The translations under genes were made by a program, and so were the position numbers. A model generated the notes under the pieces. The model did no database searches. It had not been told where the DNA came from and saw only the letters and a program-made list of their open reading frames with translations. Shown one piece after another: positions 1-64,000 of a DNA stretch of 64,000 nucleotides. The stretch covers positions 214,525-278,524 of the forward strand of contig CAWBOC010000007.1 in assembly GCA_963790305.1 (NCBI GenBank), written 5' to 3'. This stretch comes from an uncultured Gemmatimonadaceae bacterium. Its GTDB lineage: Bacteria; Gemmatimonadota; Gemmatimonadetes; Gemmatimonadales; Gemmatimonadaceae. Within the stretch, counting starts at the first letter, position 1, and each line of letters opens with the position of its first letter.

Positions 1-207
1 GCGTCGCTTTCCGACGACGCGTTGCGGCAGCGCTGCACGACGCCCTCCGGGATCGCGCTTGCCACGTGGAAGTGGCTCCGGGCGATGGTCGAGCACGAGG
101 TGCATCATCGCGGACAGATCTATCTCATGCTCGGGATGATCGACGTTCCGACGCCGCCACTGTACGGGATGACGTCAGAGGAGGTCCGAAGCCGGTCCAT
201 TTCGTGA
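1..207 (+). CDS. DinB family protein, C-terminal part (runs off window start)
   Basis: WLRAMVEHEVHHRGQI..LG motif typical of the DinB C-terminal helix. Confidence 0.8.
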   Translation, partial: ASLSDDALRQRCTTPSGIALATWKWLRAMVEHEVHHRGQIYLMLGMIDVPTPPLYGMTSEEVRSRSIS

Positions 208-249
208 CGGCCGATTCCATCGCGGTGGTCCGCCCGACATCTTCCATGG

Positions 250-543
250 GTGAACATTCGCATCGTCAACCTGAGTGGCGGCCGCTTGTCTCGCGGTAAG
301 ACGATCGCGCTCGCGATCGCGGCGGTGGCGATCGGCGGCGTCTTCCTCGCATTTGGCATCGCGCTGCTCGCGACGCTTGCGCTCGTGGGGACGGTGGTCG
401 CCGCGGGGGTGGCCATCGCGCGTCTCGTACGGGGGCGGCCGGCGCTTCCGACGCGCCAGCGACCGCTGGATCCGTCGATGGAGGTCTTTCCCCCTCGCAC
501 CGATGAGTCGCGGCGCGTCGAAGGCGGATCGCCGGAACGGTAA
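250..543 (+). CDS. small membrane protein
   Basis: two hydrophobic helices; GTG start; overlaps the next gene. Confidence 0.6.
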   Translation: MNIRIVNLSGGRLSRGKTIALAIAAVAIGGVFLAFGIALLATLALVGTVVAAGVAIARLVRGRPALPTRQRPLDPSMEVFPPRTDESRRVEGGSPER

Positions 544-877
544 GGGCGGCGCCCTGTCGACGTACGCGCGTGTGTACGCCGTCGTGCGTCGCGTCCCCGC
601 CGGACGAATAGCGACCTACGGACAGGTGGCGCGCGTCGCCGGCCTCGGTGACCACGCGCGCATGGTTGGCTATGCGCTGGCTGCGCTTCCCAATGGAACT
701 ACCGTTCCCTGGCACCGGGTCATCAATGCGCAAGGGACGGTGAGCCGGCGCCGCTCGGGAGACTCGTTGAGCCAGCGCATGCGTCTCGAGCGCGAAGGCG
801 TCCGCTTCGACGCCCGCGGCCGGGTGTCGTTCGCGACGTTCGCCTGGCGGCCGCGCGGCCAACGTGGTCCGTCCTAA
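503..877 (+). CDS. alkyltransferase-like protein (ATL, MGMT family)
   Basis: GRIATYGQVAR, ARMVGYAL, PWHRV (Trp in place of the catalytic Cys); ATG at 503 inferred. Confidence 0.9.
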   Translation: MSRGASKADRRNGKGGALSTYARVYAVVRRVPAGRIATYGQVARVAGLGDHARMVGYALAALPNGTTVPWHRVINAQGTVSRRRSGDSLSQRMRLEREGVRFDARGRVSFATFAWRPRGQRGPS

Positions 878-970
878 CGAGCGCTTGGGACGGATAGCAT
901 TGGGTTGCCTGTCGCGGTGCCGCGCGCTATCCTAGCGGCCGACGCCTCATTCCTTTCGATGGAGCTCGCC

Positions 971-1363
971 ATGCGCCCGTCCCCTCTCGTCGCCCTTACG
1001 CTCTTGCTGTTCGTCACGGCTGCGTGCGCTTCGTCCGGGCCAGGGACCCGAACTTCGGGCCGCCGCGACACCCGGGTGTTGAGCGCCGAAGAGATCAGGG
1101 CCGCCTCCGCATCGACCATGTACGACGTGATTCGCTCGCAACGCCCGGAATGGTTGATCAAGCGCGGGCAGACGAGCATCAACATGGAAGGCGACATCGT
1201 GGTCTACGTCGACAACGTGGCGCTCGGCGGCCCCGAGTCGCTGAAGAGCATCAATGTCCAGAGCGTGCAAAGCGCGCGATTTCTCAACGCGTCCGAGGCG
1301 CAGATGCGCTACGGCGTGGGGCACATGCACGGGGCGATCGTGGTGGTGACGCGAACCTCGTAG
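971..1363 (+). CDS. lipoprotein with TonB-receptor plug-like domain
   Basis: lipobox TAAC; VYVDNV..GG..L..I...V.S.RFL....A..RYG..H..GAI. Confidence 0.7.
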   Translation: MRPSPLVALTLLLFVTAACASSGPGTRTSGRRDTRVLSAEEIRAASASTMYDVIRSQRPEWLIKRGQTSINMEGDIVVYVDNVALGGPESLKSINVQSVQSARFLNASEAQMRYGVGHMHGAIVVVTRTS

Positions 1364-1456
1364 GTCGTCGAGGTTGTCGAGGTCGTCAAGGTGATCGAGG
1401 AGAAGCGATGCCGTTCCTCGATCACCTCGATGACCTGGACGCCCTCGACCACCTCG
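1364..1456. repeat. inverted 9-mer tandem repeat hairpin, family A (GTCGTCGAG)n..(CTCGACGAC)n
   Basis: about 4 units per arm with a short loop, between convergent stop codons. Confidence 0.9.
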
Positions 1457-1458
1457 GG

Positions 1459-1830
1459 CTACTGCGGCGGTATGATCAGCTGCACCACATCGCCGTCTCT
1501 GACGAAGATCTCTTCGCTGACCGGCGCTCGGTTGCCGCCAATGGGGTCGGCCTGGAATCGCAGCACACCCGAGCCGTTGATGAGCACGCTGGGGATCGAG
1601 AGCATCTGGGTCGAGAGCGCGTTGACGAGACCGAGGCGACGACGCTCGGAGCCGCGCACGACGTAGACGGTCATGTCGAGCATGCTGCGGTTCTCGACGC
1701 GCACGAACGCCTCGGGGCGGTGGCTCGCTGGGGCGCCGGACGCACCGGTCGATTTACAGGCGGCAACGGCGAGCAGTGCGACGAGCCCGCCGGTAAGGGC
1801 GAGCGCAGTGCGGAATTGAGCGCGACGCAC
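1459..1830 (-). CDS. hypothetical lipoprotein
   Basis: signal peptide with VAAC lipobox; GGAG RBS before GTG. Confidence 0.7.
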   Translation of the reverse strand: MRRAQFRTALALTGGLVALLAVAACKSTGASGAPASHRPEAFVRVENRSMLDMTVYVVRGSERRRLGLVNALSTQMLSIPSVLINGSGVLRFQADPIGGNRAPVSEEIFVRDGDVVQLIIPPQ

Positions 1831-2182
1831 GTGTCACTCCTTGATGAAGGCGGTTCCTCGCGACAAGATGCTCAGGGACGCTCGCGGGCGCCATGCCGGG
1901 GGAGCCTAACGATCGTCGAGGTCATCGCAGGCACCCGGTCGTCGGGCGGGTCGCCAATGCAAGTGCGGTAACAGGTGTTGTGCGCCGCGCGCGCGCATCG
2001 CCGCCGGGGCGGCCTGGTCCACGGTCGCTCGCAGGCTCCATGCATTACGAGGCTGGCATGACGCGCCACGGGCGTGTACATTCTCCAATGTTCACTTGGG
2101 CAGTTAGGCACCCGTGACCGTCACGGGCAGCTATTGACCACCGGGCGCGGGCGAAGCGGTCAGCGCCGGAAGAGGTGATTTC

Positions 2183-2491
2183 ATGGGAAAGAATGGACTG
2201 AGAAGCCCCGGCCCCGGCATCAGCCGGATCGATCAGGATTCGACGCGGACGCACGGGTACTTTGTACGGGTGGGCTATCGACTCACCGACAAGGGGTGGC
2301 GTCCCAAGTTCTCCGCGTTCTTCGGCGACGCGACCCACAAGGGAGCCGGAGGCGCCCTGCGCGCCGCGAAGGCGTGGCACAAGGAGATGTCTGGTTCTGC
2401 CGGAAAGTCCAAGCGCAATGGCAAGGCGAAACCCAAGGCGAAGGGCACGCGCAAGAAGACCACCGCGCGGCGTCGGACGGCACGCCGTTGA
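2183..2491 (+). CDS. small basic protein, AP2-like DNA-binding domain with Lys/Arg tail
   Basis: GISRIDQ..THGYFVRV...F.D...G...AL.AA.AW; GAGGTG RBS. Confidence 0.6.
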   Translation: MGKNGLRSPGPGISRIDQDSTRTHGYFVRVGYRLTDKGWRPKFSAFFGDATHKGAGGALRAAKAWHKEMSGSAGKSKRNGKAKPKAKGTRKKTTARRRTARR

Positions 2492-2584
2492 TCAGGTGAG
2501 ATCCCAGGGCTCCGCCTCGGCGGCGCCCCATCGTGCAGCGGCGTCCTCACGGGCGCCGCTTTCGTTTCTCCTCCGGAGGTTCCC

Positions 2585-3124
2585 ATGACAATGACGTCCG
2601 TGGATCCGCGGTATCCGATCGGAAAATTCCAGTGGAGCGGCGGCGTGGCGACGCCGCAGGAGCGCGCCGAACGCATCGCTCGCATCGAGGCGTGCCCGTC
2701 CGAGATGCGCGCGGCGGTGCGCGGGCTCAATGACGCGCAGCTCGACACGCCGTATCGCAATGGCGGGTGGACGGTGCGACAGGTCGTGCACCACGTTCCC
2801 GACAGCCACGTCAACGCCTATGTCCGCTTCAAGCTCGGCCTCACCGAGGATGTGCCGACGATCAAGCCGTACGAGGAGAATAGCTGGGCGCAGCTTCCCG
2901 ATTCGCGCACCGCGCCAATCGAGGTGTCGCTGGCGATCCTCGAGAGCGTGCACGTGCGCTGGGTCATGGTCCTGCGCGCGATGCGTGACGCCGACTTCGC
3001 ACGCCAGATCAACCATCCGGAGACAGGGGTCCAGACGCTCGACCGCGTGCTCGCGCTGTATGCGTGGCATGGCAAGCATCACATTGCGCATGTGACATCG
3101 CTCCGCGAGCGGCGAGGGTGGTGA
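2585..3124 (+). CDS. bstA: YfiT/BstA-family thiol S-transferase (DinB superfamily)
   Basis: DPRYPIG, DTPYR.GGWTVRQVVHHVPDSH, LYAWHGKHH. Confidence 0.9.
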   Translation: MTMTSVDPRYPIGKFQWSGGVATPQERAERIARIEACPSEMRAAVRGLNDAQLDTPYRNGGWTVRQVVHHVPDSHVNAYVRFKLGLTEDVPTIKPYEENSWAQLPDSRTAPIEVSLAILESVHVRWVMVLRAMRDADFARQINHPETGVQTLDRVLALYAWHGKHHIAHVTSLRERRGW

Positions 3125-3274
3125 GCGCGCTGCACGGGCGTTAGGTTCGGCTCATGGACGACCGGTGCGCGTGGCGCGACGCCGGTGCCGGTCGTCTTTC
3201 TGACGTGCACCGCCCCACCGCCACCGGTCCCGTTGGCCGGCTGGACCCGCCGCTGTTTTCGCTGGAGTCGTCCC

Positions 3275-3661
3275 ATGTCGCATCGTGATCTGGGTGCCGT
3301 CGCCCTCGCGCTCGGCATCGCCCTCTTCGCCCCTGCGTCCCTCGGCGCACAGAGCGCCGATTCTGCTCGCGCACCGCACATGATGGCCGCCGTTGTCGTC
3401 AACGGCTCGCGCGGGCGGCCCACCGCCGTTGAAAACGCACGACTGAAACGCGATCTCGCGAAATACGACGCGCGCATCGCCACGCTTCAACACCACCTCG
3501 ATAGCCTCAGGACATACGCGGACTCGCTCGACCGCGACCGCGCGCACTTCGAGGCGGCCGCCGCACAAGCACGTGCGCGCCGAACGGCCATCGAGCAGCG
3601 TCTCCGTCAGTTGGAGACCCGTCCGGCATCGCCGGCGGACTCCCCGAACGCGACCCCCTGA
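3275..3661 (+). CDS. secreted coiled-coil hypothetical protein
   Basis: signal peptide, heptad-rich body, terminator directly after. Confidence 0.6.
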   Translation: MSHRDLGAVALALGIALFAPASLGAQSADSARAPHMMAAVVVNGSRGRPTAVENARLKRDLAKYDARIATLQHHLDSLRTYADSLDRDRAHFEAAAAQARARRTAIEQRLRQLETRPASPADSPNATP

Positions 3662-3677
3662 TCGGGCACTCCCGAAG

Positions 3678-3719
3678 AAAAGGCGCGGGGCAGCCGGCTG
3701 GCTGCCCCGCGCCTTTTTT
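3678..3719 (+). terminator. intrinsic terminator (possibly bidirectional)
   Basis: AAAAGGCGCGGGGCAGCC / GGCTGCCCCGCGCCTTTT stem with T-run. Confidence 0.85.
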
Positions 3720-3723
3720 GCGC

Positions 3724-3738
3724 CGGTCCTGGAATTGC
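3724..3738 (+). promoter_or_regulatory. possible sigma54 -24/-12 promoter
   Basis: CGGTCC-N5-TTGC with GG-N10-GC spacing, upstream of the gene at 3786. Confidence 0.35.
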
Positions 3739-3785
3739 GCGCCGATCGTGAAGTATGCACGTTGTCATGGACAACGGAGGGAGTC

Positions 3786-4337
3786 ATGAGCCACCACGAG
3801 GAACGCGCGCCCGACGACGCGCTTCGGAACCATCCCCTGCGAGACACGCAGGAGTTCGCGAGCGATATCCGTATTCGTGAGGCATCGGTCGACGAGCCCC
3901 GCGTGGGCGCCGCCGGTGCCGTGGGCGGCGCGGGTGGAGCGCTCGCGGGCGCGGGGATCGGCACCATCGTCGGCGGCCCGGTGGGCGCCATCATCGGCGC
4001 GATCGCCGGCGCCGTTGGCGGTTGGTGGGCGGGCCAGGCGGCGGCCGATCCCGCGACGACCATCACGCCTGAGGACGAGGCCCGCTACCGCTCGCTGTAC
4101 GAGCAGTCGCCGAATCGGCTCGCCGACCGTTCGTACGAGGATGTACGACCGTTTTACCACCTGGGCCACGTCGCCAGGAACAACCCCGACTACCAGAAGC
4201 GCGCCTTCGAGGAGATCGAGTCCGACCTGGAAAAGGGCTGGACGCCAGACCTCCGCGCGCGGTATGGCGAATGGGTCTACGCACGACAGTACGCGCGGGA
4301 GGCGTTTACGGGGAGAGAGCGGGCCGACGAGGATTAG
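3786..4337 (+). CDS. glycine-zipper stress-type hypothetical protein
   Basis: GAVGGAGGALAGAGIGTIVGGPVGAIIG; GGAGG RBS. Confidence 0.75.
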   Translation: MSHHEERAPDDALRNHPLRDTQEFASDIRIREASVDEPRVGAAGAVGGAGGALAGAGIGTIVGGPVGAIIGAIAGAVGGWWAGQAAADPATTITPEDEARYRSLYEQSPNRLADRSYEDVRPFYHLGHVARNNPDYQKRAFEEIESDLEKGWTPDLRARYGEWVYARQYAREAFTGRERADED

Positions 4338-4339
4338 CG

Positions 4340-4408
4340 GAATACGGAGTGCGGAATGCGGATTGATGTGGTGTCCAAATAGTTTCCGCATTCCGCATCC
4401 CGCATTCG
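4340..4408. repeat. inverted 7-mer tandem repeat hairpin, family C (GAATGCG)n..(CGCATTC)n
   Basis: between convergent stops at 4337 and 4411. Confidence 0.85.
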
Positions 4409-4410
4409 TG

Positions 4411-5910
4411 CTACCGATAGGTTTCGAAAAACCCGACTCCCTCTCCATCCACCCGGCGGCCGGCGATCACACCACGCACGCGGGCGCGGCCCTTCATCTG
4501 GATGAAGTACGGAGTCGGCAGCGCGGCGGCCTGCGGGTCGCCGCGCTCGTCCATGGGAAGACGCGAGTCGGACCCGATCGCGTCATCGATCGTCAGCTCG
4601 ACGATCACCGTATCGCCGCCCCGCGCATCGGCCATCGTCGCCCTCGACGGGACCCGGAGCCGGCGACCATTCACGACGATCGACCGGTCGTCCTCGTAGT
4701 CGATGCTGCGGGGCCGGTACAGTCCGGCGAACCCTAACGAGTCCACCACGTAGAGAAACAGGGGCGGACGCGAGGCGAGCGTGTCGGGAGAATGGACGCG
4801 GCCGTACAGAAACGTCAGCGGCCCGGCGCGCGCCGCGCCCCACTCCCAGGTGACGCCGCGCCACACCCCCCAGTTGTGGTCGTGATACGCCTGCGCGTCC
4901 GATACGACCTCGCACGAGCCTGCGATGCAGAGGCGGCCGCTGGCGGATGCGCGAAGCGCGGGCACCGTGTAGCCTGATGTGAATTCGCCACTCGCCAGCG
5001 TCGCGCCGGGGAAATACGCCCCGGGCGCCGGGACGATCACGAGATCAACCGTCGCGCGCTCGCCCCGGGGCCCCTCGCCACTGGCCACGACATGATAGCG
5101 TCCGCCGTCGAGCAGTCGCACGCGCGACTCGCCCATCGTGAGATCGGGACTCGAGAGCGAGAAGCTCACCCGTGAGGCATCGTGCGCGCGGGTAAAGCGA
5201 GTCATCGCTCCGTCCTGCTCGCGACGCGTCATGCTGACCAGACCACCCCAATCATCGCCGGTCACGTCGCCACCGACGATCAACGAGATGAACCACCACC
5301 GCCGTGCATTGGGAGACAGCACGTTGAAGTAGTGCCACTCTCCCCAGCTCTCCCGGTGGGCGACATCGGCTGGCGGCAAATGAAATCGATCGATGTCGGC
5401 GTACAATTGCATGACGCTCGGCGCCATCCAGCGCTGGTCCCCGGCATCATCCTCCCATACGCCGGCGCGAAGCGCAGGCATTGCTCCCACCAATGCCGTC
5501 CGCGACGGAATCTCTCCCGTCGCGCGCACTGGATACTCACGACCATCGGCGCGGAGATAGAGCAGCTTCCCCTCGATCTGCGGTGCCGCCGACGCGACCA
5601 CGCTCGAGAACCGTGGCGCGGCCAGCAGCTGCCGATAGATGAAGCGCGCATGATCGATGGAGAAGAAAAGCCCGCCGACGCCACCGGTCTTCATCACCTC
5701 GAGATCGATTCCCTCCGGCAAGACCGTGACATTGCCGCCACCGACGAGCTTCTCATCGCGCGCCTGCACCAGCAGCGCCTCCCCGATCGCGAGCAGCACG
5801 ATCATCACTCCCACGCCGAGTCCATACCCGGCGAGCAGAAAGCCGGAGCGAAGGGGACGATGCGTGAGGTTTCGCAGCGCGAGCAGCCCAATCATGACGG
5901 CGAGCTCCAC
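4411..5910 (-). CDS. FtsX/MacB-type N-terminal TM segment fused to an AttH/CrtC-like (lipocalin-like) domain
   Basis: LALRNL..RPLRS...L....LGV N-terminus; EWHYFN and YHDHNWG..W.W motifs. Confidence 0.6.
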
Positions 5911-7041
5911 GGTGGGCCCTCACCCGGGCGCGACATCTCGAATCGAATGACCCCGTCGGTCGCCGTCGCCTCCCACACGTCTGCCCACACGCCGTAATCG
6001 AACCAGCGATACGTCGCACGAGCTGCCGCGTCGCGCACGCGTGCGTCGTCAGTCCCGAGGGTCACGCTTCTCCCAGACGTCTCGAGCGTGGCCCGCGCAC
6101 GAGCCGCATCGAGCGCACGTGACGGATTCGCCGCGGGGAATGTATGCTCGATCGCCGTCAGCTCCTCGGCCGACAACCGCACCGGGGTCCACGTCGCGCG
6201 CGTACCATCCCGTGTCGTCTCCCCACGCGCCAGGAGCGCGCGCACTTCGTCGCACTGGCGACCGACGAACAGCCACGCGATCAAGGTGCGGAGCGGCCAA
6301 TCGACCGTGCGCTCACGTGCTCCTTCCTGCATCCGCACTGGTACGCGCACGGTCTCCTCCCGCACCCGATCGTCTATGATGACGCCGTCGCGCATGTGCA
6401 CGACGCGTCGTGCCGCCGCGGCGAGCTCTTCGTCGTGCGTGACCACCACGACGGTCGTCCCCTCATGGTTCAGCCGCGACAACAGCGCGATGATCTCGGC
6501 ACCGGTGCGCGCATCGAGCTCGCCGGTGGGCTCATCGGCGAGCAGTAACGCCGGCCCATTCGCGAGCGCCCGCGCGATCGCCACGCGCTGCTGCTCTCCG
6601 CCGGAGAGTTGTGCCGGCCGATGGCGCGCGCGCGCGCCCAATCCAACGTACGTCAGCAGCTCTGTGGCGCGCTTCCGTCGCTCGTGCTTTCCCGACGCCC
6701 GCCTCCGACAGCGGCAGCTCGATGTTCTCGCGCGCCGTGAGGGCGGGCACGAGATAGAACCGCTGAAAGACGAATCCGACCTCGAGCAGCCTGAACCGCG
6801 TCGCCTCGCGATCACCGAGTGAGGAGACGTCCCGTCCCTTCACGAACACGCGCCCCGTGGAGGGCGTGTCGATGGCGCCCAGCAGGTTGAGCAGCGTCGA
6901 TTTGCCGCAGCCCGAAGGTCCGACGATCGCCACCCATTCGCCGGCGTCGATCGACAGGCTCACGCCGCGCACCGCATGCACCACGTCCTCACCCAACCGA
7001 TAGTCCCGCCGCACCTCCTCGGCCCGCACGAGCTGGCTCAC
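5892..7041 (-). CDS. LolD/MacB-type ABC ATPase with C-terminal extension; +1 frameshift near 6690
   Basis: GPSGCGKS in ORF 6532-7041; [16 protein letters not shown] and VTHD in ORF 5892-6815. Confidence 0.85.
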
Positions 7042-8226
7042 GCGACCGCCTCCTCACGTAGCGTTCGCGCGATGGGCAGCGACGCGGCACGCCACGAGGG
7101 GTAGACGCCAGCGAGGATTCCCGAGCCGACGAGGAGCGCGAGCGCCGTCCACGCCGCACGCGGCTGGAAGAGAAAGAAATCGATCGCCGTTGGCAGGCCC
7201 GGAAAGCTGGCGAGGATCGCGTTCAGCCATCGCGCCGTGACCAGTCCCAAGGCGAGCCCGAACGCGGCACCCAACGCGGAGATCAGGAGGCTCTCGACCA
7301 CGATCTGCTGCACCACGTGCGCTCGCGAGATTCCGATCGCGCGCTGCACCGCGATCTCCCCGATCCGCTGATTGACGGACACGGTGACGAGCGTCGTCAC
7401 CAGAAGAAACCCGACGAGCAGGCTGACGCCGCCGAGGATGAGCGCCATCTGCCGGAAGTAGGCGAGGCGCTCGTCGACGCGCGCGAGCGCCTCACGAGTG
7501 GAGATCGCATCGACGCGCGGGATCTCCCGCTCGATCCACCGCTGGACGCTGTCGGCAATCGCTCCGTCGCGCACACCGACCATGAACAGCGACGCCCGGT
7601 CGGTTCGCTCTGCGCCGCCCATCGCCTGAAGAGTCGCCAGCGGAACGGCGACCGCCGGCTGTCCGCGCGAGAGATAGAGAAATCGCGCAACGCCGGAAAG
7701 CACGAGCCGCCGCTCTCCGCTGTACGCCCGCAGCTGCGGACTGTACGCGGTGGCGAGCGTCAGCGTGTCGCCGAGCTGCGCACCCGTCGCCTGTAGAAAG
7801 TCCTCGTTCGCCACGAAGGCATCGACACCAAGGGCGTCGCCGCCCCGCTCCAGCTCGTAGTCCCCTTGCACCGAGGCGTTGACGCCGAGCGCGAACGCCG
7901 TGGACCGCTGGGCGCCGTCTACGACGTGCACGGTCGCCCCGAGCACAGGGCTGACGGCCGTGACGTCGGGATGACGCGAGAGTAACTCGACGATCCCGGA
8001 AGCCCCGGCGATCGTCGCCTCGGTGTCGAATGGCAGCGTTCCTCGCGGCGCAAGCCGAATCGAGAAGCCGCGGCTCTCGAGAAGGGTGCCGAACGACGCG
8101 CGCATTCCGCTCGAGAGCATCACCATGTCGAGCAGCATCGCCGCCGCCACAGCCACACCGAGAACCGCGAGACCGGTGCGGGCGCGATGCCGCGCGAGCG
8201 AGATGAGGGCGAGATGCAGAATGCAC
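7038..8226 (-). CDS. ABC transporter permease, FtsX/MacB family
   Basis: VNQRIGEIAVQRAIG, YPSWRAA; open frame extends to ILHLALISLARHRART; GTG at 8226 needs one extra base removed. Confidence 0.85.
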
Positions 8227-8230
8227 TGCT

Positions 8231-9037
8231 CTAGCGCCCCAACAGCGCGAGCGGGCGCGCGCGAACCAGTCTGAGCGCGGCCAACGCGCCCGCGACAATG
8301 CCCAGCGTGATGGAGAGCGCGGCGGCGAGCACCACGATGTCCGGCGTCACAATGGAGAAACGCAGTGGGGTGCGATAATGGGCCTGGTAGTACGCATTGA
8401 CCGCCGCGGACGCGAGCGCACCGATGACCGTGCCCGCCAGGCTGCCGACGAAGGCGATGAACGCCGCCTCGAGCACTACCGCGCCGAGCACCGTTCGGCG
8501 GGAGATGCCGAGGAGACGAAGGGCAGCGACGTCCCGGCGGCGCTCATCCACCTTGAGCAGAAGAATGCAAAGCAGGAAGATGGCGCTCGCCACGATCGTG
8601 ATGACGCCGATTGCCCGATGGAATCGGCTGACGACGCGAAATGTCTGGGACGTCTCGATCGCGACGTCGCGCGACCGGTGCGCGCGGAACCCGAACGCGA
8701 CATCATTGATGGCATCGAGTGCGCGCTCGGTTGCGCTGGTGTCGGGTGTGGTGACGGCGAAGCGGTCGACTCGGTCGCCGTAGCCGATCAACTGCTGCAG
8801 ATGATCGAGGTGCAGTCGAACACGATACTCATCGCGCGCGATCTCGCTTGGGTCGGCCGTGCGCGCGGTAACCGCACCAATGAGAACGGTGTCGCCGGCG
8901 GCGCCAGGTGCGCTCGCGACGACGACGCGGTCGCCGAGGCGCAGTCCGGCATCGGCGGCCAATCGTTCATCGATCGCAATGGTGCGCGTCGTGCCCTGAA
9001 GGGCGAGCGCGAGAGTCAGTAAGGGGATGAGGCCCAT
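8231..9037 (-). CDS. ABC transporter permease, FtsX-like (short)
   Basis: VDERRRDVAALRLLGIS....V..EA with three C-terminal TM helices. Confidence 0.8.
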   Translation of the reverse strand: MGLIPLLTLALALQGTTRTIAIDERLAADAGLRLGDRVVVASAPGAAGDTVLIGAVTARTADPSEIARDEYRVRLHLDHLQQLIGYGDRVDRFAVTTPDTSATERALDAINDVAFGFRAHRSRDVAIETSQTFRVVSRFHRAIGVITIVASAIFLLCILLLKVDERRRDVAALRLLGISRRTVLGAVVLEAAFIAFVGSLAGTVIGALASAAVNAYYQAHYRTPLRFSIVTPDIVVLAAALSITLGIVAGALAALRLVRARPLALLGR

Positions 9038-9067
9038 TGTCGAGGGAAATATGACCGCCAGCATCGA

Positions 9068-10054
9068 ATGCCGTCAGCCGTTCTGATCGACACCGACCCC
9101 GGCATCAATGACGCCGTAGCGCTCGCACTCGCCGCGCGTCTCCCCGAGCTCGACCTCGTGGCCATCACGACATGTCATGGGAACACCAATGTGGCACGCG
9201 CCACGCGCAACGCGCGGGAGATCGCCGGACGCGTCGGGATCGATGCGCCCATCACCGCGGGAGCGGCGGCCCCGCTCCACCGCGCGGCGCATCCCGCACG
9301 CGAAACCCACGGCGACGAGGGACTCGGGCACTGGGTACCCGATCAGGCGGCGCACGCCGAGCCCGACCACGCCGCGCAAGCCATCGCCGAGGCGGCGGGC
9401 GCCCATCATCGCCTCGTGGTGATATGTCTTGGTCCCCTGACCAACCTGGCGCGTGCTGTTTCGTCCTTCGATCACGTCGCTCCAGCGCTCGGCCCCGTCT
9501 TCATCATGGGTGGCACGATTGGCGTGCGGGGCACGCAGACGCGGTGGAGCGAGTTCAACTGGTGGGGCGATCCGGAGGCGGTCGAGATCGTGCTGAACGC
9601 GGGGCTGGACATCCGCCTCGTCCCTCTCAATGTCACGCGACGAATCGTGGTGCCCGGAGACGCGGTCCGCGCACTGCGCGAGGCGGGGCAGATCGACGAC
9701 GACGCACGGTTCTGGGCGGACGCGCTGGGGTTCTACATGGATTTCCACAGGGGTCACGAGGGACTCAATGGTTGCGTCGTCAACGACCCCCTGGCCGTCG
9801 CGCTGGCGGCGGACCAGTCCTTGGCGACGTGGCGTGACATGCGCATCGGGATCTCGGTGAGCGACGATGAACGACGCGGAGCGATCATGATCGATGCGGA
9901 GGGTGGCGCCGCGGCGCGCGTGGCCACGACTGTGCGTGCCAGTGACGTGCTGGGCCTTCTGACACGGCGTGTCTTCACCCCCTGGCTGACGGACGCGCTC
10001 GTCAGGCGCGGGGTCGAGCAAGCGGCGAAGTGGCTCGACGAGCATCCACAATGA
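9068..10054 (+). CDS. inosine/uridine-preferring nucleoside hydrolase family
   Basis: DTDPGIND, HGDEGLG, GPLTNLA, EFN...DPEA, NDPLAV. Confidence 0.9.
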   Translation: MPSAVLIDTDPGINDAVALALAARLPELDLVAITTCHGNTNVARATRNAREIAGRVGIDAPITAGAAAPLHRAAHPARETHGDEGLGHWVPDQAAHAEPDHAAQAIAEAAGAHHRLVVICLGPLTNLARAVSSFDHVAPALGPVFIMGGTIGVRGTQTRWSEFNWWGDPEAVEIVLNAGLDIRLVPLNVTRRIVVPGDAVRALREAGQIDDDARFWADALGFYMDFHRGHEGLNGCVVNDPLAVALAADQSLATWRDMRIGISVSDDERRGAIMIDAEGGAAARVATTVRASDVLGLLTRRVFTPWLTDALVRRGVEQAAKWLDEHPQ

Positions 10055-10962
10055 AGCGCGCCGTGGTCATCGGCGCCGGCGAGATCGGTGCAGGCTGGGC
10101 CGCGCTGTTCGCGGCCCACGGCGTGGACGTGACGCTCGTGGACCCGGACGCGGACGCGCTGTCCCGCGCGCATGTGGCCCTCGAGGAGGCGCGGGCGTTA
10201 GGCGCCGGCCGCGGGAAGGCCGGCGTGTTCACGGCCATGCACGATGTCGAGCCAGCCATGGAGGAAGCCGACTGGATCCAGGAGGCAATACCCGAGGCGC
10301 TCGAGCTCAAGCAGTCACTTTTCGCGCGCGTCGAGAGTCTCGCGCCATCGAGCGCGATCATCGCATCGAGCACGTCTTCGCTCACCCGCGCACAGCTGTC
10401 CGAAGGGATGCGGGAGCCGGCGCGATTGCTGATCGTGCACCCGCTGCATCCAGTGTACGCCGTGCCCGTCGTCGAAGTGAACGTCGATGGGACGGTCCCC
10501 CCTGCGACGGTCGAGCGTGTTCTGGCGACGCTCCGCTCGCTCGGCCGAGAGCCGGTGGTCGTGAGCGGGGATCGCCCGGGGCTGGTCGCGAACCGCCTCA
10601 CGGCTGCCGTCCTTCGTGAGGCGCTCGACCTCATCTCGACGGGGACGATCCGCGCCGCGGATCTCGATCGCCTCGTCGCGCGGGGGATCGCGCTGGGCTG
10701 GGCCGCGCGCGGCCCGCTGATGACGGAGATCATCGGCGCCCAGCTCGATGCTCCCGAGGGTCTGCCCGGTGCACTCGACGCGACGCTTGCACCGCTCTGG
10801 CGCACGCTCGCCTCGTGGGGCGCGCTCGATCCGACGGCACGCGCGACCGTGGAGCGCGACCTGCGGAGCTCGTTAGGGGAGATGCAAAAAGCCCACGCAG
10901 CTGGCGAGAGCACGTGGGCAAAAACACTGTCGCGCGTCGCCCGCGCCGCGGAAGCCGACTAG
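10051..10962 (+). CDS. 3-hydroxyacyl-CoA dehydrogenase family (carnitine/gulonate dehydrogenase-like)
   Basis: GAGEIG Rossmann motif, QEAIPE.LELK, ASSTS, PGLVANRL; ATGA overlap. Confidence 0.85.
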   Translation: MKRAVVIGAGEIGAGWAALFAAHGVDVTLVDPDADALSRAHVALEEARALGAGRGKAGVFTAMHDVEPAMEEADWIQEAIPEALELKQSLFARVESLAPSSAIIASSTSSLTRAQLSEGMREPARLLIVHPLHPVYAVPVVEVNVDGTVPPATVERVLATLRSLGREPVVVSGDRPGLVANRLTAAVLREALDLISTGTIRAADLDRLVARGIALGWAARGPLMTEIIGAQLDAPEGLPGALDATLAPLWRTLASWGALDPTARATVERDLRSSLGEMQKAHAAGESTWAKTLSRVARAAEAD

Positions 10963-11372
10963 CTGGCCCGTTCCCTGGCGACCCAGGCCGCCGTTTCCCG
11001 GATTTCCTCCCGCGACTCGCCGAGTGTATACGAAGGCTCACCAAATCGGCGCACCCCGCGGAGGATGAGGAACACGCCCAGACCCACCTCGATGATTCCG
11101 GTGACGAGGGCGCCGACCCAATAGTTTCCATCCGCGAGGCGGCCGATGAGCGCCACGAACGCGATCGTCAGGGCGACCAGCGCGATCACCGCGATGCCGA
11201 ACGCCATCGACAGCCACAGAACACCTCGTGCACCCGTTCGGATGCTTTCCTTCACTTCCAGCTTCCCGAGCAGCATCTCGTCGCGAACCAACCGCTTCGA
11301 GTCTGACGCGAGCTGGCCTACGAGTTCCGTGATTCCGGTGTCGGGGTCAATGTGGACCGCGTGCGCTGCCAA
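10959..11372 (-). CDS. YqjE/'phage holin family' two-TM membrane protein
   Basis: ELV.QL..D...LVRDE..L.K.E then two TM helices; GGAGGAG RBS before TTG at 11372. Confidence 0.75.
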   Translation of the reverse strand: MAAHAVHIDPDTGITELVGQLASDSKRLVRDEMLLGKLEVKESIRTGARGVLWLSMAFGIAVIALVALTIAFVALIGRLADGNYWVGALVTGIIEVGLGVFLILRGVRRFGEPSYTLGESREEIRETAAWVARERAS

Positions 11373-11419
11373 GTCTCCTCCCTCCGTGATTCGCATTCGT
11401 GTGCTCGCGGAGGTTTGAG

Positions 11420-11434
11420 GCAACAGGTGTGCCG
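11420..11434 (-). promoter_or_regulatory. sigma54 -24/-12 promoter
   Basis: CGGCAC-ACCTG-TTGC on the minus strand. Confidence 0.6.
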
Positions 11435-11439
11435 GGAAG

Positions 11440-11529
11440 AGCTAAAGGCGCTAGAAGCGCTAGAAGCGCTAGGGGCGCTCGATGAATCCGTCCAGCGCCT
11501 TTAGCGCCTCTAGCGCTTCTAGCGCCTCA
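11440..11529. repeat. inverted 9-mer tandem repeat hairpin, family B (GCGCTAGAG)n..(CTCTAGCGC)n
   Basis: about 4 units per arm; the mntR stop lies at the arm edge. Confidence 0.9.
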
Positions 11530-12207
11530 GCCCCTCTCCACCTGCACCACGCTCGCGAGCCCCGGCCCCACCTGGTGCTCGGCGGTTCCGACGCGGAGCG
11601 TGATCGGGCCGCCGAAGGGAGCCTGGGCGAGGACGCTGACGATCACGCCCGGGACGAGACCCAGCTCACCCAGGTAGCGCAGCCGCGGCGCGTCGTCGTC
11701 GCTCACCCGGACGACGCGGCCCGAGGCGCCTGCGGGGAGGTCGGCCAACGACATCAGCGAGCGCTCATCGATCTCGCCTTCCCGGGTGGGAATCGGCGCG
11801 CCATGCGGATCGACCGAAGGCTCGCCGATGGCGGCCGCCATGCGATCGATGAGCTCCTCCGACGCGGCGTGCTCGAGACGCTCGGCCTCGTCGTGCACTC
11901 GGTCCCAAGCGTACCCCAGCGCGCGGGTGAGATACGCTTCGATGATCCAATGCCGGCGCAGCATGCGCAGCGCGATCCGTCGGCCTTCGTCGGTGAGGCG
12001 CACGCCACGGTATCGCTCGTGCGCGAGCAACCCCTGCTCGGCCAGACGGCGCACCATCCCGCTCACCGACGCGGGGGCGATGGCGAGACGGTGCGCGATG
12101 TCGGTCGTCGCCGCTGCCCCCGACAGGCGCTCGATCTCGTAGATCACCTTCAGGTAATCCTCGACCGGCGCGGTGACGTCGTCGGGATTTCGCGTCGTCA
12201 TCATCAT
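11527..12207 (-). CDS. mntR: DtxR/MntR metal-dependent repressor with C-terminal FeoA domain
   Basis: VEDYLKVIY, HDEAERLEHA.S, DPHG.PIP, LRYLGELGL.PG. Confidence 0.9.
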   Translation of the reverse strand: MMMTTRNPDDVTAPVEDYLKVIYEIERLSGAAATTDIAHRLAIAPASVSGMVRRLAEQGLLAHERYRGVRLTDEGRRIALRMLRRHWIIEAYLTRALGYAWDRVHDEAERLEHAASEELIDRMAAAIGEPSVDPHGAPIPTREGEIDERSLMSLADLPAGASGRVVRVSDDDAPRLRYLGELGLVPGVIVSVLAQAPFGGPITLRVGTAEHQVGPGLASVVQVERG

Positions 12208-12340
12208 CAAGGTCGCACCCACGCCGAAGCGATCTGCACGAGGAGCCACGCGGTGAGCGATGCGATGATCAGCGCCTGAGCCATCGCGGATTCACCAACT
12301 CCCCCATCTTAATCCGGTCGGAGGTGAAGCGCACCAGCGC
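12207..12340 (-). pseudogene. mntH: 3' remnant of an Nramp/MntH transporter
   Basis: minus strand reads LVRFTSDRIKMGELVNPRWLR, then in a shifted frame ALIIASLTAWLLVQIASAWVRP*; TGATG overlap with mntR. Confidence 0.7.
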
Positions 12341-12357
12341 AGTGGTGCGACGGCGCG

Positions 12358-13023
12358 CTAGGCGAGCGAGAGGAACTGCCGCAGGATGCGCTCGGTCAGC
12401 CCCCAGATGGTGTGAGCGCCATGCTGAAAGCTCATCACCGTGCGAGGCCCCGTGGCGAGCTCGAGCACGACCTCACGCGAAACGTCCGGATCGCGCAGCG
12501 CGGCCACGTCGACCCAGAACCACTCGGCGACCTCGGGGCTGGCGACAATGTCGACGTCGAATCTCACCAAAGCGACAAAGGGCGTGATGATGATCGGTGG
12601 CAGGACGGGAGTGCGCGGCGCCAGCTCGTCGAGGCATCCGAGCAGGCGGCCATCACGCTCGAGATCGATGGCCGTCTCCTCCCATGTCTCGCGCACGACG
12701 GTGCGCTCCAGCGTCGGGTCGCCGGGCTCGCTGCGCCCACCGGGGAGCGCGACGTGGCCGCTCCACGGGTCGCCCTCGAACGTCGCGCGCTTGATCATGA
12801 GGAGTTGCGGCGTCGGCGGCTCGCGGGTTTCATCGAGCCTGACGAGGAGCGCCACCGCGGCCCGTCGCGAGGCATCCCCAGGATCGACGAGCGCCGGCGC
12901 CCTTCCCGCCATCGCCCGCACGAGCGGCGCGATCTCCGGATGCTGGGCGATCCGGTCAAGCTCGGTTCTCGTTCTCGTTTCCGTGTGATGCGGCACGCTA
13001 CCCCTCGATTTCTCCCCCCGCAT
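12358..13023 (-). CDS. Nudix CoA pyrophosphatase (NudL-like)
   Basis: WSGHVALPGG...TVVRETWEE, IWGLT. Confidence 0.9.
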   Translation of the reverse strand: MRGEKSRGSVPHHTETRTRTELDRIAQHPEIAPLVRAMAGRAPALVDPGDASRRAAVALLVRLDETREPPTPQLLMIKRATFEGDPWSGHVALPGGRSEPGDPTLERTVVRETWEETAIDLERDGRLLGCLDELAPRTPVLPPIIITPFVALVRFDVDIVASPEVAEWFWVDVAALRDPDVSREVVLELATGPRTVMSFQHGAHTIWGLTERILRQFLSLA

Positions 13024-13354
13024 CGACCCACGACTGAATGCCGCCGGTCATGGATGCGACATCGCCATATCCCATTTCACGCATGGTGTCGGCGGCGAGC
13101 GCCGAGCGATTCCCCCGGGCGCAGTAGAGCACGACTTTGCGCTCACGCGGAACCGCTCCTTCGATTTTCCCTTCGAGCGTCCCGCGCGCGACGTGCACCG
13201 CGCCCGGCAGATGCCCGAGATTCCACTCCCGATCCTCGCGCACGTCGATGATGGCAAAGTCCTCGCCGCGCTCGCGCATCTGGATGACGTCGCGGGCGGA
13301 GATTTCTTTGATGCGTGCTTTGGCGTCCTGGATGAGTTGGTGACCGGATTTCAT
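12998..13354 (-). CDS. rhodanese-like protein
   Basis: IDVRE..EW..GHLPGA, YCARGNRS. Confidence 0.9.
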   Translation of the reverse strand: MKSGHQLIQDAKARIKEISARDVIQMRERGEDFAIIDVREDREWNLGHLPGAVHVARGTLEGKIEGAVPRERKVVLYCARGNRSALAADTMREMGYGDVASMTGGIQSWVDAGGEIEG

Positions 13355-13359
13355 GATGT

Positions 13360-13399
13360 GAGGTTGTCGAGGTCGTCGAGGTCGTCGAGGTCGTCGAGG
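13360..13399. repeat. family A left arm flanking the four-helix-bundle gene
   Basis: GTTGTCGAG(GTCGTCGAG)x3. Confidence 0.9.
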
Positions 13400-13454
13400 G
13401 CGGCGCGCGGCGTTTTGATGCCGCGAACTCCGCTTATCTGCTCAATGCTAGCAC

Positions 13455-13872
13455 ATGAGTGCACCCGACCCTCCGAAACATGGGCACACGGCGACGCGAA
13501 CCCACCGCGATCTCGTCGTGTGGAGGGAAAGCATGCGTCTTCTCATTGAGGTTTATCACCTCGCCAAGGATTTGCCAACAAGCGAACTCTATGGTCTATC
13601 GTCGCAATTGCGTCGTGCGGCACTATCTATCCCGACTAACATTTCGGAGGGGTTCGGCCGGCGCGCGCCAGGTGAGTTGCGGCGCTTTCTATCGATCGCC
13701 GAAGGCTCACTTCGCGAGCTCCAAACATTGCTCGAGGCGGTAGCTCTCCTTTCATTACCTGCCTGCGGAAAGGCTCGAGGTGTCCGTGGCCACCGCCAAC
13801 CGCGTGGGATTCCTCATCTATCGATTCAGGCAGACAGTGAGGCCCAAGTGTGCGTCTCCCCGATCACCTTGA
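13455..13872 (+). CDS. four helix bundle protein (23S rRNA IVP / Avd-like family); +1 frameshift near 13750
   Basis: HRDLVVW.ES..L...VY.L...LP..E.YGL.SQLRRAA.SIP.NI.EG.GR....F..IA.GSL.E; removing one T gives LLHYLPAERLEV...LIYRFRQ...* ending at 13872. Confidence 0.85.
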
Positions 13873-13898
13873 CGACGTCGATCACCTCGATCACCTCG
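13861..13898. repeat. family A right arm flanking the four-helix-bundle gene
   Basis: (CGATCACCT)-type x4, reverse complement of the left arm; contains the stops of both convergent genes. Confidence 0.85.
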
Positions 13899-14811
13899 GC
13901 AGCACAGAAACGCTCCGCGCCCCAGCATCCAGCTCCCCCACCGCGCCCAGCGCCATCGTCCACTGCTCGCTCACGTGACCGACCGGCACCCCCGCGAGAC
14001 ACGGGACTCGCAACCAGTCGGCCAGCTCGAGCAAGACATCGTCGAGAGTTCGCGCGCCGTCGTCGGCCTCTTCGGGGCAATTGGTGCAGTCGCCAAAGAT
14101 GATGGCGCGCACGCCGTGCAGCGCGCCGGAGAGACGCAGCTGCGCCAGCATGCGATCAATGCGATAGACCGCTTCGTTCACATCCTCGAGCACGAGCAAC
14201 GCGCCGTCGAGGGGCGGGAGGTAGGGCGTTCCCACCAGCGCCGCGAATACGGCGAGATTACCTCCTTCTAATCGGCCGCGCGCCCGGCCCGGTCGGAGGA
14301 CGCGCGCACGTTCCGCCACCCCGCAGGAGTCTTCCCCGCGCATCACGGCTCGCTCCAACGAGGCGCGCGAGAACGGCGAGAGCGGCGTGCGCGCCGTCGG
14401 GGCGTGGTACGACACGATCCCTGCCTGACGAGCGATCGCGCCGTGCAGCGCAGTCACATCGGAATAGCCAAGGATGGGCTTGGCATGTCCGCGCAGCGCG
14501 CTCCAGTCGATGCGATCGAGCACACGCATCGCGCCATAGCCACCGCGAAGGCACCACACGCCATCAACGCGCCGATCGCGTAGCGCATCGTTGAGATCGG
14601 CCGCGCGCATCTCGTCGTCACCGGCGAAGTAGCCGGTGCGCGCGAGTGCATGTGGTGACACGACCGGTTCCCATCCGAGCGCGCGCACGTTCGCGATCGC
14701 GCGCTCGACATCATCGGGTCCACGGAGTGGGCCGGCGGGTGCGACGAGTGCGACGCGCGCACCAGCTCCGAGTGGTGGCGGTGCACGGCGCGCACTGGAT
14801 GCAACGGTCAT
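13891..14811 (-). CDS. ldcA: LD-carboxypeptidase, peptidase S66
   Basis: RGGYGA, GYSD.TAL, GGNL, LEDV.E..YRIDRML.QL, GH. Confidence 0.9.
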   Translation of the reverse strand: MTVASSARRAPPPLGAGARVALVAPAGPLRGPDDVERAIANVRALGWEPVVSPHALARTGYFAGDDEMRAADLNDALRDRRVDGVWCLRGGYGAMRVLDRIDWSALRGHAKPILGYSDVTALHGAIARQAGIVSYHAPTARTPLSPFSRASLERAVMRGEDSCGVAERARVLRPGRARGRLEGGNLAVFAALVGTPYLPPLDGALLVLEDVNEAVYRIDRMLAQLRLSGALHGVRAIIFGDCTNCPEEADDGARTLDDVLLELADWLRVPCLAGVPVGHVSEQWTMALGAVGELDAGARSVSVLPR

Positions 14812-14949
14812 GCGCGTCGTTCGTGGTGATCGCGATCGAGCGCGTAAGAAAAGCGTGCCATTGTCATTCGATGAATCGCGCAACGTAGATGCGCAAGCGG
14901 GGCCGGTCAACCACGCGTGCATCGCGCTTTACGCACCCATTGAAACGCA

Positions 14950-14964
14950 TGGCACACGCGTTGC
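14950..14964 (+). promoter_or_regulatory. sigma54 -24/-12 promoter
   Basis: TGGCAC-ACGCG-TTGC, 75 bp upstream of the Gly-rich gene. Confidence 0.65.
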
Positions 14965-15039
14965 CCCTTTGCGCGTCCCCAAGGGCGGCGTACGCCGCCG
15001 TGACGAGAAAGTACCTGACTCAGTTCGGAGGACACGACC

Positions 15040-15687
15040 ATGGCGGATCGCAACAAGGACCAGAATGAGGATCTCGGCTCGCAAGGCGGTCAGGGAGGAA
15101 TGAGCGGATCCCCAGGAGGTTCGCAGAGTGGATCGCTCGGTGGATCGCGTGGTGGCGCTGGTGGGCAGCAGGGCAGCTCACGGACCGGAAGCTCGGGCGC
15201 CGACAGTGAAGGCTTCGGTGCGTCAGGTGCCGGATCGACTGGTGGCGCTGGCGGTTCGAGTGGACGCAGCGGCGGCGCCGGCGGTTATGGCGCGTCGGGC
15301 TCCGAGAGCGACATCGATGACGAGAGCATCGGTGATGAAAGCTCAGGATCGGGCGGCGGGCTGAGCGGCAAGGATAAGGATCGCGGCGGCCAGGGTGGCG
15401 GCGGCGGCGGCGGTGGCCAGCGCGGCGGTGGCGGCGGTGGTCAGGGTGGTGGCGGACAGGGTGGTGGCGGCGGCGGCGGACAGCGCGGCCCCGGTCAGGG
15501 CGGCGGCGGTCAGGGCGGCGGTCAGGGCGGCGGCCAGGGTGGTGGCGGTGGACAGCGCGGCGGCGGTGGCGGTGGCCAGGGTGGTGGTGGTGGCGGACAG
15601 GGCGGCGGCCAGGGTGGTGGCGGTGGACAGCGCGGCGGTGGCGGCGGCGGAATGGGCGGAGGCGGCGGCCAGGGCGGCAATCGCTAA
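15040..15687 (+). CDS. Gly/Gln/Ser-rich intrinsically disordered protein
   Basis: GGAGGA RBS, GGGGQ(R) repeats, own terminator. Confidence 0.7.
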   Translation: MADRNKDQNEDLGSQGGQGGMSGSPGGSQSGSLGGSRGGAGGQQGSSRTGSSGADSEGFGASGAGSTGGAGGSSGRSGGAGGYGASGSESDIDDESIGDESSGSGGGLSGKDKDRGGQGGGGGGGGQRGGGGGGQGGGGQGGGGGGGQRGPGQGGGGQGGGQGGGQGGGGGQRGGGGGGQGGGGGGQGGGQGGGGGQRGGGGGGMGGGGGQGGNR

Positions 15688-15702
15688 CGCATCAGCGTTT
15701 CC

Positions 15703-15734
15703 AAAAGGGCGCCCTTGGGGCGCCCTTTTTTTTT
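15703..15734 (+). terminator. intrinsic terminator
   Basis: AAAAGGGCGCCC..GGGCGCCCTTTTTTTTT. Confidence 0.9.
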
Positions 15735-15781
15735 GCGCCCGGTTGCTCGCGCGCTCCCGCATGCGCTCGTAACTTCGCCGC

Positions 15782-17077
15782 ATGTCGCTCACCGTGCGGG
15801 TACTGATCGGCCTCGTCGCCGGGCTCCTCGTCGGTTTCGGCGCGAATGCATTTCCCGGCCTGCGCGGCGTCATCCCATGGATCGAGCCCCTGGGATCGAT
15901 CTTCATCAATGCCATTCGGATGACGGTCGTCCCGCTCGTGGTCGCGAGCCTCGTCGTGGGCGTCGCCGGCGCGCCGGACGCGCGCGCGATCGGACGCGTG
16001 GGATGGAGGGCACTCGCGCTATTCGTGCTTCTCGTCCTCGCCGGCGCGATCTTCGGCGCGATCGTCGCGCAGCCCATTCTCGTCCGCATGATCGATCCGG
16101 GCGCGGCGGGCGCGATCGCGTCAGGCACCGCCGGCCAGCTCGCCGGCGCGGCGCAGGAAGGCGCGCAACGCCTGCCGAGCTTCGCGCAATGGCTGATCGA
16201 TCTCGTGCCCTCGAATCCCATTCGCGCTGCCGCCGACGGAGCAATGTTGCCGCTCATCGTCTTCTCTCTCCTCTTCGGTGTGGCATTGCTGCGGCTCGAT
16301 GCCGCGCGTCGTCGCCCCATCATTGGTTTTTTCGAAGGCGTCGCTGACGCCATGCTCGTGCTCGTTCGATGGGTGCTGGTGCTCGCGCCGATCGGCGTGT
16401 TCGCGCTCGCCGTGCCGCTCGCGGCCCGGATGGGGCTGGCGGCCGCGGGGGCGCTCGCCGGCTTCGTCATCCTCGTCTCGGCGCTTTCGGTCGCCTTCAT
16501 GGCGCTGGTGCTCTATCCAGCGGCCTCCGTCATTGGGCGCGTGCCGTTAGGCGCGTTTGCGCGGGCAATCGCGCCCTCGCAAGCGGTCGCCTTCAGCTCG
16601 CGCTCCTCGCTCGCCGCCTTGCCGGCGATGATCGAGGCGGCGGAGACGCGGCTCGGCTTCCCGCCGGAGATCTCGCGCTTCCTCCTCCCGTTGTCGGCAT
16701 CGACCTTTCGCGCGGGATCCGGCGTCGGTCTCACCGTGAGTGTGCTGTTCGTCGCGCGACTGTACGGCGTCGATCTGAGCGTGGCGCAGATGGCAACCGT
16801 CATCGCCACCGTTCTGCTCACGAGCTTCAGCGTGCCCGGAATCCCGAACGGGTCGATCATCGCCATGGTGCCGATTCTCGTGGCCGCCGGCATCCCCGTC
16901 GAGGGAATCGGAATACTGCTGAGCATCGATACGATCCCCGACATGTTCCGCACGACGACGAACGTGACCGGCCACATGACCGCGGCGGCGATTCTTTCAC
17001 GGTCCCGCTCGCGCGCGCTGGTCCCGATGGCCGAGGTACCGGCGGCCGCTCCACTCCCGGGAGCCACGAACCCATGA
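15782..17077 (+). CDS. dicarboxylate/amino acid:cation symporter (GltP/DAACS)
   Basis: PSNPI.AA, AFSSRSSLAALP, DMFRTTTNVTG. Confidence 0.9.
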   Translation: MSLTVRVLIGLVAGLLVGFGANAFPGLRGVIPWIEPLGSIFINAIRMTVVPLVVASLVVGVAGAPDARAIGRVGWRALALFVLLVLAGAIFGAIVAQPILVRMIDPGAAGAIASGTAGQLAGAAQEGAQRLPSFAQWLIDLVPSNPIRAAADGAMLPLIVFSLLFGVALLRLDAARRRPIIGFFEGVADAMLVLVRWVLVLAPIGVFALAVPLAARMGLAAAGALAGFVILVSALSVAFMALVLYPAASVIGRVPLGAFARAIAPSQAVAFSSRSSLAALPAMIEAAETRLGFPPEISRFLLPLSASTFRAGSGVGLTVSVLFVARLYGVDLSVAQMATVIATVLLTSFSVPGIPNGSIIAMVPILVAAGIPVEGIGILLSIDTIPDMFRTTTNVTGHMTAAAILSRSRSRALVPMAEVPAAAPLPGATNP

Positions 17078-18228
17078 GTTGGGCGCCGCTCCTCGCAGCG
17101 GCGCCCTGGTTGGCGGCGGTCGCGATCGTTCTCTGGCGCGTCAGCCAATCGCGCCATCTCGACGAGTACGCCGCCGAGCCTCCGCCCGACGCGCCACGGC
17201 TGAGCGTGATCGTGCCGGCGCGCAACGAGTCGGCGAACATCACGCGATGCGTGGCGTCGCTGTGCGCGTCGTCGTACCCGTCGCTCGACATCATCGTGGT
17301 GGACGACCACTCCACCGACGACACGGCACGTCTCGCGCGTGACGCGGGCGCCGGCAGCCCGCGACTGCGTGTCGTGTCCGCACCTGAGCTCGGGTCGGAC
17401 TGGCTCGGGAAACAGTGGGCCTGTGCGCATGGCGCATCGCTCGCGCGCGGCCAGGTGCTCTGCTTCACCGACGCCGACACCGTGCATGCGCCGGATCTCC
17501 ACGTGCGCTCGGTGCGTGCGCTGCTCGATCGGGGCGCCGATCTGCTCTCGGTCGCCGGCACGCAGGAGCTGGGCACGTTCTGGGAGCGTCTCGTGCAGCC
17601 GCAAATCTTTGCGCTCCTGTTCGCTCGATACGGCGGGACCGAGATCGTCTCGCGCGCGAGGCGCCCTGAAGATGTCATCGCCAATGGGCAGTACATGCTC
17701 TTTCGGCGGGCATCGTACGACGCGTTAGGCGGCCACGCCAGCGTTCGCCGAAAGGTCGCTGAGGACCTCGCCCTCGCGATGCGCGCCAAACAGCACGGAA
17801 TGCAGGTGCACATCATCCAGGGGCTCGGCCAGTTGTCGACGCGCATGTACGCGTCACTCAGTGCCCTGGTGCGCGGCTGGATGAAGAACGTGTACGCCGG
17901 TGGCATCGAGACACTTCCCGCGAGCCGGATCTGGCGCCTGCTGTATCCGGCGATGCTGTTGGCGCCGATCCTGTTCTGGCTCGCGCCGCCCGTCGTGCTT
18001 GGACTGTGGCTGGCAGACGTCGTTTCGGACAGCGCAGGAACCTGGGCACTCGCCGCCTGCGCCATCCTCCTTGTGTGGTGGCTGACCGTCTACACCGCCA
18101 TGACCCGCCGCCCGTGGTACGCTCTCGCGGCCCCCATGGGAAATTTGCTTCTCGGTTACATCTTCCTGCGCGCGATTGCGCGGGGCACGCGGGTGGAGTG
18201 GAAGGGGCGGGAGTACGAGGTGAACTAG
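17074..18228 (+). CDS. glycosyltransferase family 2 (CrtQ/HpnB-like)
   Basis: VPARNE, VDDHSTD.T, W.GK.WAC, FTDAD, AEDLALA, WKGR. Confidence 0.85.
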   Translation: MSWAPLLAAAPWLAAVAIVLWRVSQSRHLDEYAAEPPPDAPRLSVIVPARNESANITRCVASLCASSYPSLDIIVVDDHSTDDTARLARDAGAGSPRLRVVSAPELGSDWLGKQWACAHGASLARGQVLCFTDADTVHAPDLHVRSVRALLDRGADLLSVAGTQELGTFWERLVQPQIFALLFARYGGTEIVSRARRPEDVIANGQYMLFRRASYDALGGHASVRRKVAEDLALAMRAKQHGMQVHIIQGLGQLSTRMYASLSALVRGWMKNVYAGGIETLPASRIWRLLYPAMLLAPILFWLAPPVVLGLWLADVVSDSAGTWALAACAILLVWWLTVYTAMTRRPWYALAAPMGNLLLGYIFLRAIARGTRVEWKGREYEVN

Positions 18229-18320
18229 GGGTGAGCGAGGATGTCGAGGATGTCGAGGGTGTCGAGGAGAGCAACGACGTTCCCTCGATCACGTCGACGA
18301 CCTCGACACCCTCGCCACCT
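18229..18320. repeat. family A hairpin (empty copy)
   Basis: (GATGTCGAG)n..(CTCGACGAC)n directly after the GT2 stop. Confidence 0.85.
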
Positions 18321-18497
18321 TTACCAAGGAACCTTTCCCACCTCCGAGGTGTCGAAGTATTCGGAAGCACACCTGCTTCCACCTCCGAGTGGAACCTCCC
18401 CGGTCGCGCCTGCATGGGTGGCCGGGGAGTTCCATTTTCGAGCCCCCACGCATTGCCTCGATGAGAGCGTTGCGCCGCGGGCAGTCTACCGTGGCGC

Positions 18498-21400
18498 GTG
18501 CTTTCGCTGCGCGCAGCCGCCGACCTGCTCACCGCCGCCGCGACGCTCGAGCATCTGGCACCGCTCGCGCGCGCGGTCGGCGGCTTCGACGCACCGCTCC
18601 CGCTGGCCGATGATGCGCGAGCCGCCATGGGATTGGCGGACACCAGCGACGCCCGCATCGTCTCCGGCACCGGGTCGCTTCGAGTCCTCCTGCTGGAATG
18701 GCCGCGCGGCACCGCGCTACGTGAGCGCATCGCCGCCGCGGCCGCGCGCCTCAGCGCGCGCGCACCACATCTCCTCTGGCTCGTGATCGGCGTCGAGCGC
18801 GCGGGGAGCGCGCTCACCCTGGCGACCTGGACCGCCGACCGCGCACGGCCGCGCATTGCGGCTCTGACCGTCGATCGCCGGTACGTGATACCGAGCGATG
18901 CCGAAACGCTGTGTGCGCTCGCGATCGCGAGCGACGGCGACGACGTCATGACGCACACCCAATGGGTAGAGGTGCTGGGGCGTGATGCGCTGACGCGGCG
19001 GTTCTATCGCGCGCTCGAAGGCGTCGTCACCAACCTCGCCGAGCGCGCCGCGACACGCGCGGGCGCCGCGGATCGACGCGAGATCGCACTGCTCTGGCTC
19101 TCGCGATTGCTCTTTCTCTCCTTTCTCGAGACGAAAGGGTGGCTCGACGGCGACCGCCGGTTTCTCGCTCGCCGGTTCGAAGCGTGCGCGGGAAGCGCGG
19201 GAGGAGCGCACCGACGCTTGCTGCTGCCGTTGTTTTTCGGAACCCTGAACACCCCGGTGCACAAACGCGCGGCGGCGGCGCGCGACTTTGGAACTATTCC
19301 CTTCCTCAACGGCGGCCTCTTCGCCCGATCGCCGCTCGAGCGACGGCATCGTGGGTTGCACTTCCCGGACGATGCGCTCGGTCGCGTCTTCGACGATCTC
19401 CTCACTCGCTATCGCTTCACCGCACGTGAGGACGACGTGCAATGGTCCGAAGCAGCCGTCGACCCCGAAATGCTCGGCAAGGCATTCGAATCGCTCATGG
19501 CAACGCGCGCGCGACGCCAGAGCGGCGCGTACTACACTCCCCACACACTCGTATCACGCGTAACGCGAGCGGCCCTCCTCGAGGCGCTCGCGCTGCCAGG
19601 ACTCCGTCGGGGTGACATCACCGCAGCGCTCGATGGAGCCCCCGTCGACCCGACGACAGCAGCGCTATTGCGGGAACGGGCGCTCGATCTGACGATCCTC
19701 GACCCTGCCTGTGGATCGGGTGCGTTCCTGGTGCACGGGCTCGAGGAGCTGACCGGTCTGCTCGTACGGTGCGGGGACCCGCGCGCCCCGGTCATGATCC
19801 GCCGTTCGCTGCTCACGCGATCCATCTTTGGCGTGGACATCAACCCCACCGCGGTGTGGCTGTGCGAGCTACGCCTCTGGCTCGCCGTCGTCATCGAGCA
19901 TGACGAAGTGAACCCACTTCGCATCCCGCCGCTGCCGAATCTGGATCGCCATATTCGCGTGGGGGACGCGCTCGGTGGTGCCGCCTTCAACGACACCACG
20001 ATCGTGCCCGGCGGCGCTCGTATCGCGCGCCTGCGCGGCCGGTATTCACGTGCGTCCGGGTCGCGAAAGCGAACGCTGGAGCGCGAGCTCGACCGGGCGG
20101 AACGTGCGCACGCCCGCGCAGTGCTCGATGCGAGCATCGCGCGATGCGCCGCGGCGCGCCGCGCTCTGCTCGCCGCCTGGCGCGGTCGCGATCTGTTTGG
20201 CGAGCGCTACGCGCCGACCTCCGCCGAGCGCACCGAGGCTCAGGTGCTCCGCATGCGGTCGCGTGACTCCCGTGCTGCATTACGCGCCCTCACGCACGGC
20301 GGCGCCCTCCCCTTCTCCTTCCCGACACACTTCGCCGACGCCGCGTCGCGTGGCGGGTTCAATGCGATCATTGGCAATCCGCCGTGGGTGCGGCTTCACC
20401 GTATTCCGGTCGAGGCGCGCCGTCGGCTGCGCGCTTCCTTCGCCGTGTTCACGCGGGCGTCGTGGGAGCACGGGGCCGAGGCGGCACATGCTGGCCACGG
20501 GTTCGCTGCCCAGGTGGACCTCTCCGCCCTCTTCGTCGAGCGGTCGCTCGAGCTGTTGCGCGATGGCGCTCCGCTCGCGCTGCTTCTTCCGGCCAAACTC
20601 TGGCGGGCCCTTGCCGGTGGTGGCGTTAGGCGCCTGCTCGCCGAGCACGCCACGGTGGTAGCGCTCGAGGATTGGTCCGAGTTTCCTGCCGCCTTCGACG
20701 CCGCCACCTACCCGTCGCTGCTGGTCGCGCGCCGCGGACGCGCATCCCCTCCGCGCGATGTCGCTCTGACGATCCGCCGGCGCGAGGGAGCCCTCGAATG
20801 GATGCTTCGTCGGGCGGCGTTAGGGTTCGACACGGATGAGGCCGCGCCGTGGCTCATGCTCCCGCCTCCCGCCCGTCAGACCTTCGATCGTCTTCGCGCC
20901 GCCGGCACGCCACTCCACCAGACGTCCCTCGGTCGTCCGCTGCTGGGCGTAAAGTGCGGGTGTAACGAAGCCTTCGTCGTCGGCATTGGCGACGCGGCCA
21001 TCGAGGAGGCGATGCTCCGCCCGGTGATTCGCGGCGAGTCGCTGGCGCCGTGGCGCCTTGCCGACGCGGGCGAGCTGATCGTCTGGACGCACGGGTCGGA
21101 TGGTCGTGTCCTTCCAGTCCTTCCGCCGCGCGCGCGCCGCTGGCTCGAGCGCTGGAGACCGCGCCTCGCCGCGCGGAGCGACGCACGAGGGTCATGCTGG
21201 TGGTCGCTGTTCCGCACGGCTGCCGCCGATTGTCGGCGGGCCCGCGTCGTGTGGGCCGACGTCGGCAAGGCGCCGCGCGCTATCGTTCTCGAAGCAGGCG
21301 ATCCTGCCGTTCCGCTCAACAGCTGTTACGTGATCGCCTGCGATCGTGAGGAGGATGCGCACGCGATCGCCGTGCTGCTGAACTCCATGGTGGCTGCCGC

Positions 21401-21642
21401 GTGGCTCAACGCGCTCGCCGAGCCGGCTCGTGGCGGATATCGTCGCTACCTGGGCTGGACCGTCGCGCTGCTTCCTCTGCCTCACGATTGGGAGCGCGCA
21501 CGAACGCTGCTCGCCCCGCTCGGCAGGCGCGCATCATCCTGCGGCGAGCTCGCCCCAGAATGAAGCGCTGCTCGCGGTCGCGCGAGCCTACCGGCTTCGC
21601 GCCGCCGACCTCGAGCCCCTGCTGGCATGGATGGGCCGCTGA
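18498..21642 (+). CDS. Eco57I/type IIG-like N6-adenine DNA methyltransferase; probable +1 frameshift near 21560
   Basis: FLNGGLF, DPEMLGKAFE, GAYYTP, DPACGSGAFL, GNPPW; C-terminal TRD-like region; +1 frame continues ALLAVARAYRL...WMGR*. Confidence 0.8.
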
Positions 21643-23846
21643 CGCGGGAGTCCGCCGCCAGCGTGCGGGCACTCATCGCGAACGCCTGGCTGGCGCCCGA
21701 TGCGCCACAGACGTTAGGCAGCATCACGCTCCGTCCCCATCAGCGAGAGGCCGTGGCGCGGGCGCGTGTCGCGCTCGCGGCGCACGGTGGAGCGCTCATT
21801 GCCGACGACGTGGGCCTCGGAAAGACCTTCATCGCGCTCGCGCTCGCCGCGGAGGCGCAGCGCTCGCTCGTAGTCGGTCCGGCCGCGCTGCGCGCCATGT
21901 GGTCACACGCCTGTGCGCAAACCGGTGTGAACACGGAGTATCGCTCATATGAAGCACTCAGCCGGTCGCCGATGCCTGCGCAAGGCCACGACCTCGTCAT
22001 CCTCGACGAGGCGCATCACGTGCGTACGCCGCGGACTGCTCGTTACCGGCATCTCGCGCAGGGATTGGTTGGCGCCCGAGTGCTTCTCCTCACCGCGACG
22101 CCGATCCACAACAGCATTCGCGACCTGCGTGCCGTGCTGGCGCTCTATCTGGGCGCGATCGCCTGGGCGATCAATGAGGGTGAGCTTGCAGCACACGTCA
22201 TTCGACGAGAGCAGGAAGACGTGGGGTTCGACGCCCCGCTGCCCACGCTGGCGCCGCCTCGACCGATCACGCTCTCCAGCAATGACGACCTGCTCGACGA
22301 GATAATCTCCCTTCCGGCACCCGTTCCACCGCGCAATGGCGGCGACGGCGGCGCGTTGCTCTCGTTCACCCTCGCCAGATTGTGGGCGTCGAGTCACTTC
22401 GCGCTCCGTGCTGCCCTCCGCCGTCGCCTTCACAAAGCGCGGGCGCTCGAGGATGCGCTGGGCTGCGGACGTCATCCCACTCGTGGAGAGCTGCGCGCCT
22501 GGGCAATTGGCGACGACGCGACGCAGCTCGCCTTTCCCGAGCTTGTGGCGACGAGCGGAGAGGGCGACATCGGAGGTCTGTTAGGTGCGGTGGGTGCGCA
22601 CGCTTCCGCCCTCGAGACACTCATCCGGGCGATGCCGGTTGATTCCCCGCACGATCGCGAACGCGCGGACCGCATACGCGACATCGCGCTGAGGCATTCG
22701 GGCGAGAAGATCATTGCATTCACCCAGTTCGCGGACACGGCCACGGCACTCTTTCGCCTGCTGCGGGACTCTGTCCAATGCTGCCAGCTCGACGGGGGCG
22801 GCGCACGGGTGGCGGGCGGCCGTCTGTCCCGGCGTGAGGCACTCGCGCGATTCGCGCCGCGGGCGAGCGGAGCGGCGGAGCCGGCGGCGTCCGATCGCAT
22901 TGATCTGCTCATCACCACCGATCTCCTCAGCGAAGGAGTCAATCTTCAGGACGCCTCGGTGGTGGTGCACCTCGACCTGCCCTGGACCTCGGCCCGCATG
23001 GCACAGCGTGTTGGCCGCTCCCGCCGTCTTGGCGCCACCCATCCGTCGACCGTGGTTTATGCGATCGCTCCCCCGGCAGCTGCCGACGCGCTGTTGCGGC
23101 AGGAACAGCGGTTGCGCGAGAAGCTTCGCGCGGCAGCTCGTGTCACCGGCGCGTGCGGCGCGATCCTGCCCGTTAGGCTGGTGCTCGCGTCCGCGACCGC
23201 AATCGACGAAGAGAGCGCACCCACGCGCCACGCGCAGCTCCTTCGCGCGCTCCTCGCGCGCTGGCGTACCGGGCCCATCGCGAGTGCAGGGCCGCCAGGC
23301 GCGTACGTTCGCGCCAGTACGTCAGGCGCCCTGGCCCTCGTGAGGCAGGGATCCGAGCGTCTGCTCGTGGCGCTCGTGGATGGCCAGGTGAGTGGCCGCC
23401 CCGCCGACATTCTTGCCGCCGCGCGACTCGCCGATGGCGACGAGAATATCGAGGACGACGTCGATCGAGTCACGCCAGTTCTGACGAAGCTCGAGGCGTG
23501 GCTGTCGGCCCGCGCCGGCGCCAGCGTCGCCGGCGTCGGTCACACCATCGCCGGAGCGGCCCGGCGCGTGGCGATGCAGCGCATCGCGCACATCGCCGCC
23601 CGCACCCCGCACCATCACCGGGCGCAGGTCGCTCCCCTCGCAGCCGAGGCACGGCGGATTGTGACCGCTCCCTACGGGGTTGGCGCGGAGCGCATCCTCG
23701 CCGAGCTCGCTGGTTCTGCCCTGCCCGACGAGGCCTGGCTTCAGGCCGTCCGGGCATTCGGGGATGCGAACTGCAGAGGCGCTGCAGGCGCTAGAGGCGC
23801 TAGAGGCGCTGGGACGATTGAAGCAATCATCGTGTTCGAGCCGTAA
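21627..23846 (+). CDS. SNF2-like SF2 helicase
   Basis: LRPHQ, DDVGLGKT, DEAH, TATP, SEGVNLQ, QRVGR..R. Confidence 0.85.
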   Translation: MDGPLTRESAASVRALIANAWLAPDAPQTLGSITLRPHQREAVARARVALAAHGGALIADDVGLGKTFIALALAAEAQRSLVVGPAALRAMWSHACAQTGVNTEYRSYEALSRSPMPAQGHDLVILDEAHHVRTPRTARYRHLAQGLVGARVLLLTATPIHNSIRDLRAVLALYLGAIAWAINEGELAAHVIRREQEDVGFDAPLPTLAPPRPITLSSNDDLLDEIISLPAPVPPRNGGDGGALLSFTLARLWASSHFALRAALRRRLHKARALEDALGCGRHPTRGELRAWAIGDDATQLAFPELVATSGEGDIGGLLGAVGAHASALETLIRAMPVDSPHDRERADRIRDIALRHSGEKIIAFTQFADTATALFRLLRDSVQCCQLDGGGARVAGGRLSRREALARFAPRASGAAEPAASDRIDLLITTDLLSEGVNLQDASVVVHLDLPWTSARMAQRVGRSRRLGATHPSTVVYAIAPPAAADALLRQEQRLREKLRAAARVTGACGAILPVRLVLASATAIDEESAPTRHAQLLRALLARWRTGPIASAGPPGAYVRASTSGALALVRQGSERLLVALVDGQVSGRPADILAAARLADGDENIEDDVDRVTPVLTKLEAWLSARAGASVAGVGHTIAGAARRVAMQRIAHIAARTPHHHRAQVAPLAAEARRIVTAPYGVGAERILAELAGSALPDEAWLQAVRAFGDANCRGAAGARGARGAGTIEAIIVFEP

Positions 23847-23881
23847 GCGCCTCTAGCGCCTCTAGCGCCTCTAGCGCCTCT
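23776..23881. repeat. family B hairpin; left arm inside the helicase CDS
   Basis: (GGCGCTAGA)n encodes GARGARGA; right arm follows the stop. Confidence 0.85.
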
Positions 23882-23990
23882 TCTCAGCCATGAGCTCGTC
23901 AGCCCCACCCACGTGGCCTCAACGCCCGGCATTCAAACCTTTCGGGCCATTCCGGTATCTGATCCCACGACTCGGAGACATGGTCAGCGG

Positions 23991-24548
23991 ATGCTTGCTG
24001 CAGCACCCGAAGCGGTGACACAACTCGAGAAGGTACCTGCCGATAATGTGGCTCTCGCCGCCTCGGGGGACCGCCGGGCGTTCGAGCGGCTCTATCGCGC
24101 AAACGTCAACCGAGTTTTTGCAGTCTGTGTTCGCATGTCGGGAGATCGCACTCGCGCGGAAGAGCTGACGCAGGATGTGTTCGTTCGCGTGTGGGAGAAG
24201 CTGCCGCTGTTCCGAGCCGAGAGCGCGTTTTCGACGTGGGTACACCGGCTGGCCGTCAACGTCGTCCTGAACGCGCGAAAGGCAGAAGGACGTGAGCGTG
24301 CGCGGCGCGAGCCGGATGGGGAAGACGTGCTCGAGGCGCGAGGGTCGTCACCGCATCACGGCGACCGCATGGACCTGGAGAAAGCGATCGCGACGCTGCC
24401 CCCGGGTGCCCGAAGAGTGTTCGTTCTGCACGACGTCGAAGGCTATAAACACGAAGAGATCGCCGAGATGCTCGGCGTCACCGCCGGCGGAAGCAAGGCC
24501 CAATTGCACCGCGCGCGGATGCTCCTGAGGGAGGCGCTAAATACATGA
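23991..24548 (+). CDS. ECF sigma-70 factor
   Basis: AEELTQDVF, FSTWVHRLAVN, FVLHDVEGY.HEEIA..LG...G.SKAQLHRAR. Confidence 0.9.
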   Translation: MLAAAPEAVTQLEKVPADNVALAASGDRRAFERLYRANVNRVFAVCVRMSGDRTRAEELTQDVFVRVWEKLPLFRAESAFSTWVHRLAVNVVLNARKAEGRERARREPDGEDVLEARGSSPHHGDRMDLEKAIATLPPGARRVFVLHDVEGYKHEEIAEMLGVTAGGSKAQLHRARMLLREALNT

Positions 24549-25345
24549 GCGACCAGAGACTGATGACTTGCGAGCAGCTCGACGAGCGGCTCTCCGATTG
24601 GCTCGAGAACGAGCTGGATCCGGCGACACGCACGCTGCTGGAGCGGCACGTAGCTGCCTGTGCCCGCTGCACGGCGCTGGTGGCGGACCTCGCATTGATC
24701 CGCCGCGAGGCGGAGTCGCTCCCGGAGCTCGTCCCCTCGCGCGATCTGTGGGCCGGGATCGAGGCGCGCATCCAGGCGCCGGTGATCCCAATGGAGCAGC
24801 AGCGCGTCGTGCATGCGGCGTCAGGTCGCAGCAGGGCTCGTCAGGCCTGGTGGCTCGGAGCGGCGGCAGCCGCCCTGATCGCCGTGACCGCGGGCGTGAC
24901 GCACTACATGACGATTCAGACGCGACCCAATGCAGCGGTGGTCGCAGCCGCACCAGTCGTCGAGCGGGCGCCGGATTCGACCGCGCCGGCAGAAGTCATC
25001 GAGCCCGCGGCGTCACTGGCCTCGACGGAGCCGAGCACCACGCAGCGTGACGAGCGTCCCCGCGCCAGCGCACCAACGCGTTCGCCCGTCGCGGAGCAGT
25101 CGGAGTACGCACGTGATGTCGCGCAGCTGCGCACCATCGTCAGTCAGCGACGGACGGAGCTCGATTCGACCACCATCGCGGTGCTGGAGAAGAACCTGGA
25201 GTTGATCGACCGCGCGATCGCTGAAAGCCGCGCGGCCCTCGAGCGCGACCCGGCCAGCGACTTCCTCGCTGATCAGCTCGCGCGCGCCATGACCAAAAAG
25301 GTCGCCATTCTGCGGACGGTGGCTCTGCTGCCGGCCCGCTCCTGA
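24545..25345 (+). CDS. zf-HC2 membrane anti-sigma factor
   Basis: HVAACARC ZAS motif followed by a TM helix. Confidence 0.85.
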   Translation: MSDQRLMTCEQLDERLSDWLENELDPATRTLLERHVAACARCTALVADLALIRREAESLPELVPSRDLWAGIEARIQAPVIPMEQQRVVHAASGRSRARQAWWLGAAAAALIAVTAGVTHYMTIQTRPNAAVVAAAPVVERAPDSTAPAEVIEPAASLASTEPSTTQRDERPRASAPTRSPVAEQSEYARDVAQLRTIVSQRRTELDSTTIAVLEKNLELIDRAIAESRAALERDPASDFLADQLARAMTKKVAILRTVALLPARS

Positions 25346-25360
25346 TAGAGAGTATCGAGA

Positions 25361-26302
25361 ATGTTTGCACGATATCTGTGGGCGGCCGTGCTGACCGCCG
25401 CTACCGCGCTGTCCGCCGGCGCGCAAGCGAAAGACAAGGATAGGGACCGGGATCGGGATCGCGACGACGAGCGCGAGTACACATCGCGCATCGACACGAT
25501 CCTGCCACTCAGCCGCAATGGCGCCGTCGAGATCCGCCTGCACACGGGCGACATCATCGTGACCGGCTGGACGCGCAATGAGGTGAGGGTGCGCGGCGCG
25601 AGCGAGCGGGGACAGATCCGTGTCGATGCCACGGCGTCGCACATCGAGATCGGTACGCGGCCCGAGCACAGCCGGCACGGCGAAGCGCACGTGGAAGTCA
25701 CCGTCCCGGAGGGCACGCGACTCACGGTGGCCGGCAGCTCCGCGGACGTCTCCGTGCGGGGCGTGAAGGGTGAGGTCGAGGTCACGACAATGAACGGCGA
25801 CCTCGAGATCGACAACGCCTCATCGCGCGTGAGCTTCGAGAGCGTGTCGGGGGATGTGCAGATCTCGCGAGTGCAGGGCGATCTGCGCGGCGAGGCAATG
25901 AGCGGTGAGATCGACATCACCAATGTCGCCGGCGTGGTGGAAGTCGAGAGCGTCAGCGGTGATCTCACCCTGCACAACGTGCGGTCGAAGTCGGTGCGCG
26001 CCGAAACGGTGAGCGGGTCCATCGAGTTCGAGGGGCGCACCGAGACCGGCGGTCGCTACGACTTCGCGTCGCATTCGGGGGACGTGCGGCTCATGCTGCC
26101 ATCGGCGTTAGGCGCGTTGATCTCGGTGGAGACCTTCAGCGGTACGATCGACAGCGACTTCCCGATCACGCTTCAGCCCGGACAGCGGCACGGCAAGGAG
26201 TTCGAGTTCCAGGTCGGTGATGGTGGCGCGCGCATCGGCGCGACCTCGTTCAGCGGTGGTATCTACATTCAACGCAGCGGCACCAGCCGCAACCCGGAGT
26301 GA
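25361..26302 (+). CDS. DUF4097 beta-strand repeat secreted protein
   Basis: signal peptide; repeated (S/T)(V/M)(S/N)G(D/E) units. Confidence 0.85.
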   Translation: MFARYLWAAVLTAATALSAGAQAKDKDRDRDRDRDDEREYTSRIDTILPLSRNGAVEIRLHTGDIIVTGWTRNEVRVRGASERGQIRVDATASHIEIGTRPEHSRHGEAHVEVTVPEGTRLTVAGSSADVSVRGVKGEVEVTTMNGDLEIDNASSRVSFESVSGDVQISRVQGDLRGEAMSGEIDITNVAGVVEVESVSGDLTLHNVRSKSVRAETVSGSIEFEGRTETGGRYDFASHSGDVRLMLPSALGALISVETFSGTIDSDFPITLQPGQRHGKEFEFQVGDGGARIGATSFSGGIYIQRSGTSRNPE

Positions 26303-26304
26303 TC

Positions 26305-27105
26305 ATGAACCGTTTCGTTTCCGCCTCGCTCATCCTCGCCTTCGCGGCTCCGGCGCTCGTCGCACAGGAACAGCAGGCCCGAGACTTTCGTTGGGAGGGC
26401 GCCGTCGCGTCCGGCAAGTGGGTCAAGCTTCAGAACATCAACGGCAATGTCGAGGTCGTGCCGGCGTCAGGCAGCCGTGTGGAGATCACCGCCATCAAGC
26501 GCAACCGGCGCGGTGACACGGACGACGTCCGCATCGAGGTGAAGCGCTACGGCACGAACGAGGAGAACGTGTTCGTCTGCGCGATCTGGGGCGAGGCGAC
26601 CTGCGACGAGAATGGCTATCACTCGCCAAAGCGCCGCAATCGCGATCGCGATGACGACAACGATACCGAGGTCGAGTTCACCGTGCGCGTCCCGCGCGGG
26701 GTGAACGTGGATGTCGGCACCGTCAACGGCAGCGTCGACGTTCGTGGCGCCACCGGTGAAGTGCACGCCTCGTCGGTCAACGGCGGGGTCGAGGCGATCT
26801 CCGACGGCGGTCCGGTGCATGCCTCGACGGTGAACGGCAGCATTCGCGCGAGCATGCGCGACCTCGGCGACGGCGATCTCGAGTTCTCGACCGTGAACGG
26901 ATCAATCACGGTGGAGCTGCCGGAGAACCTCAACGCCGACCTTCGGATGACCACGGTGAACGGCACGCTCCACTCGCGTGACTACCCGCTCACCGTCACC
27001 GGCCGCTTCAACCCGCAGAACATGCGCGCGACCATCGGCAAGGGCGGCACGCGCCTGTCGTTCTCGACGGTGAATGGGAACGTGGAGATTCGGAAGCGCG
27101 TCTAG
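26305..27105 (+). CDS. DUF4097 beta-strand repeat secreted protein
   Basis: signal peptide; repeated TVNG units. Confidence 0.85.
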   Translation: MNRFVSASLILAFAAPALVAQEQQARDFRWEGAVASGKWVKLQNINGNVEVVPASGSRVEITAIKRNRRGDTDDVRIEVKRYGTNEENVFVCAIWGEATCDENGYHSPKRRNRDRDDDNDTEVEFTVRVPRGVNVDVGTVNGSVDVRGATGEVHASSVNGGVEAISDGGPVHASTVNGSIRASMRDLGDGDLEFSTVNGSITVELPENLNADLRMTTVNGTLHSRDYPLTVTGRFNPQNMRATIGKGGTRLSFSTVNGNVEIRKRV

Positions 27106-27107
27106 GA

Positions 27108-27199
27108 CTAGAGGCGCTGGACGCGCTAGAGGCGCTAGAGGCGCTGAAGGGGTTAGCCCCCTCAGCGCCTCTAGCGCCTCTAGCGCATCTAGCGCCTCA
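27108..27199. repeat. family B hairpin
   Basis: between convergent genes; the WYL-gene stop lies at the arm edge. Confidence 0.9.
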
Positions 27200-27517
27200 G
27201 ATCTCCAGCGTCTCGCTCACCCTCACCGTCGCCACAACCTGCCCGGACGAGCTGCTCACCGGGCGAAAGTCGCGACGCGGCTCGAAACGCTCCGGAAGAA
27301 GCTCGAACGTCTCGATTCGAGCGACCTCGAAGCTCTTCCACCCGTGCTCCGAGTCGGTCTCGGTATACCCCCGAACCTGGTAGGCGTCGAGGATCTCCGT
27401 CCCATCCGGCTTCCGAACGATCGCGTGCGGCTGCACCGTGCGTGGTCCCCCGGACACGTAGGTCATCAACACCACCTGCCGTTCCTCCAACGCGCGCACA
27501 ATGTCATTGCGATCCAT
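27197..27517 (-). CDS. standalone WYL-like domain protein
   Basis: L.Y....RTVQPH.I......L.AYQ....WKSF.V.RI; RBS present. Confidence 0.65.
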   Translation of the reverse strand: MDRNDIVRALEERQVVLMTYVSGGPRTVQPHAIVRKPDGTEILDAYQVRGYTETDSEHGWKSFEVARIETFELLPERFEPRRDFRPVSSSSGQVVATVRVSETLEI

Positions 27518-27562
27518 GTCCCTCTCTTGGTGATGTGCGTCACAATCATACGCAATTCTCGT

Positions 27563-28624
27563 TCATTTTGTAGGAGACATTTCCCGAAGGCTCATCCCAC
27601 CACGGCGACGGGAGCCCGATCGCCGCGTCGCGACCAGCTCGGCCACCACGCTGATGGCGATCTCCTCGGGGGTATCAGCCCCGATCGAGAGACCAACAGG
27701 GGCATGGATCTGGTCAAGCCGGGCACGCGATATCCCCTGCTCCTCCAACAGCTTCCAGGTCAACGCCACCTTCCGTCGGCTCCCGAGCATCCCGAGGTAA
27801 CGGGTGTCGATCCGCGCCAGCTGCTCGACCACCACCGCGTCGTGCTGATGACCGCGAGTCGCCACCACGACGTAGGTGTCGGCACCGATCCCGAGCTCTG
27901 GCGGCAGATCGTGATAGACGCAGGCGACGGTCGCCTCCGCAGCCGGGTGTCGCGCCGGGTCGGCGAAGTCCGCCCGATCGTCTACGACCGTCACCCTCCA
28001 CCCCGCGAACGCCGCCGCCTGGGCAACCTTGGCGCCGACATGCCCGCCCCCAAAGACCACGAGCCTGGGCTTGCCGACAACCGGCTCGGCGAGGACCTCC
28101 CCCGCGAGCGCCGGTAGCTCCGAGCGCCGATCGAAGGAGCCGGCCACGCCGTGCATCGCTGGGGACGCGCTGCCAATGACGAGGCCCCCATCGAATAGCG
28201 CCTTGTGTGGTCCCTTCTCCCAGTTCGCGTCGGTCAACAACACGGCGCGCTCATCCTTGGCGAGCGCCTCGATGCACGCGTAGTAGACGCCCGCGAGCCC
28301 CTCGTTGGGGTAGACCGGCTCGATGAACATCACCGCCGTACCGCCACAGCTGAGGCCGTAATCCCCCGCGAGCTCCGAGTTGAGCGTGTGCTCGCTGATC
28401 CTTGGCCGGCGCGTTGCCGCTACCTCGAGCGCGCGTTCGGTGATCTCTGCTTCCAGACATCCCCCACCCACCGTACCCAGTCGAACGCCTAGGGGAGTGA
28501 CGAGCATCTTCGCCGTCGCACTCATGGGAAGGGAGCCATGGCGCCGCGCGACGGTGGCGAGCGCACCCTCGCCGCTGCCGGCGGAGAGACGTGCGCACTC
28601 GGCGAGGATGGATGGGTCGGCCAT
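27563..28624 (-). CDS. xdhC: XdhC/CoxI Moco insertion chaperone
   Basis: GTVGGGCLEA, CGG, FGGGHV, TRGH.HD, YLGMLGSRRK, PVGL.IGA.TPEEIA. Confidence 0.9.
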   Translation of the reverse strand: MADPSILAECARLSAGSGEGALATVARRHGSLPMSATAKMLVTPLGVRLGTVGGGCLEAEITERALEVAATRRPRISEHTLNSELAGDYGLSCGGTAVMFIEPVYPNEGLAGVYYACIEALAKDERAVLLTDANWEKGPHKALFDGGLVIGSASPAMHGVAGSFDRRSELPALAGEVLAEPVVGKPRLVVFGGGHVGAKVAQAAAFAGWRVTVVDDRADFADPARHPAAEATVACVYHDLPPELGIGADTYVVVATRGHQHDAVVVEQLARIDTRYLGMLGSRRKVALTWKLLEEQGISRARLDQIHAPVGLSIGADTPEEIAISVVAELVATRRSGSRRRGGMSLREMSPTK

Positions 28625-28730
28625 GCAAAGCAGGTTATGTGAGGAACACCGAGGGCGACAGGGGCGCTCTGGCGCCACGAAGCTGGGCTCCCGTATTATG
28701 TGACTCCCAGCTGCTCCCGGGGCGGGAAGC

Positions 28731-31700
28731 GTGCACGACGCGGTCACGCACTCTCACGCACCATTCGCCGGTCGATACGCGATCGAGCGAGAGCTCGGCC
28801 GCGGTGGTATGGCCACCGTGTACCGCGCCCGCGACATGCGCTACGACCGCGCGGTCGCCCTCAAGGTCCTTCATCAGGAGCTCGGCGCCTCGAAAGGGGG
28901 CGAACGGTTCGCGCGAGAGATTCGCGTCCTCGCCGGGTTGCATCACCCGCACATCCTGCCGCTCTTCGATTCCGGCGAGTACGAAGGCGCCATTTTTTAC
29001 GTCGTCCCCTGCATCGAAGGCGAATCGCTGCGACGCCGCCTCGAGCGCGAGCGTCAGCTCCCGCTCGAGGAAGCGCTGCGTATTACGCGTGAGGTCGCTG
29101 ATGCGCTCGACCATGCGCACCGCCACGGGGTCATCCACCGCGACATCAAGCCGGAGAACATCCTGCTCGAGGAAGACCACGCGATCGTGGCTGACTTCGG
29201 CGTTGCACGCGCGGTCACGCGAGCGGCAGGCGAGTCGCAGACGACCGCGGGAATGGTGGTGGGAACGCCCGCGTACATGTCGCCAGAGCAGGCGAGCGGC
29301 GACCACGATCTCGACGGGCGCAGCGATCAGTATTCACTGGCGTGCGTGCTGTACGAGATGCTCGCCGGCAGCCCTCCCTTCTCCGGCGCGACGCCGCGCG
29401 AGACGATCGCGCGACGGTTCACCGAGCCGCCGCCATCACTCCGCGGCGAGCGGGATGTTCCCGAGGCGCTCGATCGCGCGATCCGTCGTGCACTGTCGCC
29501 GGTACCGGCGGATCGCTTCCCCGAGGTGCATGCGTTCGCGAAAGCGCTGCAGGCGGCGGAATCCCCGGCGCGGCCGGCTCGGAGGGCCATGACGTTAGGC
29601 ATTCCGGCCGTGGCCGCGATCGCGCTGGCACTGGTGATCTGGTGGCCCCGGGGCGGCGGCGCAGACACCGTCGACCCTGGGCTCCACGCCGTCATCCCAT
29701 TCGATGTCGAAGGCACGGTGCCAGGCGGCCTCGACGGTGCAGCGGCGGCCCGTCATTTGGGGCGGGCCCTCGGATTCTGGCGAGACATGCGTCTCGTGGA
29801 CGGTTTGCGCACGAGCGATGCCGTTGCACAGCATGGCGCAATACGCACCTTGAGCGATGCGCTGGCGGTCGCCCGTGCGCTGGGGGCGGGGCATCTCCTG
29901 TGGGGCGACATCTGGAACCGCGGAGACACCGTCGAGGTCCGCGCGACCGTATACGATGTTCGCACCGGACGCGAGCAACGCAGCGCCTCCGTCGCCATGG
30001 GCGCGGACGTTTCCGGCATCGCCGCCGCGTTCGAGGCGTTGAGCGATTCACTCGCCCTGGGAAAGCTGCGAGACCGCACCGCCGCTCCCGCGGCGCGAAG
30101 CACGCGATTGCGCGAGGCATTCGTGTACTACGAAGCCGGGCACGACGCGCTCGCAGAGTGGGATCTCGTTAGGGCGGAGCGCGAGTTTCGCCGCGCGTCG
30201 GAGCTCGATCCAGATTTCGCGCAGGCTGCGCTCTGGGCGGCGCAGTCGATGGCCCTCCGCGGCGCAGAACCGGGGGAGTGGCGAACCACGGCGGCACGCG
30301 CCGTTGCGCGACGGGCCGTGCTGGCGCCGCGCGAGGCGCTCCAGGCCGCCGGTCTGCTCGCGTTGGCCGAGCATCGCTTCCCGGCCGCCTGCGACCAATA
30401 TCGATCGATGCTGGCGCGCGACTCACTGGACTTCACCGCCTGGCATGGTCTCGCCAACTGCCAGGCGCGCGATCCGGTGGTGGAGCGCGATGCGCAGTCG
30501 CCAAGCGGCTGGCGGTTTCGGAGCAGTCTGCATGCCGGACTGGAAGCGTATCTCCGTGCCATGGAGATTCTCCCCTCGTTTCACCGCGCCGCCACGCAGT
30601 TGTCTCCGCTGTCGACCGATCTCTTCCCGGTGGAGGAGACGAGCGTCCGCACCGGCCATGCAGTGACGCCGGACAGCCAGCGGTTCGCGTCGGGCGCCGG
30701 ACTCGAAGGCGATACGCTCGCGTTCATCCCGTTTCCGATGGCCGATCTCCTCGCCGGTACGCATGATCCCTGGCCGGCGACCCACGCAGCCGCGGTGGCG
30801 TGGGCGCGGGACCGGCTGCGTCGCATCGCGGAAAGCTGGGTTCGCGCATTTCCAGGCAGCGGACCTGCGCGCGAGGTTCACGCAGCCGCCCTGGAGGTCG
30901 GTGGAGATCTCCAGCGAGCGCTGACCGAGGCACGCCAGGCGCGAGCGTTCACGTCCGACGTCATTGGGCGGACGCGCGTTGCGCATGTCGAAGTGCGGCT
31001 GCTCGTAAAGCGCGGCGAGTACGAGGCTGCTCGCCAGGTCGCCGACTCCGTGCTCTCTGCCCGATCCGACCCGAGGCAGGCCGAGGTGCACGCGCTGGCC
31101 GGCCTCGCTGCCTTGACCGGTCGCGTGCATCGCACGCGGGCGCTGCTCGAAGCCCACGCCGACGACACGACGTTTGCTTTCTGGTATGAGGGCGAGCGTG
31201 TAATCGCGCCCCGCCCTGTCGCGCGGGCCGCGCTCGCCTTGCTCGCGTACGCGTCCTTCCCCGAGCCGCGCGATAGCGCCATCGCGCTCGCTCGACGCGT
31301 GCGTCAGCTCATCGACATGTGGGTTCCCGCGGGGCGACGCGAGCGCGTGCGCGCCGCGACGATGCTGCATCCCGTGACATTCGGGCTGTGGCGCATCGAG
31401 CCCCGCTCTGTCCTGTCCATCAAGGCACCCGGTGAGCTGCACCGACTGCAACGCGCGCTCGCCGTGCGCGACACGGCCGCCGTTCGCGCGGCGGGACGGA
31501 GGCTTGCGGCAACCACGCCTGATGAGAGGCGTGGGGACGTGGATGTCGTGTACCAACAGGCGCTCGTCTTTCTGGCCGCCGGTGATACCACGACAGCAAC
31601 CCTTCTCCTCGACAATGTGCTCCGAGATCTGCCGATGAGCCCGGGCTGGCTATTGGAGGATGTGCATCGCGCCGCGGCAATTCCGTCGGCGATGGTGACG

Positions 31701-31841
31701 CGAGCCCTGCTCGCGGCACGAGCAGGCGACACGACGACGGCTCGACCAGTGGCCCGCGCGGCGCTGGTGTTATGGAGGAATAGTGATCCGGAGCTGCGAC
31801 CGGCCTTCCACGCTCTTCCAGCGATCGCAGCGCCGCAGTAG
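28731..31841 (+). CDS. Hanks-type Ser/Thr kinase with TM helix and TPR-like extracytoplasmic region
   Basis: GRGGMA, HRDIKPEN, DFG, GTPAYMSPEQ. Confidence 0.9.
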   Translation: MHDAVTHSHAPFAGRYAIERELGRGGMATVYRARDMRYDRAVALKVLHQELGASKGGERFAREIRVLAGLHHPHILPLFDSGEYEGAIFYVVPCIEGESLRRRLERERQLPLEEALRITREVADALDHAHRHGVIHRDIKPENILLEEDHAIVADFGVARAVTRAAGESQTTAGMVVGTPAYMSPEQASGDHDLDGRSDQYSLACVLYEMLAGSPPFSGATPRETIARRFTEPPPSLRGERDVPEALDRAIRRALSPVPADRFPEVHAFAKALQAAESPARPARRAMTLGIPAVAAIALALVIWWPRGGGADTVDPGLHAVIPFDVEGTVPGGLDGAAAARHLGRALGFWRDMRLVDGLRTSDAVAQHGAIRTLSDALAVARALGAGHLLWGDIWNRGDTVEVRATVYDVRTGREQRSASVAMGADVSGIAAAFEALSDSLALGKLRDRTAAPAARSTRLREAFVYYEAGHDALAEWDLVRAEREFRRASELDPDFAQAALWAAQSMALRGAEPGEWRTTAARAVARRAVLAPREALQAAGLLALAEHRFPAACDQYRSMLARDSLDFTAWHGLANCQARDPVVERDAQSPSGWRFRSSLHAGLEAYLRAMEILPSFHRAATQLSPLSTDLFPVEETSVRTGHAVTPDSQRFASGAGLEGDTLAFIPFPMADLLAGTHDPWPATHAAAVAWARDRLRRIAESWVRAFPGSGPAREVHAAALEVGGDLQRALTEARQARAFTSDVIGRTRVAHVEVRLLVKRGEYEAARQVADSVLSARSDPRQAEVHALAGLAALTGRVHRTRALLEAHADDTTFAFWYEGERVIAPRPVARAALALLAYASFPEPRDSAIALARRVRQLIDMWVPAGRRERVRAATMLHPVTFGLWRIEPRSVLSIKAPGELHRLQRALAVRDTAAVRAAGRRLAATTPDERRGDVDVVYQQALVFLAAGDTTTATLLLDNVLRDLPMSPGWLLEDVHRAAAIPSAMVTRALLAARAGDTTTARPVARAALVLWRNSDPELRPAFHALPAIAAPQ

Positions 31842-31893
31842 CGATTCGAAGGGACCTGTCCCACCTCACAACGGTCTTCGACGAGGAGGTTTT

Positions 31894-32481
31894 GTGCCCT
31901 GCATCGCCGCACCTGTCGCACTACGCCGGAGTCTTGCCAGCCTGATTGGGACTGTTCTCGCGATCGGGGTCCATGGGTGCGGAGGAGAGTCGGCTCTGAT
32001 GATCGCTGCCAGCGCGTGCGCGCCGCCCGCCGGGATCGCGGCCAGCTCCCGGAGCAGTCTCGTGGACTGGGCAGACGGGATATCGTACGCGTCGGGCGAT
32101 ACGGCGCTCGCCTACGTGTACGGTTTCTCGGCGAGCGACTCGGTGATCATCCAGGCAGTCGATAGTGCGGACGCTGGTACACCGGCCGGATGCATCATGG
32201 CGCGACTGACGAGCGGGGTAGCGCGGCCGGCGTCGGGCATCGGCGCTGGAAGAACCTACGTCTGGATCGACAGCATAACGAGTGGATACCGAGCGGTGCT
32301 GATCCCCGAGGATAGCTCGGTCGCGATGACCGTCCACCCGCTCACCGTACACTCGCACCTTCCCGGAGACCCTCCGCCGCCCACCATCGGTACGTTGGGT
32401 TTTTGCGGATATTGCGATTACACCGCGAAGCGGTGGTGTCGCGGCGGTCTGGATAGCGTCTCGACGACGGAGCTGCGCTAG
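31894..32481 (+). CDS. hypothetical Cys-containing lipoprotein
   Basis: GAGGAGG RBS before GTG; VHGC lipobox-like; C-terminal CGYC...WC. Confidence 0.5.
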   Translation: MPCIAAPVALRRSLASLIGTVLAIGVHGCGGESALMIAASACAPPAGIAASSRSSLVDWADGISYASGDTALAYVYGFSASDSVIIQAVDSADAGTPAGCIMARLTSGVARPASGIGAGRTYVWIDSITSGYRAVLIPEDSSVAMTVHPLTVHSHLPGDPPPPTIGTLGFCGYCDYTAKRWCRGGLDSVSTTELR

Positions 32482-32546
32482 CTCGTTGAGGCCCTGGCAA
32501 GCGCGTTAAGCATGTCACTGAGGCTGCAAATTGGTGCGTCTTGCAT

Positions 32547-32565
32547 CTTCGGTATATGTTCGGTA
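32547..32565 (+). promoter_or_regulatory. candidate SOS/LexA box
   Basis: CTTCGGTATATGTTCGGTA directly after a TTGCAT -35-like hexamer. Confidence 0.6.
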
Positions 32566-32591
32566 TATAAGTTGCCCCGCTTCTTTCTCCC

Positions 32592-33679
32592 ATGACTTTC
32601 GCCCAGACCCCTCTCTTCTCGGCCGCCTACGAGCGCTCCTCCCGCCAGCTCCCCGTCCTTGGCGAGCAGCGAGACATCGCCTACGTGGGCACGCGGGCGA
32701 AGAACGTCCTCAACGGTCCGGAAGTCACGAAGATGGGGTACTGGTCGATCAACCCCTACATCGGCTGCGCGTTCGGGTGCACCTACTGCTACGCCCGGTA
32801 CGCGCACCGCTACGTGATGGAGCGCTCCGTCACCGCCAATGTGCTGACGGAGGACGTTAGGCAGTCCGCCGCCGCCATGCCCGCCGTGGCTCGCCTTCGA
32901 GCGGCGGATCTTCGTCAAGCAGAACGCCGCCGAGGTGCTCGCGCGTACGCTGCGGCACGGGAGCGACAAGCATCTGCGGCTGCATCCAGGGCGAGACGAT
33001 CCTCATCGGCACTGCGACGGATCCGTATCAACCCGCCGAACGTCGCTATCGCGTGACGCGCGGTATCCTGGAGGTGCTCGCCGAGCATCCAGGGCTGGAC
33101 ATCGTCATCATCTCGAAGAGTCCGCTCGTCACTCGCGACGTCGACCTGCTGCGTCGCATCGCGCGTCACTCGTCGCTCTCGGTCCATCTCTCGCTGATCA
33201 CGCTCGATCGCGCGCTCGCGCGCCGCATCGAGCCGCGGGCACCGACGCCCGAGGCGCGGCTGCGCGCGCTCGTGCGGCTTCGTGAGTCGGGCATCGACGC
33301 CGGGATCAACTGCATGCCAGTGCTCCCCGGCATCACCGACGATCCGCGTGGCCTCGAGGCGCTGGTGAAACGGGCAGCAGAGCTGGGCGCGACCTTCGTG
33401 AGCGTCTCGTCGCTCCGGCTTCGGAAGACGGCGCAGCAGCGCTACTTCCCATTCATTGAGCGGGAGTTTCCGCATCTGGCCGCGCACTATCGCAAGGCCT
33501 ACGCGACGACCTGGCATCTGAGCGACCGCTATCGCGAGTCGTTAGGGAAATTCTTCGACAAGCTGTGCCGGAAGTACGGGGTTGAGGGTGGAATGGGGCG
33601 GAGCGATGCGGAGGAGGAGGGGGGAGCGGAGCGGACGGAGCTTCCGGCGCAGCTGGGGTTGTGGGAGGAGGGAGGCTGA
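32592..33679 (+). CDS. SplB/Rv2578c-like radical SAM DNA repair protein; two +1 frameshifts (about 32880 and 32980)
   Basis: NPYIGCAFGCTYCYARY; intervening frames give W.AFERRIFVKQN and IGTATDPYQPAE; IEPRAPTP..RL. Confidence 0.85.
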
Positions 33680-33680
33680 A

Positions 33681-33767
33681 GTGATCCAGGTTGTCGAGGT
33701 CGTCGAGGTTATCGAGGAACAAACCATTCACCTCGACTACCTCGATTACTTCGACGACCTGGATCAC
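33681..33767. repeat. family A hairpin (empty copy)
   Basis: GTGATCCAGG...CCTGGATCAC, 4 units per arm. Confidence 0.9.
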
Positions 33768-33801
33768 CTGGGTGGGATGACCTTGGGGCGGAGGTGGGGA
33801 G

Positions 33802-35070
33802 ATGCTGACGCTAGAGCAGAAGCTCGACATTCTGATGACGCTCGCGACCGACGATCAGGACGGTCCACCGGGATCACAGACACTGCCGCCGAGGCTGCGG
33901 CACACGAAAGAGGTCGGCGCACTGCGGCCGCTCAACATTCGCACCGTGCGTCCAGGGAACGGGATGCGAGTCCCGCTGCTGCGCATCCTCATGACCAACG
34001 CGTGCAGCTACAACTGTCACTACTGCCCCATGCGACGGGATCGAAAGCTCCCGCGCACGCTCCTCAAGCCCGAAGAGCTCGTTAGGATCTTCCTCGGCGC
34101 CCACCGCCGCGGGTGGTGTGAGGGGCTGTTCATCACCACCGGGATTCCCGGACGGCCGGTGAAGGTGATGGATGATCTCATCACGGTGCTCGAGCTTCTG
34201 CGCGAGCGGCACAGCTTCGCCGGCTACATCCACGTCAAGATGGTGCCGGGCGCCGAAGCCGCGCAGGTGGAACGGCTCACCTCGCTGGCGAGCCGCGTCT
34301 CGCTCAATCTCGAGGCGCCGTGCGGCGCGAGCCTGGCGCAGATCGCGCCCGACAAGAATTTCGACGTCACTGTCGCCGGCCTCGAGCAGGTGCGCGCGCT
34401 GGTGACGCTCGAGCGGGCAGCGCGGCAGGAGGGTAAGCCGCGCGATCCGATTCATCCCGGCGGCACGGCGGGAATGACGATGCAGTTCGTCGTCGGCGCG
34501 ACGCCCGACTCCGATCGCAGCATACTCACCAAGGTCACCGAGCTGTATTCCGGTGGCGGCATTCACCACGCGCACTTCAGCGCGTTCCGCCCCATCAGCG
34601 AGACACCAATGGAGAACGTGCGCGGCACGCCAGCGCTGCGCGAGCACCGGCTCTATCAGGCCGACTGGCTGCTTCGGCGCTACGGCTTCGAGCGCGGTGA
34701 GGTGGTCTACGACGAGGGCGGCAATCTGCCGCTCGGCATCGATCCGAAGGCAGCGTGGGCGTTGCGCAACGTGGAGCGATTCCCCGTGGAGGTACGCACC
34801 GCGTCGTACGACACGCTCCTCCGCGTGCCGGGAATCGGGCCGGGGACGGCGCGCCGCATCGTGGCCGAGCGCGGCACGGCGGTGCTGCGCGGCCTCGCCG
34901 ATCTCCGCAAGCTCGGTGTGCTCACCTCGCGCGCGGCGGGATTCATCACGTTAGGCGGACGCCGGCTGCAGGATGTGCGATGGAGCGAGCAGCTGGGATT
35001 CTGGCAGCCGGAAGAGGAAGCGGGCGCCTATCAGCTCGTCTATGACGTAAGTCCGGGCACGTTCAGGTAG
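33802..35070 (+). CDS. putative DNA modification/repair radical SAM protein with HhH motif (TIGR03916-like)
   Basis: TNACSYNCHYC, YIHVK..PGA, REHRLYQADWLLRRYGF, LLRVPGIG. Confidence 0.9.
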   Translation: MLTLEQKLDILMTLATDDQDGPPGSQTLPPRLRHTKEVGALRPLNIRTVRPGNGMRVPLLRILMTNACSYNCHYCPMRRDRKLPRTLLKPEELVRIFLGAHRRGWCEGLFITTGIPGRPVKVMDDLITVLELLRERHSFAGYIHVKMVPGAEAAQVERLTSLASRVSLNLEAPCGASLAQIAPDKNFDVTVAGLEQVRALVTLERAARQEGKPRDPIHPGGTAGMTMQFVVGATPDSDRSILTKVTELYSGGGIHHAHFSAFRPISETPMENVRGTPALREHRLYQADWLLRRYGFERGEVVYDEGGNLPLGIDPKAAWALRNVERFPVEVRTASYDTLLRVPGIGPGTARRIVAERGTAVLRGLADLRKLGVLTSRAAGFITLGGRRLQDVRWSEQLGFWQPEEEAGAYQLVYDVSPGTFR

Positions 35071-35085
35071 GGTCCAGCCAGTCGC

Positions 35086-35145
35086 TTGACTGGCGGTAGC
35101 CGATTTGGTAGCATTCGGCTCCTATACTTCGGTCTTTGTTCGGTA
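35086..35145 (+). promoter_or_regulatory. sigma70 promoter followed by candidate SOS/LexA box
   Basis: TTGACT-N17-TAGCAT, then CTTCGGTCTTTGTTCGGTA at 35127-35145. Confidence 0.65.
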
Positions 35146-35154
35146 CCCTACTTC

Positions 35155-35844
35155 ATGCCCTCTTCCGTCGCCGCCCTTCGCGCGCTCGTCGAGCAGCGCT
35201 TTCCCGATGCGCTTCCCATCACGCATCGGACGACGGCGGTCGCGACCGGCATGGCCGCTCTCGACCACATTCTACCGAGCGGCGGGCTTCCGCGGGGGCG
35301 GCTGTCGGCGTGGGACTCGCAGGGAGGCGCGACGGCCATCCTGCGGGCGGCATGCCTAACGACCGTGCAAGCGGGCGAGCGCGCCGCCTGGATCGATGGA
35401 CGCGGCGCAGTGGGCGGTGTCGTGTGGGACGATGGACCCATCCTTCTCCGCCCCAGCAATCTTCCGCAGGCGCTTCGCTCCGCCGAGGAGCTGCTCCGGT
35501 CTGGGGGGTTCGGCCTCATCGTGCTCAGCGGCCTCGAGCCCGCCCGCACCGAGACGGTGCGTCTGACGCGCGCCGTTCGCGAGGGAGGCGCAGCCTTCGT
35601 CACGGTCGCGCGCGAATCCTCGATGGCAAGCCTGCGCCTGACGTCGCGCCTGCTTCCGAACGGCTATCGCTGGCGCCGCGATCCTTTCGGCGGTCCCGCC
35701 GAGGCGCAGGCCGCGGTCATTCGTGTGCACGCGCAGGCGCCGGGCTGGAACGCACACACCGATCTCTCGATCCCGATCATCCATCATGAGCTTCGTCTGT
35801 CTCTGGACGCCACGCTGGCAGACCGACGCGGCGTCCGCCGCTGA
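35155..35844 (+). CDS. imuA: ImuA-like RecA-fold protein
   Basis: TG.AALD.IL..GGLPRG, AWID, EELLRSGGF; sits before imuB-dnaE2. Confidence 0.75.
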   Translation: MPSSVAALRALVEQRFPDALPITHRTTAVATGMAALDHILPSGGLPRGRLSAWDSQGGATAILRAACLTTVQAGERAAWIDGRGAVGGVVWDDGPILLRPSNLPQALRSAEELLRSGGFGLIVLSGLEPARTETVRLTRAVREGGAAFVTVARESSMASLRLTSRLLPNGYRWRRDPFGGPAEAQAAVIRVHAQAPGWNAHTDLSIPIIHHELRLSLDATLADRRGVRR

Positions 35845-37120
35845 GCTCGCGCCAATCCTCCTGGCGTCGGTGCCGCGCGTCGCGACCGACGCGCGCGGTC
35901 GGCTGTGGGCGGATGCGCGTGGGATGAATGCGCGCGCCGTCGCCGGCGAGCTGCTCGAGTTGATGAGAGCTCGAGGGGTGATCGACGTGCGTGTGGGCGT
36001 GGCTTCGGCGCCGATCGTCGCGGAGCTGGCTGCAACGGCTGATTGCGCGCTGCCCGGAGGGCACCCGCTGATTGCTGATTGCGTATTCGTCGAGTCTGGT
36101 CGGGATGCCGAGTTTTTGGCGCCTCTGCCGATCAATGTGCTCTCGCCATCACCCAAGCTCCTTCCGTTGCTCGATGGGACCGGCATCGCCACCTGTGGTG
36201 ATTTGGCGATTCTGGATCTCGAAGCAGTCGAAGTGCGTTTCGGCATCGAGGGCGTGCGGCTCTGGCAGCTCGCGCGGGCCGATGACCGGCGGCCGATCTT
36301 CACCGAGGTGCCCCGCGAGCTCCCGCACGCGTCGGTCGAGTGGGCCGACTACACGCTCACCGATCCCGAGCGGCTCGTCTTCATCATCAATGCGCTGGCC
36401 GAGCGAGTGATCACGTCGCTCGATGAGCGAGGGGAGAGCGCGCGGGAGCTGGCGCTCGTTCTGTCGCTCGCCAATCGCGAGCAGAATACCAGCCGGATGC
36501 GCTTCACGCGGCCGACCACGAATCGCAAGAGCTGGATGCGCCAGATCCGCGCCGTCCTCGAGCGGCTGACGTTAGGCGATGCGATCACCGGCGTGCTGCT
36601 CCGGGTCGACGCGCTCGCCGCCAAGCGAAGCCCGCAGGGCGACCTGTTCGACCGCGGCTTCGCCAGCGCCGGCGCGACAGAGCAGGCGCTGGCGCAGCTC
36701 ATGGATGATCAGGGCGAGATCCTGTTCACACCGCAGCGTACCGGCCATGCGCTGCTCGATCGACGGACGCGGTGGATCGCCGAACAGCCGTCGACGCTCG
36801 TCGAGCGCAGCGGGAGCGAGGTCGGCGCCGCGCGCGCCCCTGCCCTGCCCAGCCTCACGCTGCAGCTCCTCCCCCAGCCGCAGCCCATCGCGGTCGTCAC
36901 GAGCGAGCGCCGCGATCACTGCATCCCTCTGCGCTATCGGGACGACGTCGTCTGGCATGACCTCACCGATGTCGCGGGCCCGGATCGCACCTCGGGTGGC
37001 CACTGGGAGGGAGGCTACGCGCGCGAGTATTTCCGGGGAGTCAGGGAAGATGGGGTGCTGGTGTGGTTGTTTCGAGATGCGATTGAGGAGACGTGGTTTC
37101 TTCACGGATTGTGGGATTGA
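35786..37120 (+). CDS. imuB: ImuB-like inactive Y-family polymerase
   Basis: GI.T.GDLA.L....V..RFG, QGDLF clamp motif, GPDR.SG.HW....REYF...W.L.G.WD. Confidence 0.85.
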   Translation: MSFVCLWTPRWQTDAASAAELAPILLASVPRVATDARGRLWADARGMNARAVAGELLELMRARGVIDVRVGVASAPIVAELAATADCALPGGHPLIADCVFVESGRDAEFLAPLPINVLSPSPKLLPLLDGTGIATCGDLAILDLEAVEVRFGIEGVRLWQLARADDRRPIFTEVPRELPHASVEWADYTLTDPERLVFIINALAERVITSLDERGESARELALVLSLANREQNTSRMRFTRPTTNRKSWMRQIRAVLERLTLGDAITGVLLRVDALAAKRSPQGDLFDRGFASAGATEQALAQLMDDQGEILFTPQRTGHALLDRRTRWIAEQPSTLVERSGSEVGAARAPALPSLTLQLLPQPQPIAVVTSERRDHCIPLRYRDDVVWHDLTDVAGPDRTSGGHWEGGYAREYFRGVREDGVLVWLFRDAIEETWFLHGLWD

Positions 37121-40100
37121 GTCGAGGCGGTCGAGGTCGTCCAGGTCGTCGAGGTGATCGAGGGAACGTCGCCTCGATTACCTCGACGACCTCGACGACC
37201 TCGAGCACCTCTTGCTACTCCGAGCTCCGCACCCACACCGGCTTCTCGTTCGGCGACGGCGCCACCACCCCCGAGCGGCTCGTTATGCGCGCCCGGCAGC
37301 TCGGCTACACCAGTCTCGGCATCACGGATACCACGGACCTCGGAGCGGTGCCTCGGTTCGTGACCGAGGCGCGGACGATCGCCAAGGATCCCGACTGTCG
37401 TCGCGCCGCGAGCCACGCCGACGAGCCCTGCCCCATCTGCGAGCGGCCGCTGCGGCCGATCGTTGGGGCGGAGCTCATCGTCGACGGCTATCCCGCCGCC
37501 TTTCTCGTTCGCGATGAGCGCGGCTGTCGCAATTTGGCCGCGCTGCTCACCTGTGCTCGCGTCGGCAGATGGGAGGAGTGGGAGAAAGCGGCGCAGGGAA
37601 AGCGGCGCGGGCATCCACAGGTAACGTGGGAGCAGCTCGCCGCTCGCAGCGACGGGCTGCACGCGCTCACCGGGCCGGCGTCTGGGGAGATCGCGTCACT
37701 CTTACGCGCCGGCGATGAAGCGGGAGCCGAGCGCGCGCTCGACAGATGGCGCGACGTCTTTGGCGCTCGGATCGCGATCGAAGCTCAACTCCATCACGTC
37801 GGCGGATCCGAAGCGATGCTCGCCGGGTCATTGATCGAGCTCGCCGAGCGTCGTGGAGTCCCGTGGGTCGTCGCGCACGATCCGCGCTACCTCGACGACA
37901 CGGGACGGCTCGTTCACGACATGCTCACGGCGCTTCGTCACGAGATGGATCTGTCGACGGCCGCCGAGCGCGGCGTCTTGCGACCTAACGGGGAATGGCG
38001 ATTGATCGCGCCCGCGCAGATGGCGCGCCGGTGGCGAGGCCGAGCGGAAGGGCTGCGCGAGAGCCAGCGGATCGCCGAGGAATGTGAATTCGATCTGCGA
38101 TGGATGCGTCCGCCGCTTCCGCACTACCCCGTCCCGGAGCGTAACGACGACGACTCGTATCTCCGCGAGCAGACCTACGCCGGAGCACACGAGCGGTGGG
38201 GCACCACGCTTTCCGACGCACAGACGCATCAGCTCGAGCACGAGCTCGCCCTCATCAAGCAGCTCGGCTTCGCTGGATTCTTTCTCGTCATGTGGGACGC
38301 CATGCAGTTCGCCCGTGAACGCGGAATCCTCTCCCAGGGACGCGGCAGCGCCGCCAACTCGGCGGTCGCGTACTGCCTCGGCATCACCGCCGTCGACCCC
38401 GTCAAACATGGCCTGCTGTTCGAGCGCTTTCTCTCCGAGATCCGCGCGGAGGGGGGCGCTGAAGCGCCGGACATTGACGTGGACATTGAGCACGACCGGC
38501 GCGAGGAGGTGCTCGACTACGTCTATGCGCGCTACGACCGCGCGCACGCCGCCATCGCCTGCATCGTCCAGACGTACCGCGCGCCCAACGCCGCGCAGGA
38601 CGCGATGCGGGCGTTAGGCTACCCGCCGGAGATGATGTTCGCGATCTCGAAGCGCGTGCACCATCACGAGCCGGCGGCCGGCGCCGAGTACATTCGCGAG
38701 AGCGCCGCGGCGCGCGCGGGAGTCGACATCACTGACCAGCGCGGCCGCACCCTGCTTGCGGCAATGGCCGGCTTCGAGGGACTTCCCCGGCTTCGAGCGA
38801 CCCACGTCGGGGGCTTCGTCCTCTCCTCCGCCCCACTCGGCGACTACCTGCCGATCGAGCAGACGACGATGGGGCGGACGATCGTGCAGTTCGACAAGGA
38901 TGATCTCGACGCGGTCGGCGCGCCGAAGTTCGACTTCCTGGGGCTGGGGGCGCTGTCGCAGGTGCGCCGCGCGTTCGACGTCATTGAGCGGCGGACCGGC
39001 ACGCGTCCCGAGATGTATCGGCTGCCGCAGGATGATGCGAAGAGCTACGACCTGATCGCGCGCGGCGAGACGATCGGGATGTTCCAGATCGAGAGTCGCG
39101 CGCAGATCGCATCGATCCTGCACACGCGTCCGGCATACCTGTACGATCTCGTGGTGCAGGTCGCGCTCATTCGGCCCGGGCCGATCCAGGCGAAGTTCGT
39201 TCACCCCTACACACAGCGGCGCCTCGGTCTCGAGAAAGTCGTGTACGCGCACCCGGCGCTCGAGCCGATTCTCCGGCGCACCCAAGGCATTCCGATCTTC
39301 CAGGAGCAGGCGATGGCGATCGCCATGGCGCTCGGCGGCTACACGGGCTCCGAGGCGGACGAGCTGCGGCGCACGATGGGGAACCAGCGAAAGAAGGATC
39401 GTCTGCTTCGATCGCTGCAGCGGCTGGCGCATCGCCTCGTCGAGCACCAGATCGACGAGCGCATCGCATTGAAGATCTGCGAGGACCTGCAGAGCTTCGC
39501 GAATTACGGCTTTCCCGAATCACATGCCTGGAGCTTCGCGCTCATCGCGTACGCGACCGCCTGGCTCAAAGCGCACTATCCAGCGGAATTCTATGCCGGC
39601 TTGTTGAACTCGTGGCCGATGGGATTCTATCCCGTCTCGACGCTCATCCACGACGCGCGACGCCATGGAGTCGAGGTGCGGCCCGCCTGTCTTCGCGATG
39701 GCGATTGGGAATGCACGGTGGAAGAGACCGGCCAGCCCGACCGGCCGGCCATGCGCATCGGATGGCGGCACATCCGCAACGTGGGGACGAAGCTGCTCGA
39801 TGCGCTACGCGCGAGTCGCAGCGATTCCCCCTGGACCTCGATCGCCGATGTCGTCAGGCGCACCCGACTCATTCGCAGTGATGCGCTGTCGCTGGCACGC
39901 GCGGGCGCATTCGGCGCCTGGGAGCCCGACCGGCGCCGCGCCGCCTGGCAGGCACTGCACGCCGTGGGAGACGTGCTTCCGCTCGCCCCAGCGCGGATGA
40001 CATCACACGATCCGCCGCCCCTGGACCCGTTGCAGCTCATCTTTCTCGACTATACGACGACAGGGTCGAGCATCCATGGGCATCCCATGCAGGCGCTGCG

Positions 40101-40440
40101 CGACAAGCTACGCCGCTGGGGCGCGATCGACAGCAAGGGTCTCGAGAAAGCTCGAAGTGGTGAGCGCATCATCGTGGGCGGGCTGGTCACGGTGCGTCAG
40201 CGCCCGGAGACGGCGAACGGGACGATCTTCCTGCTCCTGGAAGACGAGCACGGCTTCATCAACGTGATCGTTCCGCATCAGCTCGTCGAGGCCAACGTCG
40301 AGGTAGTCAAGAACGCGACGTTCATTCTGGTGCTGGGCCGATTCGAGCGCGATGGCCAGGTGATGAACGTCGTGGGGCAGAAGTTCGCGACGCTGGAGGT
40401 AGCGGGAGAACTAGTTCATCGCTCACACGACTTCCATTGA
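37117..40440 (+). CDS. dnaE2: error-prone DNA polymerase DnaE2
   Basis: Y.EL.TH..FSF.DG, GRGSAANS, PDIDVDIEH.RREEV, FPESHA, PMGFY, C-terminal RSHDFH; TTG at 37117 overlaps the imuB TGA. Confidence 0.92.
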   Translation: MSRGGRGRPGRRGDRGNVASITSTTSTTSSTSCYSELRTHTGFSFGDGATTPERLVMRARQLGYTSLGITDTTDLGAVPRFVTEARTIAKDPDCRRAASHADEPCPICERPLRPIVGAELIVDGYPAAFLVRDERGCRNLAALLTCARVGRWEEWEKAAQGKRRGHPQVTWEQLAARSDGLHALTGPASGEIASLLRAGDEAGAERALDRWRDVFGARIAIEAQLHHVGGSEAMLAGSLIELAERRGVPWVVAHDPRYLDDTGRLVHDMLTALRHEMDLSTAAERGVLRPNGEWRLIAPAQMARRWRGRAEGLRESQRIAEECEFDLRWMRPPLPHYPVPERNDDDSYLREQTYAGAHERWGTTLSDAQTHQLEHELALIKQLGFAGFFLVMWDAMQFARERGILSQGRGSAANSAVAYCLGITAVDPVKHGLLFERFLSEIRAEGGAEAPDIDVDIEHDRREEVLDYVYARYDRAHAAIACIVQTYRAPNAAQDAMRALGYPPEMMFAISKRVHHHEPAAGAEYIRESAAARAGVDITDQRGRTLLAAMAGFEGLPRLRATHVGGFVLSSAPLGDYLPIEQTTMGRTIVQFDKDDLDAVGAPKFDFLGLGALSQVRRAFDVIERRTGTRPEMYRLPQDDAKSYDLIARGETIGMFQIESRAQIASILHTRPAYLYDLVVQVALIRPGPIQAKFVHPYTQRRLGLEKVVYAHPALEPILRRTQGIPIFQEQAMAIAMALGGYTGSEADELRRTMGNQRKKDRLLRSLQRLAHRLVEHQIDERIALKICEDLQSFANYGFPESHAWSFALIAYATAWLKAHYPAEFYAGLLNSWPMGFYPVSTLIHDARRHGVEVRPACLRDGDWECTVEETGQPDRPAMRIGWRHIRNVGTKLLDALRASRSDSPWTSIADVVRRTRLIRSDALSLARAGAFGAWEPDRRRAAWQALHAVGDVLPLAPARMTSHDPPPLDPLQLIFLDYTTTGSSIHGHPMQALRDKLRRWGAIDSKGLEKARSGERIIVGGLVTVRQRPETANGTIFLLLEDEHGFINVIVPHQLVEANVEVVKNATFILVLGRFERDGQVMNVVGQKFATLEVAGELVHRSHDFH
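37121..37211. repeat. family A hairpin in frame within the dnaE2 5' end
   Basis: (GTCGAGGTC)n..(CCTCGACGA)n with no in-frame stop. Confidence 0.85.
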
Positions 40441-40483
40441 AGGACCACGTTGATTCCCGGCCCCTCTGCGCCCATTGTGAAGC

Positions 40484-41167
40484 ATGGCGACTCGTTCGCA
40501 CGACATCTCCGCTTCCTCCACGCGCAGCGACGTTCCCGAGCCGCCGGCACCTGCGCTCGCGTCGCTGTGGGCGAATCATCCCGGGCTGCTGCTCACCGCC
40601 TCCTATCTGATCATCACCGTGATCGGCCTGGTGTACGACGCGCGCCTGTACGCCGAGTTCCGGATCAACATCGCCGAGTACGCGGAAACGAGCGATTTCC
40701 TGCTCGCGGCCGCGCGGGCGCCGCTCATCATCCTCCTGAGCCTGTTGCCGTTGCCGCTCTTGCTCGTGGTGGCGTGGATCGACCGATGGTCGAGGCGCCG
40801 ATTCCCACGTTACGCGGCCCTTTCGCGCCGCTCCGAACAGGCGATGGGCGGCGAGCGACGAGCGCGATTCATGTCGCGGGCGGTCTTCGTCGCCACGTAT
40901 GCGCTCCTCTTCATGATGATGTACGCCGAGCGCGTCGCGGACGACATCAAGGGTGGGAGCGGCCGGCGCGTGGAGGTCGAGCTCGTCGACGGCGAGCCCG
41001 GGCCAGGCGAGCTTCCCATTCTGCTCGGCACCACGGCCAAGTTCGTGTTCCTGTATTACCCGACCGCGCGGCGCACGCACGTCGTGCCGGCCGAGAACAT
41101 TGCGAGGATCGTCGTGAATTCCACGCGCCGGGGTGACTCCGCGCGCGTGGAGTCCCCGCCGGAATGA
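40484..41167 (+). CDS. membrane protein of unknown function
   Basis: three TM helices and a C-terminal beta-rich tail. Confidence 0.65.
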   Translation: MATRSHDISASSTRSDVPEPPAPALASLWANHPGLLLTASYLIITVIGLVYDARLYAEFRINIAEYAETSDFLLAAARAPLIILLSLLPLPLLLVVAWIDRWSRRRFPRYAALSRRSEQAMGGERRARFMSRAVFVATYALLFMMMYAERVADDIKGGSGRRVEVELVDGEPGPGELPILLGTTAKFVFLYYPTARRTHVVPAENIARIVVNSTRRGDSARVESPPE

Positions 41168-41251
41168 AGGACGTCGCGTCGCCACCCATCCTTCGTTCGC
41201 TGCTGTGGACCCGGCGAGATCGACTCTCGGTGGGAACGAGTGACTTAGGAA

Positions 41252-41375
41252 CTAGGGGTCAGGAGTCAGGGATCAGGGGGGTCAGGGAATGGGTGACAGG
41301 AGAACGGCTCGCGCGACCCCTGAACCCTCTTCCCTGACACCCCCTGATCCCCGACTCCTGACTCCTGACCCCTAG
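41252..41375. repeat. inverted 7-mer tandem repeat hairpin, family D (GGAGTCA)n..(TGACTCC)n
   Basis: CTAGGGGTCAGGAGTCAGG...CCTGACTCCTGACCCCTAG; overlaps the 3' end of the Reeler-like gene. Confidence 0.85.
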
Positions 41376-41916
41376 TCGTCCACGATCTCAAGATGATCAC
41401 GTCCCCCAACATGGAGTCGTCATCGTTCGCCGAGTTCGCCGCGACGTGAAAGATCACCGTTCCCACATCCTCGCCCGGCGCCTGCCACCTCAGGCGCCAC
41501 TGGAGCGAATCCGCGCTCCTCGCTCCGGCGTGGGACGCGTACTGCACGCCGGTCGCGGTGTCGGCGACGACATTGACGCGCGGACTCGTCGCGCACAGGG
41601 TGCCCGCCTGAGTACCAGCGTGCGCACCGGCGGCGACGCGCGCCGCGAGCTGAAACCCACCGGCGCGGGCCGTCGAATCGCGGATCGACACCTCGAGATC
41701 GTAGACGGCACCAGGCTGATACCGCTCGGGCACGCCACCTAACGACAGCATCTCGGGCGGCCGCGCCGGGCCGTCAAAATGACATTCCCGGCAGCTCGGC
41801 TCGCCGAACCCGCCGGTGTGAGCGAGCGGCGGGCGCGCGTCGTATGCCGCGCGCGCCGCCGTCACCAGCACCGCCGTCAGCAGAACGCTTATCGCGATCG
41901 CGACGCGGTGCCTCAC
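41266..41916 (-). CDS. secreted Reeler / choice-of-anchor V domain protein
   Basis: HTGGFGEPSCRECH, GGFQL, W..RWQAP, AANSAN.D. Confidence 0.7.
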   Translation of the reverse strand: MRHRVAIAISVLLTAVLVTAARAAYDARPPLAHTGGFGEPSCRECHFDGPARPPEMLSLGGVPERYQPGAVYDLEVSIRDSTARAGGFQLAARVAAGAHAGTQAGTLCATSPRVNVVADTATGVQYASHAGARSADSLQWRLRWQAPGEDVGTVIFHVAANSANDDDSMLGDVIILRSWTTRGQESGVGDQGVSGKRVQGSREPFSCHPFPDPPDP

Positions 41917-42920
41917 GAGCCGAGTCGTGCCCGTCCGATCGTGCCCGCGTCGGTGCCGAACCAGATGGACTTCGTCGGCGCGTGATAGATCATGTGGCGC
42001 ACGGTGTTGCGGCTGGCACCGTTGCTCGGGATCGCCGTCGTGCTCACGACCTTCTTCGTTTTGGCATCGAACGCAACGAGCTGGTTGGGCACCACGCCGG
42101 ACTCGACGTACCAGATGCGATCGCGATCATCGATCGCCATCGCGTACGGCCGTGAGCTCGCGCCCGACGCCGCCACCCACTCCTCCGCCTTGCCGCTCGC
42201 AGGGTCGAGTCGCCCGACGAAGCCACGCGCATAGTCCACGTACCAGACGGCGCCGTCGGACGTCTGGCCGATCCGACGCCCCCGGGCTCCGGCGTTGGGG
42301 AGGTCGTACTCGCGCAACGTCATGGTCGCGGGGTCGACGGTGCCGATCTTGTTGGTGCCGAATTCGTTGAACCAGGGACGTCCCTGCCCATCGACTACGA
42401 TGCCGTAGGGCCGCGCGCCCGACCCCGGGACCTTCACCAGCTTTACCGATTCATCGGCCATCGCGAGCTTGCCGACGTATCCGCCCCCCTGCACGGTGAA
42501 CCAGATGTCGCCTTTGGGGTCGAACACCAGGGTGTGGGGATCGCGGGCGCCCGAGTCGGGCATCGCGATCTTTCGGATTGCCTTCGTCGACGGGTCGAGC
42601 CGACCGATATGGGAAGCCCGGTTGCCGGCGTACCAGACGATGCCGCTCTTGTCGACGATGAGATTGTGAGGGCCAGCGCCCTTGTCGAGGTCGTACTTCG
42701 TGAATTGGCCGGACTGCGGATCGAGCATCGCCACGTAGTCGCCGACCTGGCCGACGAACCAGACGCGGCCCTTCGCGTCAACGTAGGGATCGCGGGGTCG
42801 CGAATCGGCCCAGGGGACGTTCCATTCACGAATCTCCACGACCTGCTGTGCGACCGCGTCGGCCGCGGACGTCATCGAAAGAAGCACGGGTGTCACGAAG
42901 AGAATCGCCAAGGCACGCAT
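41913..42920 (-). CDS. secreted Vgb-family beta-propeller (lyase-like)
   Basis: repeated P..I..D..G..WF blades; signal peptide; GGAGG RBS. Confidence 0.8.
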   Translation of the reverse strand: MRALAILFVTPVLLSMTSAADAVAQQVVEIREWNVPWADSRPRDPYVDAKGRVWFVGQVGDYVAMLDPQSGQFTKYDLDKGAGPHNLIVDKSGIVWYAGNRASHIGRLDPSTKAIRKIAMPDSGARDPHTLVFDPKGDIWFTVQGGGYVGKLAMADESVKLVKVPGSGARPYGIVVDGQGRPWFNEFGTNKIGTVDPATMTLREYDLPNAGARGRRIGQTSDGAVWYVDYARGFVGRLDPASGKAEEWVAASGASSRPYAMAIDDRDRIWYVESGVVPNQLVAFDAKTKKVVSTTAIPSNGASRNTVRHMIYHAPTKSIWFGTDAGTIGRARLGS

Positions 42921-43137
42921 GAAGTACCTCCAACGCGTGGGGGGAGTGAGGTTGGGGGAAGGTCGAGTTCGCAGTGTCTGTCGCCGATGTCCCAAACATT
43001 ATTCTACGCACGAGGGGGCTGGCGCGCTGAAAGCGCGGAAGTCCCACCGGTTTCTTACAATACGTCCATGGATACCGGGTGCGTCACCTCGGTCCTCGGC
43101 GTAAGATTTCGAGAGCCTCTCCTGGGAGATCCGCACG

Positions 43138-44229
43138 ATGATCGCTGTGGGGCGCACGCTGTCGCTAGTCGCCGGCGCGGCGGTGGCGTTTGCCGTCTCG
43201 TCGAACGCACAGACCATGTCGTTCGAGGAGTACGACCCGCCGTCCTCGCTGGTCGTTCCCGCGCATCGGGTAACGCGGGCGAAGTATCCATTCATCGACG
43301 TCCACAGCCACCAGTCGCTATCGGCTGACTATCAGCGCCTGTCGCGCGAGATGGACGCCATGAACATGCGTGCGATGGTCAACCTCAGCGGCCGCAGCGG
43401 CGAGGCGCTCGCCACGGCCGTACGCAGTGCCCAGAGCGCCGTGCCGGGACGATTCGTCTTCTTCGCCAACCTCCAGTTCTCCGGCATCGATGATCCGCAG
43501 TGGGGCGCGAACGCGGCGGCCCAGCTCGAGCGCGACGTCAAAGCCGGCGCTCGCGGGCTCAAGATCTTCAAGAATCTCGGCCTCGACCTGAAGGATCGCT
43601 CGGGCAAGCGCGTCCCGGTGGACGATCCACGTCTCGACCCCGTGTGGCGCAAGGCGGGCGAGCTTCGCATCCCCGTGCTCATCCACACCGCCGAGCCGCG
43701 CCAGTTCTTCGAGCCTCACGACAAGACCAACGAGCGCTGGCTCGAGCTCAAGGAGCGGCCCGAGCGCGCGCGTCCGCCAGGCGAGTACCCGTCCTGGGCG
43801 ACGATCATCGCCGAGCAGCACCGCCTCTTCCGCAAGCATCCGCGCACCCTCTTCATCAACGCCCACCTCGGCTGGCTCGGCGGGGATCTCGCGCACCTCG
43901 GTGCGCTCATGGACTCCCTGCCCAACATGTACACGGAGATCGGCGCAGTGCTCGCCGAGCTCGGCCGTCAGCCCCGGTTCGCGAGGCAGTTCCTGACGAA
44001 GTACCAGGACCGCGTGCTCTTCGGAAAGGACAGCTACGAGCCCACCGAGTACCACACGTACTTCCGCGTGCTCGAGACGGCGGACGAATACTTCGATTAT
44101 TACCGCCGGCGTCACGCGTTCTGGAAGATGTACGGGCTCGACCTGCCTGACGAGGTCCTCAAGAAGATCTACTACAAGAACGCGTTGCGAATCATCCCGG
44201 GGCTCGACGCCTCGGCGTTTCCGCCCTGA
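43138..44229 (+). CDS. secreted amidohydrolase family protein
   Basis: IDVHSH, GLKIFK, LIHTAEP, NAH.G, FGKD. Confidence 0.85.
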   Translation: MIAVGRTLSLVAGAAVAFAVSSNAQTMSFEEYDPPSSLVVPAHRVTRAKYPFIDVHSHQSLSADYQRLSREMDAMNMRAMVNLSGRSGEALATAVRSAQSAVPGRFVFFANLQFSGIDDPQWGANAAAQLERDVKAGARGLKIFKNLGLDLKDRSGKRVPVDDPRLDPVWRKAGELRIPVLIHTAEPRQFFEPHDKTNERWLELKERPERARPPGEYPSWATIIAEQHRLFRKHPRTLFINAHLGWLGGDLAHLGALMDSLPNMYTEIGAVLAELGRQPRFARQFLTKYQDRVLFGKDSYEPTEYHTYFRVLETADEYFDYYRRRHAFWKMYGLDLPDEVLKKIYYKNALRIIPGLDASAFPP

Positions 44230-44244
44230 GGACGCACGCACCCG

Positions 44245-46530
44245 ATGGACGCCTTCGTCCAGACCTTTTTCAAGTATCGCCCGGTAGTGTACGAGCGAGG
44301 GGATTTCGTGCTCGCCGCTCCATGGCCGATGCTGATCGTCGTCGCCGTCGCGGCGATCGGCCTCGTCCTCGCGTGGGCATATCGTCGCGCCCGCGGGAAG
44401 AGCACCCCTCGTGATCGCGCGGTGCTGACCGCTGTGCGCGTCGCGATCGTCGCCCTGGCTGGCTTTGCGCTGCTCCGCCCTGCGTTGCTGGTGTCGACTG
44501 CCGTTCCCCAGAAGAACGCGGTGGCCATCCTGATTGACGATTCGCGCAGCATGCGCATTCCCGATGCGGACGGTCACGCACGCGCCGACGTCGCCCAGCG
44601 CCTCTTCGGCACGCGCGACAGCGCGCTCGCCCGGGCGCTCGGAGACCGCTTTCAGCTTCGCTACTTCAGCTTTTCGTCAGCCGCCGAGCCGATTCCCGAT
44701 GCGCGGGGGATGACCTTCGCGGGTGGGCGCACGCATCTCGGCGCCGCGCTCGACCGCGCGCGCCAGGAGCTCTCGACGGTTCCGCTCGCGGGGCTGGTCG
44801 TGATTACCGACGGTGCCGACAACTCCGCGAGCGCGCTTGCCGAGCCGCTTCTGGCGCTCAAGGCGCGCGGCCTTCCGGTGTACACGATCGGCGTTGGCTC
44901 TCCGCGCTTCGAGCGCGACATCGAGATCACGCGCGTCGAAGTGCCGCATACGGCGCTTCGCGGCACGGCGCTCGTCGCCAACGTCGTCGTGGCACAGCGC
45001 GGGTTTGCCGGGCGGAAAGTGAAGCTTCTTGCCGAGGACGCGGGCCGCATTGTCGCCTCGCAGGACGTGACGCTGCGCGGTGACGGCGAGGAATCGCCGG
45101 TCCGCATGCGCGTCGTGACGCAGGAAACGGGGCCGCGTCAGCTGCGATTCCGTATCGCGCGTGAGGACGGTGAGCTCATCGCCGAGAACAATGCGCGCGA
45201 GGCGCTGGTCACGGTGACCGATCGCGCCGAGAAGGTGTTGTACGTGGAGGGCGAGCCGCGCTTCGAGCTCAAGTTCATGCGCCGAGCCATTCGCGAGGAC
45301 CAGAACCTTCGCCTCGTCGCGCTGCAGCGCACGGCCGAGAACAAGTTCCTTCGCCTCGGGGTGGCGGACAGCCTCGAGCTCGTGGCGGGTTTTCCCAAAA
45401 CGCGCGAAGACCTGTTCACCTATCGCGCCGTCATCCTCGGCAGCGTCGAAGCGGCATTCTTCACCCTCGAGCAGATGCGAATGCTCGCTGACTTCGTCGG
45501 CGAGCGCGGCGGCGGCCTGCTCCTGCTCGGCGGTCGACGCGCCTTCGCGGAAGGTGGCTACGCCGACACGCCGCTCGCCGACGTGATGCCGGTGGAAGTC
45601 ACGCGATCCGATGAAAATGGCGAGGAATACTTCGCCGAGCTCCAGATCTCGCCGACGCCTGCCGGTGCGATGCATCCGGCGACGCAGCTCGGCGCGAGCG
45701 AGCAGGCGTCGCTCGAGCGGTGGAAGACGATGCCCGCGTTGACGACGGTGAACCGCATCGGACGCGCGAAGCCCGGTGCCACGGCGCTTCTTCTCGGGCA
45801 GACGGTCTCGGGCGGTGGTGGAGAGCGACAGATCGTGCTGGCGCATCATCGCTATGGACGCGGGAAGGCCATCGCCTTCCCGGTGCAGGATTCGTGGGTA
45901 TGGCAGATGCACGCGACCATGGCGGTCGACGACGCGACACACGAGACGTTCTGGCGGCAGATGCTGCGCTGGCTCGTGAGTGAGGTGCCGGAGCGCGTGA
46001 CGATGACGGCGCCCGATCACGTCGCTCCGGGCGAGGTCGTCGCGGTACGCGCGCAAGTCAACAACGAGAGCTTTCTCGCCGTGAATGGCGCAGCGGTGAG
46101 CGCGAGCGTGCTCGGGCCGAACGGAGAGCCGCTCGAGGTCCCGTTCGAGTGGATGGTCGACAAGGACGGTGAATATCGCGGGAGCTTCACCGCGAGCGAG
46201 CCCGGCCTCTATCGCATGCGGGTCAGTGCTCGAGTCGGTGACAGCGTCATCACCGGCGGCGAGGAATACATCGTCGCGCACGACATTCAGCAGGAGATGT
46301 TCGGCGCCGCGCAGCGTCCCGCGTTGCTCGAGCGTATCGCGCGCGAGACCGGGGGTCGGTACTACACGCCCGAGACCGCCGACGCTCTCGCGCGAGACAT
46401 GATGTATACCAGCAGCGGGACGACCGTCACCGAGCAGCTGGACCTGTGGGACACGCCGGCGATGTTCGTCGCGCTCCTCGGTCTCATCGCTGCGGAATGG
46501 TTGTTGAGGCGCAAGCGGGGGCTGGCGTGA
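44245..46530 (+). CDS. membrane vWA + GATase1-like domain protein
   Basis: DDSRSM MIDAS, TDG, GGGLLLLGG, YGRGK, EW.LRRK.GL. Confidence 0.8.
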   Translation: MDAFVQTFFKYRPVVYERGDFVLAAPWPMLIVVAVAAIGLVLAWAYRRARGKSTPRDRAVLTAVRVAIVALAGFALLRPALLVSTAVPQKNAVAILIDDSRSMRIPDADGHARADVAQRLFGTRDSALARALGDRFQLRYFSFSSAAEPIPDARGMTFAGGRTHLGAALDRARQELSTVPLAGLVVITDGADNSASALAEPLLALKARGLPVYTIGVGSPRFERDIEITRVEVPHTALRGTALVANVVVAQRGFAGRKVKLLAEDAGRIVASQDVTLRGDGEESPVRMRVVTQETGPRQLRFRIAREDGELIAENNAREALVTVTDRAEKVLYVEGEPRFELKFMRRAIREDQNLRLVALQRTAENKFLRLGVADSLELVAGFPKTREDLFTYRAVILGSVEAAFFTLEQMRMLADFVGERGGGLLLLGGRRAFAEGGYADTPLADVMPVEVTRSDENGEEYFAELQISPTPAGAMHPATQLGASEQASLERWKTMPALTTVNRIGRAKPGATALLLGQTVSGGGGERQIVLAHHRYGRGKAIAFPVQDSWVWQMHATMAVDDATHETFWRQMLRWLVSEVPERVTMTAPDHVAPGEVVAVRAQVNNESFLAVNGAAVSASVLGPNGEPLEVPFEWMVDKDGEYRGSFTASEPGLYRMRVSARVGDSVITGGEEYIVAHDIQQEMFGAAQRPALLERIARETGGRYYTPETADALARDMMYTSSGTTVTEQLDLWDTPAMFVALLGLIAAEWLLRRKRGLA

Positions 46531-47510
46531 GAATACGGAATGCGGGATGCGGATTGCTGCTGAGCGCTGCATCGCTCGGTGCGCAGACACAGGTCATCAT
46601 CGTGACTGGCGCGAGTGGCGAGCCGGGATATGCGGCGTCGTTTCATGCCGCGGGGTCGGCGCTCGTTGACGCGCTCGTGAGCAAGCATGGCCTCACGGCT
46701 GACGACATCACCTACCTTGCCGAGGATCCTGCGAAAGACCCGCAGCGCATCGATGGGAAGTCGAGTAAGACGGAGCTGACGCAGACGATCGCGCGCGTGG
46801 CGGCGCGCGCGCGCGCGGGCGATCGCGTGCTGCTCATGCTCATTGGACATGGGAGCCATGCCGGAAGCGATTCCCGGTTCAATCTTCCCGGGCCCGATCT
46901 CACCGCGGCCGAGCTGGGCGTCATGCTGGAGCCGCTCAAGGCAATGCAGGTCGCCGTCGTCAACGCCGCCAGCGCGAGTGGCGACTTCGTTGCCGCCCTC
47001 TCGGGGAAGAATCGCGTCGTCATCACCGCCACCAAGTCATCGTACGAGCGGAACGAGACGCTCTTTCCGCGATTCTTCGTCGCCGCGTTTACCACGCCGG
47101 GGGCCGACACCGACAAGGACGAGCGCGTCTCGCTGCTCGAGGCCTTCGTGTACGCGAAGCGCGAGGTGACCCGCGCCTACGAGACGGACACGCGGCTTCC
47201 GACTGAGCACGCGATGCTCGACGACGATGGCGATCGCCGGGGATCGGCCGAGCCCGATCCCCGCGCGGGTGATGGCTCGCTCGCGCGACGCTTCGTCGTC
47301 GGCGGAACGGCGAAAGCGGCGTCAGTCGCCGCCAGCACGCCGGCTGGGAGCGAGCTCGCCGCGAAGAAAGCGCGGCTCGAGGAGCAGGTCGATTCGCTCC
47401 GGCGCCGCAAGGAGACGATGACGACCGACGCGTACGAGCGTGAGCTCGAGCGCCTGCTCGTAGAGTTGGCGCAGGTGAGTCAGGCAATTCGCGAGGGCAA
47501 GTCGCCATGA
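46527..47510 (+). CDS. secreted caspase/C13-fold-like protein with coiled-coil tail
   Basis: LIGHGS, NAASASG, DTDKDERVS..EAF. Confidence 0.6.
   Translation: MRIRNAGCGLLLSAASLGAQTQVIIVTGASGEPGYAASFHAAGSALVDALVSKHGLTADDITYLAEDPAKDPQRIDGKSSKTELTQTIARVAARARAGDRVLLMLIGHGSHAGSDSRFNLPGPDLTAAELGVMLEPLKAMQVAVVNAASASGDFVAALSGKNRVVITATKSSYERNETLFPRFFVAAFTTPGADTDKDERVSLLEAFVYAKREVTRAYETDTRLPTEHAMLDDDGDRRGSAEPDPRAGDGSLARRFVVGGTAKAASVAASTPAGSELAAKKARLEEQVDSLRRRKETMTTDAYERELERLLVELAQVSQAIREGKSP
46531..46554 (+). repeat. family C half copy at a gene start
   Basis: GAATACGGAATGCGGGATGCGGAT, near-identical to 4340-4363. Confidence 0.7.
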
Positions 47511-50108
47511 TCCGCGCTCAGTGGAGCGGTCTTCTTTTCGTGGCACTCGTCGCGTGTGCTGCGGCGCCGCAGGATGACGCCTCGCGCCTTGCCCAGGCGC
47601 GCGCGCAGCTGCGTCGCGGCGCGTATGACAGCGCAGCGGCGACGTTCGGGGCGCTCGCGTCGTCTCGAGACAGTGCCATCGGCGCGGCGGCTCGCCGGCC
47701 CCATGTGCGAGCGCTGGCTGAACGTGGGCGGTACGACGACGCCGAAGCGGCAGCTCGCCGCTACGGAGCCCCCGCCCTTCTCGCACTCGGCGACCTGCTG
47801 CGTGCGCGCGGCCGGCTCGCCGAGGCCGAGAGCACGTACACCCGCGCGGTCACGGCGCGCACCCACGACAGCCTAACGGCTCACCTGCGACTCGGTGAGC
47901 TCCGGCTGGAGCGCGGCGATCGTCCCGGGGCGACCCGCATCTTCGATCGCTTCATCGACATCTACAACCAGCGGCAAGGTCGTCTCACCTCCGCCGAGCT
48001 GCTCGCCGTTGCGCGGGCCACGCGCCACCTGGGCGCCAACGATCCGCAGCTCTTCAAGGATGCGCTGCGCGCCTACGACGCCGCGATCGCCGCCGACTCT
48101 GGCAACGTCGATGCCCGCGTCGAGCTTGGCGAGATGTTTCTCGAGAAGTACAACGGCCCCGATGCGCGGCAGATGCTTGGCAGCGTGCTGCGGGAGAATC
48201 CATCGCAGCCGCGCGCGCTGCTTGGCATGGCGCGAGCGCTCGCGTTCGACGGGTCCCCAGGTGCCGACTCGCTCGTGAGGCGCGCCCTGGCAAGTCAACG
48301 AGCGGCTGGTGGACGCGCGTCTCATGCTCGCGCGCTTGCGTCTGGACAGCGAAGAGTACGATGACGCCGAGCGTGAGGCCACGCGCGCGCTCGACACCGA
48401 TCCCGGAAGCCCCGTCGCGCACGCGCTCATCGCGGCGAGCCGCTACATGCGGGACGATCGCAAAGGATTCGAGGAAGCAAGCCGGCGCGCCCTCGAGCGG
48501 AATCCGCGATCGGTCGTGCTCCACACGACGCTGGCCGAGGTAGCGAGCCGCAACCGGCGATACCAGGAGGCGGTCGACTTCTCGCGTCAGGCGGTGATAC
48601 TGGATACCGCGTCGTCGCTCGCGCAGGGGGCGCTGGGCATGAACGCTCTGCGCGTTGGGCAGTTCGACACGGCGCGCGTCCATCTCGACCGAGCGTTCGC
48701 CCGCGATCCGTACCACGTCTGGATCAAGAACACACTGGATCTGCTCGACACCTTCGGTGAGTATCGCGAGACGCGAACGAACCGCTTTCATCTGATCGTT
48801 CACGGTCGCGAGGCCGCACTGCTCTCACCGTACCTGATCGAGCTGCTCGACGAAGGGTATCAGAAGCTGGCCGCACGCTATGGCTACGAGCCACCGACGC
48901 CCATCCGCCTCGAGATCTACCGCAGTCACGGCGACTTTTCGGTGCGGACGGTCGGCTTACCGGGGCTGGGCGCCCTCGGCGTCAGCTTCGGCAGCGTGCT
49001 CGCGATGCATTCGCCGTCGGCGAGACAGATCGGCGAGTACAACTGGGGATCGACCGTCTGGCACGAGCTGGCGCACGCGTTCACGCTCGGCATGACCGAT
49101 CACCGGATTCCGCGATGGCTCTCCGAAGGCATCTCCGTGCTCGAGGAGCGACGCGCGCGCCCAGGCTGGGGCGCCGATACCCCGCTGGGATTTCTCGTCG
49201 CGTACGCGCGCGGACAAATGCCGCCAGTGAGTCGCATGAACGACGCCTTCACGCGACCGGCCTTTCCGGAGCAGACGGCACTCGCCTACTACCAGGCATC
49301 GCTGGTGGTCGAGATGATCGAGGAGCTTTACGGGCCGCGCGCGATGACCGACATACTCAAGGAGTATCGGACCAACGGTGCGGGGCCAGTGATCCAGCGG
49401 ATACTCAAGGCCTCTGCTGAACGGCTCGATAAGCAGCTCGACGCCTACGTGCGCGAGCGCTTCGCGCGTCAGCTCGCGGCCCTTGGAGCGGCCGCCGGTG
49501 ATGCGGCCAATGCGCCCCCGGGTGGGCAGTTCGTGGCGCTCATCGCCGAGGGCCGTGCGCTGGTGGCGCGTGGGCAGAACGCCGAGGCGATCCCGCTCTT
49601 CGAGCGCGCGAAAGCACTGTTCCCCGAATACGCCGAGGACGAGAGTCCTTACCGGTATCTCGCGGCCGCTTACAAGGCGACCGGCGACCTCAGGCGCGCA
49701 GCGGCAGAGCTGCAGGCGCACACGCTGCTCAACGAGTCCGACTACACCTCCAACCTCGCGCTGGCAGAGATGCTCGAGCAGCTCGGTGATCGGGCCGGCG
49801 CCGCCGCTGCACTGGAGCGCGCGATCTGGATTTCACCGTACGACCCGGCCATCCATACGCGTCTCGCCGAGCACCTCACAGCGACAGGGAATCGCGCCAA
49901 GGCCGTGCGGGAGCGCAGGGCCGTCGTCGCGCTCGATCCGGTCGATCGCGCCGAGGCGCGCTACCAGCTGGCGCGCGCGCTCGCCGATGCGGGCGACCGT
50001 ACGGCGGCGCGTCGCGAGGTGCTCATGGCCCTGGAGGAAGCGCCGAGCTTCGAACGGGCGCAAGCGCTGCTGCTCGAGCTCCAGCGCGAGCGAGGCGCAC
50101 GACCATGA
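47507..50108 (+). CDS. TPR lipoprotein with clan MA metallopeptidase-like domain; +1 frameshift near 48292
   Basis: LVAC lipobox, TPR helices, HELAH...PRWLSEG. Confidence 0.8.
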
Positions 50109-50875
50109 GTCGGTTGACGACGGTCGCCACGGTCGTCGCGCTGCTCTCTGCCGCGACGCTCGCTGCGCAGGAGATGCGCGGCGGTGGCCGCCGCGATCGC
50201 GAGGAAGCTCCGTTCGCCGGCAACACACCCTATAGCGGCCGCTTCACCTTCGCCCGCATCAAGTTCGAGCCACTGGGCGGTGAGGGCGGATGGAGGCGCG
50301 ATCTCAAGTGGGATCACGACTTTCCGCGCGCCGAGCGGAACCTGATGAAGATCGTAAAAGAGCTGAGCTCCATCGAGCCATTCATGAACGGAGGCAACGT
50401 CTTTTCCGCCGACGATCCGGAGCTGCACCGGTTCCCGATCGCCTATCTATCGGAGCCTGGCTTCTGGACGCTGTCGGACGCCGAAGCGACCGGGCTGCGC
50501 ACGTACCTCCAGAAGGGCGGCTTTCTCATCTTCGACGATTTCTTCGGTGAGCACTGGTTCAACTTCGAGTCGCAGATGCTCAAGGTGCTGCCGCAGGCGC
50601 GCATTGTTCGGCTCGACACGTCGCACCCGATCTTCGACTCGTTCTTTCACATCACGTCGCTCGACTATCGTCATCCCTACTTCGGTCATCCGTCGGAGTT
50701 CTACGGGATCTTCGAGGACAACGATCCGTCGAAGCGGCTGATGGTGATCGTGAACTACAACAACGACATTGGCGACTACTGGGAGTGGTCGGACGCGGGG
50801 TTCGTGCCGATCGAGCTGTCCAACGAGGCGTACAAGCTCGGGGTGAATTACCTCATGTACGCACTGACGCATTAG
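50105..50875 (+). CDS. DUF4159 domain secreted protein
   Basis: FTFARI, YLSEPG.W, GGFLIFDDF, HPIF, NNDIGDY.EWS. Confidence 0.8.
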   Translation: MSRLTTVATVVALLSAATLAAQEMRGGGRRDREEAPFAGNTPYSGRFTFARIKFEPLGGEGGWRRDLKWDHDFPRAERNLMKIVKELSSIEPFMNGGNVFSADDPELHRFPIAYLSEPGFWTLSDAEATGLRTYLQKGGFLIFDDFFGEHWFNFESQMLKVLPQARIVRLDTSHPIFDSFFHITSLDYRHPYFGHPSEFYGIFEDNDPSKRLMVIVNYNNDIGDYWEWSDAGFVPIELSNEAYKLGVNYLMYALTH

Positions 50876-50881
50876 ACGGAC

Positions 50882-50905
50882 GAATACGGATTGCGGAATG
50901 CGGAT
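50882..50905 (+). repeat. family C half copy containing the start codon
   Basis: GAATACGGATTGCGGAATGCGGAT. Confidence 0.7.
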
Positions 50906-51644
50906 CAACTGCGTGGTGCTAATAGCGGCGACCCTGTTCGGCGCTTCCGACGCTGAGGCGCAGCGCGGACGGTGGCGCAACGGAGGGTTCGGCGTCGCCG
51001 TCGAGCCGAACGTGCCGTACGACGGGCGATTCACCTTCGCCCGCATTCGGTACACGGTGTACGGGAGGAGTGGATGGGAATTCGACTACCCGCAGATGGA
51101 GCGCAACCTGCTCACGATGATGCGCGAGCTCACGACGCTGCGCGCCCACGTGGAGGGGAGCAACATCCACACGTTCGACGATCCGGAGCTGCTGCGCTAT
51201 CCGGTGGCGTATCTGTCGGAGCCTGGGTACTGGCACCCCTCGGATGCGGAGGTCGAGGGATTACGGCGCTATCTAATGAAAGGCGGCTTTCTCATCGTCG
51301 ACGACTTCATGCGCAGCGAGTGGCTGAACTTCGAGGCGCAGATCCGGCGCGTGCTCCCCGAAGCGCGCATCGACCGTCTCGACGTGTCGCACCCGATCTT
51401 CGACGTCTTTTTCCGGATCCCGTCGCTCGACATGAAGTACCCGCACAACGCGAACCTTACCGCCGAGTTCCTTGGGATCCACGAAGACAACGACCCGTCC
51501 AAGCCGCTGATGGTGGTGATCAACTACAACAACGACATCGGCGACTACATGGAGTGGTCGGGGCACGGGTGGTGGCCGGTGAACATCACGAATGACGCGT
51601 ATAAGTTGGCAGTGAACTACATCATTTATGGGATGACGCGATGA
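50898..51644 (+). CDS. DUF4159 domain secreted protein (tandem paralog)
   Basis: same motifs as 50105-50875. Confidence 0.8.
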   Translation: MRINCVVLIAATLFGASDAEAQRGRWRNGGFGVAVEPNVPYDGRFTFARIRYTVYGRSGWEFDYPQMERNLLTMMRELTTLRAHVEGSNIHTFDDPELLRYPVAYLSEPGYWHPSDAEVEGLRRYLMKGGFLIVDDFMRSEWLNFEAQIRRVLPEARIDRLDVSHPIFDVFFRIPSLDMKYPHNANLTAEFLGIHEDNDPSKPLMVVINYNNDIGDYMEWSGHGWWPVNITNDAYKLAVNYIIYGMTR

Positions 51645-51655
51645 CCCCCTGAACC

Positions 51656-51778
51656 CTAGGGGTCAGGAGTCAGGAGTCAGGGATCAGGGGGTTTCAGGGC
51701 TCAGGTGCGAGGAGCCTGATTTGAACTCCTGTTCCCTACGACCTGACACCCCCTGACCCCTGACTCCTGACTCCTGAC
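51656..51778. repeat. family D hairpin
   Basis: CTAGGGGTCAGGAGTCAGGAGTCAGGGATCAGGGG...CCCCTGACCCCTGACTCCTGACTCCTGAC. Confidence 0.85.
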
Positions 51779-51788
51779 ACCTTTTCAA

Positions 51789-52820
51789 ATGACTTCGCTC
51801 CAATCGCCTGAGCTCAGCACGACTCCCGATATCGACCTCGCGACGCGCCTCAAGAGCGGTCGCGATCACATCATCACGGAGCTGCGCACGCGGATCATCG
51901 GCCAGGAAGCGGTGATCGAGCAGGTGCTCACCGCGCTGTTCGCCGGAGGCAACTGCCTCATCGTCGGCGTGCCGGGGCTCGCCAAGACGCTCCTCATCCA
52001 CACCATCGCGCAGGCGCTGGATCTCAAGTTCTCGCGCATCCAGTTCACGCCCGACCTCATGCCGTCGGACATCACGGGAACGGATATCATTCAGGAGGAC
52101 TCGGCGACCGGGCGGCGGCAGCTCGTCTTCATGCCCGGGCCGATCTTCGCCAACGTCGTCCTCGCCGACGAGATCAATCGCACGCCGCCCAAGACGCAGT
52201 CGGCGCTGCTCGAGGCGATGCAGGAGCATCGCGTCACCATCCAGGGACGTACCTATACGCTCGAGGAGCCCTTCTTCGTCTTCGCGACGCAGAATCCCAT
52301 CGAGCTCGAGGGCACGTACCCGCTCCCCGAGGCACAGCTCGACCGCTTCATGTTCGAGATCGTGATCGACTATCTCGACGAAGACCAGGAGGTCGAGGTC
52401 GTGCAGACGACGACGTCGATCGCCGGCGCCGGTCCACGGCGTGCCGTGTCTGCCGCCGATCTGATCGCCTTCCAGCAGCTCGTTCGCAAAGTGCCCGTGT
52501 CCGACGCGGTGGCGCGATACGCGGTCACGCTCTCGCGCATGAGCCGGCCGACGTCGAAGGACGCACCCGACTTCATCAAGAAGTGGGTCGCGTACGGCAC
52601 GTCGGTGCGTGCCGCGCAGTATCTCATTCTTGGCGGCAAGGCGCGCGCGCTCATGAACGGACGCTACCACGTCGGCTTCGAGGACATTCGCGCCCTCGCC
52701 GGCCCTGTCATGCGCCACCGCATCATTACCAACTTCAACGCGCAGTCGGAGCGGGTGACGACCGATCAGCTCATCGAGCAGCTGATTCGCGCCGTCCCCA
52801 CGCCGCGCTCAGGGATGTAA
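51789..52820 (+). CDS. moxR: MoxR AAA+ ATPase
   Basis: GVPGLAKT, RIQFTPDLMPSD, DEINR.PPKTQSALLEAM, TQNPIE.EGTYPLPEAQLDRF. Confidence 0.95.
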   Translation: MTSLQSPELSTTPDIDLATRLKSGRDHIITELRTRIIGQEAVIEQVLTALFAGGNCLIVGVPGLAKTLLIHTIAQALDLKFSRIQFTPDLMPSDITGTDIIQEDSATGRRQLVFMPGPIFANVVLADEINRTPPKTQSALLEAMQEHRVTIQGRTYTLEEPFFVFATQNPIELEGTYPLPEAQLDRFMFEIVIDYLDEDQEVEVVQTTTSIAGAGPRRAVSAADLIAFQQLVRKVPVSDAVARYAVTLSRMSRPTSKDAPDFIKKWVAYGTSVRAAQYLILGGKARALMNGRYHVGFEDIRALAGPVMRHRIITNFNAQSERVTTDQLIEQLIRAVPTPRSGM

Positions 52821-52826
52821 CGCGGG

Positions 52827-53747
52827 ATGCACATCGGCCGGACGACGGGCGCCGCCGGGGGAACGAGCTTCATCGATCCCAAGGCGCTGGCGAAGATCGA
52901 CAGCCTCGAGCTGCTGGCGAGGACCGTGGTGGAGGGCTTCATCAACGGTCTGCATCGCTCGCCCAACCTCGGCGCGTCGATGGACTTCGCGGAGCATCGC
53001 GCATACATGCCCGGCGATGACCTGCGGCGCATCGACTGGCGGCTGTTCGGTCGCAGCGACCGCTACTTCGTGAAAGAATTCGAAGCCGACACCAACACCA
53101 ACCTTCTGCTGCTGCTCGACGTCTCGGCGTCGATGGGCTTCGCGAGCGCCGGCATCTCGAAGCTCCAGTACGCGAAGTACCTCGCGTCATGCCTCGGCTA
53201 CTTCTCGAGCCGGCAGCGCGATCGTGTGGGGCTCGCCACGTTCGAGAATACCATCGTCGATTACGTGCCGCCCGCTGCCAAGCATCTGCCCATCGTCCTC
53301 CAGACGATCGCGCGCGCGAAGCCGGAGGGACAGAGCAACATCGATGCGGCGCTGCGTGCGATCGCCGAGCATGCGCGTCGCCGGCAGATCGTCGTGATCA
53401 TTTCGGACCTGTACGATGAGCCGGAGCGCGTGGTGCGTGCCGTCGCACGTTTGCGCAACCGCGGGAACGACCTCATCGTGCTTCAGGTGCTGGATCCCGC
53501 CGAGCTCGACCTGCCGTTCGAAGATGCCGCGAACTTCGAGGACATGGAGACGGGCGAGGGGATTCCCGTCGTCCCCAGTCTGTTGCGGGACCAGTATCGC
53601 ACGCTCATGCAGGAGCACACGGCAACCCTTCGCCAGCTCATGCGCGAGGAGCGCATCGACTACGGACTCTTCAACACCGCGCAGCCGCTCGATCACGCAC
53701 TGTTCGCCTATCTGGCCGACCGCCAGCGCCTGAGTCGCACGCGATGA
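52827..53747 (+). CDS. DUF58 (vWA-like) protein
   Basis: FAEHRAY.PGDDLRRIDW, LDVSASM, ISDL. Confidence 0.9.
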   Translation: MHIGRTTGAAGGTSFIDPKALAKIDSLELLARTVVEGFINGLHRSPNLGASMDFAEHRAYMPGDDLRRIDWRLFGRSDRYFVKEFEADTNTNLLLLLDVSASMGFASAGISKLQYAKYLASCLGYFSSRQRDRVGLATFENTIVDYVPPAAKHLPIVLQTIARAKPEGQSNIDAALRAIAEHARRRQIVVIISDLYDEPERVVRAVARLRNRGNDLIVLQVLDPAELDLPFEDAANFEDMETGEGIPVVPSLLRDQYRTLMQEHTATLRQLMREERIDYGLFNTAQPLDHALFAYLADRQRLSRTR

Positions 53748-55840
53748 TCACCTTCCTCGCTCCGCTCTTCCTGCTCGGCCTCCTCGCGGTGGCGGTGCCG
53801 ATCATCGTGCACCTCGTGAATCGGGAGCGGCACAACGCCGTCGCGTTCCCGTCGCTGATGTTCCTGAGACGCGTGCCATTTCGCTCGGTACGCCGGCAGC
53901 GCATTCGCCATTGGGCGCTCTTCGCGCTGCGATGCCTGGCGCTGGCGCTCATCGCCCTGGCATTCGCGCGCCCCTTCTTCGATCGCGAGTCACAGAACGC
54001 GAACGCCGCCGGCTCCGGCCCGCGAGAGGTCGTCGTGCTGCTCGATCGCTCCTACAGCATGGCCTATGGCGATCGCTGGTCGCGCGCGACGGCAGCCGCC
54101 GAGCGTGCGATCGCCGGCCTCGGCGCGTCGGACCGGGCGACGCTCGTGCTTTTCGATCACGAGGCAACGGCCGCCGCCGGGCCGACCGGTGACGTCGCTC
54201 TCGTCCGTGCCGCGCTCAAGGACGCACGTCCCGGGGCAGGTGCTACCCGTTATGCGCCGGCGCTTTCCGTGGCGCAGCAGCTCATGGACCGGGCGGAGCG
54301 CCCGCGCCGCGAGGTCGTAGTAATCAGCGACTTCCAGCGAGCGGGCTGGGATGGGCAGGAGCTGCCGCGACTGGCCGCGCCGGCATCGCTGACGACGGTG
54401 GACGTCGGCGATTCGACGACCGCCAACACGCTCGTGACCGGCGTCGACGTCACCCGCGACGCGCGCGATGGCGTCGATCGCGCGATCGTCGCTGCCCGGC
54501 TGGCACGTAAGGGAGCGCGCGCCGTTCCCGACGCGCGCGTGACGCTCGAGCTCAACGGGCGCGAGGTCGAGGCGAAGCGGGCCGCGCTCCCGGCGAGCGG
54601 TGCCACGTCGGTCACGTTCGCCTCCGTCGCCGTCCCCGACGCGACGACCCGAGGTACCGTGCGCATCACCTCGAGCGACGATCGGCTCGCGGTCAATGAC
54701 GTATTTCACTTCGTCATTGCGCGTGCGCAGGTGGTGAGCGTGCTCATTATCGAGAGCGCGAATGCTCCCGCATCACGCACAATGTTCCTGCCGCGCGCGC
54801 TCGGTATCGGCGATCGCCCCACGTTCCGCGTCGTGCAGCGGCGCTCCGACCGCGTGACGGCGGCCGATGTCGATGACGCACGCGTCGTCATCCTGCACGG
54901 CGTCGGCATGCCGGCGGGAGCGGTGGGCGATCGCATCCGCACACTGGTGCGTGGCGGCGGCGGGCTCATCGTGGCGTTGGGAGAGAACAGCGGCACGCGC
55001 GCCTGGAGCGGTACGTCGGAGCTCCTGCCCGGCGCCGTCGGCGAGATCGTGGACCGCTCGGCGGAGCGCGGGGGATCCCTGGGCTCGCTCGATCGCAGTC
55101 ATCCCGCGCTCGAGAGCTTCCGGGGGACGCGCAGCGGCGACTTCACGAGCGCCCGCTACCTTCGCTATCGGTCGCTGACGCCGGCGGGGACGGATGCGGT
55201 GCTCGCACGCTTCGACGACGGAGGCGTCGCGCTCGCCGAGCGGCGCGTCGGCGAAGGGAGAGTGCTCGTGTTCGGCTCGACGTTCAATGGATACTGGAAT
55301 GATCTGCCGGTACAGCCGGTGTTCCTGCCGCTGGTGCAGTCGCTCGTGAGGCATGCGGCAGGGTGGACGCCGCAGCGGCCCTGGGAGACGGTTGGTCAGG
55401 TGCTCGCGCTGTCGGAGGCTCGAAAGGGCGACGCGTTGGTCGCCGTCGCGCCGTCGGGTGAGCGCACGCGCTGGACGGAGGACGACACGCTCCGTTCGCT
55501 TCCACTACGCGAGCAGGGATTCTATGAGATCCGCGACGCCAATGCCGTCGCGCAAAGTCGGGTCGTGGCCGTGAATCCCGACCCGACCGAGTCGGAGCTG
55601 GGAGCCTTTGCGCCTGATGAGCTTTCGCGCGCGGTATCGCCGGCGGGCACCGTCAACGCCACGACCGCTGGCACGACGACGTTGAGCGTCACTGAGCGCG
55701 AGCGTCGTCAGACGTTGTGGTGGTACGTTTTGGTCGTTGCCTTACTCCTCCTCGCGGCGGAGTCTCTGCTTTCGAATCGCCTGTCACGCTCGGCGCGCCC
55801 CAATGTCGCGCTCGCCGAAGGGAGAATGGACCATGCATGA
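53744..55840 (+). CDS. BatA N-terminal + vWA domain membrane protein
   Basis: FLAP.FLLGL...VPIIVHL, FPSLMFL, DRSYSM, ISDFQ. Confidence 0.85.
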   Translation: MITFLAPLFLLGLLAVAVPIIVHLVNRERHNAVAFPSLMFLRRVPFRSVRRQRIRHWALFALRCLALALIALAFARPFFDRESQNANAAGSGPREVVVLLDRSYSMAYGDRWSRATAAAERAIAGLGASDRATLVLFDHEATAAAGPTGDVALVRAALKDARPGAGATRYAPALSVAQQLMDRAERPRREVVVISDFQRAGWDGQELPRLAAPASLTTVDVGDSTTANTLVTGVDVTRDARDGVDRAIVAARLARKGARAVPDARVTLELNGREVEAKRAALPASGATSVTFASVAVPDATTRGTVRITSSDDRLAVNDVFHFVIARAQVVSVLIIESANAPASRTMFLPRALGIGDRPTFRVVQRRSDRVTAADVDDARVVILHGVGMPAGAVGDRIRTLVRGGGGLIVALGENSGTRAWSGTSELLPGAVGEIVDRSAERGGSLGSLDRSHPALESFRGTRSGDFTSARYLRYRSLTPAGTDAVLARFDDGGVALAERRVGEGRVLVFGSTFNGYWNDLPVQPVFLPLVQSLVRHAAGWTPQRPWETVGQVLALSEARKGDALVAVAPSGERTRWTEDDTLRSLPLREQGFYEIRDANAVAQSRVVAVNPDPTESELGAFAPDELSRAVSPAGTVNATTAGTTTLSVTERERRQTLWWYVLVVALLLLAAESLLSNRLSRSARPNVALAEGRMDHA

Positions 55841-58800
55841 CGAGCTTGGGTCGGTCATTCGCGACGTTCGCCGACGTTGGCGGCTGAGACTGGCACTTCG
55901 GGGCCTCACGTGGGTCGTCGGTGCGGCCGCGGTGACGCTTCTGATTGCCTCGTTCGGCATGGAGCGGCTCGGCTTCACGCCCCAGTCCATTCTGGTGGCG
56001 CGAGTGGTGGCATACCTCGCCATCCTTGGTATCGCGCTGGTGTTTCTGGTCCGGCCACTCGTCAGGCGCGTCCCCGATCAGCGCGTCGCGCTCTATCTCG
56101 AGGAGCATGAGCCCACCCTCGACGCCGCCGTCGTCAGCGCGGTGGAACAGCGGGAGATGCGGGCTGCACGCGTACCGCAGTCGGAAGCGCTGGCGAAGGG
56201 AGTTGCCGCCTCGGCGTTGGCGCGCCTTCGCGCGGTTGAGCGCGGCCGGCGTGTCGAGCGCCGCGAGCTTCAGCGCGGGTCGGCAGTGCTTGGCGCGGTG
56301 CTGCTTGCCGTCATCGTGCTGATTCTCGCTGGCCCGGCGTTTCTGCGACACGGCGCGCGTGCCCTGTTCGCTCCCTGGCGGTCCGCGGAAGCGGCAATGC
56401 CGTACACGGTACAGGTCGCACCAGGCGACACGACGATTCCGCGCGGCGGCGATCTCGAGGTGCACGCCCGCCTCGGCGGCTTCAATGCCGAAGAGGCGAC
56501 GCTTGTTGCGACACGCGGCGCTGGCGAAGCCGAACGGATTGCCATGCCGCGCGGCGCCGACTCGGCGCAGTTCACCATTCGACTCTTCGATCTCGACCAG
56601 CAGACCGAGTACTACGTGGAGGCGGGCCCAGTGCGGTCGCCCGCCTTCCGCATTGCCGTTGCCGATCTGCCGTCGGTGAAGCAGATCGATTTGGAGTACC
56701 GCTATCCCGACTACACGCGCCTCGCCCCGCACCGGGTGGAGGATGGCGGTGACATCGCTGCGGTGCGTGCGACCAAGGTGACCGTCGAGATCACGTCGAC
56801 GATTGCGACGACGGCGGGTCGCATCCTCCTCGATGGAAAGGACACGATTCCTCTGGCACCCGGCGACAGCGGACGGCTCGCGGGCGAGATCACGGTGTCG
56901 CGTAGCGGCTTCTACAAGGTAGAGCTCGCCGACGCCGCCGGCCGATACATTCCCGCCTCGCTCGACTACGCGATCGACATGCTGGATGACGGTGCGCCGT
57001 CGGTCTCGATCACGAAGCCAGGGCGCGACGCGAAGGTGTCGTCGCTCGAGGAAGTCTTCATCGAGGCGCGCGCCGAGGATGACTTCGGCGTGCAGCGACT
57101 CGAGCTCGTCTATTCGGTGAATGGAGGGGAGGAGAAGAAGGTACCACTGCATGGCGGCCGCGGGCTGAAGGAAGTCTCCGCCGGACACACGTTGTATCTC
57201 GAGGAGATGACCCTCGAGCCCGGTGACGTGATCTCCTACTTCGCGCGCGCCACGGATGCGGATCGGGCCGGGGCGAAGACGGCGACGACCGACATCTACT
57301 TTCTCGAGATTCGGCCCTTCAACCGCGAGTATCGTCAGGCCGAGCAGGCGGGCGGTGCGGGAACGTCGCGTGGTGACGCCGCGGCCGGTGCCTTGTCGCA
57401 GCGGCAGCGTGAGATCATCGCCGCGACCTTCAAGGTCGTCCGCGACCGGGCGGCGACGTCGGACAAGGAGACGCGCGAGAACATCTCGACGATCCTGCTG
57501 TCGCAGGGCCGCCTGCGCGAGCAGGTGGCGACGCTCGAGCAGCGGCTAAAGCAGCGCGGGGTGCTTGGAGCGGATTCGACGATGGAGAAGATCGCTGCCG
57601 AGCTGCCGCAGGCGATCGCGGCGATGAAGGAGGTCGAAGAGCGCCTGGCCCGGCGCGAGGCGAGCGATGCGCTGCCTCACGAGCAGAAGGCGCTGCAGCA
57701 TCTACAGCGCGCAGAGGCGGCGTATCGCGAGGTGCAGGTGAGCTTCGAGGGGCAGCCTGGCGGCGGTGGTGGCGGCGAGCAGCCGAACGCCGAGGATCTG
57801 GCCGATCTCTTCGAGCTGGAGAACGACAAGCTGCGCAACCAGTACGAGCAGGTGGAGCGCGGCGAGCGCGAGCAGGCCGATCGCAGCGTCGATGAGACGC
57901 TCGAGCGTCTTCGCCAGCTTGCGGCCCGTCAGCAGCAGGAAGCGGAGCGCATGCGCGCGCGCGCCGAGCAGATGTCGCGCTCGGGGACCGGTGGTGGGTC
58001 GCAGCGTCAGCTGGCGGAGGAGACGGAGGAGCTGGCGCGTCAGCTCGAGCGTCTGGCGCGCGAGCAGTCGTCGCAGGAGCTGAGCGAAGCGGCGCGTCGG
58101 CTCAAGGACGCCGCGAACGCAATGCGCCGCTCGGCCACCGGGCAGGGCGATCAATCGACGGCCGAGGCCGCGGCTGCGCTAAGGCGTCTGGAGGAAGCGC
58201 GTCGTCGATTGGACGAAGGGAGGACGTCGCGGCTCGAGCGCGACGCGCGCGATCTCGTGCAGCGTGCGGAGCGTCTGGCGGAGGAGCAGCGCGACGTCGC
58301 GCGTGATGTAGAGGAGCTGCGCGCGGGTGACAATCGTGAGCTCGGAGCGTCGACGCGTCTCATGCAGCGCAAGGACGCGATGGCGAACGAGGTGGCGGAC
58401 ATCGAGTCGCGTCTGGATCGCATGTCGGCGGAAGCGCGGCGGGAGCAGCGCGAGGCATCGCGCAAGCTGCAAGAGGCGGCGAACGCGATTCGCGAGAGCC
58501 GTCTGCGCGAGCGGATTCTGTTCTCGAAGGGCGTGGTGCAGGGCGGATCGCCGGAGTACGCGCGCAGTATGGAGGAGCAGATCGGCAGCTCGGTGGAGGA
58601 TGTGAAGAAGCGGATCGAGGAAGCCGCGGGCGCGGTGCGCGAGCCGAGTGATAGACGTGCGGGGCGTGCGCTGGACCGCGCGCGTGATATCGCGCGTGGG
58701 CTGGAGTCGTTGGAGGAGAGGGCGAGAGAGGGTGCTCAGGGTGCTCCGGGTGCTCAGGGCCGGGAGGGACAACAGGGCCGGGAGGGACAACAAGGCCAGC

Positions 58801-59300
58801 AGGGTCAAGAAGGCCAGCAGGGACAACAGGGACAGGAGGGGCAACAAGGACAGGGCCAAGGCGGTCGGGAGGGCAGCCCGACGGCCTCGTCAGGCGGCGG
58901 GCAGGGTGCGCGTGTCGGCGGCGGGCGCAATCTGACGCCGGAGCAGATCCGTCAGTTCTCGCGGGAGTATCGCGAGCGGCGTGCGGACGCGGAGGCGTTG
59001 CGCCGGGAGCTCTCGCGTGAGGGAGTGGACGTGTCGCAGCTCGACCGGATGATCGCGCAGCTGCGCGCGTTGGAGTCGGCGCGCGTGTACAGCGATGCGG
59101 AGGAGCTGCAGCGGTTGCAGAGCGCGGTGGTCGAGGGCTTCAAGGGGTTCGAGTTCGCGCTGCGGCGTGCAATGGAGGGTGACCTGACGGACCGTCCGCT
59201 GCTCGGCGGGACGTCGGACGTGCCGGCGGAGTATCGGAAGATGGTGGAGGAGTACTACAAGGCGTTGGCGCGGCGAGAGGCGGCGTCGCAGAAGCGGTAG
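55833..59300 (+). CDS. large membrane-anchored Ig-like/coiled-coil protein (DUF4175-like)
   Basis: N-terminal TM helices, A.DDFGV, long heptads, GQQG repeats, VPAEYRKMVEEYYK.L. Confidence 0.75.
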   Translation: MHDELGSVIRDVRRRWRLRLALRGLTWVVGAAAVTLLIASFGMERLGFTPQSILVARVVAYLAILGIALVFLVRPLVRRVPDQRVALYLEEHEPTLDAAVVSAVEQREMRAARVPQSEALAKGVAASALARLRAVERGRRVERRELQRGSAVLGAVLLAVIVLILAGPAFLRHGARALFAPWRSAEAAMPYTVQVAPGDTTIPRGGDLEVHARLGGFNAEEATLVATRGAGEAERIAMPRGADSAQFTIRLFDLDQQTEYYVEAGPVRSPAFRIAVADLPSVKQIDLEYRYPDYTRLAPHRVEDGGDIAAVRATKVTVEITSTIATTAGRILLDGKDTIPLAPGDSGRLAGEITVSRSGFYKVELADAAGRYIPASLDYAIDMLDDGAPSVSITKPGRDAKVSSLEEVFIEARAEDDFGVQRLELVYSVNGGEEKKVPLHGGRGLKEVSAGHTLYLEEMTLEPGDVISYFARATDADRAGAKTATTDIYFLEIRPFNREYRQAEQAGGAGTSRGDAAAGALSQRQREIIAATFKVVRDRAATSDKETRENISTILLSQGRLREQVATLEQRLKQRGVLGADSTMEKIAAELPQAIAAMKEVEERLARREASDALPHEQKALQHLQRAEAAYREVQVSFEGQPGGGGGGEQPNAEDLADLFELENDKLRNQYEQVERGEREQADRSVDETLERLRQLAARQQQEAERMRARAEQMSRSGTGGGSQRQLAEETEELARQLERLAREQSSQELSEAARRLKDAANAMRRSATGQGDQSTAEAAAALRRLEEARRRLDEGRTSRLERDARDLVQRAERLAEEQRDVARDVEELRAGDNRELGASTRLMQRKDAMANEVADIESRLDRMSAEARREQREASRKLQEAANAIRESRLRERILFSKGVVQGGSPEYARSMEEQIGSSVEDVKKRIEEAAGAVREPSDRRAGRALDRARDIARGLESLEERAREGAQGAPGAQGREGQQGREGQQGQQGQEGQQGQQGQEGQQGQGQGGREGSPTASSGGGQGARVGGGRNLTPEQIRQFSREYRERRADAEALRRELSREGVDVSQLDRMIAQLRALESARVYSDAEELQRLQSAVVEGFKGFEFALRRAMEGDLTDRPLLGGTSDVPAEYRKMVEEYYKALARREAASQKR

Positions 59301-59548
59301 GTTGTGTTTTCGGAGGAGAGGTTCGGTGTGGGGGGTCGGGGCGTGCGGGTGCGTTGGGGCGTTGTGCTGCCGCGTGCAATGGAAGGATACGTTTTCTGTT
59401 ATTCCATCGCTGTGCGCGGCGTTTCGTGTGGGAATACTTTGGTACACCGGGGGTAGCCTGCGCTCCGGTCAGTACTTCGGCAATGGTGTCCGATAATGAA
59501 CACAGCGGGCTACGCGGTGTTTGTCGCCGAAATTGCTGCAGAATATGC

Positions 59549-59555
59549 GTTATGC
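59549..59555 (+). mobile_element. integron core site GTTRRRY (attI-like or previous attC R')
   Basis: GTTATGC, the exact complement of R'' GCATAAC at 59873. Confidence 0.6.
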
Positions 59556-59589
59556 CGAGCACTGAGATCACGAAAGTGAGAGAGCCGCG

Positions 59590-59856
59590 ATGCGTATTGC
59601 CTCTTGGCGCTGGTGGCAGCTCGGACTCTTCTGGTTTCTCGCGCTCGTACTGGCGTTCGCGCTTTTGCAGCTTGCGATCGCGAGAAGATACCCGCGCGGA
59701 TTCTTCTGGCTCATTCCCTACCCGCACTGGCGCGCGCTGCCGGGACTCGCGGGATGGCTCCGCCAGGAACTCCCGCTGGCTTTCTACGGGTTCGCGCTGG
59801 TTGCGGTCACCGTGCTGAGCGTCACTCTCTACTGGGCTGCCACTCGCGGGAGATAG
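59590..59856 (+). CDS. gene-cassette small membrane protein
   Basis: two TM helices; bounded by a core site and an attC. Confidence 0.6.
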   Translation: MRIASWRWWQLGLFWFLALVLAFALLQLAIARRYPRGFFWLIPYPHWRALPGLAGWLRQELPLAFYGFALVAVTVLSVTLYWAATRGR

Positions 59857-59872
59857 CGGCGACGCACCGCCG

Positions 59873-60009
59873 GCATAACTAGCTGTTGCAACTGGCAGGC
59901 GCGAGTGTTGATGAAGCCATCGTGACTGAACCCCTTAAAGTGCAACGGCAGCGGCGCGCTTTCGCGCGCCTTTGAGGAAGTCGCCTGCAGTTGAACGCTG
60001 GCGTTCTGC
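59873..60009 (+). mobile_element. attC site (137 bp)
   Basis: R'' GCATAAC-N5-L'' GTTGCAAC ... L' GTTGAAC-N6-R' GTTCTGC, with two extrahelical bases. Confidence 0.85.
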
Positions 60010-60057
60010 AGCGACAAAGTTCTCACGACGGCGAGATTATTGCGCCTTGAGAGCTGA

Positions 60058-60086
60058 GCGCCGCAGCTAAACTCCGGGCATTAGCC
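60058..60086 (+). mobile_element. 3' half of a degraded attC site
   Basis: GCGCCGCAGCTAAAC-N7-ATTAGCC. Confidence 0.65.
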
Positions 60087-60097
60087 AGGGGATCGAT

Positions 60098-60664
60098 ATG
60101 GAACTGATGCGTCGCAGAGTTGAGGTAGCGTCAGAGCTCGACCGTCCTCCATGGGCGGAACGACAGTTCAGCTTTGTCCATCCGCCATGGATGCTCGCCG
60201 ACTTCATTGAGCGACTTCGCGGCACGGTGCCTCGACTGGAAGCGCTTGTCTTGGACGTGAATGATGCTGACGCCCATCGGCAGGTTGAGGGAAAGTGGTC
60301 CATCGCTCAGAACATCGGGCACCTCTCGGACGTGGAGGAGTTGTGGCAGGAACGGCTGGATGACTTGAGGAAGGGCAAGAAGACCTACTCTCCGGCCGTG
60401 GGTGCACGCTTTCAGGAACTGGCGAAGAGGCACCAGGCGTCACCGATCAAGGAGATCATCAGAGAACTGAAGGATCGTCGCTCTCTCCTTGTTGATGCAC
60501 TCGCGAAGGCGTCGCCAGAACTTCAGCAGGCGTCTGCTTTTCATGAACGCCTTCAAGTGCCGATGCGCCTCGTCGACTGCGCTCAGTTCTATTCAGAGCA
60601 CGACGACCATCACCTTCTGCGCATCCGAAGACTGCGCTCCATGCTTGCTGGGGACGCTGGCTAA
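60098..60664 (+). CDS. gene-cassette DinB family protein
   Basis: GKWSI.QNIGHL.DVE, EHDDHHL; stop codon lies within R'' GGCTAAC. Confidence 0.85.
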   Translation: MELMRRRVEVASELDRPPWAERQFSFVHPPWMLADFIERLRGTVPRLEALVLDVNDADAHRQVEGKWSIAQNIGHLSDVEELWQERLDDLRKGKKTYSPAVGARFQELAKRHQASPIKEIIRELKDRRSLLVDALAKASPELQQASAFHERLQVPMRLVDCAQFYSEHDDHHLLRIRRLRSMLAGDAG

Positions 60665-60690
60665 CATGCCGTTGCACCTGACAGGGCGCA
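60659..60690 (+). mobile_element. 5' half of an attC site (3' half degenerate)
   Basis: GGCTAAC-ATGCC-GTTGCACCTGACAGGGCG. Confidence 0.65.
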
Positions 60691-60792
60691 CGCGATCCGA
60701 CAGAGGACGATACGAAAGGTGGGCCGCCGACGCGGCACGTTCGTCGACCTGATGGCCCCCTGCGTGATGCACGCCGGACACAGGTCGTGAGC

Positions 60793-63495
60793 TCAACCCT
60801 CGTCCTTCAATGCCTCCGTCGGCTGAATGCGAAGCGCCCGTCGCGTCGGGACGATGCATGCGAGTGCACAGCACAGGATCGTCGACAGCACGAAGACCGC
60901 CGCGTTGCCCAAAACATCGAGATGCACCTCCGACAGGTCGTCGTTAGCGAGACCGAACCCCAGGATTGCACCTACGCCAATGCCCAGCGCCATCTGAACG
61001 AGTGGGCGCTTGAAGACGACAGTCAGCACGTCGAGCGGCTGCGCGCCGAGCGCGACGCGCACACCGATCTCCCGCGTCCGCCTGGCGACGGCGAAGGCGG
61101 TCACCGCATAGACACCGGCGAGCGACAACATCAGCGTCACTCCCGTCAGGCCGACCAGGAGCTCGAACCCGTACGCCAATGCCGCGGAATCGGGATCCAC
61201 CAGAAGGGGCAGCGGTTTCGGATCGATCACGCGGAGCGCGGGATCGGTCGCCTGCGCGAGCTCGCGGAGACGCACCGCAAAACGCTGCGGATCGCCGCGA
61301 ACGTGAATGGCGACTCGAAGCGGCCCGGTCTCACGCGGCAGCGTCGCCTGATAGATGCGGGTACGGTCGTAAGAGGTCCCGTCGCTGACGCTGAGATCGG
61401 GCACGACACCGACGATCTCATACCACGATTCGGCGGTGGGTTCGCCAGTTGATGAGAAGTGAAACCGGCGGCCAATGGGATTTCGGCCGCCCAGTATCTC
61501 ATCGACGAAAGTCTCGTTCACGAGCACGGCACGCGTCCGCTGTTCCGCGTCGGCCGTCGTCAACGCCCGGCCGCGGATCACGGGCGCACCGACCACGTCG
61601 AAGAATCGCGGATCGACGGACACGAACCCGACGCAGTGGTAGCCCGCCGCACAGCGTTCACTCTGCTCAGCGGCCGGACCCGGGTCCATCTTGATGAAGT
61701 GCCGCCCTTCCGTCAGCTGCGGCATTTGATCGGCGTACGTGACGTCCAATACGCCTGGGTCCTGTCGGAGCCGGTCGGCGAGCGCGCGGTAGCGTGCTTC
61801 GAGCCGCGCCGCACGCACCGCCGGCACCGTGTCTCCACTCGCCGCGACGCCGTCGAAGCGATCCATTTCGAGCGTGGCCGTGAGAAATGCCTCGGCCGGG
61901 AATCCTGCGGGCGTGTCGTTCCCGATGGCCCCTCCCAGGCCGAGCAGCGGCCACGGAAGCAGCGTCGTGAACGCAATCTGCGCGACGATGACCGCGGTCC
62001 ACACGCCGCCGAACTGCAACCCGCCGCCGCCGCTCGACGCAGCTCGGAGCCTGGCACCAGCACCACCCGACGTCACTTTGAAGGCGGGAACGAAGCCGGC
62101 GATCGCCGCCGCGAACAATGTCAGCAGAGCGGCATACAGAATCGCGGTCAACGAAACCGAAGTGTCGATATAGAACGGCAACGGACCCGTTTGCCCTTCG
62201 ATCATCGTCCAGGTCCGCGCGAGCACGAAGCGCGCAACCATCAGACCAACCACCGCGCCAACGGCGCAGAGCACGAGCGCCTCGGCAAAGAGTTGCATGA
62301 TGAGGCGCCCACGGCTGGCGCCGAGTGCGGCGCGAACCAGGAGCTCCCGCTCTCGACTGACGGCGCGGGCGAACAACAACATTGCGACGTTGCCGCACAA
62401 CAGCGCGCCCAACAGCACGAGGAACACGTTGATCGACGCCAGCCCCAACGCCGCCGCTTCTGGCAAATCACTGACAGCGTCGGGCAGAGAGAGGACTTGC
62501 AGGCGCACATTCTTGCGCGTCTCCGGAAACATGGTCGCTGCTCGGGCGCCGATCACCGCCACCTGGGCGGTCGCTTCCTCGCGTCGATGGCCCGGCGCCA
62601 GCCGCCCAAAGACATACCTCAGGCTCGGCGATGCCTCGGGAATCCGATCGAGATGCAACGGTCGCCAGACGCCGTTCCGCTGTGGAAATCCGTAGCCGCG
62701 CGGCATCACGCCGACGATCGTGACAGGCGTGCCGCTGATGCGAATGACGCGGCCGACGGCGTCTGCCGCGCCGTCCAGCTTGTTTTTCCAGAAGTCGTAT
62801 CCGACCACCACGACCTCTTCTGCGCCGCCCCGTTCATCGGCTTCCAGCAGCGTGCGTCCCATCAACGCCGGAACGCGCGTCAGCGCAAAGGTCGACGCGG
62901 TCACGTTGGCGACGGTCTCCGGCTGACCGGGGCCGGCGCCGACGGCGATGCTGCGTTCTTCCACCTCGACGGCGCTCAGATCGGTGATCGTGCTGAGACC
63001 GTCGCGCCACAGCTCGTAATCACGGCGCGATGCGGGGACCGACGCATTGTCGGCGACATTCCAGTTCCGCAATGCAACGATCGCGTTGCCGTCCGGAAGC
63101 GGAATCGTCGGCCAGAGCGCCTGTCGCGCGATCTCGAACCCGACGGTGCCGACGGCGATCGCGAACGCTACCGCAATCGTTGCGATCGCGGTGAGAGCCG
63201 GATGCTTGACCAGCATGCGTCCGCCGAGCTTGAGGTCGAGCACCGAGAACCGCAGACTATCGAAGGCGCGCAGACCGCGAGCCTCCCGTCCCACATCCTT
63301 ATAGTGTTCCGCGCTGCCGAACTCGAGCCGCGCCTGACGCGCGGCCTCAGCCGACGACATGCCGGAACGCACGAGATCCGCGGCGCGCAGCTCCATGTGC
63401 AGCCGGAACTCCTCGTTCATCTCCGCGTTCACGGCCTCCGTCCGGCGGACACCTCGCCAGAGCGAACGCGCGCGCGCGATGATTTCTGAGAACAT
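60793..63495 (-). CDS. duplicated orphan ABC permease (ADOP-like, FtsX/MacB)
   Basis: EE.R.H.E....D....G.S..EA.R.A..EFG prefix; two permease halves; RRTREIGVRVALGA. Confidence 0.9.
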   Translation of the reverse strand: MFSEIIARARSLWRGVRRTEAVNAEMNEEFRLHMELRAADLVRSGMSSAEAARQARLEFGSAEHYKDVGREARGLRAFDSLRFSVLDLKLGGRMLVKHPALTAIATIAVAFAIAVGTVGFEIARQALWPTIPLPDGNAIVALRNWNVADNASVPASRRDYELWRDGLSTITDLSAVEVEERSIAVGAGPGQPETVANVTASTFALTRVPALMGRTLLEADERGGAEEVVVVGYDFWKNKLDGAADAVGRVIRISGTPVTIVGVMPRGYGFPQRNGVWRPLHLDRIPEASPSLRYVFGRLAPGHRREEATAQVAVIGARAATMFPETRKNVRLQVLSLPDAVSDLPEAAALGLASINVFLVLLGALLCGNVAMLLFARAVSRERELLVRAALGASRGRLIMQLFAEALVLCAVGAVVGLMVARFVLARTWTMIEGQTGPLPFYIDTSVSLTAILYAALLTLFAAAIAGFVPAFKVTSGGAGARLRAASSGGGGLQFGGVWTAVIVAQIAFTTLLPWPLLGLGGAIGNDTPAGFPAEAFLTATLEMDRFDGVAASGDTVPAVRAARLEARYRALADRLRQDPGVLDVTYADQMPQLTEGRHFIKMDPGPAAEQSERCAAGYHCVGFVSVDPRFFDVVGAPVIRGRALTTADAEQRTRAVLVNETFVDEILGGRNPIGRRFHFSSTGEPTAESWYEIVGVVPDLSVSDGTSYDRTRIYQATLPRETGPLRVAIHVRGDPQRFAVRLRELAQATDPALRVIDPKPLPLLVDPDSAALAYGFELLVGLTGVTLMLSLAGVYAVTAFAVARRTREIGVRVALGAQPLDVLTVVFKRPLVQMALGIGVGAILGFGLANDDLSEVHLDVLGNAAVFVLSTILCCALACIVPTRRALRIQPTEALKDEG

Positions 63496-63507
63496 CAGCT
63501 ACGCCTC

Positions 63508-63529
63508 TCTCCTAATCATCTAAAGGAGA
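63508..63529. promoter_or_regulatory. candidate PadR operator overlapping the permease RBS
   Basis: TCTCCTAATCATCTAAAGGAGA imperfect palindrome. Confidence 0.55.
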
Positions 63530-63583
63530 ACAACGGACGCGGGCGAAAAAGTGTCAGCGGGGATTCCTGTCCCATCCCAGGCG

Positions 63584-63925
63584 TCAGATCTCCTGGGGCG
63601 TTGCTGCTAGCGCCCGTGCGATGGCCTCAGCCAGACGATTCCAACTCGCCGTCTCCTCGCCGAGCCGCTTCCGCCCGGCGGTGGTGAGTCGGTAGTACTT
63701 GGCCTTGCGGTTGTTGTCCGAGGTGCCCCACTCGCCGGCGATCAGCCCCTGGTGCTCCAGGCGGTAGAGCGCGGGATACAGCGCGCCCTGCTGGATCTGG
63801 AGCGCGCCGCCGGAGATCTGCTCGATGCGCAAGAGCACGCCGTAACCGTGCAATCTGCCGAGCGAGACGGCTTTCAGGATGAGCACGTCGAGGGTGCCGG
63901 GGAGGAGCCCTGCCTGGTCAGCCAC
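63584..63925 (-). CDS. PadR family regulator (Acidobacterial type)
   Basis: LLPGTLD.LIL, HGYG, GALYPALYRLE, NNRKAKYY.LT. Confidence 0.92.
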   Translation of the reverse strand: MADQAGLLPGTLDVLILKAVSLGRLHGYGVLLRIEQISGGALQIQQGALYPALYRLEHQGLIAGEWGTSDNNRKAKYYRLTTAGRKRLGEETASWNRLAEAIARALAATPQEI

Positions 63926-63930
63926 AGCCT

Positions 63931-63988
63931 TCTCCTATTGTGATTAGGAGAGAGATCATGTCCGGTCTCTCCTAAGCTGTCAAGGGGA
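63931..63988. promoter_or_regulatory. two candidate PadR operators
   Basis: TCTCCTATTGTGATTAGGAGA and TCTCCTAAGCTGTCAAGGGGA. Confidence 0.6.
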
Positions 63989-64000
63989 GTGTTCGTTCCC

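Follow-up and report, generated by a model that had tools for sequence, protein, structure and literature searches.

Families made up of short, non-autonomous copies with inverted ends and rare gene-bearing copies are familiar from MITEs and insertion sequences (IS). To our knowledge, no source is known for abundant families of heptamer repeats that have been described, and the protein family PF05635 has solved structures, no known function, and no known catalytic activity. In the RAYT/REP(IN) systems, as described in the relevant sections of PMC2817692 and PMC3686654, a single-copy gene is flanked on both sides by an abundant extragenic repeat, the two copies being inverted, orthologues at a fixed locus carry flanking repeats that change jointly ("orthoswitch"), and pseudogenes are frequent. 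The intervening sequence (IVS) of the Coxiella 23S rRNA is closed by a terminal stem of 28 bp that RNase III cleaves and carries its ORF in sense orientation, and the part of PMC4990558 that reports this also cites ORF-bearing 23S rRNA IVSs in Leptospira. Avd, which belongs to DGRs, engages all five of its protomers in binding an RNA stem-loop (10.1101/2023.10.23.563531, in excerpt), and passages of PMC3936711 and PMC10053308, in which arms do not figure, report PF05635 genes in the vicinity of cas genes and DGRs and note the resemblance of the family to Avd. Intergenic heptamer arrays (GGGAATC) near stops and starts were described for Xanthomonas in PMC4692102, with 70 inverted-pair cases among 186, and were read as quadruplex formers; neither "S23" nor "helix" appears in its main text, and a PF05635-type gene goes unmentioned in the passages of PMC4679880 on a direct-repeat heptamer family. 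We found no paper linking the PF05635 gene family to inverted tandem arms, with subscription journals largely outside the full-text search.

Here, we analyzed a window, i.e., the whole stretch of 64,000 nt at G000:C7:214525-278524, from the genome of an uncultured Gemmatimonadaceae bacterium (G000; 4.3 Mb, 13 contigs, 94% complete). The host operon is encoded on the minus strand, with ldcA (LD-carboxypeptidase family, 13891 to 14811, start inferred) upstream and a rhodanese gene (12998 to 13354) and a CoA pyrophosphatase-like Nudix gene (12358 to 13023) downstream. The first-pass annotation had reported an IVP/Avd-like gene between inverted 9-mer arms, antisense within this run and more AT-rich than its neighbors, and all of this was recovered: a plus-strand gene matching the four-helix-bundle models PF05635 and TIGR02436 (E values of 2e-26 and 7e-28) has a GC content of 58%, versus 63 to 69% in the neighboring genes, and is enclosed by two arms, here named family A, of four 9-mer units each. 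The left arm (13363 to 13398, +) consists of GTTGTCGAG followed by three copies of GTCGTCGAG; the right arm (13859 to 13894, +), separated from it by 460 nt, is an imperfect reverse complement with GTGATCGAG-type variants. Both arms contact a host gene, as only 8 nt separate the outer edge of the left arm from the start codon (ATG) of the rhodanese gene and the right arm supplies the ldcA stop codon (13891 to 13893, minus strand). Overlooked by the earlier annotation was a frameshift after codon 99, near position 13750, which splits the enclosed gene (13455 to 13872, +) into the first 99 codons (13455 to 13751) and, by comparison with intact orthologues, a last helix in another frame (13753 to 13872) whose stop codon lies within the right arm.

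A search of positions 13200 to 14000 against Rfam gave zero matches, and scans of the cassette for consensus promoters and terminators called none. The motifs TTGATG and AATGCT right before the start codon (13415 to 13457), repeated by eye in several orthologues, are possibly a leaderless antisense promoter. The inner unit of the right arm, GAGGTGATC (within 13859 to 13898), also present in other family A arms, is the exact complement of the organism's 16S 3' end, so that in family A arms an extended Shine-Dalgarno sequence pairs with a mimic of the anti-SD. Beyond the cassette, a glycine-rich low-complexity ORF region (15040 to 15762) lies upstream of a dicarboxylate-symporter-like gene.

The enclosed gene scored 97 bits in the profile search against a curated cutoff of 33.8, and 92 against 24 with a second profile, PF05635 being the only family matched; the intact orthologue of the genus relative G005 reached 112 bits. 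A structure model of the latter (pLDDT 92.7) has four helices and matches PDB 2GSC (E = 1.7e-8, rmsd 1.0). This entry, XCC0516, is also the sequence-nearest solved structure (E = 1.4e-24), followed by BT_0352 and Avd, and Avd superimposes on the model with an rmsd of 2.0 over 109 columns at 13% identity. By analogy with XCC0516 and Avd, the protein is probably a pentamer. Over 82 codons, synonymous changes (30 and 36) exceed changed codons (16 and 13), which indicates that the gene is under purifying selection, and PF05635 is widespread, occurring in 51 of the 61 genomes sampled in Gemmatimonadaceae alone. Four of the six PF05635 genes in G000 are frameshifted, compared to about four background frameshifts in about 33 kb (P = 2e-4 to 8e-4), and decay is a likelier cause than sequencing error within hairpin-enclosed DNA.

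Genome-wide, family A comprises 89 short-loop copies and a single long copy, the ldcA cassette, while a codon-block-shuffled genome contained none. The four short-loop copies noted earlier in the window are present at 1364 to 1434, 18231 to 18310 (just past a stop codon), 33681 to 33767, and 37127 to 37208. Empty hairpins of sister families accompany them, namely, family C (GAATGCG) at 4340 to 4407, family B (GCGCTAGAG) at 23788 to 23877 and 27123 to 27195, and family D (GGAGTCA) at 41255 to 41372 and 51659 to 51781. Loops are shared among family A copies, with one 10-mer seen 11 times, suggesting that the elements are copied as units. All six PF05635 genes of G000 are enclosed by inverted periodic arms, and the unit differs for each gene; the corresponding families A to F have 89, 48, 80, 84, 8, and 18 empty copies, respectively, and shuffles yielded 0. 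With arms drawn by abundance, the probability of six different families is 0.002. The genome contains eight long arm pairs, of which six hold a PF05635 gene and two another small ORF, so the genome-wide scan for arms and their contents did reveal the enrichment that the first-pass annotation had anticipated. Three minor families lack a PF05635 copy and number 4, 1, and 4 copies. A de novo scan recovered 331 periodic hairpins, nearly all of types A to F, and every large periodic family in it had a gene, families A to F being defined via the genes' own arms and thus in a partly circular way.

The two long arm pairs with other ORFs, at C1:50612-50877 and C7:189542-189910 of G000, hold by eye a lipoprotein-like repeat peptide and a short heavy-metal-domain-like ORF and represent a possible capture of host genes. 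Arms of their own also surround four GxxExxY genes (PF13366, PD-(D/E)XK fold) at C5:638951, C5:66, C9:843253, and C5:741840 (L219 to L222), and three of the arm families also have short-loop sisters, about 20, 12, and 12 in number; these genes and arms may form a parallel system with a nuclease-fold master. As an obligatory partner, the GxxExxY nuclease was ruled out by several genomes with PF05635 and without PF13366 (8 and 0 genes in G019, 10 and 0 in G024, and 5 and 0 in G084). REP-like doublets occur in family C and D loops, nested inside the periodic arms (e.g., C10:293923 and C6:364091), though no RAYT was found; they take the forms GTAAGACC...GGTCTTAC and GGAAAGG...CTCATCTGATGAG...CCTTTCC, the latter common to D and GGGCCA arms. 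Finally, an IS3-like element sits inside a CGCGGAT-type hairpin loop with near-identical arms at two loci (C7:4662-6075 and C12:2462-3874), which suggests that hairpins are IS targets or travel together with IS.

Among nine genomes of the genus, repeat-family abundance mostly tracks the presence of a cassette with the same arms, with exceptions; the nine are kin, and on a tree from about 1 kb of sequence the coupling comes down to some five or six independent events. Counted as overlapping pattern hits rather than elements, and with hairpins undercounted in fragmented assemblies, GGGCCA arms gave 38 to 147 hits in five genomes with such a cassette and 0 to 1 in four without, CTGCG arms 154 to 464 in three with and 0 to 17 in six without, and GTGCTCGAG arms 79 and 98 in two with and 0 to 23 in seven without. 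The family A hairpin was found 0, 0, and 1 times in three genomes whose ldcA cassette carries other arms. For AACGAGG, the coupling fits G005 and G008 and fails both in G004 (38 hits, no such cassette found) and in G001 (2 hits, cassette with a degenerate form), and CAGGGTGCT is a misfit as well, with 11 hits in G000, which has no such cassette, and 2 in G003, which has one.

From the genus, 55 rows were examined, 53 with sequence on both sides, and in all 53 the best periodic tract had the same period on both sides, a measure without a control that was weak on one side in about 10 rows. At 28 loci from other genera, the inverted-repeat score was at least 15 in 20 cases, versus a maximum of 12 among 60 control genes. 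Samples of 200 kb from the wider family contained 13, 2, 0, and 0 periodic hairpins in four gene-positive genomes and 1, 1, 0, and 1 in four gene-negative ones, a weak and mixed contrast, so the gene is no guarantee of a large hairpin family. In a protein tree that excluded broken copies, and in which the N terminus of row L006 is probably out of frame, proteins with the same arm type cluster across different loci.

At the ldcA-rhodanese junction, the cassette was seen in seven of eight genus relatives; the contig of the remaining one, G006, breaks off where the rhodanese gene begins. The cassette is intact in G001 (split over two contigs), G002, G003, G005, and G007 and broken in G004, and in G008 it has suffered an internal deletion with retention of the arms, so that loaded, broken, and internally deleted states were found and no fixed gene without arms. 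The arm units vary by species, both arms switching together, and are of GTCGAG type, GTGCTCGAG (G002 and G007), or CAGGGTGCT (G003). Nine close metagenome contigs had upstream sequence: five are loaded and intact, two end inside the cassette, one is too short, and one (L179) carries an unrelated gene-less hairpin. In nine genomes of other genera, ldcA abuts the rhodanese gene without a cassette, with a short heptamer-like run in G020. The cassette thus entered the ancestor of the genus, and at this junction it has since been passed on vertically, with no recent jump.

At other sites, orthologous junctions stay occupied while the family swaps. Ten sites have a cassette in relatives and none in G000, and at nine of them an empty hairpin or half arm was seen by eye in G000. 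At 40 syntenic sites bearing a G005 or G008 element of a family rare in G000 (two more clusters lacked a flank), a periodic stem is present in G000 in 31 cases, versus 12.5 expected by junction class, and 0 of 200,000 simulations reached 31. Arms and loops are exchanged wholesale, mostly to a related family (GGGCCA to D, AACGAGG to C), where the units differ by one or two bases, and sometimes to an unrelated one. In the window, the site of the element at 1364 is occupied by family A in G008 and G001, by a GGTCCTCAG hairpin in G005, and by another short hairpin in G003, and the family A element at 33681 stands in place of an AACGAGG-type heptamer hairpin found in all five relatives examined. 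The site of the empty hairpin at 37127 holds a gene-loaded heptamer cassette of family D in G004, G005, G006, and G008; the G008 cassette is 90% identical to the cassettes of another site and 71% identical to the same-site cassette of its sister G004, which points to a whole-cassette copy-over. At 18231, an insertion is common to G000, G005, and G008, with a clean absent site in G001 and G003. Insertion, replacement, and copy-over were seen among the elements, and the ldcA cassette, for which mobility had been proposed, was inherited vertically without a recent jump. After the element at 18231 follows a conserved non-coding block (18330 to 18420; GGAAGCAC...CTTCCACCTCCGAGTGGAACCTCCCCGGTC...GGCCGGGGAGTTCC), nearly unchanged in four of four relatives and followed by a DNA methyltransferase-like gene, which may be a structured RNA.

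Compared with the described systems, the cassettes most resemble RAYT/REP, with which they share several gene-repeat pairs per genome, an abundance tied to the cognate gene, and frequent pseudogenes, as far as the sections of the RAYT papers cited above go. The first-pass annotation had drawn this analogy, a loaded copy with empty non-autonomous sisters, and it gained support from six of six genes with a family of their own, an abundance that mostly tracks the cassette, and visible turnover. Unlike in RAYT, however, the cassette gene belongs to PF05635 and is no HUH Y1 transposase, and unlike REP, the family A arms are tandem 9-mers (7- to 9-mer arrays across families) without a GT(A/G)G head, GTAAG-headed doublets being solely nested in some C and D loops. 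Family replacement at orthologous empty sites, as seen here, does not feature in those sections of PMC2817692 and PMC3686654. A RAYT or reverse transcriptase acting in trans found no support, as G000 (94% complete) had no match to the Y1 transposase model PF01797, which matched 6 of 14 controls, or to the reverse transcriptase model PF00078. The cassette system works like RAYT/REP, yet it is no member of it.

MITEs and IS offer a second parallel, in that the internal deletion in G008 made a loaded cassette nearly empty. In contrast to these, the loaded copy has no transposase, and gene boundaries and existing hairpins are strongly preferred. A target-site duplication was not visible at 18231, the sole clean present/absent site, in comparison with G001 and G003, species that are far apart, and no conserved end motif of the elements was seen. 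With rRNA IVSs (S23p/IVP), the cassettes share the same protein family within a terminal stem, a size of about 430 to 540 nt, and a GC content below that of the host, as judged from the Coxiella report in part; unlike these, they lie between protein genes and have periodic arms and many gene-less sisters. The flanking protein genes and the absence of Rfam matches around the cassette rule out identity with an rRNA IVS. DGR Avd (PDB 4DWL, 8UB7) has the same fold and is, according to the excerpt cited above, a nucleic-acid stem-loop binder. The cassette differs from a DGR in having no template or variable repeat, and identity with a DGR was ruled out, given its housekeeping neighbors and a genome in which no reverse transcriptase was found.

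A further parallel came from Xanthomonas. The supplement of PMC4692102 lists GGGAATC repeat no. 15 as overlapping the start of XCC0516, without an inverted partner. Our genome scan for this repeat gave 21 loci; in 17 of them the XCC0516-orthologous gene follows, with an inverted arm that runs up to the ATG of accC, at the accB-accC junction. Judging from this arrangement, XCC0516 is very probably the loaded copy of the Xanthomonas GGGAATC repeats and belongs to the same element class, although its gene is sense to the operon, unlike the antisense gene in the ldcA cassette of G000.

One gene per family, sites at gene boundaries and mostly at stop codons, and the gain, swap, and overwriting of sites were all observed, and on balance we favor, with reservations, a RAYT/REP-like system of masters and empties that is copied at the DNA level with host enzymes. 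Counting against the role as masters, four of the six G000 genes are frameshifted and their families are still large.

The position of the elements bears on a different reading, in which the hairpins are transcript boundaries selected by the host (for termination, stabilization, or translational coupling), the protein is a domesticated, RNA-binding reader, and turnover is due to ordinary host recombination. With about 4,030 genes called by a home-made caller, an element end lies within -12 to +15 nt of a stop codon in 236 of 336 cases, whereas chance would give 7% on a per-base and 33% on a per-junction basis; 181 elements lie between co-directional genes, 111 between convergent and 36 between divergent ones, and 7 inside called genes. 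Elements occupy 343 of 4,017 gene junctions (about 9%) in G000, and a periodic stem was present at 37 of 70 sampled convergent junctions. This placement, the retention of cassettes at one locus through the genus and at the Xanthomonas accB-accC junction, and the RNA stem-loop binding described for Avd are as expected of a regulator. However, on the transcribed strand of co-directional cases, G-U oppositions (171) are no more preferred than A-C oppositions (166), which gives no sign of one-strand RNA selection and speaks against RNA-level selection on the stem. Moreover, the genes are frequently broken or deleted, and six parallel families per genome with wholesale replacement of arms and loops fit selfish turnover better, so that we regard a domesticated regulator as unlikely.

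Alternatively, the hairpins might owe their spread solely to replication slippage and gene conversion in the host, with the gene as mere cargo; its arms would be converted like any other site and hence resemble the abundant families. Conversion between families at sites, the one or two bases that separate related units, and gene-positive genomes without empties are in line with this, as are the facing units, which match slightly above chance (P = 0.017 for A and 0.0002 for D), as expected under arm-to-arm repair. Such a passenger role would, however, leave unexplained why six of eight long arm pairs surround one gene family, why each gene has a different family and same-arm proteins group across loci, and why the protein is conserved, and we consider it rather improbable.

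RNase III domains (PF14622, PF00636) were found in none of eight genomes searched (G000, G001, G003, G004, G005, G008, G010, and G023, four of them 98 to 100% complete), with matches in 8 of 14 controls; the lineage may thus lack rnc, and long hairpins could accumulate in consequence. Excision of the cargo from the operon mRNA after arm pairing, as in 23S rRNA IVSs and as the first-pass annotation had suggested, is in keeping with the minimum-energy fold of the minus-strand RNA, which pairs the arms and loops the gene out (z = -2.4), with the protein family shared with rRNA IVS ORFs, and with the RNase III-cut stem of Coxiella, but it is very improbable given that no RNase III was found with two models, that mismatches have no strand bias, that about one-third of the elements sit between convergent genes, which are not expected to share a transcript, and that at 10 of 11 distinct co-directional sites the cargo runs antisense to the host genes, unlike the sense ORF of Coxiella.

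Under the favored master-and-empties reading, a cassette built on an Avd-like four-helix-bundle protein would be the master copy for a family of non-autonomous hairpins. We infer that the protein would recognize the stem-loop form of its own arms, be it in DNA (single-stranded or cruciform) or in nascent RNA, and would stabilize the arms or pass them to host repair and recombination enzymes. These enzymes, in turn, would place a copy of the element at a gene boundary or overwrite a hairpin already there. A family with an intact master would expand, whereas one that has lost its master would decay, and the hairpins are probably tolerated or used by the host as transcript boundaries.

Going one step further, and more tentatively, the Avd-like pentamer might be the specificity factor of an unrecognized class of mobile DNA that has no transposase or reverse transcriptase of its own and directs host enzymes via periodic hairpin arms to gene boundaries and resident hairpins. 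If so, this would account for unexplained heptamer families in many bacteria, including the GGGAATC repeats of Xanthomonas; rRNA IVSs and the Avd of DGRs would be offshoots, and the GxxExxY nuclease-fold genes a parallel system. The present analysis contributes the rule of six genes with six families, a test of site replacement, a case of copy-over, the finding that RNase III is missing, and a link to Xanthomonas. The rule of one gene for one family ties PF05635 to heptamer repeats and gives each protein a predicted ligand, and if the protein drives the spread of its family, this would be a mode of mobility without a recognizable transposase.
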